Shown: positions 1 through 64,000 of the stretch, piece by piece | Position numbering within the stretch: the first letter of the stretch is position 1 | How the letters are laid out: every line of letters begins with the position of its first letter | Assembly (NCBI RefSeq): GCF_036365525.1 | Contig: NC_090371.1 | Span: forward strand, 103,262,211-103,326,210 | Length of the DNA: 64,000 nt | Direction of reading: 5' to 3' | DNA from: Heterodontus francisci | Lineage: Eukaryota | Made by a program: the position numbers and the translations under genes | The notes under the pieces: generated by a model | Seen by the model: the letters and a program-made list of their open reading frames with translations, nothing else | Databases searched by the model: none | Told to the model about the DNA's origin: nothing

Positions 1-99
1 GTCAGCCTTGATTTCTGTGCTCAAGTCCTGCAGTGGGACTTGAAGTTGAAAACTTGTGACTCAGAGACAAGAGTGCTACCAACTAAGCCACAGATGACA
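1..99 (-). mobile_element. tRNA-derived SINE 5' part (SacSINE1/DeuSINE-like), cut by the window edge
   Basis: Reverse complement reads TGTGGCTTAGTTGGTAGCACTCTT...TTCAAGTCCCACT...TTGAGCACA...GGCTGAC (A/B-box tRNA head); homologous to 5850-5995 and 63810-63985. Confidence 0.7.
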
Positions 100-1490
100 A
101 AGAAGCAATTCAGCACATAAGAAACAATTCAGAAAAAGCTAGTACAGATGAATACTGAATACAATATAAGACAATAGAGGGATTATTTCCCTCCCCATAA
201 AAGATTTAATTACTAATTTTATATTCCAGAATAATATCACAATTAGCAACAACATTTGGAAATAATGACCCGGATTTACAAATGCCAATGGGTTTGGGAC
301 AGGTTGTGGATGTGATTTGAAAATCGCAGTCCCAGAGGTCATCTCTGGATCCCAATGCTTCCAGGAGAGTCGCAATTTTCAATGTGAGGGCGTTTGGGAG
401 GGAACGGGGAACTGCTCGCCTCCAATAAAGAGCCCATTAAACTCATGGGGGAGCTCTTTGAGGGGCGGGGGGGAGGATTGTGCAGGGTAGAAGGGTTTGC
501 ACTATCATTTTCAATTAGGATTCCAGTGAGCTCGACCAGTCTGGTGCATGATAGTGCACAGCTGCTGGGGTCACAGTGGGTAGAGGGCAAACTTTATTGT
601 TGGAAGATGAAATGTTTTGAGCCTATGGGGATCTTGTGCCAGGTCAAGCGGGACGTTTTTTTTATTTTGGAAGTGTTGCCTCACCTCTTTATTCTGCTCG
701 CTCTCTATGGAGCTTCCTGCTCATCAGCAAGGCAAGCCCCATCATGGCTGCCACTTGCCTTTGCCACTCATGCTCTGCAAGCAGAAACTCCTACTCTGAC
801 GATGATGAGAAGGCTGTGCCTGAACTTATAAGCACACGCACCGTACTGAAAGAAGATGTGTAGATTTTCAGAACAGCAAAGCAGAATAGTGCCCTTGCCG
901 CAGGTCAAGGCCTCAGGGACTTTCCTTAATGTTTCAGATTTCTTCTTTTAGAATGTCAAGGTCACTAAAAACTGTTCAACTGAGTGCAATCACTGAAGCC
1001 TGTTCAACAAATTTTCTGATGCCTTGAATCTTGTGAAAGCCAAACAACAGACATTTATATTTATGATATAGCAAGTGAATCCAAATTGTTTAAGTAACAG
1101 ATTGTCATTTTTTTCTCTTTTACTACTGTGGATATTGAATACTAAATAAGGTCCTTGCTAATAATCAAGAGGCAGACTTTATATTATACCAACTGCCTGA
1201 AGTTTCACTACAACTGATTGTAGAGTTTTGATTGATATATTCAATTTACTGAGAATTATCTGGATAGTACCACAAAGGTATCTGTTTTCCTGTATTTTCT
1301 TTTAATTGGTAAGAGATGCTAGCCCACAAAGTCCACTGCTAATGTTAATCCCATTTTTATGCATCCACACACTAAGTGGCATGCCTGATGCAAAATACAA
1401 GAAACACACCAAATTATACCTGAGCTTTCGAGATTTCAGTTCTGCAAGGATTTTCCCAGATGAGGTTGGAAGAAATGCAATGCATATTCA

Positions 1491-1681
1491 TTACATTTCA
1501 AGAAATGGCAGGGTAGAAGCCTGGAGTACATACAGGAGGTAGCATATGGATAATGAGCTTGTATTTGCAGCAAGATTTTGGGAGGATGGTTGGTGTTCTT
1601 TCTCAGTAGTTTGCGCTATATCTGGATAGTGAACTTGAATCAATTTGTCAGCATCAGATTGTAGCATCATTACAAGAGAAG
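1491..1681 (-). other. Candidate exon of an unidentified minus-strand transcript
   Basis: Acceptor-like tgcatttttag just 5' of 1681 and a short open frame to TAA at 1491; no recognisable protein homology. Confidence 0.2.
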
Positions 1682-2581
1682 CTAAAAATGCATACAAATC
1701 TTGACTGGTCTGCTGACTAAGTTAATTCAAAATAATCACTGCAATAATCTTTTGAATATGGTGGTATGAATTGAATATTTTAACTATTCTCTTTCTGATA
1801 GGGAAGAACAATCATGCAGTTACTACAAACATGTATATTTAAACATGCATGGAAATTCAAAATTCAAACTGTCCTTCTGCTGTGAATAAATTGGCTCTCT
1901 GATGGAAGCAGAAGGGATCATACAGACAATACACTGTAGTTAAATACGTGTAGTGAATAAAGATAGGGGAATTGCAAAGCAATTATTATAATGGCTTGAA
2001 TATCCAGCCATGCCCAGTATGATGCTTCTGGTTCAGCAAAGGTCATTTATATTACAAAGAAGTTGTATTTGTAAAACTTTATAAAGATGGAGTAGAATTT
2101 TTTTTTAAATAAGCACCAATAGACCAGCAGAGTTCCTGATCTTAGGAACACTATTATGAAGAATGTCCTGTTGACACAAGGGAAGAATTATCATGCAGTG
2201 CAAACAGAGGGTTGGGAGCAGAATCTAGCTGTTTCACCCACCCACGTCCTCAGGGACAGCAAGAGGGATGGATTGACCCACCACAGAGCTAGTTTTACAG
2301 GGAGGAAAACGAGATAGTAACAAGACAATCTAGCTTCCAAAAACCTTCCAATAAATACTGAAAAAGCTCGAGAAGTTATTGCTGATTAACAGCTTGATGG
2401 GTTTTTTTTAAGATTCATATCTTGGTATACACAGAGGCCTTGGGCATTGTAGAAAGGTCAACCAAGTTTATATTTTGCTATAATAAAAGCAAAATACTGC
2501 GGATGCTGGAAATCTGAAATAAAAACAAGAAATGCTGGAACCACTCAGCAGGTCTGGCAGCATCTGTGGAAAGAGAAGCAG

Positions 2582-2618
2582 AGTTAACGTTTCGGGTCAG
2601 TGACGCTCCTTCGGAACT
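2582..2618 (-). ncRNA. Minimal type I hammerhead ribozyme-like motif (variant core) in Penelope pLTR
   Basis: Minus strand reads AGTT-CCGAAGG-AGCGTCACTGACCC-GAAA-CG-TT-AACT: stem I AGUU/AACU, stem II hairpin, palindromic AACGUU stem III; core deviates from CUGANGA. Confidence 0.5.
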
Positions 2619-2967
2619 AGCAAATATTAGAAATGTCAAAGGTTATAAGCAAGTGAGCTGGGGGTGGGGCAAGAGATAACAAAGGAGAAGGTGTAGATTG
2701 GACAAGGCCACACAGCTGACCAAAAGGTCATGGAGCAAAGGCAAACAATGTGTTAATGGTGTGTTGAAAGACAAAGCATTAGTACAAATAGGGTACTATT
2801 AACGGACTGAAGGTTGAACAGCAACAAGTACAAACGTGAAAAAAAGTGGGTAAACAAACTGAACAAACTAAGATGAAATGAAATAAACATAAACAAAAGG
2901 TTGCAAAAAATGTAAAAAAGAAAAAAAGAAAAAATAACTAAAAATAAAAGTAAAATGGGGGGCCCCT

Positions 2968-3120
2968 TCATACTCTGAAATGCTTGAACTCAATGTTCAG
3001 TCCGGCAGGCTGTAGTGTGCCTAATCGGTAAATGAGATGCTGTTCCTCGAGCTTGCGTTGATGTTCACTGGAACATTGCAGCAATCCCAGGACAGAGATG
3101 TGAGCATGAGAGCAGGGGGG
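2968..3120 (-). pseudogene. Penelope ORF C-terminus (end of GIY-YIG endonuclease)
   Basis: HAHISVLGLLQCSSEHQRKLEEQHLIYRLGTLQPAGLNIEF, the typical E..LI..L.T..P.GLN ending of vertebrate PLEs. Confidence 0.8.
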
Positions 3121-3277
3121 ACTGTTGTTCAACACATCATTAACACATTGTTTGCCTTTGCTCCATGACCTTTTGGTCAGCTGTGTGGCCTTGTCCAATC
3201 TACACCTTCTCCTTTGTTATCTCTTGCCCCACCCCCAGCTCACTTGCTTATAACCTTTGACATTTCTAATATTTGCT

Positions 3278-3313
3278 AGTTCCGAAGAAGCGTCACTGAC
3301 CCGAAACGTTAAC
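3278..3313 (+). ncRNA. Minimal hammerhead ribozyme-like motif in the inverted pLTR arm
   Basis: AGTT-CCGAAGA-AGCGTCACTGACCC-GAAA-CGTT-AAC. Confidence 0.55.
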
Positions 3314-3520
3314 ACTGCTTCTCTTTCCACAGATGCTGCCAGACCTGCTGAGTGGTTCCAGCATTTCTTGTTTTTATTTTATATTTTGCTATGCTGTCTC
3401 TAGAAGAAAAGTCTGGCAATTGCTTACACAATTCTTTTGCACATCAAATCATTTTTTCTTGTTTTTCTGTTTGCATATAATTAAAGGCAAGAAGTGACTT
3501 CAATGTCACTCATCGCTTAC

Positions 3521-3720
3521 AATTTTGGAATGTCGGAGAATTAGATATATGGCTGACTGGCTCATCACAGGCCACAAATAATTCTAGTCCTCATCACTCA
3601 TCCATTTATCTGATTCTGTCAGGTTAATTCACTGTTACTGAAATAGCCCCCACTTTCCTGCTGTACTCGCACTGTAATTGTTCAATCCAGTTGCGACTAG
3701 CTGCACCCTGGTTTTTGCCA
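3521..3720 (-). other. Candidate non-coding exon
   Basis: Acceptor ttgtttatgtatttaag and donor GTAAGC bound 200 nt of non-repetitive sequence; stops in all three frames. Confidence 0.3.
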
Positions 3721-5499
3721 CTTAAATACATAAACAAGTAAAACAAGTTCACATTGGCAATATCACTAACCAGCTGTGTAATATGATTGTCATGAGCTGC
3801 TTCTATCATGCTACATGTTCTGCATTTTTACAATTATGAAAATAGTTACAGTTGTATTTTTCATATATTATTTTGTCTTATTTCTGAAATGTTACACAAA
3901 ATAATGAAACATACCCCAATTTTCTACGATCAGTCCTGCAGTTGCTTTTTTGTTGTGGGTGAGACTGCCACTCTTTTTCATCAATTTTTCTCCCCTAGCC
4001 CTTCTACGTCTCCCTGAACTATACAACACCCATAGATGAGAGGGTGAGTGTGTGGATGAACTGTTGCTGGATCTTTATCAATGGGTAAGTCCAGGGTAAA
4101 TCTTCCTACCTATAGGAACCAGCTGATTTACATTTCTAAAGCGGGTTTCCACCAAAGTTATGGAGGCTTAGTGGAAGTAGCCAGAGGCTAATTCCCACCG
4201 CTGGTCTCACTATGGTATGTCTGTGGATGGCAACTCAGCATGTGGATAATCATGAGCACAAATCTGCATCTTGCTATTCTGTTGGGCAGGACTTTGCTGC
4301 TCCAACCTGTTGCAACAGTGGAACAACTTTTTTTTTAACTTTTTTTTTTAACAGAAGAGCAAACTGCTTTGTGGTCCTTATAATGGCTCAGATCTTGCTG
4401 GAACAAGGCTAATTCTGACCCCAAACCATTACATGGAATGCTGGTACAGTAATGGACTGAATCTTGCTGCAATGGGGAATCTAACAGCATGCCTGGTTAG
4501 TTAGGCTTTTTCCCTCACCATTCAGCTTGGAATTATTTTTACCCTGTAACTCGCTGCAAGTGTGAACTAATAATGATGTGACGTGACAATGGGGCATCTG
4601 GGACATTGGTGAACAATGGGACTAACAGTCAATCACCTTAACCAATGAGATTTAAGGATTGGAAAAGAAACAGAGGAACAAATGAGTAAATTAGAGTTAA
4701 ATTAGGCACAAAAAGAGAAATAAAGGAAAGGAGAGAATGATTGGATAAAGAGAAGTGAGAGAAAGGAAGAAAAGGTTTGAAAAAAAATTAAATTTTAATT
4801 TTAAAAGGTCTCAAACAACCTATAGGAATAAACCTCCACTGTTTCAATTGTTTCCTTTCTGTGCTGGAAAGGTTGAGTGGTGATGCGGGAACATAAATCA
4901 CATCATCAAAAAGGTACTTAGGCTGTTAAGTAGTGGCCTTGACTTTCTGCAGTGAGTTTAATTGGTAATTAATGTACAAAATGCAGCAATTTCATGAAAC
5001 TCATGGGAAGGTTGAGGGCAAGCGACGGTTTCCGTAAGGTTAGCGGCGGAGCAGTGCAAATTACTCAAACAAATGGCTATTTGTAATTTGTGGGTTATCT
5101 TTTCCTTGCCACAAATTGCTGGACAATTTACACATTAATAACAGTGAGTGCCATTAACTCACCATTATTTTGGTAATAAAATCTGGGCATTATATATACA
5201 CATTTCTTTTCCTGGGTGCTCTTGTAATCTATGCCACTGGCTTTGTAAAGTGTGGGTTGGGCTCTGCCTCTTACAATTCCCCACAGATTCCACTTTGTAA
5301 AATTTGAAGCCAGCCTATCCAGACCCTGACCTAATTTGTAGCAAACTGTTGCCAGAGTGATGTTGAGAGTGTGCTGGAAAGACTGTGGAATAAATGGAGT
5401 TAACGTTCTTTTTTTAGGCAGAGGGAAACCCTCCTAACAGAACTGTTGTGATTAACAGACAGCCATATGCACCCCTCTGCTGCAGGGTATTCCCTCTGG

Positions 5500-5705
5500 C
5501 AAATAAGTCTTCAATGACTTGTGTAATGTATTGGTACAGATAATTGACTTCTCTGACAAATGTTACCCATGGTGCCTTGAACTGGTAAATATCATCAGTA
5601 GTGGCTTGAACTAACGCAGTGGTGTAAAAGTTCAAGGCAATAGTGACTTTGACGCCAATGGGTTGGGTTGTCCCTGTATTGGATGCAGTGTGCCAGTCAT
5701 GCTCC
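5500..5705 (-). pseudogene. Old Harbinger transposase relic
   Basis: PIGVKVTIALNFYTTALVQATTDDIY...FVREV matches the N-terminal block of the other Harbinger transposases in this window (e.g. VLKVTMALNF at 24279). Confidence 0.6.
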
Positions 5706-5849
5706 TAAAGATGAACCCAGCTCACTTACTTCCTTGCTGCTAAATCAAGGATGGTGAAGGCAGATCTCTTCTACAATGGTCAAGTAGTTGTACCTCGGCA
5801 GTATCATGTAATTTCTGGCCGCTTATGGCCAGGTAAATTAAGTTTATGG

Positions 5850-5995
5850 TGTCAGCTGTGAGTGAGTTGGTAGCACTCTTGCCTCTGAGTTACAAGGTTG
5901 TAGTTTCAAGTCCCACTCCAGGACTCGAGTACAAAAATCAAGGCTGACATTCCAGTGCAGTACAAAGGGAGTGATACACTGTTGGAGGTGTTGTT
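5850..5995 (+). mobile_element. tRNA-derived SINE (SacSINE1/DeuSINE-like), 5' half
   Basis: GTCAGCTGTGAGTGAGTTGGTAGCACTCTTGCCTCTGAGT...TTCAAGTCCCACTCCAG...GGCTGACATTCCAGTGCAGTAC. Confidence 0.75.
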
Positions 5996-7269
5996 TTGCC
6001 TTGCAGGCTGGCCTTGTCCCATTTTTTTCTGCCTAACTATCCCTCTCTCTGCCTGCCTATCTTGCACCAAGCCCTATGTTTCTTTCTTCCCAGCTGACTG
6101 AATTCTGCCTCACAGGCCACTGCCCTTCTGGCCTATTCCCTCTTCAGGCCTCCTCTGGGTCCATTCTGCTGCTCCCCATTGTTTATAATAAAATGAGTTG
6201 CACAAATATCAGTTGAACTAGCAGTTTATGAAATCAAATTAGATAAAATCAAATATCTATCCCCCAAAACAGCAGTAGAAATAATTAAATAAAGCTAAAA
6301 TCAATATTATTAAATAAAAACATCTCCCACCACTCCTGCAGTTTATAGATAATAACACAAAGCAAAAAACACTGTTCACATTCTCCAACAGCACTGAGCC
6401 CTGATGCAATTACAATAATATAAAATGTATCCCCAAGCGGACCTCTTCCATTATTTCTTTACTTCATTTCCCTAGTTCTTTTTATTTATTAATGTTCTTG
6501 AATTCAAGCTCCATTAGTTACTTGTTACACACATACTTTACAAGCTCTATCATCTATTTAGTTAATGGACTTTCCTCCTTTTGTTTTCATGTCATCTCCA
6601 CATTTTTATTTCATAGGACTAGTTTTGCTCTCTTGACAATTCCTGGATGTAATTTAGATGAAGTATGCTTCCATAACCATGGCCTCTGTGCTTAAACATC
6701 CATGCTAACATGTTATTGGGTGCAGTAAATAGGGGAAGAGGAAGTCCACTGTCTTCTGGATGCTTACAGGCAGCAGCAGCATCATTAAAGGGGAAGGTAC
6801 AGTAAGAGCTCTTTGAGGGAGCCAGAGCAATTTATACAAATTTTAGTCATTATGGGAAGATTTTTATTTTGCCACCTGCTGTTGAGGAGCTGAAAGAATT
6901 TAAATCCATTTATGCCACAAAGGAAGTTTAAGTTTGCACATCTCTCTCTCCTCATCTATTTTAATGTGCCTTCCCAGTCAATATGCTGTTGCTGTTGTAC
7001 CAGACTGTAATGGCAGCAGTATCCAAAGCAGGAGACTATGTGCCTTGCAGTCAACCTTGGAAGGAGTGATAAAAGGAAAGCACTGGGCTGATGCATAGCA
7101 AGTACACACTTGTTTCAATAAAGCACTATTAGTGCAGTATTATTGTGATATTGGTGCATTTAAATATGAAAAAACAGGGGAAACTGGTAATCGAGTGGTG
7201 AAAGGAAGAGAAACAAATTTTTATATAACACCTTTTACAGCCTCATGGTATCCCAAAGCAATTTACAGC

Positions 7270-7515
7270 CATAGTCATAGAGTCATAACGACACAGAAGG
7301 AGACCATTTGGCCCATCTCTCTGTACAGCAATGCAGTCAGTCCCATTCATCCTCTCTATTCCCCTAGCCCTGCAGTTTATTTCCCTCAATTGCGTATCCA
7401 ATTTTGTTTTGAAATCATTGATCGTCTCCGCTTCCACCACTCTCAAAGGCATCGAGTTCCAGGTAATTACCACTCGCTGAGTAAAAGGTTCTTCATCACA
7501 TCCCCCTGTATCTCT
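7270..7515 (-). mobile_element. CR1 LINE 3' end
   Basis: WNSMPLRVVEAETINDFKTKLD (ORF2 C-terminus), 3' UTR and (CTATGACT)n-like tail. Confidence 0.8.
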
Positions 7516-7989
7516 TGGTTTGGTGGGGGAGGGAGGAGGTAAGGATTAGTGTGCATTTTTCCTCTGAGCTTCTTTCATTATTTTGGCACTGGGTGTATAG
7601 CAGAAGGAAATGTACCCCATTTACTCTTCATGCTTCATCATTTATTTATTTTGTGCTTCCTCTGCTCAATGGTTTATTTACTTCATGTCCCATCTTCCTG
7701 ATCTTTTCATACCTCTTTTTTCTACTCTTGTTTATCTCATGGCACTCTTCTCACTATTTATTTATTTATTTCCAGTTCTGTTTACTTATTCAATGAATGC
7801 TCACCATCCATTCCATTGAATATTTATTCCATTCTGCCCTCTATCAATCTGCTATTGGAAGGTTATTTGTCATACTCAAAAAATCTAGATTGAAAGCCGT
7901 CCCCTTCATGACAATTTGTATCATTTTATTTGTATCCAGATGCCAATGATTTAATCTGTTAGTATGGCTTCCATAACTTTAACCACAAT

Positions 7990-8330
7990 GGATGTCAAAC
8001 TCACTGGTCTGTAGTTCTTGGCTCACATTTCCTACCACTTCACAAACAAGAATAACATTGGCCTTTCTCCAGCAATGTAACATTCCCCCAGCAATAGGTG
8101 ACCTCCGTTACCATCTATTAATTCTCCCAAAAGTGATTCCATGTCTTCCCTCTCCTCTCTCACTTGTGCCTCGATACTGAAGTTTATATATATTGCCCCA
8201 GCACCTCCCTTTCTCCTGATATGGTCTTTTCTAAACAATTTGTAACCTTCCAGATATGTCTCTCATGGATTGGAATAATTTCACCATGTCTCTGTGATAC
8301 GAACGACGTTCAAACAATCAACCCCTGCAG
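7990..8330 (-). mobile_element. Ancient CR1 fragments (APE and RT pieces)
   Basis: Minus strand encodes ITETW...EGYKLFRKDHIRRKGGAGAIYI and NYRPVSLTS. Confidence 0.7.
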
Positions 8331-9035
8331 GACAATCCAGATCCCACATCAGATTTGTTGGACTTCTTACATTAATGCAAGCACAGCTTCAATGCGTTTT
8401 ACTTTTCTCACTGACTTTATTTTTAGTAGTCACAAGTGCCATACATGCAGTACTAGATTAATTAGTATGTGGTATATTCATAATGTTTAATAAAGGTAGT
8501 AAGATATCAATACATCAAAGAAAATGAACCTCAAAATCTCAGAACAGTTGCATTTTGTCATGCCCAAGGCGGCCCAACCCAAGGCAAGAATGGATTAAAA
8601 TACCCACTGAATAAAGTCAATTGCACAAAACAAATAAAACAGAATTATTCGTTCCAAATTTGTAGTTACATAGTCTTGTGAAAAGACTCTACAGCCATAT
8701 ATCAAAACACTGGACAAAGTGTAATCATACATTACATACAGTTATCCAACTTTAATCTAAGTCAATGTAGAAGACAATGCTCATGGGTGTTGTGCACCTA
8801 TAAACCTTATCTTCCTATTTCTGGGTTATGTCAAATTTGCAATGATTGTTCCCACTTTCTAATCTATGTCATGCGGTATCTGTTGATATTCTTTCATACC
8901 CAATTCAAACTGCTAAAATAAATTCTAATATTTGTTTGAAATTTATTAAGTTAGTCATTTTGCATTGTTTTAACATTTACATAAGTCAAAAGACTCCGAA
9001 TGAACAGAACTAGAAAACATGTGTGTCTCACTTAC

Positions 9036-9169
9036 GCTCTCACTGTTGGCAGCTACATTGCTGTTAGATTTTTTCATGGTGGAATCTCAGTTACTCTGGA
9101 GATCTTTTCAGCCTTCTGCTTACTTCCAAGGTTCAATAGTCCCAATTTTAAATCCACTAAGATCTTTTG
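9036..9169 (-). other. Candidate spliced exon (134 nt)
   Basis: Strong acceptor ttttatttttag and donor GTAAGT; contains CCACC-ATG opening MKKSNSNVAANSES up to the donor. Confidence 0.4.
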
Positions 9170-10220
9170 CTAAAAATAAAATTATTTTTAAAACTTTACT
9201 CAACAGAAAAGGAACATAAATCAGATGAACAGAATGATTAAACATAAATTATTAAACTGAATATTAAATCAAGCTATAAAGTAAAAGTCTCCATCAGATG
9301 ATATTCAGATCTGTATTCTGAATAAAACATTTTCCACCAAAGGTTAGATTACTAACTTGTGACTTGTAAAACTAACTCTCCTAAAATTTATGATGGGAAA
9401 ATCACAAACATTTCAGAAGAAGTAACTCCATCGGGATCGTCAAGAAAATGCTATTATGGCAGAGATCTCTACAGGGCAGTGTGTGATCACTTATTCTCTA
9501 AATACATGTTTCAATGTCAATCAGCAGTTTCTCTTGTCTTTAAAAAATGAGTCACAATTAGAAAATGAAAACGCAAGAACTCCACCTTTACAGTGTCCTA
9601 TGTGTCCTATATTTTAAACTTTATGGTTTTATGAAATCACAACTATATTAAGACCAGAAAAACTGAGAAAAATACCCAAAAGATTATCTATCTTTTCTCT
9701 TACAAATGCTGATTAATCTGCTTTATGTCTCAAGCATTTTTCTTATTTGTTATTTCAAGTTTTGAGAATTTGTGGTTTCTTTTTATCTCTAATGAGTAAT
9801 ATCGAAGTAATAGCAATTACTTTCTAATCAGGGAAGGATTTCTGATCAATATTTTCTTCCAATTGAATAATGAAGATAAAGAGACAAGGGGCTGAATTTT
9901 ATGGGTTCGCTGCCGATTTTGGTGGCGGGTGAAAAAAATTCACAACGCGGAGCCGCCACGATGCTAAGTGCAGAGGCTCATCGGTATGCCTGGGTCGTGC
10001 CGCCCCTAACAATGATGTGGAGGGGGCTAGCTGTACGATGCTGTGAACAGCATCAGCTGACAAGTAACCAGGTGCTGGCACCATATTTAAATGGCAGCTA
10101 GCCCTGCATTCATTCAGAATCACTTTAAAAATATTGCTGCTGGCACAGAGCAGCCAGCAGTGAAGTTAGTCAGCCATTCAGCCATAGCTCCCAAACATGT
10201 ACCCGTGTAAGGCACTGGAG

Positions 10221-11902
10221 ATGGCAGAGGTGCGAGGAAGGGTAGCCCCATGGTTCAGCGATGCTTCCCTGCTCACTCTCCTCCAGGCTGCATGGGCAAG
10301 GCGGGAGGTCCTTTTCCCCAACGATGGTAAGAAGAGGCCCTCCCGCCTGACCAAACAAGCCTGGACGGAGATCGCAGAGGAGGTAAACTGCCGTGGGATC
10401 ATCCGCTGAGACGGGATCCAGTGCTGCAAGAGGATGAACAATCTCATGCACTTGTCAAAGGTAAGTGACACTTTTTTGTATGGCTCCCTTTGACCTGGGT
10501 GTCCCCACAATGAGTGGCACATGGGTGTCACTACCACGTTAAAGACAGGGAGGTCGGGCAGGGAGGATTGATCACACATGAGTGGCTGCATGTGTGAAAG
10601 AATCAACCCTCATTTGCACCCCAGAACATGGCACCTACATGACAGGTTGAGTCCGTATTACACACTAATTGTTGTAGCGCCCTTGTTGTGAAAAGCATCA
10701 TGTTGTTGTTTGGCGATGTTTTACATCTGCATCCTTGCTATTCCAAGCAAAGAGGGCGCACAATACGAGGGAGTCCTCCAGGACTGGCGGAGGTGTGCCA
10801 GACATACGACAAGCTGAGGAGGAGGCCCTCGAGTTAGGTGGCAGCCAGGGAGGAGGTGCCATTTCAGAAGTGGAGCTTGGGGTCCCGGATGAACATACAT
10901 CTCTTTCACAAAAGCAATGATGAGTCGAAACACTTCAGTTGTGGACACAATGCTGTCATACTCATGACATGAACACCATGAAACCTAAAACTGCTCTTCA
11001 CATTGTATCTTGCGGTGTGATGCTCTGAGTCAGCATTGGAGGCCCTGGAGAATTCCAGCACATCTTAGGTACAGTCAACCTCAAAGGATGCAGTGTCCCA
11101 TGATACTCCCACACCTTCCACCAGCACAGATACTCTCACCTTGGTGGGAATCCGTTTGGCTGAGGCTGAGCAAGGCAATGCCTCTGACAGTCGGAGGACT
11201 ACAGGTGACGAGGCCCATGCTGAGCCCCAGGCTGATGAAGATCCTCTGGTGCCGACAGCACAGGGCATGCTGGAGTTGCAGGGAGAGGTAAGGCAACATC
11301 TCGTGGAGATACCAGAAGCCATGCGCAGCTTTGAGCAGACAATGGGGGAGTCCATCCAGGCCGTGACAGCTGCCATGTCCCAGGCATGTGAGTGCATGGC
11401 TTCCTCCATTGAGAGGTTGGCGACCCTCATGAAGAGTCACATTCCACAGATGCATGCAGCCTTGCAAACCATCACCTCAGCCATGAGATGGACATAGCAG
11501 TGGCTAAGCGAGAGAGGGACCAGCGGCCTTGAGCATTTCTCTGCTACTGGGCCTTCGCACAAGAGCAGTGAAGTTCCTACGAGCCTTGAGAGGGAGGAGG
11601 CAAGCCAGCGCTCCATATCTGGGGTCTCCCCTCTGGGTCATTCCAATGTGGATACTGCCTCCTCAGCCCCTCTGCCGGTGAATTCAGTTCCAGCAGCCAA
11701 GCTGTCTGAAAAGAGCCCTGCACTGGGACAAGAGGCCCTCAGGCAGCTGGGGCCCTCCAGGCCTCGTGCACCCAGAGGACAACAACCCAAGTCATCCAAA
11801 GCCAAAGGGCATCCTGATCAGCAGCCTGCCTCCAGTCAAGCTGCTAGCGCAGAGGTTGCACTGCGAAGGAGCATCCGCAAACGTTTCAAAAAGGCACCAT
11901 GA
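10221..11902 (+). pseudogene. Harbinger Myb/SANT-like DNA-binding protein gene (NAIF1/MSANTD-like), about 3 exons
   Basis: Exon 1 MAEVRGRVAPWFSDASL...REVLFP...KQAWTEIAEEVN...*DGIQCCKRMNNL with donor AAG|GTAAGT at 10461 and premature TGA at 10407; exon 2 KRAHNTRESSRTGGG (~10747-10880); exon 3 (~11069-11902) coiled-coil and basic tail with a stop. Confidence 0.8.
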
Positions 11903-12138
11903 CACATATGGGTTTTCATGGGTGACATGCCTATGTATTAATTCCTTCTCACTAAATATGCTTTTCTAACACGAGTTGAACACGTGGCTGCAGGGATGGT
12001 GCAGGAGGGAGGGTTTTGGTTTCCTGGATAATTGGGGCTCTTTCTGGGGTAGGTGGGACCTCTACAAACAGGATGGTCTTCACCTGAACCAGAGGGTACC
12101 AATATCCTGGGGGGGAGATTTGCGTGTGCTCTTCGGGG

Positions 12139-12151
12139 GGGTTTAAACTAA
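12139..12151 (+). promoter_or_regulatory. Putative -1 frameshift site G_GGU_UUA_AAC_UAA (copy A)
   Basis: TTTAAAC at 12142-12148 followed by the ORF1 stop; ORF2 frame FKLIQQGNG is open through it. Confidence 0.55.
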
Positions 12152-15028
12152 TTCAGCAGGGGAATGGGAAACTAAAATGTAGTGCCAGTGTACAGGATGT
12201 TGAGAGTAGTGAGGTCAGGGATAAGGTTACAAGGACACAAGAGGGCACTGGCAAGCAAGAACCTGGTTTAAAGTGTGTCTACTTCAACGCCAGGAGCATC
12301 TGGAATAAGGTGGGTGAGCTTGCAGCATGGGTTGGTACCTGGGATCTCGATGTAGTGGCCATTTCGGAGACATGGGTAGAGCAGGGGCAGGAATGGATGT
12401 TGCAGGTTCCGGGATTTAGATGTTTCAGTAAGAACAGAGAAGATGGTAAAAGAGGGGGGGGTGTGGCATTGTTAATCAAGGAGAGCATTACAGCGACAGA
12501 AAGGACGTTTGAGGACTCGTCTACTGAGGTAGTATGGGCCGAGGTTAGAAACAGGAGAGGTGAGGTCACCCTGTTGGGAGTCTTTTATAGACCTCCAAAT
12601 AGTTCCAGAGATATAGAGGAAAGGATAGCGAAGATGATTCTCGACAGGGGCGAGAGTAACAGGGTAGTTGTTATGGGGGACTTTAACTTTCCAAATATCG
12701 ACTGGAAATACTATAGTTCGAGTACTTTAGATGGGTCAGTTTTTGTCCAGTGTGTGCAGGAGGGTTTTCTGACACAGTATGTAGACAGGCCAACCAGGGG
12801 CGATGCCACATTGGATTTGGTACTGGGTAATGAACCTGGCCAGGTGTTAGATTTAGATGTAGGTGAGCACTTGGGTGATAGTGATCACAATTCGGTTAGG
12901 TTTACCTTAGCGACGGGCAGGGACAGGTATATACCGCAGGGCAAAAACTATAGCTGGGGGAAAGGAAATTATGATGCGATTAGGCAAGATTTAGGATGCG
13001 TAGGATGGGGAAGGAAACTGCAGGGGATGGGAACAATCGAAATGTGGAGCTTATTCAAGGAGCAGCTACTGCGTGTCCTTGATAAGTATGTACCTGTGAG
13101 GCAGGGAGGAAGTTGTCGAGCGAGGGAGCCGTGGTTTACTAAAGAAGTTGAAGCGCTTGTCAAGAGGAAGAAGAAGGCTTATGTTAGGATGAGACGTGAA
13201 GGCTCAGTTAGGGCGCTTGAGAGGTCCAAGCTAGCCAGGAAGGATCTAAAGGGAGAGCTAAGAAGAGCAAGGAGAGGACACGAGAAGTCATTGGCGGATA
13301 GGATCAGGGAAAACCCTAAGGCTTTCTATAGGTATATCAGGAATAAAAGAATGACTAGAGTTAGATTAGGGCCAATCAAGGATAGTAGTGGGAAGTTGTG
13401 TGTGGAATCAGAGGAGGTAGGGGAAGTGCTAAATGAATATTTTGCGTCAGTATTTACAGTAGAGAAAGAAAATGTTGTCGAGGAGAATACTGAGATTCAG
13501 GCTACTAGGCTAGATGGGATTGAGGTTCACAAGGAGGAGGTGTTATCAATTTTGGAAAGTGTGAAAATAGATAAGTCCCCTGGGCCAGATGGGATTTATC
13601 CTAGGATTCTCTGGGAAGCTAGGGAGGAGATTGCAGAGCCTTTGTCCTTGATCTTTATGTCGTCATTGTCGACAGGTATAGTGCCGGAAGACTGGAGGAT
13701 AGCAAATGTTGTCCCCTTGTTCAAGAAGGGGAGTAGAGACAGCCCTGGTAATTATAGACCTGTGAGCCTTACTTCGGTTGTGGGTAAAATGTTGGAAAAG
13801 GTTATAAGAGACAGGATTTATAATCATCTTGAAAAGAATAAGTTCATTAGCGATAGTCAGCACGGTTTTGTGACGGGTAGGTCGTGCCTCACAAACCTTA
13901 TTGAGTTTTTCGAGAAGGTAACCAAACAGGTGGATGAGGGTAAAGCAGTGGATGTGGTGTATTGCATTTCAGTAAGGCGTTTGATAAGGTTCCCCATGGT
14001 AGGCTATTGCAGAAAATACAGAAGTATGGGGTTGAAGGTGATTTAGAGCTTTGGATCAGAAATTGGCTAGCTGAAAGAAGACAGAGGGTGGTGGTTGATG
14101 GCAAATGTTCATCCTGGAGTTTAGTTACTAGTGGTGTACCGCAAGGATCTGTTTTGGGGCCACTGCTGTTTGTCATTTTTATAAATTACCTGGAAGAGGG
14201 TGTAGAAGGGTGGGTTAGTAAATTTGCGGATGACACTAAGGTCGGTGGAGTTGTGGATAGTGCCGAAGGATGTTGTCGGGTACAGAGGGACATAGATAGG
14301 CTGCAGAGCTGGGCTGAGAGATGGCAAATGGAGTTTAATGCGGAAAAGTGCGAGGTGATTCACTTTGGAAGGAGTGACAGGAATGCAGAGTACTGGGCTA
14401 ATGGGAAGATTCTTGGTAGTGTAGATGAACAGAGAGATCTTGGTGTCCAGGTGCATAAATCCCTGAAGGTTGCTACCCAGGTTAATATAGCTGTTAAGAA
14501 GGCATATTATTAGCTTTTATTAGTAGGGGGATCGAGTTTCGGAGCCACGAGGTCATGCTGCAGCTGTACAAAACTCTGGTGAGACCGCACCTGGAGTATT
14601 GCGTGCAGTTCTGGTCACCACATTATAGGAAGGATGTGGAAGCTATGGAAAGGGTGCAGAGGAGATTTACTAGGATGTTGCCTGGTATGGAGGGAAGGTC
14701 TTACGAGGAAAGGCTGAGGGACTTGAGGTTGTTTTCGTTGGAGAGAAGGAGGAGGAGAGGTGACTTAATAGAGACATATAAGATAATCAGAGGGTTAGAT
14801 AGGGTGGATAGTGAGAGTCTTTTTCCTCGGATGGTGATGGCAAACACGAGGGGACATAGCTTTAAGTTGAGGGGTGATAGATATAGGACAGATGTCAGAG
14901 GTAGTTTCTTTACTCAGAGAGTAGTAAGGGCGTGGAACGCCCTGCCTGCAACAGTAGTAGACTCGCCAACTTTAAGGGCATTTAAGTGGTCATTGGATAG
15001 ACATATGGATGAAAATGGAATAGTGTCG
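12142..15028 (+). pseudogene. CR1 ORF2 (APE endonuclease and reverse transcriptase), frameshifted
   Basis: YFNARS, ISETW, GDFNFP, SDHN, NYRPVSLTS, GVPQGSVLGP, FADD, HLEYCVQFW; lesions near 13960 and 14505. Confidence 0.93.
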
Positions 15029-15190
15029 GTCAAGATGGTTTCACAGGTCGGCGCAACATTGAGGGCCGAAGGGCCTGTACTGCGCTGTAATGTTCTAATT
15101 CTAATTCTAATTCTAACAGGTGTCTCCTTTTTATTGTGTGAATGACACATGTCAGCTCCCATTACATCATTGGCCTGACAGAAATGCCAA

Positions 15191-15505
15191 TTTATTTTTA
15201 TTTATTTTTTATTTAGAGATACAGCACTGAAACAGGCCCTTCAGCCCACTGAGTCTGTGCCGACCAACAACCACCCATTTATACTAACCCTGCAGTAATC
15301 CTATAATCCCTACCTACACTAGGGGCAATTTACAATGGCCAATTTACCTATCAACCTGCAAGTCTTTGGCTGTGGGAGGAAACCAGAGCACCCAGCGCAA
15401 AACCACACAGTCACAAGGAGAACTTGCAAACTCCGCACAGGCAGTACCCAGAATTGAACCCGGGTCCCTGGAGCTGTGATGCTAACCACTGCGCCACTGT
15501 GCTGC
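15191..15505 (-). mobile_element. HE1-like V-domain tRNA SINE
   Basis: Head GCAGCACAGTGGCGCAGTGGTTAGC...GGGTTCAATTC, core TGCGGAGTTTGCAAGTTCTCC...GGTTTCCTCCCACAG, CR1-like 3' tail; homologous to 38542-38894. Confidence 0.85.
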
Positions 15506-15698
15506 TCAATGTATGGAACAACATCATTGCCATGCCAGTATGCATGATGAATGCACTGCACGGATGCAGGCTCTTGGGCAATGGCTCAGTCATCTGCTGC
15601 CAGTAATGGTGAAGAGACAGATATCACAGATGCAGAAGACTGCCTACCTGATGTGTGACATGGGGAGCGTATTCTGTACCTCAGGGATTGTGGAAGCA

Positions 15699-16849
15699 CT
15701 AAGCAATAAGGCGTTGCCGAGCATCCCTTGCTCTCTGCTCACCCTGTCTGCACTGCATCAATGCTCTTCGTCCTCCCATGCGCGTATGCTGCTGTAAATA
15801 TTCTGTGTCCTCATCATCCGAGGATGTCCCCTGCTCCCGTCTCTCATCATCCTGCAAGGCCTCCCCCCTCTGTAATGCAAAGCTATGCAGAGCACAGCAC
15901 ACAGCAACGATGCACGTAACCCTTTCTGGTTCGTACTGTAACACGCCACCTGATCTATTCAGGCAGCGGAAACGCATCTTCAGCATGCCGATGGCCTGCT
16001 CAATGGTAGCTCGTGTCGAGCTGTGTCAGGTGTTGTATCTCTCCTGTGCATCACTAATGTGGTTTCTCACTGGTGTCAGGAGCCATGTCTGAAAGGGGTA
16101 GCCCTTGTTCCCAAGAATCCACCCCTGGATCTGAGCCAGTGCAGTGACGAGCATTGGCACCTGAGAATGGCGCAGGATGAATGAGTCATGGCAGCTGCCT
16201 GGAAAGCGGGCCACACACTTGCATGAAGCACTTCCTATGGTCACATAATAGCTGCACGTTGAGGGAGTAGAAGCCCTTTCTTTTGAAGTATGCGCTGGTG
16301 TCCGTCTAGAGCCTTGATGACCCCTTGCACCTGTGGGAATCCCGCGATGGCCTCAAATCCGAGGGCTCTCTGGCGACCTCAGCGTCCGTCCTGAAGCACA
16401 CACAGTCACCGGCCCTCCTGTCCAAGGCATTGGTGACCTCCCTGATATAGTGCTGTACTGCTGACTGTGAAACACCACACAGGTCGCCGGTGGGTTCCTG
16501 GAATGATGCGGAGGCATAGAAGAGCTGCGCTGACTTTGAGAGCCACAAGTATAGGGTGTCCAGCAAAGCCCATTGGCTGCAGGTCATCATTCAGCAGTGC
16601 ACAGAGATATGTCACTGCCTCTTTGGACATCCGCAGTCACCTCTGACACTGGTGCTCCAACACCTGCAGGTATGTCATGCAGGGCCTGTAGACCTGCTGT
16701 CTTCTCAGGCCTCGAATGCACCTTGGTGGCTGCTGCTGCTCGCATCTGGGAGCTTCCATGTGGGTCGCGCCTGCCTCTTGGTTCCGCCTCCAGCGGATAT
16801 AGCTCCTCACAACACTTGGATCAAGAAAGACAGGGTGGACCAGCCCCAC
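15699..16849 (-). pseudogene. Harbinger DDE transposase (HARBI1-like), decayed
   Basis: VYRPCMTYLQV, VALKVSAA, FYAS.SFQ..TGDLCGVSQSAV, ARFPGSCHDSFILR, WILGNKGYP, LKMRFRCLNRSGG.LQY.PERV..IVAVCCALH. Confidence 0.9.
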
Positions 16850-16981
16850 CTGTATGCTGCAGGTGAACTCGGTTCCTTCAGTAGGTCAATGGCACCTATC
16901 AGGGCAGAGAGTGATGTGAATTGGTGCTTCAGCTGCGTTCTGGCATCACCTATATGGTAATGGATGACATTGCCAGTCTTA

Positions 16982-17244
16982 TTTCACCACACCATTAACA
17001 CACTCTTTGTCGTTGCCTTTGCCCCATGAACTCCTTGTCAGTTATTCTCTGTGACCCTCTGTCCTATCAACACCTTTCCATTTGTTCTCTTTCGTCTCAC
17101 CCCCACTTTATTTGTTTAAAACTTATTACATTTCTTAACCTTTGCCAGTTCTGATGAAAGATCACTGACCTGAAATGTTGACTTTGCTTCTCTCTCCAAA
17201 GATGCTGCCAGACCTGCTGAGTATTTGCAGCACTTTTTGGTTTT
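16982..17244 (+). mobile_element. Penelope-like pLTR fragment
   Basis: Homologous to 3130-3377; 13-bp TSD ATTGCCAGTCTTA at 16969-16981 and 17245-17257. Confidence 0.85.
17147..17183 (+). ncRNA. Minimal type I hammerhead ribozyme motif with canonical core
   Basis: AGTT-CTGATGA-AAGATCACTGACCT-GAAA-TG-TT-GACT. Confidence 0.65.
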
Positions 17245-18008
17245 ATTGCCAGTCTTAACTTTGAATTAGAGCAGGGCAGCATGAGCACAGTCATATTATT
17301 GACCTCGCCTGGATGGGACCACCGGAAACATGACCTTAAACCTGCTACCATTTTTGGCCCCCACCCCACACAAAGAGATCATGGAGTGCCATTGTTCCCC
17401 TCTCCCCCAAACAGCATTGGTCGATTGCAGGGTCAGCCCCCTTCCCCTCCCCCCCACAAAGTTAGTGGGTGTAGGGTGGCCCCCGTTATGGAAGAAGGGC
17501 ACAGGGTACTTTCCTTCATGAATGCAGAGTTAAAACCCCACACATTGCAGTCCCCCACTCACCTCCCTTCTTAAATGCAGAGTTGTAAGCCCACACATTG
17601 CAGTCCTGCACCCACCTTCACAGGCGCCAAGGACTGATGCCTCAGTGCCACTGGCTTTTCACGGACGTGAAAGTGAAGGCACATGAGTGCTGTGTGTCCG
17701 AATTAAGATCCTAACCTGTTGCCTGAACCACAGTGGCCTGCATATTGATGAATGATAAGTGCCTATCTACATATTCTAATCCGGGTCCCGTTGTCCTGTG
17801 GCGGGGTTGCCGCCATGGTGCCTTGCCGCAGCAGGGAATATTGGGCTGGGCCCTGCCGGCATTGGGGTTCTTGGCAGGCTTCATCCGGAACCATCTTCAG
17901 GACTCCCCCCCGCCACAGTTCCCGACGTCGCGGGTTCCTTAAAATCCAGCCCAAGGTCACTTGTGCAGCTCACAACCATGTTGGAAAGGGTAAAAGAGAA
18001 GACACTAT

Positions 18009-18789
18009 GGGCTGGATTTTAAGAGCGTACCGCCGATCTCGGCATGCCAAAGAGCTGCCATGATCTTAAATATGGCGGCTCATTTAAATAGCCGGGGTGG
18101 CCTGCCCCCCAATCTCTTGGAGGGGGCGGTCTGTCCATTCCCGGCAATGGCATCAGCTGCCTGTGCGCAGGCACTGGTGCGATTTTTAAAGGACAGTCTG
18201 TCATGCCACCTAATTTTAATTTTTAAAGTCCTACCCCCAAAATTAAATAAATAAATTTTTAATGCCCCTTTTCCACACCCCCTTAACAATTACAATATCT
18301 ATTTGCCCTTCCCCCACAAAACACTTACCTTTTACATCTGACCTTCCCCTCCCAAAACTGAACAAAGTTTAAGGTACAACCCTTCCCACATCCCCTACAC
18401 CCATTATGTACATTTGACCCAGTTCCCCCCAACACCTCCCGCACTGAGAAACTTACCTCCTTCCCCGTCCCCACCAGTATGGCGCTTAATTTCCCTGGAC
18501 GGGAATCTTCGGCACCGGAGTGCCGGTCACCACACCAAAGATCACGGTGGGCCCTCAAGATCGCAGGTAAGTATATTTAAATTTATTAATTTTATTCAAT
18601 TGAATATTTAAATTGTGATCCAGTCGCCCAGCGAAAGGGTCGTCGCCTCATAGCCTCACACCCTACCAGGAGAATCGGGCTGTACCCTCCCAACGCTGAG
18701 GTCCGTGTGGGCCTCATCCGGAGCCATCTTCAGTCCTCCTCTCCCCCCGACACAGAACCCGATGCCCAGGTGAGAACAAAATCCAGCCC
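18009..18789. mobile_element. Non-autonomous Harbinger element (MITE), 781 bp
   Basis: TIRs GGGCTGGATTTT and AAAATCCAGCCC, TSD TAT; no coding capacity; homologous to 25474-26211. Confidence 0.88.
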
Positions 18790-19087
18790 TATAAATCAGG
18801 AGGTAGTGATCAGGTGATGGCAAGGCTTAGCTTTTAACAGCCTGAACATTGACATAGGAAGGAAAAACTAAACTGTAGCATCGTACAGGGTGGGAGGGCA
18901 TGGCAAACAGGAAATTGCCTGGACCCTCCCCAGCGTGAGACCTGGAAGAGACTTGCTCCATTGTGATGGCACATCTGTGACGTAGGAATTTCTCAAAGGC
19001 ATAAAAGAAAGAGGAAATTAGGGAGTTAAGTGACATTGAGCTATTAATTGGGCCATTCCATATTTTCCTGCTACTTTTGGGCGTATT

Positions 19088-19270
19088 GTCACTGTCACTG
19101 GGTCAAAAAACTGGAACTCCCGTCCTAACAGCACTGTGGGTGTACCTACACCACATGAACTACAGCAGATCAAAAGGTGGCTTAGCCCAACCTTCTCAAG
19201 GGCAATTCGGGATGGGCAACAAATGCTGACCTTGCCAGCAGTGCTCAAATCCCATGAATGAATAAAAAAA
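19088..19270 (+). mobile_element. 3' end of an abundant CR1/L2-group LINE (family X here)
   Basis: TVTGSKNWNS-like ORF end and AAGGGCAATT.GGGATGGGCAACAAATGCTG...CCCATGAATGAATAAAAAAA tail; also at 30185, 56830 and 57440. Confidence 0.75.
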
Positions 19271-19289
19271 ACTCCACCATTACCCTCAA

Positions 19290-19560
19290 TGAAGACAGAA
19301 GTTAGTTATCAAAGTTTCATTTCTCCCCAACTGAAATCACTGGCTGTTAATTGTATCTTAATTGCGTGTTTAATTGTATGCAGTTACTGATAATTAACTG
19401 GGGATTCAAGCACCTATAAATAGACACAGACTAAAACTGTGGTTATGGGATTAGCAGGTGTATGCCTATAATGTGTAACTCTGTAAATAAATATTTGTAA
19501 ATATGCAAAATGATTGGCTCCAGTTCTACCCTTCATCAACTGGCTTTTTGGAATAAAATA
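19290..19560 (+). mobile_element. 5' LTR of a Ty1/copia (GalEa-like) retrotransposon; left boundary approximate
   Basis: Begins TGAAG, contains CTATAAAT and AATAAA, and abuts a tRNA-iMet PBS. Confidence 0.6.
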
Positions 19561-19578
19561 TGGTAGCAGATGATGGTT
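19561..19578 (+). promoter_or_regulatory. Primer binding site complementary to the initiator tRNA-Met 3' end
   Basis: TGGTAGCAGATGATGGTT versus expected TGGTAGCAGAGGATGGTT (17/18). Confidence 0.85.
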
Positions 19579-19648
19579 GCCAAAAGGTGAAGGTTGGAAG
19601 CTAAGAAAAAAAGATTCAGACAAAAAATTCTAGTAGCCATTATGAAAA

Positions 19649-20250
19649 ATGGCAGAAAGCAAATGCAAATTATTGGGGTATGATTATCCTCCGATGTTCT
19701 CAGAGCATGAACCATATGACCAGTGGAAGAATGAAGTGGATATGTGGACAAGGGTGATATATCCACCAATGAGGAAACAAGGTATCACCTTGGCATTGTC
19801 GCTTCATACCAGAAGTAAAATCAGATGGAAAGTATTCTGTGAGCTGGATGCCCGTCAGTTGGATAGTGATGAAGGTTTGGAACTTTTATTAGAGTTCTTG
19901 GATGAAGTTTACAAAAAATGATATGTTCAATGCCTATGAGGCATGGTCAGACTTTGATAGATTTCAGAAAACAGATGGTCATTTCATGGAGGAATATATC
20001 ATGGACTGTAGATTGCCTAAGATTGATGAATTCAAGCTGGGGATCCCGGGCTCAATACCAACGTTTAAATTGCTAGATTGTGCTGAGGTGTCTCATATGG
20101 ACAGGCTCTTGCTTCTAACTAGTTTAGTTCTCGGAGAGGGAGACCTTGTTGGATCAGATATCTGCTGCCTTGAAAAACTTCCTGAGGAAACAGTCATTTC
20201 CTTCAGCCTTTGTAGAACAAATGGGATATTCCACAGAAACACAAATGGCC
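19649..20250 (+). pseudogene. gag: Copia (GalEa-like) gag N-terminus, frameshifted and truncated
   Basis: PPMFSEHEPYDQWKNEVDMW...KQGITLALSL...LDSDEGLELLLEFLDEVYKK/NDMFNAYEAWSDFDRFQK...MEEYI, starting 70 bp after the PBS. Confidence 0.7.
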
Positions 20251-21166
20251 GAATTGTAAGCAGACCTAGGGGATTGGAACAGAGGCATGGGGGGACATAA
20301 AATCGGATGGGACACGTCAGATAGGAAGTCTGATGTCGTGATGTCCCCTTCTGATTTTACTGATGGTTGCAAAGATGAAGGGTGGAGTTTGGATGGCGAC
20401 GCAGCGGGCAGGTAATTACATAGTTAAGAGGCCGATTGAAAGTGATTTTATAGTCGGGATATCATTTTATTAATGGTGCATGGGTTTCACGGGCTTTCAG
20501 AGGCCCACCTTCAAGGTGGCAACATAGAGGCAGGACAGCATGGCTGGCTGGGAGACTATCGGGAGGGCAACCATTGACTGCCAGGCAGGGTGGCAAAAGG
20601 AGGGCATCACGCATTGTATGAGGAGTAAGGGTAAAGGTACCTGAGCTGCAGGGGGGCAACAGGCAAGTGGAACTTTGGAAAAGGTCACAAGTGGGGGCAA
20701 GGTGGAGTGGGGGGTGGGGTGGTGGGTGGTGGGTGGTGGCTGCCGGTAGTGAAGGACTAGCTTTTAGAGAGAAGCCACATATCATGGGCCTCATTCATCC
20801 AGGCTTCGGGGACCCTATTGAAGAGGAGGCATAGCAGAGTGGGAGGGAGGGCCAGGAACCTCCAGTGGCACCGCAACAACATGTGAATGCACAGGAGGGT
20901 CTGCAGCGGCCTCCAGATGGTGCAGAAGGGCACAGAGGAGAAAGAAAGGTGATTGTCCACACAAAAGGAGGTACCCTCCAGAGACGGCCTACAGGTCAAG
21001 GCACGACTACCTGCAGTCGTCCAAGAGGCAGTGCCAATGAAGAATTGGAAAGCTAATAGAATGTTATCATTTATCCAAGGGGAATTGAAAACAAAAGTAG
21101 GGAGGTTATGCTTCCGCTATACAGGGCATTGGTGACACCGCATCTGGAGTACTGTGTACAGTACTT

Positions 21167-23629
21167 ATAGAACATAGAACATAGAACATAGAACATACAG
21201 CACAGAACAGGCCCTTCGGCCCACAATGTTGTGCCGATCCTTTGTCCTCTGTCAAGGACAATTTAATCTATACCCCATCATTCTCCTTTATCCATATACC
21301 TATCCAAAAGCCTTTTGAAAGTCCCTAAAGTTTCTGACTCAACAACTTCCCCGGGCAAGGCATTCCATGCCTCGACCACTCTCTGGGTAAAGAACCTTCC
21401 CCTGACATCCCCCTTATATCTCCCACCCTTCACCTTAAATTTATGACCCCTTGTAACGCTTTGCTCCACCCGGGGAAAAAGTTTCTGACTGTCTACCCTA
21501 TCTATTCCCCTGATCATCTTATAAACCTCTATCATGTCACCCCTCATCCTTCTCCTTTCTAATGAGAAGAGGCCTAGAATGTTCAGCCTTTCCTCGTAAG
21601 ACTTATTCTCCATTCCAGGCAACATCCTGGTAAATCTCCTCTGCACCCTCTCCAAGGCTTCCACATCCTTCCTAAAATGAGGCGACCAGAACTGCACACA
21701 GTACTCCAAATGAGGCCTTACCAAGGTCCTGTACAGCTGCATCATCACCTCACGGCTCTTAAATTCAATCCCTCTGCTAATGAACGCTAACACCCCATAT
21801 GCCTTCTTCACAGCCCTATCCACTTGAGTTGCAACTTTCAATGATCTATGCACATAGACCCCAAGGTCTCTCTGCTCCTCCACATGCCCAAGAACCCTAC
21901 CGTTAACCCAGTATTTTGCATTCATGTTTGTCCTTCCAAAATGGACGACCTCACACTTTTCAGGGTTAAACTCCATCTGCCACTTTTCAGCCCAGCACTG
22001 CAACCTATCCAAGTCCCTTTGCAGACGACAATAGCCCTCCTCGGTATCCACAACTCCACCAACCTTTGTATCATCTGCAAATTTACTGACCCACCCTTCG
22101 ACTTCCTCATCCAAGTCGTTAATAAAAATCACAAACAGGAGAGGACCCAGAACTGATCCCTGCGGCACGCCACTGGTAACTGGGCTCCAGGCTGAGTATT
22201 TACCATCTAAGACCACTCTCTGCCTTCTATCAGTTAGCCAATTCTTAATCCAACTGGCCACATTCCCCACTATCCCATGCCTCCTGACTTTCTCCATAAG
22301 TCTACCATGGGGGACCTTATCAAATGCCTTACTAAAATCCATGTACACCACATCCACTGGTTTACCCTCATCCACTTGCTTGGTCACCTGCTCAAAGAAT
22401 TCAATCAGGCTTGTGAGGCAAGACCTACCCCTCACAAAACCGTGCTGACTGTCCCGAATCAAGCAGTGTCTTTCCAGATGCTCATAAATCCTATCCCTCA
22501 GCACCCTTTCCATCAACTTGCCTACCACCGAAGTAAGACTAACTGGCCTGTAATTCCCAGGGTTGTTCCTATTCCCTTTCTTGAACAGGGGCACAACATT
22601 TGCCACCCTCCAATCACCTGGTACCACACCCGTCAGCAGAGAAGATGAAAAGATCATTGCCAGCGGCTCTGCAATTTCATCCCTTGCTTCCCATAACATC
22701 CTTGGATATACCCCGTCAGGCCCGGGAGACTTGTCTATCTTCAAGTTATTCAAAAACCCCAACACATCTTCCCTCCTAACGAGCACTTCCTCGAGCTTAC
22801 CAGTCTGTTTCACACCGTCCTCTTCAGTAATACACCCCTTCTCATTCGTAAATACCGAAGAGAAGTACTCATTCAAAACCTCACTTATCTCTTCCGGCTC
22901 AACACACAGTCTCCCGCTATTGTCCTTGACCGGACCTATGGTCCCCCTAGTCATCCTCATATTTCTGACATACGCGTAAAAGGCCTTGGGGTTTTCTTTT
23001 ATCCTACCCGCCAAGCATTTTTCATGCCCTCTCTTAGCTCTCCTAATCCCTTTCTTCAGATCCTTCCTGGCCATCTTGTATCCCTCCAGAGCTATGCCTG
23101 TGCCCTTTTTCCTCAACTTTATATACGCATCCTTCTTCTTCCTAACAAGACTCTCAACCTCTCTTGTCAACCACGGTTCCCTCACATGACCATCCCTTCC
23201 CTGTCTGACAGGGACATGCTTATCAATGGCCCCTACTATCTGCTCCTTGAAAAAGTTCCACATTTCGACCGTGCCCTTCCCTGCCAGCATATGCTCCCAA
23301 CTTATGCTCCTCAGTTCCTGCCTGACAGCATCATATCTACCCTTCCCCCAATTGTAAACCTTGCCCTGTTGCACATACCTATCCCTCTCCATTACCACAG
23401 TGAATGCTACAGAATTGTGATCACTATCTCCAAAGTGCTCGCCCACCAACAGCTCTATCACTTGCCCTGGTTCATTACCTAGTACCAAATCCAATATTGC
23501 CTCCCCTCTGGTCGGGCAGTCTACATACTGAGTCAGAAAAGCTTCCTGGACATACTGCACAAACACTACCCCATCCAAACTATTCGATCTAAAGAGTTGC
23601 CAATCAATATTTGGGAAGTTGAAATCCCC
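21167..23629 (-). mobile_element. Very young 5'-truncated CR1 LINE
   Basis: (TTCTATG)n tail; TSD CAGTACTT at 21159-21166 and 23630-23637. Confidence 0.95.
21278..23629 (-). CDS. CR1 ORF2, uninterrupted from GDFNFP (mid-APE) through RT to the stop; 5'-truncated
   Basis: About 780 codons without a stop; SDHN, NYRPVSLTS, QGSVLGP, FADD, HLEYCVQFW. Confidence 0.9.
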   Translation of the reverse strand, partial: GDFNFPNIDWQLFRSNSLDGVVFVQYVQEAFLTQYVDCPTRGEAILDLVLGNEPGQVIELLVGEHFGDSDHNSVAFTVVMERDRYVQQGKVYNWGKGRYDAVRQELRSISWEHMLAGKGTVEMWNFFKEQIVGAIDKHVPVRQGRDGHVREPWLTREVESLVRKKKDAYIKLRKKGTGIALEGYKMARKDLKKGIRRAKRGHEKCLAGRIKENPKAFYAYVRNMRMTRGTIGPVKDNSGRLCVEPEEISEVLNEYFSSVFTNEKGCITEEDGVKQTGKLEEVLVRREDVLGFLNNLKIDKSPGPDGVYPRMLWEARDEIAEPLAMIFSSSLLTGVVPGDWRVANVVPLFKKGNRNNPGNYRPVSLTSVVGKLMERVLRDRIYEHLERHCLIRDSQHGFVRGRSCLTSLIEFFEQVTKQVDEGKPVDVVYMDFSKAFDKVPHGRLMEKVRRHGIVGNVASWIKNWLTDRRQRVVLDGKYSAWSPVTSGVPQGSVLGPLLFVIFINDLDEEVEGWVSKFADDTKVGGVVDTEEGYCRLQRDLDRLQCWAEKWQMEFNPEKCEVVHFGRTNMNAKYWVNGRVLGHVEEQRDLGVYVHRSLKVATQVDRAVKKAYGVLAFISRGIEFKSREVMMQLYRTLVRPHLEYCVQFWSPHFRKDVEALERVQRRFTRMLPGMENKSYEERLNILGLFSLERRRMRGDMIEVYKMIRGIDRVDSQKLFPRVEQSVTRGHKFKVKGGRYKGDVRGRFFTQRVVEAWNALPGEVVESETLGTFKRLLDRYMDKGE

Positions 23630-25119
23630 CAGTACTTGTCTGCCTTATTTAAGGAAGTATGTAAATGCATTGGAGGCAGTAGAGAGAAGGTTTACTAGAG
23701 TAATACCTGGAATGGGTGGCCTGTCTTAAGAGGGAAGATTAGATAGGCTAGGCTTGTATCCGCTGGAATTTAGAAGAGTAAGAGGCGACTTGATTGAAAC
23801 AAATAAGATCCTGAGGGGTCTTGACAGGGTGGATGTAGAAAGGATGTTTCCCTTGTGGGCGCATCTTGAACTAGGGACCATTGTTTAAAAATAAGGGGTC
23901 ACCCATTTAAGACAGAGATGAGGAGAAATTTTTTCTCTCAGAGGGTCGTGAATCTTTGGAACTCTCTTCCTCAAAAGGCGATGGAAGCTGAGTCTTTGAA
24001 TATTTTTAAGGCAAAGGTAGATAGATTCTTGATATGCAGGGGGGTGGGAGGTTATCGGGAGTATGCAGGAATGTGGCGTAATCAGTTCAGCCATGAACTT
24101 ATTGAATGGCGGAGCAGGCTCGAGGGGTCAAGTGGCCTACTCCTGCTCCTAATTCATATATTCGTATGTTGTTCGTATGTTCGTAAGACTCCGCCTCAGC
24201 AGGGAAGCTGTCACTGACCTCTGCACTATGATGTAGAAGAAGCTGTGCCTTAGGGGAATTGGTGGGAATCCAATCCCAGTGGTGCTGAAGGTCACCATGG
24301 CACTGAACTTCAACATATCATGGATCATTCCATGGATCCATTGGGTCTGCGGGCGATCAGTGCATCAAGGAGAGCACCAATTCCCTTTTAGGAGGGCAGG
24401 CAACTATGCACGTTTCTGCATGGATGCCAACTCACAAGCTGAGAGGGCCATCGGTTTTGGGGCCATTGCTGGATTCCCCCAGTTGCATGGTGTCATCAAC
24501 TGCACTCATGTGGCCATCAAGACTCTGGAACACCAGCCAGCAGCCTTCACCAACAGGAAGGTCTTTCACTCCTTCAATGTACAACTGGCCTGTGACCACC
24601 GTAAATGAATCTTGCAGGTCTGTGCACGCTTTCCAGGAAGTTGTCATGATGCCTACATTTTGAGGCAGTCCCAGGTGCCGAAGTATTTCAGGTCTCCCTC
24701 TGGAATGGATACTTGGAGACAAGGGCTACCCACTAAGGACATGGCTACTGACGCCTGTAAGGATCCCAAACACAGATGCAGAGGGGAGGTTCAACGTCTG
24801 CTACGTGACAATGCGTGCGACAATAGAGCAGGCCATTGACCTGCTGAAGATACAATTCAGGTATCTAGATCAGTCTGATGGAGCCCTTCAGTATGCCCCG
24901 TCGAGGGTCTCACGCATCATGATGGTTTGTTGTGCACTGCACAACCTGGCGCTGCAGAGAAGGGAGCTGATGAGCAACAAGGATAGTGAGGAGTGGACTG
25001 CCTCCTCAGACGATGAGGATGTGGAGCGGGAAGATGGGCAAGCAATGCCAGATGAATGGCCCCAGAGACCACATCAAAGATGCCATGAGATACATGCAAT
25101 GGAGGCAGCAGGCAGTTGC

Positions 25120-26560
25120 AAAGGTGTGTTATGTGCTAGAAGAACACCTGCAGACAGCTTGCATCACAGAGAAGTCAAGTTCACATCTTCCCTCAAGGTT
25201 TATGCCTCCAGAAATTTACAGATTAGCACAGAGGGCATCTGCAGTATCACCCACTTTGCAAACAGATGTACCAGGCAGGTGCACAGTTCAGCCACACGCT
25301 CATCTTTCCTACAGAAAAGCAAACCATCTAATGCCATTGCAATGCTAATGCTCTAAATTCCAAGGATGTTGATGGCATCCATTTAGCCATCTGGACATGT
25401 GGACACGAACGCTATGGCCTCCTGAAAGGACTTCCACTCCATTGGTGAACTCGAATCATGCACAGCAATATTTGGGCTGGAATCTTCTTCGGTGAAGGAA
25501 GAGGTGCCTGGCCCATGCCAACTGCATATCGATGAGCCGCCGCAATCTTCCATGCAGTGGCTCATTTGAATGGACAGGGCAGTCCGCTCCCCCCCTGCCT
25601 GATCACATGGAGGGCGCGGCCCATCCATCATTGGCAATGGTGTCAGCTGCCTGTGTGTAGGCAGTGACGCCATTTTTAAAGAGCTTATTTTTGGACCTCT
25701 CCCCCACCCAATAACCACAATTATAAATACTTGCCCTCGCCACCCCAAAACACCTACCTTTTTCAACTGACCTTCCCTGCCAAAGTGCATAGAATATAAA
25801 CTTTACCCATTCCCATCATCCCTGCACCAATGCGAGACCTTTATTGCTGCTCACCCTCCACTCCCACAAAGAAAATATTACCTGCTTCCCCCCACCCCCC
25901 AACCAGTGTGACACCTCGATTCCCCGGACAGAGATCGGAAGGCATGAGAATGCCGGCCAGTGGCAGGAAGATTGCACCGGGGCCGCAGGTGGTGGCGGCT
26001 TGCAATTAAGTCGGGTGTGTAAATATATTTAACTATTTAAATGTAGGGTCCATCGCCAAATGACGGGGGTGCCACGACGAGGCCTCTCCACCTCCGTGAA
26101 GATCGGGCCGGGCCCTCACGGTCAGGGTCAGGGGGCGGGCCTCCTCCGGAGCGATCTTCAGGCCTCCCTTGCCACAGATCCCAACGCCTAGGGGGGAATT
26201 AAATTCAGCCCTTGGTTTCCAGGCAGCAACAACAATGCTTTCATTCTTCAACAACCATGTCTGCTATCTCAATTTGTGGGCGAGAATGTCTCTTCAAAGA
26301 CCAAGCTACCTTGATTACATATGACAAGCTTATGTCAGCCACAGGCAGAAGCAGATAGAACAAAGCCAGTTGAAACAATAGAATCATTATAGAGCTTATT
26401 ATTGGCATCCTAATGCAATGTTTCAAATGCCTTGACAGATCTTTCTCGGATACATGATCACTGTCTCCAAGATCATCAGCAACTGTTGTATGCTGCATGA
26501 CTTTATGTTACAAATACACCTAATCACAGTGAAGGATGAGACTACCCTGCAATTAAGGCA
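25120..26560 (+). pseudogene. Older Harbinger transposase relic interrupted by a MITE
   Basis: [37 protein letters not shown], [MITE], FPGSNNNAFILQQ, IIELIIGILMQCFKCLDRS, VSKIISNCCMLHDF. Confidence 0.7.
25474..26211. mobile_element. Harbinger MITE, same family as 18009-18789
   Basis: Ends GGGCTGGAAT and AAATTCAGCCC; internal colinear homology (GGCAATGG.GTCAGCTGCCTGTG etc.); imperfect TSD TTT/TTG. Confidence 0.8.
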
Positions 26561-27354
26561 GAAGCAGAACACAGGCAGTGATGCACATGACGCTCCTACA
26601 GAAACTCCTTTGCAACCAGAAAAGCTATTATGCCTGGCACTCATAATTTATTCAGATAAGTACCAAAGCTGTAACTTTGAAGAACCCTCCTATCTACATG
26701 TACCCAATAAAGTGGCCCAAAACACCATCCCCAGAGAACCATTGTTCTCTTCATTACCTCAATGACAACAATGTCCATCTTTACTAGTTTATTCTTTCTC
26801 ACATGAAGATATATTGTGGACAAAAGTTCAAATAACATGCTTTGAGTTTATTTCCCTACTTGATACTTTGTGTAATTGATGTTACTGTTTCTTGGCCTAG
26901 CTCTTTTCATTAGTGCTAGTGTAACTGGTGACTCCTTTAAGTGGCTTCCTCATGGAAGAAGTAAATCAGTTGGCTGGCAGGTAGGTTGGAACCACTTAGA
27001 TTTGTCATGGCCTATTACCTACCTGTGATAGCTCTTGACAAGATCCCACAACTGCTTTGACTCTACTAATTCCTACACAGTGTATGACTGCATAGTTGGA
27101 GACAGCCAACTTCTCTACACAAAACTCTAGGCAAACCCTGTAGAATGCTTTGTACAGGCTCAAATGACTCTAGTTGGGCTCAGACAACAATCTTGTTCCA
27201 ATTGCCCATTGTGCATCTCAGAATGGGCATTTGAGTAAATGAAAATGCACCATGCAGCTGGATCATGTTAGGATAAATTTTCAAGGCACTTTTAAGATGT
27301 TGGTGTGACAGGAGTTCTAGTTGTAAGTTTCAACTTGAATGTTTTGTAAGCAAT

Positions 27355-27497
27355 GAAAGAGCTGTAAGGTTGTATTGGGCTGCAGGATATGGTGTAATAG
27401 GTTGGCAGGCAGCCTTTTGTAGCAATACATACTTGAGCACGATGGGCTGAATGGCCTCCTTCTGTGCCATAATTTTTCTATGGTTTTTCTATGGTTG
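27355..27497 (+). mobile_element. CR1 3' UTR tip
   Basis: GATGGGCTGAATGGCCTCCTTCTGTGC and TTCTATGG tail. Confidence 0.7.
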
Positions 27498-28894
27498 TAG
27501 CCATCTACCTACTATGTGACACAGGTGGATAGCCAAATCTTGGCAGGTTTCTTAAGATTAGTCATCTTTTTCCACAATTATGCCAGGCCCTGTGATTACT
27601 GGATACAACAGTCATCATGGCTGTCAATTCATCCCGAATTTACTGCATTGCTGTCCTCTGGGGTCGGTGTCTAGTTGTATAAAACAGAACAGCCCTCTTT
27701 ACACCCACTTCCACTCAAGCACCTGTAAAACAGAGGGTTCAGTTCCTGTGGCACTACACCAATCACACAGAAACTCTGCTGAGTTATTTTGTTTATATCT
27801 CACAGTCTTTTGCATCCTTTTGAAAGCTGCAGCAAAATAGGAAATCCTACCTCTGTGCGCAAGTGTCCAGAGGCAGTTCACTGCACACTGTTCTTTCCAT
27901 AGCCATTCTAGAATTCCTATCTTGATGTGAAAGTTCAGTAATAAGATTCTAGTCTCTGCCGAACAATTTCAAATATATATGCTTTACATGTTTATAGTGC
28001 AGTATAATTGCAAGCTCTTTTACCCACAGAATTACAATAGTGATCATTATTTTCCTCCTACCTTTTACTGGTCTTTCATTCCCCAACAAAAAATCTAGTA
28101 ACATTTTTAAGCTTAAAATGAAAGCTTTTCTATGTAAAAATGACAAACATGCTAAAAATCATGACATACAAGCATTAACTAAAAGAAGTTAATGTAGAAG
28201 AATAAATTAATTGATTCTGTGTTCCCAGTGGGGACTATACTCAAAGGGACTGTGAGTCAGAGATATATCTACAAAACTATAGTCCTAATTTTCTGACCTA
28301 TGTTCCCTTAATCACAGCTCTCCACTGAGAGTTCAAGATTGGTGAATTTTTCTGTATTTTAATCATTCAAAAATTACTGTGCATATTTTTCAACATTTCA
28401 CTCAGAAAGGTATATTGTTTTTGGACATTTTCAATTGTTAGTCAAATTGTACAACAAAATCACCTATTTCCCAGAGAAAAGTTAATTTCATGCAAATATA
28501 TCTTAATGTGATAATGTTTGTCCAATGTTTCATACAGCAGTCTTTTACAGAGCATATAATGTTACCTTAAAATTATTTCTCAGATAAAACTGTGGTATAG
28601 TTTGTTCCATTATGATTACTCTGTCGAAGTAATGGTTCCAGTAAAATCTTAAAATCATGAAGAAATGCTGCAATGGTTGTGAATAATCTACCCCATTTAC
28701 TTCATCTCCTGAGGAAAGGCTCTGCAAAGTTATTCTCTGCTTTCAAATGTAAATGAACCAAAATGCAAGATCACATTCAGCCTTACAATCATGCATTATT
28801 CATCTTTGTCCAGTTACCTTCTTTGAAACGATGGCCTAGATTTTCTATTTTGAGTTATTGTAATACCAGTTTTTATCCATTTATTTTAAAGGGG

Positions 28895-29622
28895 TGTCAC
28901 GCACAACGAAGGTGCGATGATACAACATTCACGGAGTAACTCTGAAGAGTTATGAAAAAACGGACTTTGGCTTTAAAAAATGACCCTTTATTTTTTTTTA
29001 AAGTGAACAATGGTCCAAAATGGCCACTGAAGAGAAGGAGATTAATCTTTTGTATATTCAAATAGCCTGACAAAGGACAAATCTTCAAAGCCAAAAAGTG
29101 ATATTGAAAAACCCATCTCACACCTGTCATAGAAACATTCCAGAATTGAATGTCTTCTCCTAAAACAAAGGAGGTGTGAAGTAGCCACATCCTGGGCCAT
29201 TCTGCGATCACAATGGGAAAGAAATCAGAATGTCTCCTACCAGGAGGTGAGAAGTGACAGTTTTACCTTTTAATAAAAAGAGCCAGAAAGAGAGAGCAAG
29301 AGAGAGAGAGACTGACCCAAAAGGAGAAGCTACTTGTAACTACTGGCATTCCAGAAAGCCAGAAAGCACACGCCCTGCTGGAAAAAAATCTGACATCTAC
29401 GTCATACAGGAGAGAGCTCAAAGTGACCCACCATCTTCAGCAGAGCCTTCAATCAAGAGAGAAATCTACAGTCATCACAGGCCTGCAACCCTCTATACTC
29501 GAGTCTCAAGAGAATTCAACAATTCAACAGCTTTATCGTAACCCTTCTCCCCCCCCCCCCACCTCCCCTAAAACCCACCTACCTCTTTCCCTTCTTTATC
29601 TGTTTCTTCTTTTGTGTGTGTG
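28895..29622 (+). mobile_element. LTR (ERV/Gypsy-type), 5' part of a solo LTR split by a LINE insertion
   Basis: Starts TGTCAC; interrupted at a (TG)n tract that resumes at 39364 and ends GTAACA; its 3' part is homologous to the LTR end followed by PBS-Pro at 30001-30138. Confidence 0.55.
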
Positions 29623-29664
29623 TTTTTTAAAAAATTCATTCCTGGGATTTGGGCTTCGCTAGCT

Positions 29665-30000
29665 CTTCTTTGGCCTCCTTGTCTCGAGAGACAATGGGTA
29701 AGCGCCTAGAGGTGGTCAGTGGTGTCAGTCGCTGTGAGGCAACTATGGAGTGACCTCTCCATGGCGCATGCCTGGGCGAATGTATGGAGGTTGAGAGTTG
29801 CCCAAGCGTCAAAACCCCCCTCTCGGCCTTTCTGGTGGGGTCCAAAGGAGTGCAGAGCACGACGTTTGGCACCGGTATGGCTGCAGGAACTGCCGGAAAC
29901 ATGCCAAAGGTGACACATGACCGCCTACGGGGTTCCACTCCGGATTTTCTGTTAGGGTTTACTCCCTTAGCCGTGGTCTCTCCCGAGACGCCCACAAGGC
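29665..30000 (-). mobile_element. RTE-clade-derived short element (5'-UTR-like part joined to an RTE 3' end)
   Basis: 3' end ...CCCATTGTCTCTCGAGACAAGGAGGCCAAAGAAG (IVSRDKEAKE-type RTE terminus); CpG-rich, so young. Confidence 0.6.
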
Positions 30001-30120
30001 AGCTGTTCATTTGACAAATAAAACAAGTTAGGGTTATACCCTCATAACCAAAAAATACTTGCTGCAGTCAGGTGGGAGTTGAACAGTGCAAACCACCCTC
30101 ACCAGGTGGCCGTAACCAAT

Positions 30121-30138
30121 TGGGGGCTTGTCTGGGAT
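30121..30138 (+). promoter_or_regulatory. tRNA-Pro primer binding site after an LTR end (30001-30117)
   Basis: TGGGGGCTTGTCTGGGAT versus TGGGGGCTCGTCCGGGAT (two CpG-type transitions), directly after ...GGCCGTAAC. Confidence 0.85.
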
Positions 30139-33114
30139 CTGAACTGCCAGACAAACGGGAAATTTGGAAAACGGGAGGGAAACTAGGTCAGCATTTATTG
30201 CCCATCCCTAATTGCCCTTGAGCAGGTGGTGGTGAGCTGCCTTCTCGGACCATTGAAGTCCTTGGGGTGTAGGTACACCCACAGTGCTGTTAGGAAGGGA
30301 GTTCCAGGATTTTGACCCAGTGACAGTGAAGGTATGGCAATAAAGTTCCAAGTCATAGGAACAGGAGTAGGTCATTCCGTCCATCGAACCTGGTCCGCCA
30401 TTCAATACAATCATGGCTGATCATCCACTTCAATGCCTTTTACCCACACTATCCCCATATCCCCTTATGTTATTGGTATTTATAAATCAGTCAATCTCTG
30501 CTTTAAACATGCTCAATGACTGAGTTTCCACAGCCCTCTACGGTAGAGAATTCCAAAGATTCACAACCGGCTGAGTAGAGAAATTTCTCCTCATCTCTGT
30601 CTTAAGTGGCTTCCCCCTTATTTTGAAACTGTGTCCCCTGGTTCTAGACTCCCCAACTAGGGGAAGCATCTTACCTGCATATACCCTGTCTACCTTTAAG
30701 TATTTTGTAGGTTTCAATGAGATCACCTCTCATGCTTCGAAACTCTGGAGAATACAGGCACAGTTTCACCGATCTCTCTTCAAAGGACAGGGTCACCATC
30801 CAAGGAATAGGTCTGGCGAACCTTCTTTGCACTCCCTCTATGGCTATAATATCTTTCCTAAGGTAAAGGGACCAAAATTGTACACAGTACTCCAAGTGCG
30901 GTCTAACCAAGGTTCCATACAATTGAAGAAAGTATTCACTACTCCTGTACTCAAATCCTCTTGCGATAAAGGCTAACCTACCATTAGCCTTCTTAATTGC
31001 ATGCTGCACCTGATGTTAGATTTCAGTAACTTATTGACAAGGATACCCAGGTCCCTTTGTACATCTACACTTTCTAATCTCTTGCCATTTAAGAAATACA
31101 CTGCACATCTATTCCTCCTACCAAAATGGATAACCTCACATTTTTCCACATTATATTCCATCTGCCACATTCTTGCCCACTCACTAACTTTGTCCAAATC
31201 CCCTTGAAGTCGCTTTGCATCTTCCTCACAACACACATTCCCACCTAGTTTTGTGTCATCCACGAATTTGGAAATACTACATTTGGTCCCCACATCCAAA
31301 TCATTGATATATATTGTGAACAGCTGGGGCCCACTAGTCACAGCCTGCCAATTTGAGAATGGCCGTTTATTCCTACTCTCTGTTTTCTGCCTGTTAACCA
31401 ATTCTTAATCCATGCCAGTATATTACCTCCTATCCCATGTGCTTTATTTTGACAACGAACCTCCTATGGGGGACTTATCAACGGCCTTTTGAAAATCCAA
31501 GTATACCACGCCCACCGACTCCCCTTTATCAATTCTGTTAGCAACATCCTCAAAAAATTCCAACAGGTTCGTCAAACATGATTTCCCATTCATAAATCCA
31601 TGTTGACTATGCTCAATCAGATCATTATTATCCATGTCCATTTAACACATCCTTTAGAATAGATTCTAGCATTTTCCCAACGATTGATGCAAGGCAAACA
31701 GGTCTGTAATTCCCTGTGTTTTCTCTCCCTCCCTTCTTAAATAGTGGGGTGACATTTGCGAACTGCGGGAACCGCTCCAGAATCTATAGAATTTTGGAAG
31801 ATGATCACCAATGCATCCACGAACTGCATAGCTACCTCTTTCAATATTCTTGGATGTAGGTCCTAGGGACTTATCAACCTTCAGCCCCATTAATTTCCAA
31901 TACAACCTTCTTACGAATACTAATTTCCTTCAATTCCTCAGTCCCCCAATCCCTTGGATTTCTAATTCTGGGAGATTTCTTGTATCTTCCTCAATGAAGA
32001 CAGATACAAAGTATTCATTTAACTTCTTTGCCATTTCTCTATTCCCCATGATAAATTCTCTGGACTCTGCCTGTAATGGACCCAAATTTGTCAGCCAAGC
32101 GTTTCCATTTTTTACAGTCCGTTTTTATAATTTTTGCAAGCTAACATTCATATTCTATTCTCCCTTTCTTTATCAGTTTCTTCATCCTCCTCTGCTGTAT
32201 TCTAAAATCCTCCCAATCCTCAGGTTTACTACTATTTCTGGCAACTTTATAGGCCTTATCTTTTAATCTTATACAATCCTTAACTTCCTTTATTATCCAT
32301 GGTTGACTGCCTTTACTTCTGGGGTTTTTGTGCCTTGTGGGAATGTATAGTTGCTGTAAACTATGTAATATTTCTTTAAAGACTATGCATTGTCAATGTT
32401 CTATCATACCTTTTAATGTATTTTCCCAATCCACCTCAGCCAATTTGCCCCACATACCTTCATAATTTCCTTTGTTCAAATTTAATACGGTGGCTTCAGA
32501 TTGAACTACCTCACTTTCAAACATAATGTAAAATTCTATCATATTATGGTCACTCATCTCTAAAGGTTCTTTTACAACAAGATTATTAATTAACCCTTTC
32601 TCATTACATAATACTAGATCTAAAATAGCCTGTTCTCTGTTCGGTTCCTCAGAAAACTAACACACTCCAGAAACTCGTCCTCCACAGCATTAGTGTTCAT
32701 TAGGTTTACCCAGTCTATATGCAGATTGAAGACACCCGTGATTACTGCATTATCCATGCTACATGCTTCTCTAATCTCCTGATTAATGCTATGCCCCACA
32801 CTACCGCTACTGTTTGGTGACCGATAAACAACTTCTACCCAATGTTTGCTTCCCATTGCTGTTTCTTAGCTCCACCCAAACAGATCCCACATTTTGTTCT
32901 TCCAATCTGAGATACTCTCTTACTAATGTACTGATCCCTTCCCTCCTCCTCCTCCTCCACCCTCCTCCTCTAACCAAAAAAAAAGGACTCTGGTGTGTTG
33001 ATAAGGTAAGCTTTTTATTTAAGAAGTTCTGTCCGTTGGATTGCTAACCTAACAAGTTTTGACTTTTTGTTTTTGGTTTTTCAGTAGATTTGTTGGGAAT
33101 TTGGAATAGTGGGA

Positions 33115-34050
33115 ATGGAGGTTAAGGCAGTTGTATGTTCCTCCTGCAGAATGTGGGAGGTAAGGGTCGCCAAGAGTGTCCCTGCTGACTGCATCTGTGG
33201 GAAGTGCACCCAACTCCAGCTCCTCGAGAACCGCGTTAGGGAACTGGAGCTGGAGCTGGATGAACTTCGGATCATTCGGGAGGCGGAGGAGGTTATTGAG
33301 AGGAGTTGTGGGGAGGTAGTCACACCTCAGGTAAAAGAAGTAGGTAGATGGGTTACCGTCAGGGGAAGGAGAGGGAACCAGCAGGCAGTGCAGGGATCCC
33401 CTGTGGCCGTTTCCCTCAACAACAGGTATACCGTTTTGGATACTGTTGCAGGGGACGACTTACCAGGGGTAAGCAATGGGGTACAGATATCTGGCACAGA
33501 GTCTGTCCCTGTTGCTCAGAAGGGAAGGGGGAAGAGGAGCAGAACATTAGTCATTGGGGACTCCATAGTTAGGGGAACAGATAGGAGGTTCTGTGGGAAC
33601 GAGAGAGACTCACGGTTGGTATGTTGCCTCCCAGGTGCCAGGGTTCGTGATGTCTCGGATCATGTTTATGGGATTCTTAAGGGGGAGGGGGAGCAGCCCC
33701 AAGTCGTGGTCCACATAGGCACCAACGACATAAGTAGGAAGAGAGATGGGGATTTAAGACAGAAATTCAGGGAGCTAGGGTGGAAGCTTAGAGCGAGAAC
33801 AAACAGAGTTGTTATCTCTGGGTTGTTGCCCGTGCCACGTGATAGCGAAGCGAGGAATAGGGAGAGAAAGGAGTTGAACACGTGGCTGCAGGGATGGTGC
33901 AGGAGGGAGGGTTTTGGTTTCCTGGATAATTGGGGCTCTTTCTGGGGTAGGTGGGACCTCTACAAACAGGATGGTCTTCACCTGAACCAGAGGGGTACCA
34001 ATATCCTGGGGGGGAGGTTTGCTAGTGCTCTTCGGGGGGGTTTAAACTAA
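33115..34050 (+). CDS. CR1 ORF1p: zinc finger, leucine zipper and SGNH/GDSL esterase
   Basis: CSSC...CGKC, LLENRVRELELELDEL, IGDSIVR, CLPGA, HIGTND, DGLHLN; uninterrupted. Confidence 0.92.
   Translation: MEVKAVVCSSCRMWEVRVAKSVPADCICGKCTQLQLLENRVRELELELDELRIIREAEEVIERSCGEVVTPQVKEVGRWVTVRGRRGNQQAVQGSPVAVSLNNRYTVLDTVAGDDLPGVSNGVQISGTESVPVAQKGRGKRSRTLVIGDSIVRGTDRRFCGNERDSRLVCCLPGARVRDVSDHVYGILKGEGEQPQVVVHIGTNDISRKRDGDLRQKFRELGWKLRARTNRVVISGLLPVPRDSEARNRERKELNTWLQGWCRREGFGFLDNWGSFWGRWDLYKQDGLHLNQRGTNILGGRFASALRGGLN
34038..34050 (+). promoter_or_regulatory. Putative -1 frameshift site G_GGU_UUA_AAC_UAA (copy B)
   Basis: ORF1 codon TTA begins at 34042 and ORF2 codon TTT at 34041; the -1 frame is open into the APE domain. 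Confidence 0.6.
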
Positions 34051-36922
34051 TTCAGCAGGGGAATGGGAACCTAAACTGTAGTGCCAGTGTACAGGATGTT
34101 GAGAGCAGTGAGGTCAGGGATATGGTTACAAGGACGCAAGAGGGCACTGGCAAGCAAGAACCTGGTTTAAAGTGTGTCTATTTCAACGCCAGGAGCATCC
34201 GGAATAAGGTGGGTGAGCTTGCAGCATGGGTTGGTACCTGGGATCTCGATGTAGTGGCCATTTCGGAGACATGGGTAGAGCAGGGGCAGGAATGGATGTT
34301 GCAGATTCCGGGATTTAGATGTTTCAGTAAGAACAGAGAAGATGGTAAAAGAGGGGGGGGTGTGGCATTGTTAATCAAGGAGAGTATTACAGCGACAGAA
34401 AGGACGTTTGAGGACTCGTCTACTGAGGTAGTATGGGCCGAGGTTAGAAACAGGAGAGGTGAGGTTACCCTGTTGGGAGTCTTTTATAGACCTCCGAATA
34501 GTTCCAGAGATGTAGAGGAAAGGATAGCGAAGATGATTCTCGACAGGGGCGAGAGTAACAGGGTAGTTGTTATGGGGGACTTTAACTTTCCAAATATCGA
34601 CTGCAAATACTATAGTTCGAGTACTTTAGATGGGTCAGTTTTTGTCCAGTGTGTGCAGGAGGGTTTTCTGACACAGTATGTAGACAGGCCAACCAGGGGC
34701 GATGCCACATTGGATTTGGTACTGGGAAATGAACCCGGCCAGGTGTTAGATTTAGATGTAGGTGAGCACTTTGGTGATAGTGATCACAATTCGGTTAGGT
34801 TTACCTTAGCGATGGGCAGGGACAGGTATATACCGCAGGGCAAGAATTATAGCTGGGGGAAAGGAAATTATGATGCGATTAGGCAAGATTTAGGATGCGT
34901 AGGATGGGGAAGGAAACTGCAGGGGATGGGAACAATCGAAATGTGGGGCTTATTCAAGGAGCAGCTACTGCGTGTCCTTGATAAGTATGTACCTGTGAGG
35001 CAGGGAGGAAGTTGTCGAGCGAGGGAGCCGTGGTTTAATAAAGAAGTTGAAGCGCTTGTCAAGAGGAAGAAGGCGGCTTATGTTAGGATGAGACGTGAAG
35101 GCTCAGTTAGGGCGCTTGAGAGGTCCAAGCTAGCCAGGAAGGATCTAAAGGGATAGCTAAGAAGAGCAAGGAGAGGACACGAGAAGTCATTGGTGGATAG
35201 GATCATGGAAAACCCTAAGGCTTTCTATAGGTATATCAGGAATAAAAGAATGACTCGAGTTAGATTAGGGCCAATCAAGGATAGTAGTGGGAAGTTGTGT
35301 GTGGAATCAGAGGAGATAGGGGAAGTGTTAAATGAATATTTTGCGTCAGTATTTACAGTAGAGAAAGAAAATGTTGTTGAGAATACTGAGATTCAGGCTA
35401 CTAGGTTAGATGGGATTGAGGTTCACAAGGAGGAGGTGTTAGCAATTTTGGAAAGTGTGAAAATAGATGTCCCCTGGGCCAGATGGGATTTATCCTAGGA
35501 TTCTCTGGGAAGCTAGGGAGGAGATTGCAGAGCCTTTGTCCTTGATCTTTATGTCGTCATTGTCGACAGGTATAGTGCCGGAAGACTGGAGGATAGCAAA
35601 TGTTGTCCCCTTGTTCAAGAAGGGGAGTAGAGACAGCCCTGGTAATTATAGACCTGTGAGCCTTACTTCGGTTGTGGGTAAAATGTTGGAAAAGGTTATA
35701 AGAGACAGGATTTATAATCATCTTGAAAAGAATAAGTTCATTAGAGATAGTCAGCACGGTTTTGTGACGGGTAGGTCGTGCCTCACCTATTGAGTTTTTC
35801 GAGAAGGTGACCAAACAGGTGGATGAGGGTAAAGCAGTGGATGTGGTGTATATGGATTTCAGTAAGGCGTTTGATAAGGTTCCCCACGGTAGGCTATTGC
35901 AGAAAATACGGAAGTATGGGGTGGAAGGTGATTTAGAGCTTTGGATCAGAAATTGGCTAGCTGAAAGAAGACAGAGGGTGGTGGTTGATGGCAAATGTTC
36001 ATCCTGGAGTTTAGTTACTAGTGGTGTACCGCAAGGATCTGTTTTGGGGCCACTGCTGTTTGTCATTTTTATAAATGACCTGGAAGAGGGTGTAGAAGGG
36101 TGGGTTAGTAAATTTGCAGATGACACTAAGGTCGGTGGAGTTGTGGATAGTGCCGAAGGATGTTGTAGGGTACAGAGGAACATAGATAGGCTGCAGAGCT
36201 GGGCTGAGAGATGGCAAATGGAGTTTAATGCGGAAAAGTGTGAGGTGATTCACTTTGGAAGGAGTAACAGGAATGCAGAGTACTGGGCTAATGGGAAGAT
36301 TCTTGGTAGTGTAGATGAACAGAGAGATCTTGGTGTCCAGGTGCATAAATCCCTGAAGGTTGCTAACCAGGTTAATAGGGCTGTTAAGAAGGCATATGGT
36401 GTGTTAGCTTTTATTAGTAGGGGGATCGAGTTTCGGAGCCACGAGGTCATGCTGCAGCTGTACAAAACTCTGGTGAGACCGCACCTGGAGTATTGCGTGC
36501 AGTTCTGGTCACTGCATTATAGGAAGGATGTGGAAGCTATGGAAAGGGTGCAGAGGAGATTTACTAGGATGTTGCCTGGTATGGAGGGAAGGTCTGACGA
36601 GGAAAGGCTGAGGGACTTGAGGTTGTTTTCGTTGGAGAGAAGGAGGAGGAGAGGTGACTTAATAGAGACATATAAGATAATCAGAGGGTTAGATAGGGTG
36701 GATAGTGAGAGTCTTTTTCCTCGGATGGTGATGGCAAACACGAGGGGACATAGCTTCAAGTTGAGGGGTGATAGATATAGGACAGATGTGAGAGGTAGTT
36801 TCTTTACTCAGAGAGTAGTAAGGGCGTGGAACGCCCTGCCTGCAGCAGTAGTAGATTCGCCAACTTTAAGGGCATTTAAGTGGTCATTGGATAGATATAT
36901 GGATGAAAATGGAATAGTGTAG
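34041..36922 (+). pseudogene. CR1 ORF2 (APE-RT) of copy B
   Basis: All APE/RT motifs; nonsense at 35154 and small deletions near 35378, 35467 and 35786 relative to copy A. Confidence 0.93.
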
Positions 36923-37362
36923 GTCAGATGGTTTCACAGGTCGGCGCAACATCGAGGGCCAAAGGGCCTGTACTGCGCTGTCATGTTCTAATTCTAATTC
37001 TTATTATCAACGCAACACCACTTCCTTTTCCTTTTTGCCTGTTCTTCCTAAATGTCAAATATCCTTGAATATTCAGTTCCCAGTCTTGGTCACCCTGTAG
37101 CCATGTTTCTGTTATGGCAATTACACATATCCATTTACCTCTATTTGGGCCATTAAGTCATCTATCTTGTTGTGATTGCTGCGTGCATTCAGGTAGATTG
37201 CCCTTAACCTTGTCTTCTTGACATTCTGCATTCTAAGCCTAGTTGATGCCCGCCTTTGTTTCACCTGCCTTCTAATGTCACTTGCTACTTTTCTACCTCC
37301 TGTTAACAGCTTTATTTCTTTCCAATTTGAGCTACCCCTCAGGTTCCCATCCCCCTGACAAG

Positions 37363-38301
37363 CTAGTTTAAACCCTCCCCAACAGCACTAGCAAATCTCC
37401 CTGCAAGGATGTTAGTTCTGGTCCTGTTAAGGCGTGGCCCTTCCATCATGTACAGATCCCACCTGCCCCAGAACCGGTCCCAATGCCTCAGAAATCTGAT
37501 GCCCTCCCTCCTACACCAATTCTCCAGCCATGTGTTCAATCGATCAATCCTCCTATTCCTATGCTCACGACCACGTGGCACTGGGACTAATCCTGAGATT
37601 ACTGCTTTGGAGGTCCTGCTTTTTAATTTCCTTCCAAGCTCCCTAAAATCTGCTTTCAGAACCTCATCCCTCTTCCTACCTGTGTCATTGGTACCAATGT
37701 GGACCATGACCGCCCTTGCCCAGAAGGATGTCCTGCAGCTGCTCCCTGACATCCTTGACCCTGGCACCAGGGAGGCAACACATCATCCTGGAGTTACGTT
37801 TACTGCCTAAGAAACACCTGTCTGATCCCCTGACTATCGAATCCCTTATCACTGTTGCTCTTCCACTCTTCTTCTTCCCCTCCTGTGCAGCTGAACCACC
37901 CCTGGTGCCACAGACTTTACTGAGGCTGCACACCCCCGAGGAACCATCGCTCTCACCAGTATGCAAAATGGAAAACCGATTATCAAGCAAGATAGACTCA
38001 GGGGACTCCTGCACTGCCCGCCTGTTCTCTTAAACTGCCTGGTGGTCACCCATTCCCTCTCTGCCTGCATGCTCCTAACCTGCGAAGTGACCACCTCCCT
38101 AAATGTGCTATCCACATAGTCCTCTGCCTCGCGGATGCACAACAGTGACTCCAGCCGCCGCTCGAGTTCCAAAATCTGAAGTTCAAGCTTCTGCAGCAGG
38201 TGACACTTCCTGCAGATGTGTTCGTCTACGACATGTAGTACGTCCATGACTTTCCATATACTGCAGGACATACATTCCACTTGGCTGAGCTGACATGCCA
38301 T
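37363..38301 (-). pseudogene. CR1 ORF1 of copy D (decayed)
   Basis: MACQLSQVECMSC...CRKC, DSIVRG, CCLPGA, HIGTND; ends GEGLN* with GGGTTTAAACTAG. Confidence 0.88.
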
Positions 38302-38541
38302 AATGTAACTTTAAAAACTTTTTATTACAATGAGAAGTAAAATAACTTACCAGTTACTCACCAATCAACTTCTCCCCCTGTACCGAAGAGAGAGACAGCT
38401 ACTGGAGGCTGAAAAGTCAGGGCAGTGTGTTGCTTAGAGGGGAACTTGCAGATGGTGGTGTTCCCATGCATTTGCTGCCCTTGTCCTTCTAGGTGGTAGA
38501 GGTTGCGAGGTTTGGAATGTGCTGTCGAAGGAGCCTTGGTG

Positions 38542-38894
38542 AGTTTAGTTTAGTTTAGTGATGCAGCACTGAAACAGGCCCTTCAGCCCACCGAGTCTGT
38601 GCCAACCATCAACCACCCATTTATACTAATCCTACACTAATTCCATATTCCTACCACATCCTCACCTGTCCCTATATTTCCCTACCACCTACCTATACTA
38701 GGGGCAATTTTATAATGGCCAATTAACCTATCAAACAGCAAGTCTTTGGCATGTGGGAGAAAACTGGAGTACCCGGAGGAAACCCACGCAGACACAGGGA
38801 GAACTTGCAAACTCCACACAGGCAGTGCCCAGAATTGAACCCGGGTCGCTGGAGCTGTGAGGCTGCGGTGCTAACCACTGCGCCACTGTGCTGC
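38542..38894 (-). mobile_element. HE1-like V-domain tRNA SINE, full length
   Basis: GCAGCACAGTGGCGCAGTGGTTAGCACCGCAGCCTCACAGCTCCAGCGACCCGGGTTCAATTC head, V core, CR1-like tail with (CTAAA)n. Confidence 0.9.
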
Positions 38895-39363
38895 AGTGCA
38901 TCTTGTAGATGGTACACACTGTTGCCACTATGTGTCGGTGGTGAAAGGAGTGAATGTTGAAGGTGATGGATGAGGAACCAATCAGGTGGGCTGCTTTGTC
39001 CTGGATGGTGTCGAGCATCTTGAGTTTTGTTGGAGCTGCACCCATCCAGACAAGTGGAGACAATTCCAACACACTCCTGACTTGTGCCTTGTCGATGGTG
39101 GACAGGCATTGGGGAGTCAGGCAGTCAAGAGGTTAGTTACTCACCACAGAATTCCCTGCCTCTGACCTGCTCTTGTAGCCACAGTATTTATGTGGCTGGT
39201 CCAGTTCAGTTTCTGGTCAATGGTAACTCCCAGGATGTTTATAGTGAGGGATTCAGCAATGGTACTGCAATTGAACATCAAGGGGAGATCATTAGATTCT
39301 CTCTTGTTTGAGATGGTCATTGCCTGGCACTTGTGTGGCATGAATTTTACTTGCCATTAATCA

Positions 39364-39624
39364 GTGTGTGTGCATGTGTGTCTGTGTGTGTGTGAGCGAA
39401 CAAATACGTGAGTGAACGCGGTTGCGACAATTTCAGGATAAGGTGTATTGATCAATAAACAATGGACTTAATATTTTTAAAAACCTACAAGAAAACCTGT
39501 CGCTGTCTGTTTATATGAAACTAAAACACAAAGGGGCTAAATTCTTAATAGAAATACATTTGCTGTGGTCAGGTGGGGAGTTGAACAGTGGGAACCACCC
39601 ACGTCACAGCACATGGTCGTAACA
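39364..39624 (+). mobile_element. 3' part of the split LTR
   Basis: (TG)n resumes; AATAAA; GGTCAGGTGGGGAGTTGAACAGTG...CGTAACA end is homologous to 30060-30117. Confidence 0.6.
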
Positions 39625-39749
39625 ATGGATTAAGACTGATATTAAATTAGCAGCTTTTATAAAATCCAGGTTGATATGTCCACAATCCTAGAAAATCAGT
39701 AATCAACTGATTACACATAGCATTTGATTGGCCTTCTTTTTACTTAATA

Positions 39750-41518
39750 CATGGAAGTTACATCATGGAAAACAGGCCAGTCAGCCCAACCATTGCCTGT
39801 TAACACTTACCCTAATGCAAGCATACAGTTTTAACAACATTTACACAATCTCCTTTAGCCCTTCAATGCCTTTTCCTTCATCTGCCTAATCAATATATTC
39901 TTGAATGTCTGCCTCAACCATAACCCTGCAAGTGAATTCCAGAGCTTCACAATTGTGTGTGAGAATAATTTTCTCCTGCTCTCTGTTAGAAGTGGAGGTA
40001 ACCCTGTGACATGTGTTGGTAATTGGTTGGGAGATAGGAAACAGAGAGTGGGGAAAAAGTGGAAGCTCTCTGATGGACAGGATGTGACAAGTGGTGCTTT
40101 CAGAGGATCTGTACTGGGGCCTCAGATTTTCACCTTATATTTGGATGAAGGAATATAGAGTTCTTTATCCAAGTTTGCAGATGATACTAAGATAGTAGTT
40201 GTGTAGATAGGAGCAGGAAGTTACGAAGGGACATAGATTAAGTGAGTAGGTAAAACTGTGGCAGAGGGAGTTCAACATGGGGATGAGTGAGGCCATCTGC
40301 TTGGGTTTCAAGAAAGACAAATCAGACTATTTTCTAAAAGCTGAGAGACTAGGACCTGTATTACATACCATTGCATAGTATTTAGTGCTTAGGAAACAGG
40401 TACAGGCCATTCGGCCCAATACATCTATGTCAATATTTGTGCTCCATCTAACCCCATTTGTGCTCCATCTAACCCCATTAACATATAATTCTATTCTTTT
40501 CTTCCTCTTGTGTTTATCAAGCTTCCCTAAAATGCATCTATGCTAGTTGCCTCAACCAGTCTTGCGGTAGTGAGTACACATTCTAACCATTCTCCTGGGC
40601 AAGAAGTTTCTCCTGAATTTCCTACTGGATTTATGAGTGACCATCATATTTATGGCCCCTAGTTCTGGTCTCCCCTGCAAATAGAAGCATGTTATCTACA
40701 CCTACCCTATCAAACCCTTTCATAATCTTAAAAATCAGGTCACCCCTCAGTCTGCTCTTTTCTAGAAAAACAGCCCCAGCCTGTTCAATCTTTCCTAATA
40801 GGTATAAACTCTCAGTCTGGTATCATCCTAGTACATCTTTTTTGCACATTCTCCAGTGCCTCTATATCCTTTCTATAATACTGTGGAGCTGCAAAGGAAG
40901 TTAGATGTCCATGTACACAAATCACTAAAAGCAAGTGCCTAAGTATAAAAGATAATCAAAATGACTAATGAAACATTGACCTTTATCTCAAGGGGGCTGG
41001 AATACAAAGGGGATGAAGTCATGGTTCATTTGTATAGAGCCTTGGTCAGAGCCATCTCGAATACTGCGCTAAGATTTGGGTACTGCACCCCAGGAAGGAT
41101 ACATTGACCTAGAAAGGGGTACTGTGCAAATTCACCAGAATGATGCCAGGGTTTAAAGAGTTAAATTATAGGGACAGATTGTGTAAACTTACCTTTTTTC
41201 ACCTTGAGTTTAGATGTTTGAAAGGTGATCTAATGGAGGTCTTTAAAATGATACAGGGATTCAATAGGGTAGATACAGAGAAACTATTTCTGCTGGAGGG
41301 GAAATTCAGAACAAGTGGGCATTAGCGCTGAGCCATTTAGGAGTGAAACCAGGCCATACTATTTCACACAAAGGATAGTGGAAATGTAGAACCCTCTCAC
41401 CAAAAAGGCTGTGGTTCAACACTGAGATAAATAGATTTATGTTAGACAAGGTTATCAAGAGATATAGATCAAAGTCAAGTAAATGGAGCTAAGGTACAGA
41501 TTAGCCATAAAAAAGCTT
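39750..41518. mobile_element. Cluster of decayed CR1 fragments
   Basis: 3' ends on the minus strand (39760-39990, 40390-40880) and a plus-strand RT/C-terminal copy (39990-40355, 40880-41518; GSVLGP, FADDTK, RGDL-like) whose 3' tip resumes at 49173-49210. Confidence 0.8.
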
Positions 41519-43886
41519 AGAGTCATAGTGTCATAGATTTACACAGCACAGAAACAGGCCCTTCGGCCCAAAACGTCTGCACTGACCATCAAGCACCCAT
41601 CCAATCTAATCCCATTTTCCTGCGATGGCCCGTAGCCTTGTATGCTATGGCATTTCAAGTGCTCATCTAAATACTTCTTACATGTTGTAAAGGTTCCTGC
41701 CTCTACCACCCCTTCAGGCAGTGTGTTCCAGATTCCAACCACCCTCTGGGTGAAAAGGTTTTTCTTCAACTCCCCTCTAAGCCTCCCAGTCCTTACCTTA
41801 AATCTATGCCCATTGGTTATTGACTCCTCCACTAAGGGAAAAAGTTTCTTCCTATCTATCCTATCAATGCCCCTCAATTAGGTACGCCTCAATTAGGTCC
41901 CCCCTCCGCCTTCTCCGCTCCAAGGAAAACAACCCCAGCCTATCCAGTCTCTCCTCATAGCTGAAATGCTCCAGCCCACACAACATTCTGGTGAATCTCC
42001 TCTGCACCCTCTCCAATGCAATCACATCCTTCCTATAATGTGGTGACCAGAACTGTACACAGTACTCCAGCTGTGGCATAACCAGTATTTTATACAGCTC
42101 TAACATAACCTCCCTCCTTGTATATTCTATGCCTCGGCTAATAAAGGCAAGTATCCCGTATGCATTCATCACCACCTTATCTACCTCTGCTGCTGCCTTC
42201 AATGATCTATGGATAAGTACACCAAGGTCCCTCTGACCCTCTGTACTTTCTAGAGTCCGACCATCCATTGTATATTCCCTTGCCTTGTTAGTCCTCCCAA
42301 AGTGCATCACCTCACACTTCTCAGGATTAAATTCCATCTGCCACTGCTCTGCCCATTTTACCAGCCCATCTATTACCGTCCTGTAATCTAAGGCTTTCCA
42401 CCTCACTATTTACAACACCACCAATTTTCCTGTCATCTGCGAACTTATTGATCATACCTCCTATATTCACGTCTATATCATTAATGTACACTACAAACAG
42501 TAAGGGTCCCAGCACCGATCCCTGAGGTACGCCTCTGGTCACAGGCCTCCATTCGCAAAAACAGCCCTCGACCATCACCCTCTGCCTCCTTCCACTAAGC
42601 CAATTTTGGATCCAATTTGCCAAATTGTCCTGGATCCCATGGGCTCTTACCTTCTTAATCAATCTCCCATGTGGGACCTTATCAAAAGCCTTACTGAAGT
42701 CCATGTAGACACATCAACTGTCCTACCCTCATCTACACATTTAGTCACTTCCTCAAAAAATTAAATCAAATTTGTTAGACATGATCTCCCACTGACAAAG
42801 CCATGCTGACTATCCCTGATCAATCCCTGCCTCTCCAAGTGGAGATTAATCTTATCTCTCTGAATTTTTTCCAATAGTTTCCCTACCACAGATGTTAGAC
42901 TCACTGGCCTATAATTACCTGGTTTATCCCTGCTACCCTTCTTGAATAATATTACCACATTCCCTGTCCTCCAGTCCTCTGGTACCTCTCCTGCGGCCAG
43001 AGCCCCTGCTATCTCCTCCCTTGCCAAACATAACAGCCTGGGATACATCTCATCTGGGCCTGGGGATTTATCCAACGTTAAGCCCGCTCAAACAGCTAAT
43101 GCTTCCTCCTTTTCAATGCTAATTTGTTTGAGTATATCACAATCCCCCACTCTGATCTCGACACCAACATGGTCCTTCTCCATAGTGAAGACAGATGAAA
43201 AGTAATCATTCAAAATCTCACCGATGTCCTCCGGCTCCACACACAGATTGCCACTTTGGTCCCTAATGGGCCCTACTCTTTCCCTGGTTATCCTCTTGCC
43301 CTTAATATACTTATAAAATGCCTTGGGATTTTCCTTTATCTTGTCTGCCAGTGATTTTTCATGTCCCCTCTTCACTCTCCTCATTACTTTTTTAAGTACC
43401 CCCCTGCGCTTTCTATACTCCTGTAGAGCCTCCGCTGTTTTCAGCGCTCTGAATTTGCCATAAGCCTCCTTTTTTTTCCTTATCCAACCCTCGATATCCC
43501 TTGACATTCAGGGTTCCCTGGACTTTTTGATCCTACTCTTCACGTTTACAGGAACATGTTGGACCTGAACTCTCACTATTTCCTTTCTGAAAGACTCTCA
43601 CTGGTCTGATGTAGACTTTCCTACAAGAAGCTGCTCCCAGTCCACTTTGGCCAGATCCTGTTTTATCATATTGAAATCTGCCTTCCCCCAATTCAGTACT
43701 TTTTTTTCCGGTCCCTCTCTGCCCTTTTCCATAGCTACCTTAAATCTTACAGAGCTTTGGTCACTATCCCCGAAGTGCTCCCCCACTGACACTTCTACCA
43801 CTTGTCCAGCTTCATTCCCTAGGATTAAGTCCAGTGCCACCCCTCCTCTTGTCGGACTCTCTACGTGCTTAAGATTAAGATTAAAA

Positions 43887-44834
43887 ATGGCAGGAGATCT
43901 CAGACCCGTGTCATGCTCCTCTTGCTCAATGTGGGAGCTCAGGGACATGGCTGATGTCCCTGACTCCTTCACGTGCAGGAAGTGTGTCCAACTGCAGCTC
44001 TTGTTAGACCGCATGACGGCTCTCGAGCTGCGGATGGACTCACTTTGGAGCATGCGCGATGCTGAGGAGGTCGTGGATAGCACGTTTAGTGAATTGGTCA
44101 CACCGCAGATTAGGATTGCTGAGGGAGAAAGGGAATGGGTGACCAAAAGGCAGAGAAAGAGCAGGAAGGCAGCGCAGGAGTCCCCTGCGGTCATCTCCCT
44201 CCAAAACAAGTATACCGTTTTGGATACTGTTGAGGGAGATGGCTCACCAGGGGAAGGCAGCAGTAGCCAGGTCCATGGCACCGTGGCTGGCTCTGCTGTT
44301 CAGAAGGGCGGGAAAAAGAGTGGAAGGGCTATAGTCGTAGGGGATTCGATTGTAAGAGGAGTAGATAGGCGGTTCTGTGGTCGAAGACGAGGCTCCCGAA
44401 TGGTATGTTGCCTCCCAGGTGCACGGGTCAGGGATGTCTCAGATCGGCTGCAAAACATTCTGAAGGGGGAGGGTGAACAGCCAGTTGTCATTGTGCACAT
44501 AGGCACCAATGATATAGGTAAAAAACGGGATGAGGTCCTACAAGCAGAGTTTAGGGAGTTAGGAGCCAAGTTAAAAAGCAGGACCTCAGAGGTAGTAATC
44601 TCAGAATTGCTACCAGTGCCACGTGATAGTCAGAGTAAAAATGAAAGAATAGTCAGGATGAATGCGTGGCTTGAGAGATGGTGCAGGAAGGAGGGGTTCA
44701 GATTTTTGGGACATTGGGACCGGTTCTGGGGGAGGTGGGACTATTACAAATTGGATGGTCTACACCTGGGCCGGACTGGAACCAATGTCCTTGGGGGTGC
44801 TTTTGCTAACGCTGTTGGGGAGGGTTTAAACTAA
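43887..44834 (+). CDS. CR1 ORF1p (zinc finger, coiled coil, SGNH esterase)
   Basis: MAGDLRPVSCSSC...CRKC, VGDSIVRG, HIGTND, DGLHL; ends GEGLN* in GGGTTTAAACTAA. Confidence 0.92.
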   Translation: MAGDLRPVSCSSCSMWELRDMADVPDSFTCRKCVQLQLLLDRMTALELRMDSLWSMRDAEEVVDSTFSELVTPQIRIAEGEREWVTKRQRKSRKAAQESPAVISLQNKYTVLDTVEGDGSPGEGSSSQVHGTVAGSAVQKGGKKSGRAIVVGDSIVRGVDRRFCGRRRGSRMVCCLPGARVRDVSDRLQNILKGEGEQPVVIVHIGTNDIGKKRDEVLQAEFRELGAKLKSRTSEVVISELLPVPRDSQSKNERIVRMNAWLERWCRKEGFRFLGHWDRFWGRWDYYKLDGLHLGRTGTNVLGGAFANAVGEGLN

Positions 44835-44970
44835 TGTGGCAGGGGGATGGGAACCAATTGAGGTCAGTTGACAGTAAGGAGGTAGTAACAAAAGCCTGTA
44901 AGGAACTAGATAATGAAGTCAGTGTGACTAAGGGGAAGAGCAGGCAGGGAGCAGATGATGAATATAATAT

Positions 44971-46998
44971 ATGTGGGAGGCTTTTAAAGAGAGGTTGATT
45001 AGCGTGCAGGAGAGACATGTTCCTGTGAAAATGAGGGATAGAAATGGCAAGATTAGGGAACCATGGATGACAGCTGAAATTGTGAGACTAGCTAAGAGGA
45101 AAAAGGAAGCATACACAAGGTCTAGGCGGCTGATGAAAGACGAAGCTTTGAAAGAATATCGGGAATGTAGGACCAATCTGAAACGAGGAATTAAGAGGGC
45201 TAAAAGGGGTCATGAAATATCTTTACCAAACAGGGTTAAAGAAAATCCCAAAGCCTTTTATTCATATATAAGGAGAAAGAGGGTAACTAGAGAAAGGATT
45301 GGCCCACTAAAGGACAAAGGAGGAATGTTATGCTTGGACTCAGAGAAAATGGGTGAGATTCTAAACGAGTACTTTGCATCGGTATTCACCGAGGAGAGGG
45401 ACATGACGGATGTTGAGGTTAGGAACAGATGTTTGATTACTCTCGGTCAAGTCGGCATAAGGAGGGAGGAAGTGTTGGGTATTCTAAAGGGCATTAAGGT
45501 GGACAAGTCCCCAGGTCCGGATGGGATCTATCCCAGGTTACTGAGGGAAGCGAGAGAGGAAATAGTTGGGGCCTTAACAGATATCTTTGCAGCATCCTTA
45601 AACGCGGGTGAGGTCCCGGAGGACTGGAGAATTGCTAATGTTGTCCCCTTGTTTAAGAAGGGTAGCAGGGATAATCCAGGTAATTATAGACCGGTGAGCC
45701 TGACGTCAGTGGTAGGGAAGCTGCTGGAGAAGATACTGAGGGATAGGATCTATTCCCATTTGGAAGAAAATGGGCTCATCAGTGATAGGCAACATGGTTT
45801 TGTGCAGGGAAGGTCATGTCTTACCAACTTAATAGAATTCTTTGAGGAAGTGACAAAGTTGATTGATGAGGGAAGGGCTGTAGATGTCATATACATGGAC
45901 TTCAGTAAGGCGTTTGATAAGGTTCCCCATGGCAGGCTGATGGAGAAAGTGAAGGCGCTTGGGGTCCAAGGTGTACTAGCTAGATGGATAAAGAACTGGC
46001 TGGGCAACAGGAGACAGAGAGTAGCAGTAGAGGGGAATTTCTCAAAATGGAGACGTGTGACCAGTAGTGTTCCACAGGGATCCGTGCTGGGACCACTGTT
46101 GTTTGTGATATACATTAATGATTTGGAGGAAAGTATAGGTGGACTGATTAGCAAGTTTGCAGACGACACTAAGATTGGTGGAGTAGCAGATAGTGAAGGG
46201 GACTGTCAGAGAATACAGCAGAATATAGATAGATTGGAGAGTTGGGCAGAGAAATGGCAGATGGAGTTCAATCAGGGCAAATGCGAGGTGATGCATTTTG
46301 GAAGATCCAATTCAAGAGTGAACTATGCAGTAAATGGAAAAGTCCTGGGGAAAATTGATGTCCAGAGAGATTTGGGTGTTCAGGTCCACTGTTCCCTGAA
46401 GGTGGCAACGCAGGTAAATAGAGTGGTCAAGAAGGCATACGGCATGCTTTCCTTCATCGGACGGGGTATTGAGTACAAGAGTTGGCAGGTCATGTTACAG
46501 TTGTATAGGACTTTGGTTCGGCCACATTTGGAATACTGCGTACAGTTCTGGTCGCCACATTATCAAAAGGATGTGGATGCTTTGGAGAGGGTGCAGAGGA
46601 GGTTCACCAGGATGTTGCCTGGTATGGAGGGCGCTAGCTATGAAGAGAGGTTGAGTAGATTAGGATTATTTTCATTAGAAAGACGGAGGTTGAGGAGGGA
46701 CCTGATTGAGGTGTACAAAATCATGAGAGGTATAGACAGGGTGGATAGCAAGAGGCTTTTTCCCAGAGTGGGGGATTCAATTACTAGAGGACACGAGTTC
46801 AAAGTGAAAGGGGAAAAGTTTAGGGGGGATATGCGTGGAAAGTTCTTTACGCAGAGGGTGGTGGGCGCCTGGAACGCGTTGCCAGCGGAGGTGGTAGATG
46901 CGGGCACGATGGAGTCTTTTAAGATGTATCTAGACAGATACATGAATGGGCAGGAAGAAAAGAGATACAGAACCTTAGAAAATAGACGACATGTTTAG
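44971..46998 (+). CDS. CR1 ORF2 reverse transcriptase and C-terminal domain (APE absent), uninterrupted
   Basis: 675-aa ORF with NYRPVSLTS, QHGF, DFSKAFD, QGSVLGP, FADD, HLEYCVQFW. Confidence 0.88.
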   Translation: MWEAFKERLISVQERHVPVKMRDRNGKIREPWMTAEIVRLAKRKKEAYTRSRRLMKDEALKEYRECRTNLKRGIKRAKRGHEISLPNRVKENPKAFYSYIRRKRVTRERIGPLKDKGGMLCLDSEKMGEILNEYFASVFTEERDMTDVEVRNRCLITLGQVGIRREEVLGILKGIKVDKSPGPDGIYPRLLREAREEIVGALTDIFAASLNAGEVPEDWRIANVVPLFKKGSRDNPGNYRPVSLTSVVGKLLEKILRDRIYSHLEENGLISDRQHGFVQGRSCLTNLIEFFEEVTKLIDEGRAVDVIYMDFSKAFDKVPHGRLMEKVKALGVQGVLARWIKNWLGNRRQRVAVEGNFSKWRRVTSSVPQGSVLGPLLFVIYINDLEESIGGLISKFADDTKIGGVADSEGDCQRIQQNIDRLESWAEKWQMEFNQGKCEVMHFGRSNSRVNYAVNGKVLGKIDVQRDLGVQVHCSLKVATQVNRVVKKAYGMLSFIGRGIEYKSWQVMLQLYRTLVRPHLEYCVQFWSPHYQKDVDALERVQRRFTRMLPGMEGASYEERLSRLGLFSLERRRLRRDLIEVYKIMRGIDRVDSKRLFPRVGDSITRGHEFKVKGEKFRGDMRGKFFTQRVVGAWNALPAEVVDAGTMESFKMYLDRYMNGQEEKRYRTLENRRHV

Positions 46999-48595
46999 AG
47001 AGAGGATCTAGATCGGCGCAGGCTTGGAGGGCCGAAGGGCCTGTTCCTGTGCTGTAATTATCTTTGTTCTTTGTTCTTTGTGCTGGCTCAAAAATCTCTC
47101 CTGAAGGCACTTTAAGAATTCTGCCTCTTTAAGCCTTTTGCACTCATACTATCTCCTCTAATATGGGGGAAGTTGAAATCCCCTACTATTATTACCCTAT
47201 TATTTTTGCACTTGTCTGAGATTTTCCGACCTATTTGCTCCTCTATCTCTCCCTGATTATTTGGAGGCCTGTAGTACACTCACAACCAAGTGATTGCCCT
47301 CTTTTTGTTTTTATGTTCTACTCATATGGCCTCATTAGAGGAACCTTCCAAGATATCATCCCTCCATACTGCAGTAATTGACTCCTTAATCAACAGTGCA
47401 ATGCCACCTCCTCTTTTACACCCTCCCCTATCACGCCTGAAGATTTTATACCCTGGGATATTGAGCTGCCAGTCCTGCCCTTCCCTAAACCATGTCTCAG
47501 TGATAGCAATAATATCATATTCCCATGTGTTAATCAATGCCCTCAGTTCATCTGCCTTACTCGTATGACTCCTTGCGTTAAAATAGATACAATCCAGCCT
47601 TGCATTATTTGCTTGAGCCTTAACAGGCCTATATTTACTCTGCCCTCCAGACTGACTTAGTTTCTATATTTGATTGTATAACACCCCCTACTTTGCTTCC
47701 ACCCTGTATCCCATCCCCCTGCCAAATTAGTTTAACCACCCCCCCAACAGCACTAGCAAACCTCCCAGCAAGGATGTTGGTCCCATTCCAGTTCAGGTCC
47801 AACCCGTCCAACTTGTACAGATCCCACCTTCACCAAAAACAGGCCCAGTGATCTAGGAAACTAAAGCCCTCCCTCCTGCACCATCTCTTCAGCCACACAT
47901 TCATCTGCTTGAACCTCCTATTCTTATACTCACTAGCCTGTGGCACTGGGAGAAACCCAGAGATTACAACCTTTGAGGTCCTACTCTTTAATCTGTTACC
48001 TAGCTCCTTATATTCTTTTTGCAGGACCTCATCCCTCTTTCTACCTATGTCATTGGTACCAATGTGGATCATGACCTTCCAGAATGCACTGTAGCCGCTC
48101 AGTGATATCCATGACCCTTGCACCAGGGAGGCAACATACCATCCTGCCATCTACGACCACAAAAACGCCCATCTGTTCCTCTAACCATAGAATCCCCTAC
48201 CACTATTGCCCTCATGTCCCCTTTTCTCGATCCCAGCACAGCTGAGTCACTCATGATGTTCTGGTCATGTCTCTCGGTGCACTGTCCAGAGGAACCCTCT
48301 TCCCTATCGGTACTCAGAACTGAATACCGGTTAGAAAGTGGGATGTCCTCTGGGAACTCCTGCACTACCTGTCCTGACCTCTTTGTCCGTCCGGCAGCCA
48401 TCCAATCCCCTTCCGACTGTGCTTGCCTTGGCACGGTGTTGACCACCGCCTGAAACGTGCCGTCCACGTAGTCCTCCACCTCGCAGATGCTCCACAGTGA
48501 CTCCAGCCGCCCTTCGAGCTCCGAAACCCAAAGCTCAAGCTTCTGCAACCGGAGACACTTTCTGCAGACATGTTCGCCAAGGTCACGTGGCATGT

Positions 48596-48649
48596 CCACG
48601 ACTTCCCACATTCCCACGACTTCCCACATTCCCACGACTTCCCACATTC
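48596..48649. repeat. 3 x 18-bp perfect tandem repeat in ORF1 of copy E
   Basis: CCACGACTTCCCACATTC x3 (MWEVVG repeat on the minus strand). Confidence 0.95.
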
Positions 48650-49051
48650 CACTTGGCTGAGCTGCCCTGCCATTACTTAACTTTACAATGTAATTTTGCT
48701 AGTGTAATAACTTACCAGCTATTTACAATCAGCTTATATCCCCTGTACATTTGAGGCTGAGAAAGAAAGAGACCAAAGAGCACCTTCCTCCGCCCCCAGC
48801 CAACGAAAATACCCACACTTATCTTACAGCCTCACTCCGTGCAAACAGCACTAGTATTGCTAGTAATTAATAATAATTTACAGGTAGCTATCCTAGGGCT
48901 TTAATTTAAAAGGAACCTTTTTTTTACTCAGCTATCCACATGCAATAACAGCTGCCGCCCACCGACCAATCAGCTCACAGAATTTCAGTGATGTCACTGT
49001 TAGTTTTTTCCCCACTTAATCCAAACAGAATGTGTGCAGAAAGTCAGAGAA

Positions 49052-49172
49052 CCTGCCGCTGCCCTGGACGTCAGGTTAGTGAAGGGCCTTGAGCCCCATT
49101 CTTCCTTTTATAGGAAGCCCTGTTCCTTCCAGGTCCTCCGTTGCCTGCTGCTGCCCCGGACGTCAGGTTAGT
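49052..49172 (-). promoter_or_regulatory. CR1 5' terminal promoter-like region: two 29-bp direct repeats flanking a TATA box
   Basis: CCTGCYGCTGCCCYGGACGTCAGGTTAGT at 49052-49080 and 49144-49172 (TGACGT CRE-like on minus); TATAAAA on minus at 49106-49112. Confidence 0.55.
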
Positions 49173-49594
49173 AGCTTGAGGGGCTGAATGGCCTACTCCT
49201 GTTCCTATGAAGTCCTTTATATTTCATTTTATACCTATGTTTCCTTGTTTTTCACCTCTTAACTACCAGAAGCAGATTGGACCATGACTACCATTCCAAT
49301 TTTCTCTCAGACAACAGGTGCTGGTGGATGACTGCACCAGAGCCACTGGAAGTTGGAGGTTTTAACTGGTTCTTGATGTGGGGATCCACTATTGATACAT
49401 GGCTGGCACAGTGGTCTGCACCCTTGAGGTCTACTTGCCTATCTTCCACAACATTGCTACGCCATGGGCGCCTTTACTTTGCCAGATTTTCCATATTTCC
49501 CTCCTCCTCTTCTAGTCTGCTGTAAACATTTACAGCTCTTCTGATCCCATCTTTTGTTTCTATACTCTCCCATCTCATGTCCTCTGTAAACGTG

Positions 49595-50080
49595 AACTCA
49601 TCCAAAACTTTGCTACCTGCATCCTGAATCACACCAAGTCTGATCACTCATTACCCCTCTGCTTGCTGACCTACATTGGCAACAACTCAACTTTAAAATT
49701 TTCATCCTTGTTTTCAAATCCCTCCATGGCCTCATGTCTCAGTTTCTCTGTAAACTCCCAACCTTACAGCCATCCACGAACTCTGCACTTCTCCAATTCT
49801 GGCCTCTTGTGTATCCAGGATTTGCTTTGCTCCACCATTGGCAGCTGTGCTTTCAGCTGCCTGGGCCATAAATTTTGGAATTCTCTCCCTAACCTCTTCA
49901 CCCCTATAACTCTCTCTCCTCCTTAAAGACGCTCCTTAAAACCTGCCCCATTAACCAGGCTTTGGTCACCTGCCCTAATATTTCCTTATGTGGCTCCAAA
50001 TCAAATTTTTCTTAATAATTGCTCCTAAGTGCCTTCGGACATTCTACTACATTAAAGATGCTGTATAAATGCAAGTTATT
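49595..50080 (+). mobile_element. L2-clade LINE 3' end
   Basis: IQN...ITPLLADLHW...FKI.ILVFKSLHG...AFSCLG.K.WNSLP and a TATAAATGCAAGTT-type tail. Confidence 0.8.
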
Positions 50081-50089
50081 CTTATTTTC

Positions 50090-50357
50090 ACGTTATTACC
50101 TCCTATTGTCTTATACCATAATCGCTTGTCATTTAACCACTCCTGACCTCTACCTTATCATAGACTTCTTCCCTTTGCTCTTTTCCAGCCCTGTTCTTCC
50201 TGGCTACTTAAAAGCTGTTCATCTCTGATAAAAGGCCATTGACCTGAAACATTAACTCTATTTCTCTCAACACAGATTCTACCTGACCTTTTGAGTGCTT
50301 CCAGCCTTTTCTGTTCTTATTTCAGATTTGCAGCATCTGCAATATTCTGTTTTTATA
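50090..50357 (+). mobile_element. Decayed Penelope pLTR
   Basis: CTGATAAAAGGCCATTGACCTGAAACATTAACTCT...GACCTTTTGAGT...TTCAGATTTGCAGCATCTGCA, homologous to 2482-2620. Confidence 0.75.
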
Positions 50358-52899
50358 TCAGTTGGCCAATAACCAAAAAGACTTGGTTCCTTCATCTCTT
50401 AGTGGCCCTACTCCCACGTTGACTGTTCTCTTACTGCTAATGAGCTTTTTCATTTGTCCTTTTTCTAATTTTCTCTCATTGCTAATCTCCCTTTTCAGAG
50501 CTTCACTATAATCATTATATTTGTTCTGTATTTCTTTTTATTATCTTCGCTGAAATGGCCAAATGCTTTTTCTCAAATCTTATTTATCCATGAAATGCCA
50601 GCCTGTGATGCACTCTGCTTGTTTTCTTACTAGAATATACTTGAGTCCTTCCCATCTCCTGTTTCAATATATGCAATTGCTAACAAGTAAAAACGATGTC
50701 ATTACTCCTGTAAAGTCATTCAGAAAACATTTACTTTTGTTGGAATTCTGACAAAGATCACCTGTGTTTCAAAAACAAAGTGACATAAAACAATACTGGG
50801 AACTTGCAGTCTTTTTCATTCCTCAGTACAGCAAAAAATGCCCTCAATGGTTTACTATGGCATAACAGTTGCAAACATCACCATGACTGGATGTGGCAAC
50901 TCAAAAAGGATGTTATAATTTGAAATACCAAATAATTATATACACTTGAACATGCATCTACAGTCAGGAACATAAATACTCCTCTACATAATTTCCATTA
51001 CATGACTTAATAAAAACTATTTATATAACCATTCACTGCTTATTAACACTGTTACGAACAGGCACTTACTTTAATTTTTTTCCGTCCGATCAAATTTCCC
51101 TGCTTTCTAACTAGATTCGTGATTGAATTTGTTTCCCTCCCTTAAACCCTAATAATAAGTGACCGCTTCAACAACATGAATTTTAAAGTTAAAACAAAGA
51201 AGTAGGGTTTATACTCCTAAATTTGGGAAGGGTTTTAAATTTGCCATGCACGCTTACAAATATTCAAGAAAAGGTTAAAGGCATAAAAAAAGGCAAGGAC
51301 ATTTATTAAACAGAAACTTATCTTAACTACTAGCTAATATGGATTTCAGTTAAAGCTAGTGTCCATGAATATCAAAAAAAGTGTCCAAAAGTTGGAGATC
51401 ACCGATAAGAAATGGCGAATAGAGGAGGAGCTGTTGGGAGATTTCTCTTGCAAATTCCTTTTTCTTTGCACTGTCAAAGGTAGTAATGGAGACCGCTAAA
51501 TTGCTGAAGTTCCCTTATTTTAGACGGAGAGGAAACTGATAGAAAGCAGACCTTTTCTGCTGTTACTGCAGCTTGACTTTGGGTTGGTTTGTTTCTTGCT
51601 GGATTTTTCAAAGTGTGGCTTCTCTTTAATTTTTCTTGTTGAAAAGGCCTTGGACAGAAGTCTATGCAACTTCAAAATAGGCTGTGGTTTCTTGCGGGGA
51701 GATTTGTCTCCAGCACCCGGCAGCTGTGTAAAATCATACAGGCTGTACCTTAAACTGTTACAATGTCAAGTCCAGACAGGTTGAATAAGGGATTCCTGGG
51801 TCCTAAAGCTAGACTCTTTTCAAGTGGCTGTCCCACCTGACCTCTCTCCTCCATTTTGACAATCAGAACACAGAAGTACCAACTTAAAACGTGCTGTACA
51901 AAATGGCTGCTGACACTAACACTCAAATGCACAACATAATTCACAAGGGGGTTCGCATCCATTTGTGACAGACACTCCTTTCACAATCCTACTTTTACTG
52001 GCTCAAATACCCCAAAAATACAAAAAAACTTATGACTGATTTCAGGAACAACACAAAACAACATATAGGGCCTTTAGCACTATAAATTCTGGCATCAACC
52101 TTTTATACATTTAGAGTTGTCTTTGTTTCTACCACAAAACTACATTTGTGACAGAACGCAGCCTGACAAATTACATTCATGTATGTTATTAAATGTAGTC
52201 CAGTGAAGATGTTTTTAACAGTTATAGTAGTTGAACACATTCCATTCCATATTTTGTGACAAGTGCAATCATCTAAGTGATGGCGACAGGATGGAGTTAA
52301 ATGGAGGTGCAAGCTAAGAGCATATGGCTGAGAAAGATAATGTAAGCAACAGGGTACACAATATATTTCTGCTGTTTTTACGAGAAATGTATCCAACGTC
52401 CTTCATTAACTATATAAAGAGGTTTTTCAACACATTCGGCACTATGGGTTAGGCATTTCGGTGTTAACATTTGAATCTTTGATGGGAAAGAATGAGCACG
52501 GGCATGCAGGTTTTTGTTTGTTAAGTTCAATAGCTTGGCATGGCATCCTGCAGTCAAACACATCACATGTAAGTTCTGGCATTGATTAACTCAGCATGCT
52601 GTCAGGCAAGAGGCTGAGAATCATTGAGTACCACTGTATATGTTTCTCCCCATAAAGTCTAAAGAAGAAAATGATAAACATTTCTTTTGCTTAGCAAAAT
52701 TGTTGCTAAATCAGTGTAACCCCTGAAAACTCAGGTGGAATATACTCTATTCTTCAGAGTGAGGCTTGGGAGTTGAAGGGAGACTGCTTTTCTCAAATTT
52801 TTCTTTGAAAAATGTTTTTTTTCTCAGTGTGTTTTCAGTGTCTCAACAGCATTTCCTTTTTCACTGAGAGATGTCCTCAATTGAAGGAAGCATGTCTGA

Positions 52900-53130
52900 T
52901 AAGTGGAGGGTCAGTAACTGGGCTGAACACTTTCATTCTGTCCACAATTTTGATCCTGAGCTCCCAGTCGTTTGCCATTTTAATTATCTGTCTCACTCTG
53001 ACCTCTCAGTCCTTGGTCTTCTACAGTGTCCCAAAAAAAGCTCAAAACAAGTTCGAGGAGCAGCACTTCATCGTTCTACGAGGCACTTTACAGTGGTTTG
53101 GTCTTCACATTGACTTTAATGACTTCAGAC
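52900..53130 (+). pseudogene. Penelope GIY-YIG C-terminal relic
   Basis: AEH.HSV...LPVVCHFN...SVLGLLQC...KFEEQHFI...GTLQ..GLHIDFNDFR. Confidence 0.75.
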
Positions 53131-53859
53131 CACAACACAGCTCCCAATTTCTCTCTGCCAGCAAGAGCCGGTAATGTTGGGTAATGTACCAGCCTTTCCA
53201 GAGATGGGAGGGTTGGTGCTTTGACAGGGATCTCCCAGTCGTACAGGGCTGTGTGGCGTCCAGCCCTGCTTTCCACCTGCTTATTTCTTCCACTCCATAC
53301 TCCTGGGTCACTTCAGCCTGCTCTGCTTTTCCAGTTTTACATGCTTCCCTCTGTCAATATTCACACATTGTCCAGGTCTCATTTTTTTTATTTCTCTAAC
53401 TTCTCTCATCTTGCTTCTTCTTGTCTTCAACTATTGTCACTTCTGTTGTTTAATTATCTCCTGTTCTCCATCTAACCCCATTTCAAATCATTTGTTTTTG
53501 CTTTTGCATTGGTAATTTTCTCCCACCCCATTTTCCTTTACTCTGTTAATTAGAACAGTGATTACAGCCACTATGGTAGCATTGCAGAGGAGCACTAGAC
53601 CAGGTAAAGGCACCTTTAAGACAGGCACTAAACAGTGCACAAGGTTGAATAGTTCAGTTTTGTATGAATTTTTGGAAGAGTTGTTGATAAAGTTGTTATG
53701 GAATGATTTTTTGCTGGTGGCTTTGATTTCAGGATTTTGGTCAACAGGACGATGTGATGATCTGTAGCAGATGGACTGAAATGTGGGGAATTGTGGAGCA
53801 ATGGTGATGTGGGGACAAGATCTCAGGGGAACCCGAGTCTGATATCCGCTCATAGACAA

Positions 53860-55060
53860 ACCGTCCGAAACAATTATGTCCTGGATGCCTCCTCCCTTCC
53901 TCATCCTCCTCCTCTGCCTCCTGTGGTGTCCTTTGAAAGCTTGCTGGCAAGGTCTGTGTCCTCATGAACGCGAGGTTGTGGAGGATGCAGCAGACCAGCA
54001 TGAATTTGGAGATACGTTGCGACAAGTATTGGAGGGCCACCTCCAGTAGTCATGGCAGCAGAACTGTTGTTTCAGATGCTGATGGTATGATACTGGTGGC
54101 TATACGGCTCTCATTGTAGGTGTGCTGTCCATGCATGCTCGGGTGGTGGTGTCATGTATCAGGTGTAGAGTGGGTATACCATGCCACCCAGCAGCCAGCC
54201 TCTGGTTCATCGTGGTGGCTCAAAGATGGTTGGTACAGTTGACCGATGCAGGATGAATGCATCGTGACTGTTGTCAGTATAGCGGGCATTCACTGACAGG
54301 ATGTTCTGGGCATGGTTGCACACCAACTGCATGTTCATTGAGTGGTAGCCTTTGTGGTTGCACTACATTTCCCTGCTAATATGTGGGACCCACAAAGCCA
54401 TGTGCGTGCAGCCATTGGCATCCAGCATCATTGGGAATCCTGCCAGCCTGGGAAAGCCACATGCTCACTTCTCATGCTTTTCTCTAGTAAATGAGAAGAT
54501 GATAGGGTCCCGCCCCTCTCCTTCTGTACTGGGTCTCTGTCACCTCTGTGTTGCAGTGATGCATGGTGAACTGTGAAATGTTGCCTGCTTCCACCTGGAA
54601 GGATCCGTTGGCATAGAAATTGAGGGGTACTGGCAGTGCCATCCTTGTCCTGCTGTGTGGCTGCAGGTCTGGTGGTACTAGAGAGAAGCAGGAGAAGTGA
54701 GCATGTGGCTTTCCCAGGCTGGCAGGATTCCCAATGATGCTGGATGCCAATGGCTGCACGCACATGGCTCTGTGGGTCCCAGATATTAGCAGGGAAATGT
54801 AGTGCAACCACAAAGCCTACCACTCCATGAACATGCAGTTGGTGTGCAACAGTTCAGTAACCAATGAAAAGTAGGCACCTCAGATACTGCTTCTGACTGA
54901 GTTGGAGGTAGGAGATATGCTCTCTAAATACCCTAAGGGTTACGGTCTTACATTGCGAGCCCTCCTGCTCTTCCCTCTGCACACAGCTTCCCTGTCTTCT
55001 GCCTCTGCTCCATCTCAAGTCATGCTGCAGCACAAGAGGTACTGCAGCTATGCTCACCAT
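53860..55060 (-). pseudogene. Harbinger transposase relic with an internal inverted duplication
   Basis: RVFREHISYLQL, ALPVPLNFYANGSFQ, AGFPMM, KGYHSMNMQLVCNH, SHDAFIL, ALQY...FMLVCCILHNLA. Confidence 0.8.
54315..54850. repeat. Inverted repeat with 175-bp arms (54315-54489 and 54676-54850) and a 186-bp spacer
   Basis: Direct comparison shows few mismatches; the ORF track gives near-identical peptides on opposite strands (MWLHYISLLI...). Confidence 0.95.
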
Positions 55061-55314
55061 TACTGAAGCAGGCTTTTCCTAATGTGTCTTCCAGCTCTTC
55101 TGATCTCCTTGTCAGAATCCAGGACCACTCTCTTATGAATCCAAAAATTTCTGTCAGCTCCTCCAATAACATTCAACAAAGTACTTTCACCATCACTACA
55201 GCAACAGAAAGTCAAAAGCACCTCATCTGAATGTTGAATGGTGATCCTTTTAGATAGTGCTAATGGTGGGTCCCCCATGCAGCTGAACACATATTCAGTT
55301 GGGAATCATTAAGA

Positions 55315-55700
55315 GATTAGGAATTTTGATAGGGGTTTTCAAAATCATGACAGGTCTGGACAGAGTAGATAGGGAGAAACTGTTCCCATTGGTGGAAGGG
55401 TCAAGAGCCAGAGGACATCGATTTAAGCTGATTGGCAAAAGAACCAGAGGAGACATGAGGAAAGACCTGTTTACGCAGCAAGTGGTTAGGATCTGGAATA
55501 AACTGCCCGAGAGTGTGATGGAGGCAATTTCAATCACGGCTTTTAAAAGGGAATTGAATAATTATCTGAAGAGAAAATATTTGCGGAGCTACGGGGAAAA
55601 GGTGGGGAGTGGGTCTAGCTGAGTTGCTCTTGCAGAGAGCCAGCATGCCCAAGACGAGCAGAATGACCTTCTGTACTGTAACCATACTATAATTCTAAGA
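55315..55700 (+). mobile_element. CR1 3' fragment
   Basis: VFKIMTGLDRVDREKLFP...RGHRFKL...FTQQVVRIWNKLP and 3' UTR. Confidence 0.85.
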
Positions 55701-56255
55701 GAATTCATTAACAGAACCTATGAACCAAAATCAATTGGGCACTAAATCAGCATTAGACAGTGATGGACCTCACAATCTGCCCACTCTGCAGTCTTCATGC
55801 GCTGCATGGCATGCTTGCGCTAGCTCCTTTACAGTCAGGGTGCATTGTGTAGGCCACAACAGATGTGGCTGGAAGCATTCTGGCCAACGTTTTTAGAGTC
55901 TCGGGCTTCCAAAGAGTCGTAGCGCTACAGAGCCAAATTTCCAGGCCATTAACTTTTTCCTATCTCCATAGATGCATCCCGAGCTGCTGAGTGTTTCCAG
56001 CATCTTCTATTTGATTAACATAAATAGCCACTCACCATAATAAGTGGAGAGTTGCAGAAGCAAACATCTTTTTAAAAGGCTAAATGAACAGTAAAGAGCC
56101 CTCTAAACTATTCAGAAGCACTTTAAAGCAAAAAGGTGGAAAGCCAGACAGACCATTTCCCACTTACAGTTTGAATATAAATGAATATTACAGGGCAATG
56201 AAGCTTCTATTTCTACTGAAATTGCACAGAGCAAATTAAAATATTAATTATTTGC

Positions 56256-56820
56256 TGTGATACAACCGAGGTGGGAGTAATGCACTGTCTTTCTCTACTT
56301 CCAGTTCTCCACAGGTCACAACATATATTTAAATGTTTACCCAGTTACCGATATAGCCGATCATATGCTCTATATTTTTTATTTCAGAATAAAATACAGC
56401 ACCTATTTATTTCTTTAATAAGCAACAAAATTATCAGGTTATTATAAAACAAGACTTATCCAGTAAAGATGCAAAGCATTAACACACAGTTTGAAATTTG
56501 CATGTAAATATATATATTCCCTTCTAGATCCAACGCACATATACACACACCTTGGTTAAAGGAAAAATAAAGAAGTTTTCTCTGCAGAGATTCATTTTAC
56601 AAAAAGACAAAAAAAAACTTTGGCCAAATACTCATTAATTTTTGAAGGATAAAGAGAGGACATGGAAGGATATCAGTTGTCCCTCTGGTTTGGCGTCCGG
56701 GTACATGAAGACGGTCACTGTGATCTTTTCAGAAGCAGTTCATTCTGGAGATGTCAAGAATTAGTCTGGTAGGCTTTCCAGGAGAATTGTGGCATCAGGG
56801 GTTTCAGTTATCACTGGGTG
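56256..56820. mobile_element. Possible LTR-like relic
   Basis: Starts TGTGATAC; composition resembles the LTR at 28895/39364; no PBS or second terminus seen. Confidence 0.3.
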
Positions 56821-56827
56821 CTTCTCT

Positions 56828-57969
56828 CTTTTGTTTTATTCGTTCATGGGATTTGGGCATTGCTGGCTAGGACATCATTTATTGCCCATCCCTAATTTCC
56901 CTTGAGAAGGTGGTGGTGAGCCACCTTCTTGAACTGCTGCAGTCCATGTGGGGTAGATACACCCATAGTGCTGTCAGGATTTTGACCCAGCGACTGTATA
57001 CCACTGTGCTGCCACCTCTGGTGGGTCTGTCCTGCTGGTGGGATAGGGCATAGCCAGGAATAGTGATGATGGTGTCTGGGACATTGCCTGCAAGGTTTGA
57101 TTCTGTAAATATGACTATATCAGGCTGTTGCTTCACTAGTCTGTGGGACATGTCTCCTAATTTTGGCACAAGCCCCCAGATGTTAGTAAGGAGGACTTTG
57201 CAGGGTCAACAGGGCTGGATTTGCCATTGTTGTTTCCAATGCCAACGTTGATGCCAGGTGGTCTATTTGGTTTCATTCCTTCTTTTAGACTTTGTAGTGG
57301 TTTCATACAACTGAGTGGCTTGCTCGGCCATTTCAGAGGGCATCTAAGAGTCAACCACATTGCTGTAGGTCTGGAGTCACATGTAGGCCAGACCAGGTAA
57401 GGATGGCAGATTTCCTTCCCTAAAGGACATTCGGTTTTTTTATTTGTTCATGGGATATGGGTGTCGCTGACAAGGCCAGCATTTATTGCCCATCCCTAAT
57501 TGCCCTTGAGAAGGTGGTGGTGAGCTGCCTTCTTGAACCGCTGCAGGCCATGTGAGGTAGGTACACCCACAGTGCTGTTAGGAAGGGAGTTCCAGGATTT
57601 TAACCCAGCGACAGTGAGGAAATAGCGATATAGTTCCAAGTCAGGATGGTGTGTGGCTTGGAGGGGAACTTGCAGGTGGTGATGTTCCCATGCAATTGCT
57701 GCCCTTGTCCTTCTAGTTGGTAGAGGTCGCAGGTTGGAACGTGCTATCAAAAGGAGCCTTGGTGTGTTTAGTGAACCGGAAGGGGTTTTTTACAACAATC
57801 GACAATGGTTTCATGGTCACCATTAGACTAGCTTTTAATTCCAGATTTATTAATTGAATTTAAATTTCACCTTCTACCATGGTGGGATTCCAACCCAGGT
57901 CCTCAGAGCATTGGCCTTGGCCTCTGGAATATTAGTCCAGTGACATTATCACTGCATCACCACCTCCCC
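56828..57969 (-). mobile_element. Internally deleted family X LINE with a tRNA-SINE-like 5' head
   Basis: Head with B-box-like GGGTTGGAATCCC (57884-57896); core GGTTCACTAA|TGTCCTTTAGGGAAGGAAATCTGCC; APE start LLTNIWGLVPKLG...QQPDIVIFTES...QDRPTRGG; then directly the 3' tail. Confidence 0.7.
57433..57768 (-). mobile_element. Family X LINE 3' fragment inserted into the previous element
   Basis: WNSLPNSTVGVPTSHGLQRFKKAAHHHLLKGN and tail; host sequence GGACATT|AGTGAACC rejoins. Confidence 0.8.
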
Positions 57970-58449
57970 TTGTTAGCACTCAGTTTTGGCCAGTTCTGAC
58001 ATAAAATTTGCTGACCTCAATGTGACTGGGAGCAGCCATGATCCCTTCAATGCTCCAATGTTCCCAGCACAGGATACTGGGACTCTCATAAGACAATGGC
58101 AGTTGCTTTTCTGGTTGTCAAGGGTATGGGGGATTGTACGGGAGAACCAGGCTGCATTCCATTCTCTTCCTGATTGATCATGGAGTCATTGGGAACTCAC
58201 AGGGCATTTGGGATATGGTGCAGTTTGTAGCCCTCCAGTTTACTTGTGGTGTAGTTGTGGTTGGAGTACATTGGAATGGGCCAAAGACTCTTAACTTCCT
58301 AAGCTCTAATCCTGCTTGAGGCTTATTGATTTATTTTTATGTCTTCCTGAGCTACAATCATTAAGTTGAACAACTTGCATCCACATTTTAAATCATTTTC
58401 AGCACAATTAAATTTTCCTTTAAAAGTGCACACATTTTTTTCTTTCCAG

Positions 58450-58577
58450 GTACTTGGAAATATTTAGAACTGGAACCATCTGTACCACTCTTTCCTGAGC
58501 ATTCCCCAATGCACCAGTACGCTTTTGAAGATCAGGTGCCAAATATTGTGCACAATTTTCTCATTGTGATCTTATCA
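58450..58577 (+). other. Candidate exon (128 nt) of an unidentified plus-strand transcript
   Basis: Strong acceptor ttttttttctttccag and donor CA|GTAAGT; one open frame TWKYLELEPSVPLFPEHSPMHQYAFEDQVPNIVHNFLIVILS. Confidence 0.4.
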
Positions 58578-58627
58578 GTAAGTTGTAAAGAATAAAAGCC
58601 AGTTTTGAACTATTATTAAATGCTTTT

Positions 58628-58750
58628 AGTCATAGAGTCGTACAGCATAGAAGCAGGCCCTTCGGCCCACCGCGTCCATGCTGACCATAATGCCTATTTA
58701 TACTAATCCCACCTGCCTGCATTAATTCCATATCCCTCTATGCCTTTCTC
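58628..58750 (-). mobile_element. CR1 3' UTR tip
   Basis: Plus strand AGTCATAGAGTCGTACAGCATAGAAGCAGGCCCTTCGGCCCA. Confidence 0.75.
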
Positions 58751-59496
58751 CTTTTTGAGATGCCTCCTAGGATTTGTTTAGACTTGGTTCTAGCCTTGTG
58801 TTGACTTGATACTTACACTGAATAGTCGTTAATCTGCAACAATCCTTCCCTATTTTTGACTGTGGGCAAAGATCACGTTGTGTTTTGTGCATTGATATGA
58901 TTCACCTAACATTTTTCTCAGATTGTTTAGAAGACTGTTTTAGTGTGCATGGCATGAACCATTTTAAAAAAGGAATTAATATGAACTAATTAAAGCAAGA
59001 AATTGTTTTAAAATAAATAACATAAAAAACAAATAGAATTTAATAAGAAATCAATGGAAAAAATGAAAGAAATGGAAAGAAAAATATGATAAAGTAAGTG
59101 AACAATCAACAAAATCAGTATAAGACAAGAGAAAAATATTAAACCATTGATGATAGTCAGGTAGAAGAATGATGCTTAGTTTATTTTTGTGAAGGTGCTC
59201 CATTCTTAAAACGTTTTGATGACTTGTGTTAAAGATTATAGACATTGGTTCACTGGATGCGTGTTTTTTAACAAGGATCACTGGGAGAACACGTGAGGTT
59301 TTGTTTGAAAACAAACCTTTACTGGATGTCACATGCCTTAAGCTAAATAAACAACAGAAGCCTTGGTGACTCAGGAGAGGTGTTTACAGAGAAGTGACAT
59401 GTCAAGATTTATGATGGTCAAGAATTGGCTTCACTTTTGGGATATTGTTTTGGTTCAGTTGGGGGGTGGCCTGTTTTGGTGGCAATTGGAGGTTGA

Positions 59497-61150
59497 GAGG
59501 GAGTTGCCCTGGGAGTCCTCAACATGGACTCTGGACCCTATGAAGTGTCATGGAATCAGGTCAAACATGGGCAAGGAAACCTCCTGCTGATTACCATCTA
59601 CCACCTCTCCCCCCCCCCCCACCCCGCCCCACATCAGCTGATGAATCAGTGCTTCTCCATGTTGAATAACAATTGGAAGAAGCACTGAGGGTAGCCAGGG
59701 CACAGAATGTACTCTGGGTGGGGGACTTCAATGCCCATCACCAAGAGTGGCTCGGTAGCACCACTATTGACTAAGCTGGCAGAGTCCTAAAGGACATAGC
59801 TGCTAGACTGGGTCTGCGGCAGGTGGTAAGGGAACCAACAAGAGGGAAAAACTTACTTGACCTTGTCCTCACCAGTCTGCTTATCGCAGATGCATCTGTC
59901 CATGACAGTATTGGTAGGAGTGACCACGGCACAGTCCTTGTGGAGATGAAGTCCCATCTTCACATTGGGGGTACCCACCATTGTGTTATGTGGCACTACC
60001 ATTGTGTTAAATGGGATAGATTTTGAACAGATCTAGCAACTCAAAACTGGGCATCCATGAGGCGCTGTGGGCTATCAGCAGCAGAATTGCATTCAACCAC
60101 AATCTGTAACCTCATGGCCCAGAATATTCCCAACTCTACCATTGCCATCACGCCGGAGGACCCGCCTCAGTTCAATGAAGAGTGCAGGAGGGCATGCCAG
60201 GAGCAGCACCAGGCATACCTCAAAATGAGGTGTCAGCCTGCGAAAGCTACAACACAGGACTACTTGCATGCCAAACAGCTGAAGCAGCATGCGATAGAAA
60301 GGGCTAAGCGATCCCACATCCAACGGATCTGATCTGAGCTCTGCAGTCTTGCCACATCCAATCGTGAATGGTGGTGGACAATTAAACAGCTAACAGGAGG
60401 AGGCTCCACAAATATTCCCATTCTCAATGATGGGGGAGCACAGTACATCAGTACAAAAGACAAGGCTGATGCATTTGCATCCACCATCAGCCAGATGTGC
60501 CGAGTGGATGATCCATCTTGGTCTCCTCCTGAGGTCCCCAGCATCAAGATGCCAGTCTTCAGCCAATCCAATTCACTCCACATGACATCAAGAAACAACT
60601 GAAGGCACTGGACACCACAAAGGCTATGGGCCCTGACAACATTCCAACAATAGTACTGAAGACTTGTGCTCTGGAACAAGCCTGCCCCTATCCAAGCTAT
60701 TCCAGTACAACTGCAACACAGGCATCTAGCTGGCAATGTGTAAAATTGCTCAGGTATGTCCTGTCCACAAATAGCAGAACAATTCCAACCCAGCCAATTA
60801 CTGCCCTATCAGCCTACTGTTGATCATCAGCAAAGTGATGGGAGGGGTCGTCGACAGTGCTATCACGTGGCAATGCTCAGCAATAACCTGCTCATTGACA
60901 CTCAGTTTGGATTCTGCCAGGTCCACTCTGCTCCTGACCTCATTACAGCCTTGGTCCAAACATGGACAAAAAAGAGCTGAACTCCAGAGGTGAGGTGAGA
61001 GTGACTGCCTTTGACATCAAGGCAGCATTTAACCAAGTGTGGCATCAAGGAGCCCTAGCAAAACTGGAGTCAATGGGAATCGGGGGAAAACTGTCCGCTG
61101 GTTGGAGTCATACCTATCACAAAGGAAGATGGTTGTGATTGTTGGAGGTT
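59497..61150 (+). mobile_element. Family X LINE internal fragment (APE and N-terminal RT), decayed
   Basis: GDFNAHHQEWL, EPTRGKNLLDLVLT, GRSDH, KAMGPDNIP, NYCPISLL, QFGFCQ.HSAPDL, FDIKAAF.QVWH. Confidence 0.85.
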
Positions 61151-61959
61151 GCTTTGAAGGTGCTTCTGTTTTTTGTTAAAATTATTTTTTAAAGGAATTC
61201 ATAGGCAAACTGAATAAATGCTCTTCATGGCCCCACAAAAATAAAAATAAATGTTTATGGCCATTTGGCAAATAGGACAGGGCATGGAGGTGTCAGTAGT
61301 AAAAGACCACTGTATATTTGTTGGACCAGAGTGAACATTACTACTCCTCCTGGTCCCACAAAATTTTCCAAAAATGAAATCCAGAATGTTTTGAAGTGGT
61401 CTCCAGTGATCCCTTTAAGAATCACTAGTTGGGTCACTCATTACTTGGTACAACTGTGGGGAGCATGTGCCAATCTAATTCCATACAGTTTAACAGACAT
61501 GCAAAGGAAGTACCCAGCAGTAGGGTCATGAACAAGGCTAAAACCTCTCCGAGTGGTGCCATGTCCAATCTATCTAGCCAACCCTTAACTGGTGAAAGAC
61601 ATGGCAGAAAGTGGCTAGGACCAACCAAACACTGCAACATGACAACATCAGTTTCAGGACCATCTCATGAACCAAAACAGGGAGCTACAAATATCCAGGA
61701 GGATCCCACACACCTGCAGGCAATTTCTGTTCTTCTGAAGTAACTGGATAGAGCACAAGGTTAGGATTATAAAGCACAAGAAGATATTTGGTCACCAAGG
61801 GAAAAGCTAGACAAAAACCATATTTAGGGAAATAAGTACAGTTGCACTTTAATTCAATAGTGCCCAGAGATTTCTCTTCTGTGGGTGTGAAATACAAGAT
61901 TAGCATATGAAAATTTGACACCTATGATCTTTGAGTTAGTGCAGAAGATATTGTTGCTG

Positions 61960-62505
61960 AAATGAAACCTGTGTTCAGTTCTGGGCAACATACTTTAGGA
62001 AGGATGTCAAGGCCTTGGATACGGTGCTGGAGATTTTTTAGAATAGTACCAGGGATGAGGGACTGCGGTAATGTGGAAAGACTGGAAAAATTGGGGTTGT
62101 TCTTCTTAGAGCAGAGAAGATTAAGGGGAGATCTGATGGAGATGTGCAACATCATTAATGGTTTTGATAGAGTAAATTAAGAGAAACTATTTTCAGAGAC
62201 AGAATGATCAGTAACCAAAGGACACAGATTTAAGATGATTGGCAAATGAACCAGGGGTGATATGAAGAAAAGCATTTCCTTACACAGTGAGTTGCTATCA
62301 TCGAGAATACACTGTCTGAAAGGGTGGTGGAAGCAGATTCGATAGTAACATTCAAGAGAATTGGTTAAAAACCTGAAGGGAAAAAATATCAGGCTATGGG
62401 GAAAGAGCAGGGGTGTGGGATTCATTGGATAGGTCCAGCAAAGATCCCACATAGGCATGATGAGTTGAATGGCCTTCTTCTGTGCTGTATCATTCCATGA
62501 TTCTA
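61960..62505 (+). mobile_element. CR1 3' fragment
   Basis: ERLEKLGLFFLEQRRLRGDL, 3' UTR and ATTCTATG tail. Confidence 0.85.
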
Positions 62506-62599
62506 TGTTTTATGTCACTGTATTGTACACACTTAGCTGAGTCTCTCACATTGTAGTTCAGAGCTATCTAACAACAGAGCTGATAGACCTCGTCCTCCA

Positions 62600-62780
62600 T
62601 TGATATGCAGCTCTGAATGCAAAAGAAATGAAGTATTACAAGGTCCCTTGACTTGTCCAATCATCTGAAACCCTGCTTCAAGATGCCTATGGTGTGTACA
62701 ACAATGATTATGATAACGGCATATGCCTGTATCTTCACTCTGTAAAGCGGCCACAATTGTGTTATGAGCCAAGGCCAAAG
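62600..62780 (-). pseudogene. Harbinger transposase relic (C-terminal piece)
   Basis: IIVVHTIGILKQGFR*LDKS resembles the IE.TIG.LK.RFRCLD motif. Confidence 0.5.
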
Positions 62781-63809
62781 ATGATATCCTTGGTCTTCTC
62801 AAACTATTCTTGCTTAGAGCAGGTGTGGATTCTGATGTCAAACTGATAAAATCCCTAACAACCATAGGTAATTGATCCCAGAGGGCACTGCTTACCTGTT
62901 AAATGTCCCCTGTTGGATTTCCAGTAAAATTTTAAAATGCTCTAATTTTCTTCTTTTGACCACAAATAGAGCCTTTTCTGATTTTCCAGCACTTCATTGA
63001 GGAGGGCACCTCTGTTGCACCTCTACAGGCATGGTTGGTGCTTTTAGTGGAAGAGAAGTGATTCCAAGATTTTGTCCCCCACACTGACAGAAAAGTTCCT
63101 TTCCTCCTTCAAGATCCTCAAGGCAAGAACTTTCAGGGTAATATTCAATGTTTCTATCCACAGAATCACAGAATTGTTATAGCACGGAAGGAGGCCATTC
63201 GGACCATCATATCCTCACTGTCCAAGTAGCTAAGTCGGCAGAACAAGACTTCCTGACTGCTTTGAAACAGCTTTTGTTTGTTAATCATTTTCTCATTTAA
63301 TGCAGCTTTACATATCCTATGCACAAAGAAAACTTTTATGTTATCAGCTTGGCTCAATTGGCAACAATTTCACCTTTGGGTCCTGAGCTTATAATCTAGA
63401 CGGACACTTCAGGGCAGTAGTGAGCAAAAGAAAAAATTCAACAACCTTATCACACCAGTATTATCACACCGTATTATCTAAAATAAATATTTTACGTCCG
63501 CCTGAGGGCACCAATGGTAATACGAATAAACACATCAGGGAATGATTAGGCAATGTTTTTAGATATAGTTACACACTTTCAGGTGCTTCTTTTAACCATT
63601 ATCACAACGAAAAAATTAAGCCATCTACTCAATGAATTCTGGCTATGCATCTGAACCAATAACATCTTATAAACAGCATTGAGATGACTACGCAGTGGGT
63701 CTGTTTTTTGCTGCAGTATTGATAAGGGAGCAAGATTGGTAGGACACTGAGAGATCCTTTGCTCTTCAGCATTTCAACTTTAATGCTTACCTGAGTCAAT
63801 GGAACAGTA

Positions 63810-63985
63810 AACAAGGCCCTGCTTTTAACAGTTTACTGTCTCATCCGAAAGAAGGCAATTCTAACAGGGTAGTCCTACCGAGCATGACAGCTTATATTGT
63901 GTTCTGATGTCCTGGAAAGGAACTTGAACCCACAATCTTGTGGCTCAGAGGCAAATGTGCTACCAACTAAGCCATACTGGTGACT
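63810..63985 (-). mobile_element. tRNA-derived SINE (SacSINE1/DeuSINE-like)
   Basis: Minus strand GGCTTAGTTGGTAGCAC...GTGGGTTCAAGTTCC...CTTTCGGATGAGAC. Confidence 0.7.
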
Positions 63986-64000
63986 GCGAGACAATAGCAC

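Follow-up and report, generated by a model that had tools for sequence, protein, structure and literature searches.

Passages in two reviews treat the way in which LINEs translate ORF2 as an open question (PMC3894237; PMC5009743), and the described systems closest to the CR1 junctions considered here are found in both viruses and retrotransposons. The viral U_UUA_AAC -1 frameshift sites, exemplified by the 1a/1b junction of the coronavirus IBV and following the logic of retroviral gag-pol, have a heptamer identical to that of CR1, and the same heptamer is listed among the most shifty on mammalian ribosomes (passages in PMC5009743). Also described there is the nsp2 frameshift of the arterivirus PRRSV, in which nsp1beta and a poly(C)-binding protein act on CCCANCUCC, which lies 3' of the shift site at a distance of 11 nt (PMC5009743). 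Among APE-type non-LTR elements, TRE5-A and TRE3-A of Dictyostelium are stated in a review figure legend to require a -1 frameshift for ORF2 (PMC5911963); their host and element family differ from those of CR1, and the likeness is drawn from that legend and not from the signal sequence. SART1, with its UAAUG coupling, human L1, with its reinitiation, and CR1 are all bicistronic LINEs in which ORF2 depends on translation of ORF1. SART1 and L1, however, make two separate proteins, whereas most CR1 lineages have no AUG and a fixed slippery heptamer. As for CR1 itself, elements of this group account for 22-34% of the genome in sharks and rays (PMC13343379), yet 'frameshift', 'overlap' and 'translation' do not occur in the main text of that paper, nor 'frameshift' in PMC3905857, and a literature search whose reach excluded the CR1 papers of the 1990s returned none on CR1 frameshifting.

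The 64,000-nucleotide stretch of Heterodontus francisci DNA analysed here (the window) holds five CR1 junctions, in copies A to E (Table 1). Their elements are built like canonical vertebrate CR1 (PMC13343379; PMC3905857), with an esterase ORF1, an APE-RT ORF2 and a 3' UTR that is short and closes not in poly(A) but in tandem repeats, for instance (TTCTAA)n or (TTCTATG)n. The SGNH esterase domain expected of ORF1 in a CR1-clade LINE (PF13472) was matched in copies B and C, ORF2 consists of an APE followed by a reverse transcriptase (PF03372, PF14529, PF00078, with L1 endonuclease structures as PDB matches), and a near-identical junction sequence was found in consensuses labelled LINE/CR1. As the initial annotation had noticed, the end of ORF1 is shared by copies A to D: GGGTTTAAAC occurs exactly four times in the window (12139+, 34038+, 44822+ and 37375-; shuffles, mean 0.17, maximum 2), each time followed by TAA or TAG and closing an SGNH-esterase ORF1. 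Copy E, whose two frames have merged, has decayed to GGTTAAACTAA; among 19 further members of its lineage, 13 retain an intact GGTTTAAAC-TAA. Copy C has lost its endonuclease by a deletion whose joint is unique to it among the loci compared.

Table 1. Features of the CR1 ORF1/ORF2 junctions in the window
Feature	Position	Strand	Remark
ORF1 of copy B (SGNH/GDSL esterase domain; 311 aa), end G-G-L-N-stop	33115..34050	+	Pfam PF13472, E 8e-14; ATG at 33115
TAG stop in -1 frame of copy B, 7 codons 5' of ORF1 stop, closing ORF2 frame upstream	34023..34025	+	
Slippery heptamer U_UUA_AAC of copy B, likely shift site	34041..34047	+	
ORF1 stop codon of copy B, abutting heptamer	34048..34050	+	TAA/TAG in 24/24 lineage representatives
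G-rich motif GGGGAATGGG of copy B, candidate unstructured stimulator	34058..34067	+	starts 10 nt after heptamer
-1-frame linker of copy B, 46 codons, site to endonuclease Asn	34047..34184	+	
Copy B ORF2: APE endonuclease and reverse transcriptase	34185..36922	+	broken, with the -1 frame closing at 35156 and the RT part at 35768-36922
Heptamer and stop, copy A (lineage shared with B)	12142..12151	+	
Heptamer and stop, copy C (TAATG lineage)	44825..44834	+	
Heptamer and stop, copy D	37363..37372	-	
Decayed junction, copy E	47727..47737	-	

Judged from sequence, it is probable that CR1 ORF2 is translated by way of programmed -1 ribosomal frameshifting at U_UUA_AAC, which yields an ORF1p-ORF2p fusion: ORF1 ends in a fixed slippery sequence and ORF2 lies one base back, often without a start, which makes slippage likely. 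An X_XXY_YYZ heptamer stands in ORF1 phase, and its synonymous positions are constant, both of which are expected of a frameshift site. T TTA AAC is present at 34,336 of the 36,931 x-Leu-Asn-stop junctions in the genome. T-to-C changes that are silent in ORF1 number 216 at U1 and 77 at U2, compared with 246 at the non-silent U3, so that the silent ones are no commoner and free synonymous variation at the junction codons, for which we looked, was not found. The terminal Leu codon is TTA in 14 of 15 lineages but in only 1 of 73 cases at five other conserved Leu codons, and in the window's ORFs 11-17% of the codons for Leu are TTA. Leu-Asn itself forms the C-terminus of 61 of 74 complete homologous ORF1 proteins, the named ones of which include sharks, rays, frogs and turtles; the residue preceding it has 10 identities and is never an amino acid whose codons are unable to end in U (0/61, versus 35/61 and 19/61 at the two preceding positions). 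On the other side, three other ORF1 codons are invariant (11/11) and AAC encodes a different Asn in 13 of 14 cases, indicating that synonymous sites are unsaturated within the genome.

Could selection on the protein end Leu-Asn alone, with the codons common by descent or codon bias, account for these observations? The invariance of those other ORF1 codons among shark lineages speaks for it, but it is largely refuted by the TTA bias, by the silent-change counts and by the identical letters in distant vertebrate consensuses, and we give it hardly any credence. The heptamer motif recurs in published consensuses of alligator, crocodile, coelacanth and chimaera type, in 17 of 23 matches within the first 400 letters per cell of a published consensus table (PMC13343379, Supplementary Table 2), and in non-shark metagenome loci, with a limited sampling of amniotes and invertebrates; one single-copy non-shark locus (L081) is an exception, with G_UUA_AAC and an open -1 frame. 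Nine distant teleost-type esterase ORF1 proteins lack the Leu-Asn end, and the signal is therefore not common to all esterase LINEs. No relative emerged when the tetrapod-type alignment was scanned against contigs of prokaryote genomes and of viruses, and in the supplement of PMC4316615 matches fell solely inside ORF2 3' ends. The initial annotation had read the junction as two overlapping heptamers, U_UUA_AAC as well as G_GGU_UUA. The former is general; the latter was rejected as a slip site, its middle G being present in 12 of 24 representatives and Gly preceding Leu-Asn in 28 of 61 homologues. The general conserved signal is U_UUA_AAC plus a UAA or UAG stop, and G_GGU_UUA is confined to some lineages.

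The reading frame of ORF2 is equally constant. The modal endonuclease phase is -1 in all 12 multi-copy lineages, across seven linker lengths, and an ORF2 in the 0 or +1 frame was found in none of the 12. Linkers (137-209 nt) are unrelated between lineages, and yet lineage-wide stops between heptamer and endonuclease number 0 of 644 codons in the -1 frame, compared with 49 of 632 in the 0 frame and 64 of 632 in the +1 frame (expected, 42.6). Four natural copies are open for 964-998 codons from the site to the end of ORF2; the phase is broken in 30 of 154 shark copies, and those read carry simple-repeat indels, some of them common to several copies. Within the window, the -1 frame is open from the heptamer to the first endonuclease motif (YFNARS or YLNARS) in copies A, B and D, as had been claimed, and for 632 codons in copy A; the conserved peptide KLxxQG(D/N)G likewise recurs in all five copies (KLIQQGNG in A and B, KLMWQGDG in C, KLACQGDG in D, KLIWQGDG in E).

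This downstream frame, open from the site as expected under frameshifting, can dispense with a start of its own. The absence of a conserved AUG, already remarked upon, was borne out: the linker of copy A has none, the ATG at 34122 of copy B (present in 31 of 36 copies of its lineage) is AAG in A, copy C has TAATG, and the Met of copy D comes 45 codons after the CTA codon. An in-frame AUG before the endonuclease Asn, in the first endonuclease motif, is absent in 7 of 12 lineages, and the earliest Met in most copies of lineages 3/8, 6, 7 and 11 falls past the Glu aligning with L1 Glu43. An ATG within CAGGGGRATGGG was rejected as a start, for it is in the ORF1 frame and missing from lineages 1, 2, 6, 9 and 11. 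In 10 of 12 lineages, most copies have the -1 frame closed by a stop 3 or 7 codons upstream, the distance being just 3 codons in lineages 1, 2 and 13, which rules out an upstream ORF2 start, including one with dual coding of Phe-Lys-Leu. Another conceivable scheme has the heptamer serve as an RNA signal for packaging, termination efficiency or protein binding, with translation of ORF2 beginning further downstream, at codons particular to each lineage that are reached by scanning or internal entry. Linker AUGs in frame in the remaining 5 of 12 lineages, together with an internal entry site suggested for LINE intergenic regions in a passage of PMC3894237, are compatible with it; we nevertheless hold it to be very improbable, as it predicts neither a fixed phase nor that unrelated linkers should all be free of stops beyond the end of ORF1, and no structure was found in the linker by folding.

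The main rival is coupled termination-reinitiation at a codon overlapping the stop, in UAAUG geometry and with non-AUG codons tolerated, whereby a separate ORF2p would be made and the G-rich motif and UUA AAC context would aid the restart. This possibility had been set aside too quickly, because a UAAUG-type stop-start, as in SART1, gives the -1 phase too and predicts it, and the open linker, as well as frameshifting does. The overlapping codon is ATG in one lineage (TAATG), GTG in two and ATT in four, i.e. in 7 of 12 lineages altogether. SART1 uses UAAUG with a downstream element, and L1 ORF2 initiation is described as AUG-independent (passages in PMC3894237 and PMC5009743, respectively), while near-cognate codons are tolerated in TURBS reinitiation (PMC10275272). 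An AUG at the stop is nonetheless restricted to that 1 of 12 lineages, with near-cognates in 6 more; in the other 5 the overlapping codon is GTT, GTC, GCT or AAT, and in non-shark loci GAT, GGT or GTA. UGGGA, the TURBS motif, is at no shared upstream position; lineages 3, 8 and 11, like three bird-like loci, lack it within 130 nt. Reinitiation also leaves unexplained an exact X_XXY_YYZ heptamer whose silent positions are fixed, one of them being the third base of a codon that otherwise varies freely. We therefore consider it unlikely, though worth keeping in view.

ORF2 might, alternatively, be delivered by a spliced or internally started RNA, for example with the conserved upstream TAG as 3' splice site and the heptamer incidental. 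Indeed, TTTGCTAG precedes the site in many lineages, its T being invariant (15/15), and splice-donor-like motifs occur in the 5' UTR. However, the young TAATG lineage has TAA at the position of the upstream TAG, contigs of two runs span the junction unspliced, and no GT..AG ends were seen among the joints listed (15 of 22; 4/4), a weak absence given that these are assembled contigs, most of them guessed to be RNA. Splicing also leaves the heptamer unexplained, and its probability is, in our estimation, minimal.

How would ribosomes be induced to slip? Such a heptamer without a stimulator shifts poorly, and the canonical stimulator is a 3' RNA structure 5-9 nt downstream of the slip site. Folding with a program that does not consider pseudoknots revealed no such structure and, on the 3' side of the site, no stem-loop that is stable or shared (z averaging +0.21 and +0.41 across 24 and 23 representatives, with no value under -2), so that any stimulator would be unconventional. 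The proposed frameshift outlived every computational refutation that the initial annotation had named; the second heptamer of that annotation is not conserved. What is conserved, at a fixed spacing, is a G-rich motif of the pattern GGGGGnnGG (GGGG-G-nn-GG-G), 10 nt 3' of the heptamer, with G in 21-24 of 24 representatives at +10 to +13 and in 22-23 of 24 at +17 and +18. For 13 of 24 representatives, copy B's lineage not among them, the fold of minimum energy includes a G-quadruplex, a count without a shuffle control. A long-range partner of the G motif was rejected, the best partners being at scattered positions and an element's own 3' UTR pairing no better than those of other lineages (-19.6 versus -19.4 kcal/mol). 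By analogy with PRRSV, which likewise has a short unstructured motif at a fixed and similar spacing, the G-rich motif perhaps acts through a bound protein, as the arterivirus C-rich motif does; unlike that motif, it is G-rich and a candidate stimulator without a known binding protein. CR1 resembles the viral sites in that a polymerase, read in the -1 frame with a short overlap, would be appended to an abundant protein encoded upstream. It differs in having a stop that abuts the heptamer and no pseudoknot-like or stem-loop stimulator found, in being hosted by a non-LTR element, and in that no protease is seen to cut the fusion.

In the frameshift model that we favour, most ribosomes would terminate at the ORF1 stop and release ORF1p, whereas on a minority the Leu and Asn tRNAs would slip one base back, from UUA AAC to UUU AAA, during a pause for which, speculatively, the abutting stop and the G-rich motif are responsible. 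The slipped ribosomes would take CUA next and traverse the variable, stop-free linker, giving an esterase-linker-endonuclease-RT product of ~1,270-1,320 aa with, in copy B, the predicted junction ...L-N|L-I-Q-Q-G. If this is true, ORF2p carries ORF1p at its N-terminus, unlike in L1, CR1 ORF2 annotations beginning at a downstream Met are truncated, and a signal as short as about 30 nt would explain how the ORF1p:ORF2p stoichiometry is set. Should the G-rich motif stimulate slippage without a fold, it would be of interest to the recoding field itself. More tentatively, and with somewhat more doubt than confidence, we propose that a Gag-Pol-like -1 frameshift predating the split of sharks and bony vertebrates operates in the LINE family that dominates in most jawed vertebrates, producing an esterase-endonuclease-RT fusion through slippage promoted, in place of an RNA fold, by the abutting stop and a G-rich motif that a protein recognizes or that adopts a G-quadruplex; this may represent a new kind of stimulator and a control point of CR1 activity.

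The five CR1 ORF1/ORF2 junctions of the window (copies A-E) lie where the initial annotation had placed them, and in four of them (copies A-D) GGGTTTAAAC is followed by TAA or TAG (chance matches to GGGTTTAAAC in the window, 0.17, with a maximum of 2, in 100 shuffles). The ORF1 product is an SGNH esterase, and ORF2 codes for an APE endonuclease with a reverse transcriptase; the best named ORF1 homologues come from sharks and rays, and the ORF1 C-terminal motif is matched at 34,930 places in the 6.0 Gb genome. Two shark-type CR1 ORF1 proteins, P0007 and P0117, bear public labels as Pseudomonas aeruginosa and Proteus mirabilis SGNH hydrolases, which likely reflect host DNA contamination. The window is filled with many further decayed CR1 pieces, and the joint of the copy C deletion is common to none of the other loci compared.

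Coordinates of CR1 junctions and associated features (window positions unless a contig is named)
Feature	Position	Strand	Description
Junction, copy A	12139	+	
Junction, copy B	34038	+	
Junction, copy C	44822	+	
Junction, copy D	37375	-	
Junction, copy E	47737	-	decayed
Upstream -1 stop	34023-34025		equivalents in other lineages
Intron-like stretch, copy B 5' UTR	33006-33084	+	79 nt shortly before ORF1 ATG; AG|GTAAG, CTAAC, T-rich tract, CAG
Contig of run X10	33818-34260		A>G differences in clusters
A>G differences at the site, run X10	34044, 34045, 34049, 34050		heptamer and stop both lost
Deletion, copy C	44968		~790 nt missing versus locus L218, endonuclease included
ORF2 fragment, another CR1 lineage	21278-23644	-	788 codons open; 5'-truncated
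Large tandem duplication (loci L031-L037)	G000:C1:70,000-185,000		seven near-identical CR1 copies at ~18.5 kb spacing

Which of the two overlapping heptamers proposed for this junction carries the signal? Among 24 aligned lineage representatives (20 from this genome and four non-shark), T occupies each of the three U positions in 23 and AAACTA is present in all 24, while G at -8 is found in only 12. The junction finder weighted AACT and the G run, which makes these two features partly circular; it took no account of the three T positions, and HMM-only placement gave the same junction position for intact copies. The conserved signal is U_UUA_AAC and not G_GGU_UUA. ORF1 ends are complete in 74 of 135 homologous proteins and finish in Leu-Asn in 61, the other 13 being nine distant teleost-type proteins and four close relatives whose end is damaged or variant. 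The residue preceding Leu-Asn (n = 61) is G (28), T (12), A (6), S (4), D (3), C (3), F (2) or Y, L or V (1 each), and in no case one of the five residues that lack a U-ending codon (E, K, Q, M and W); these five occur in 35/61 and 19/61 at the two positions before it, and are scarce also at some positions further upstream (2-3/61).

Genome-wide, any codon followed by Leu, Asn and a stop in the main-lineage context occurs at 36,931 places, 34,336 of which (93%) read T TTA AAC, with control patterns giving 5 and 0. Within the run of three T, T>C changes number 216 at the first U and 77 at the second, both silent, versus 246 at the non-silent third; free synonymous variation is thus absent. The heptamer variants listed are scattered over many lineages, as expected from decay after insertion, and no lineage visible to this pattern carries a fixed silent change. 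Sampled separately, the Ala- and Thr-type lineages, which are invisible to it, gave GCTTTAAAC in 18 of 22 copies (three of the remainder being mis-anchored) and ACTTTAAAC in 19 of 20. TTA encodes the last Leu in 14 of 15 lineages, versus 1/73 at five other conserved Leu codons, and both departures from TTA/AAC (a CTA and an AAT) occur in single copies that have intact siblings. Against the silent-site case, however, three ORF1 codons elsewhere show no variation in 11/11 and another Asn is AAC in 13/14, implying that silent sites are unsaturated within this genome.

The 189 junction candidates form 34 clusters, 12 of which hold at least three copies (163 copies); clusters 3 and 8 are sisters (79% identity in the linker, the stretch from the site to the endonuclease Asn), and most other linkers, about 40% alike, are unrelated. 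The -1 phase is found in 122 of the 145 copies with an endonuclease motif (two mis-anchored cluster 1 rows dropped) and in 124 of all 154 shark copies. It is modal in 12/12 multi-copy clusters, at stop-to-Asn distances of 137, 149, 155, 167, 176, 206 and 209 nt, none having ORF2 in another frame, in line with the initial annotation. Out-of-phase copies inspected in clusters 1, 2 and 7 contain indels in G runs and in di- or trinucleotide repeats, some common to several copies. Counted on modal-length copies, lineage-wide linker stops number 0 in 644 codons of the -1 frame, 49/632 in the 0 frame and 64/632 in +1 (42.6 expected from composition); similarity-only representatives give 4, 45 and 54, respectively. 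Of 20 extended natural copies, four stay open for 964-998 codons between the site and the end of ORF2, the rest being broken. Separately, cluster 1 (loci L125-L149) joins the same linker 5' half to two different 3' halves, one also present in L069, a pattern that suggests inter-lineage recombination inside the linker.

How might ORF2 be entered? An in-frame AUG ahead of the endonuclease Asn is absent in 7 of 12 lineages, in agreement with the earlier observation that no AUG is conserved; in most copies of lineages 3/8, 6, 7 and 11 no Met appears until at least 37 codons past the Asn, if at all within the stretch read, which places it beyond the Glu aligned to the catalytic Glu43 of the L1 endonuclease. 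A stop closes the -1 frame on its 5' side, at a distance of 7 codons in most lineages and of 3 in lineages 1, 2 and 13 (where just GGC/GAC, TTT and AAA remain in that frame before the ORF1 stop), so that ORF2 has to be entered at the site or immediately after it. The main rival to frameshifting, stop-start reinitiation at the ORF1 stop, is kept alive by the codon overlapping that stop, which is ATG in one lineage, GTG in two and ATT in four, but GTT, GTC, GCT or AAT in five; we regard it as unlikely. As to the upstream -1 stop, in 15/15 lineages its T falls in the third position of an ORF1 codon that varies; the stop looks conserved in its own right and may cull early-slipping ribosomes.

The weakest step of the frameshift model is the stimulator. 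In predicted folds of the 60 or 100 nt 3' of the stop, no representative beats its shuffles, and no shared pairing partner of the G motif emerged in the local sequence, elsewhere along the element or in the 3' UTR. Although the residue encoded before Gly varies (Q, G, R, E, K), GGGG at +10 to +13 and GG at +17 and +18 are kept, which suggests a signal at the RNA level. According to PMC5009743, PRRSV has a protein-bound CCCANCUCC 11 nt 3' of its shift site, a spacing similar to the 10 nt of the CR1 G motif, and G-quadruplexes stimulate frameshifting in synthetic constructs. A G-quadruplex is possible in silico in 13 of the 24 representatives, copy B's lineage not among them. The CR1 junction resembles viral -1 sites in heptamer, phase and open frame but shows no canonical structured stimulator in these folds, and is therefore not a plain member of that class.

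Contigs from eight runs cover the region; those from two runs span the junction without splicing, and GT..AG ends are seen at none of the joints displayed. This carries little weight, since most of the runs are only presumed to be RNA and rare forms drop out of contigs. The intron-like stretch of copy B is retained in genomic copies and matches none of these joints; donor-like motifs lie 70-111 nt upstream of the ATG in lineages 0, 4 and 10. The A>G clusters of X10, recorded as RNA, look like A-to-I hyper-editing, or could alternatively mark a diverged copy.

Beyond this genome, 6 of 24 metagenome loci reach the junction with TTAAACTAG, five reading GCTTTAAACTAG and one (L081) TCGTTAAACTAG; four of the five presumably have bird-like ORF1 ends. 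The -1 frame is open into the endonuclease in L081, L084 and L086, and holds one stop in L082. Supplementary Table 2 of PMC13343379 has tttaaacta in 23 cells (first 400 letters per cell), a search that yields positives only, in consensuses too gappy for frame reading. By eye, 17 of these lie at the ORF1 end and six are incidental; in AllMis_CR1-1b the stop, 7 nt and GGGGGATGGG follow with the exact shark spacing. The ORF1-end codes are AllMis, CroPor, AmiCal, AquCat, CalMil, LatCha, HypSab, PriPec, ScyCan, SquAca and AldAff, which we take to denote alligator, crocodile, bowfin, bullfrog, chimaera, coelacanth, rays, sharks and a teleost.

Is such a mechanism familiar among LINEs? In the parts of each source covered, +1 frameshifting or reinitiation is suggested for Paramecium LINEs (PMC5405496), -1 frameshifting is stated for TRE5-A and TRE3-A (PMC5911963), and both gag frameshifting in HeT-A and L1 ORF2 initiation independent of an AUG are named in PMC5009743, the first 300,000 of whose 449,034 characters never name CR1. 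A full-text search for CR1 retrotransposon ORF1 with slippery site gave no match, and none of the full-text matches listed proposes frameshifting for CR1; the overlap may have been noted, or slippage proposed, in the papers of the 1990s on CR1 of chicken and turtle, in Repbase reports, in the SART1 and L1 primary papers or in Marschalek 1992. The literature covered took in parts of PMC2881922, PMC4255032, PMC13405545, PMC1925062, PMC3905857, PMC2734521, PMC5006619 and PMC10275272, section 5 and passages of PMC3894237, passages and supplement rows of PMC13343379, and the supplement of PMC4316615. Explanations other than -1 frameshifting and stop-start reinitiation, taken jointly, strike us as very unlikely. 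The feature is real and ancient and is constrained at the level of its nucleotides, and -1 frameshifting at the CR1 ORF1 stop is, on this comparative evidence, its probable function.
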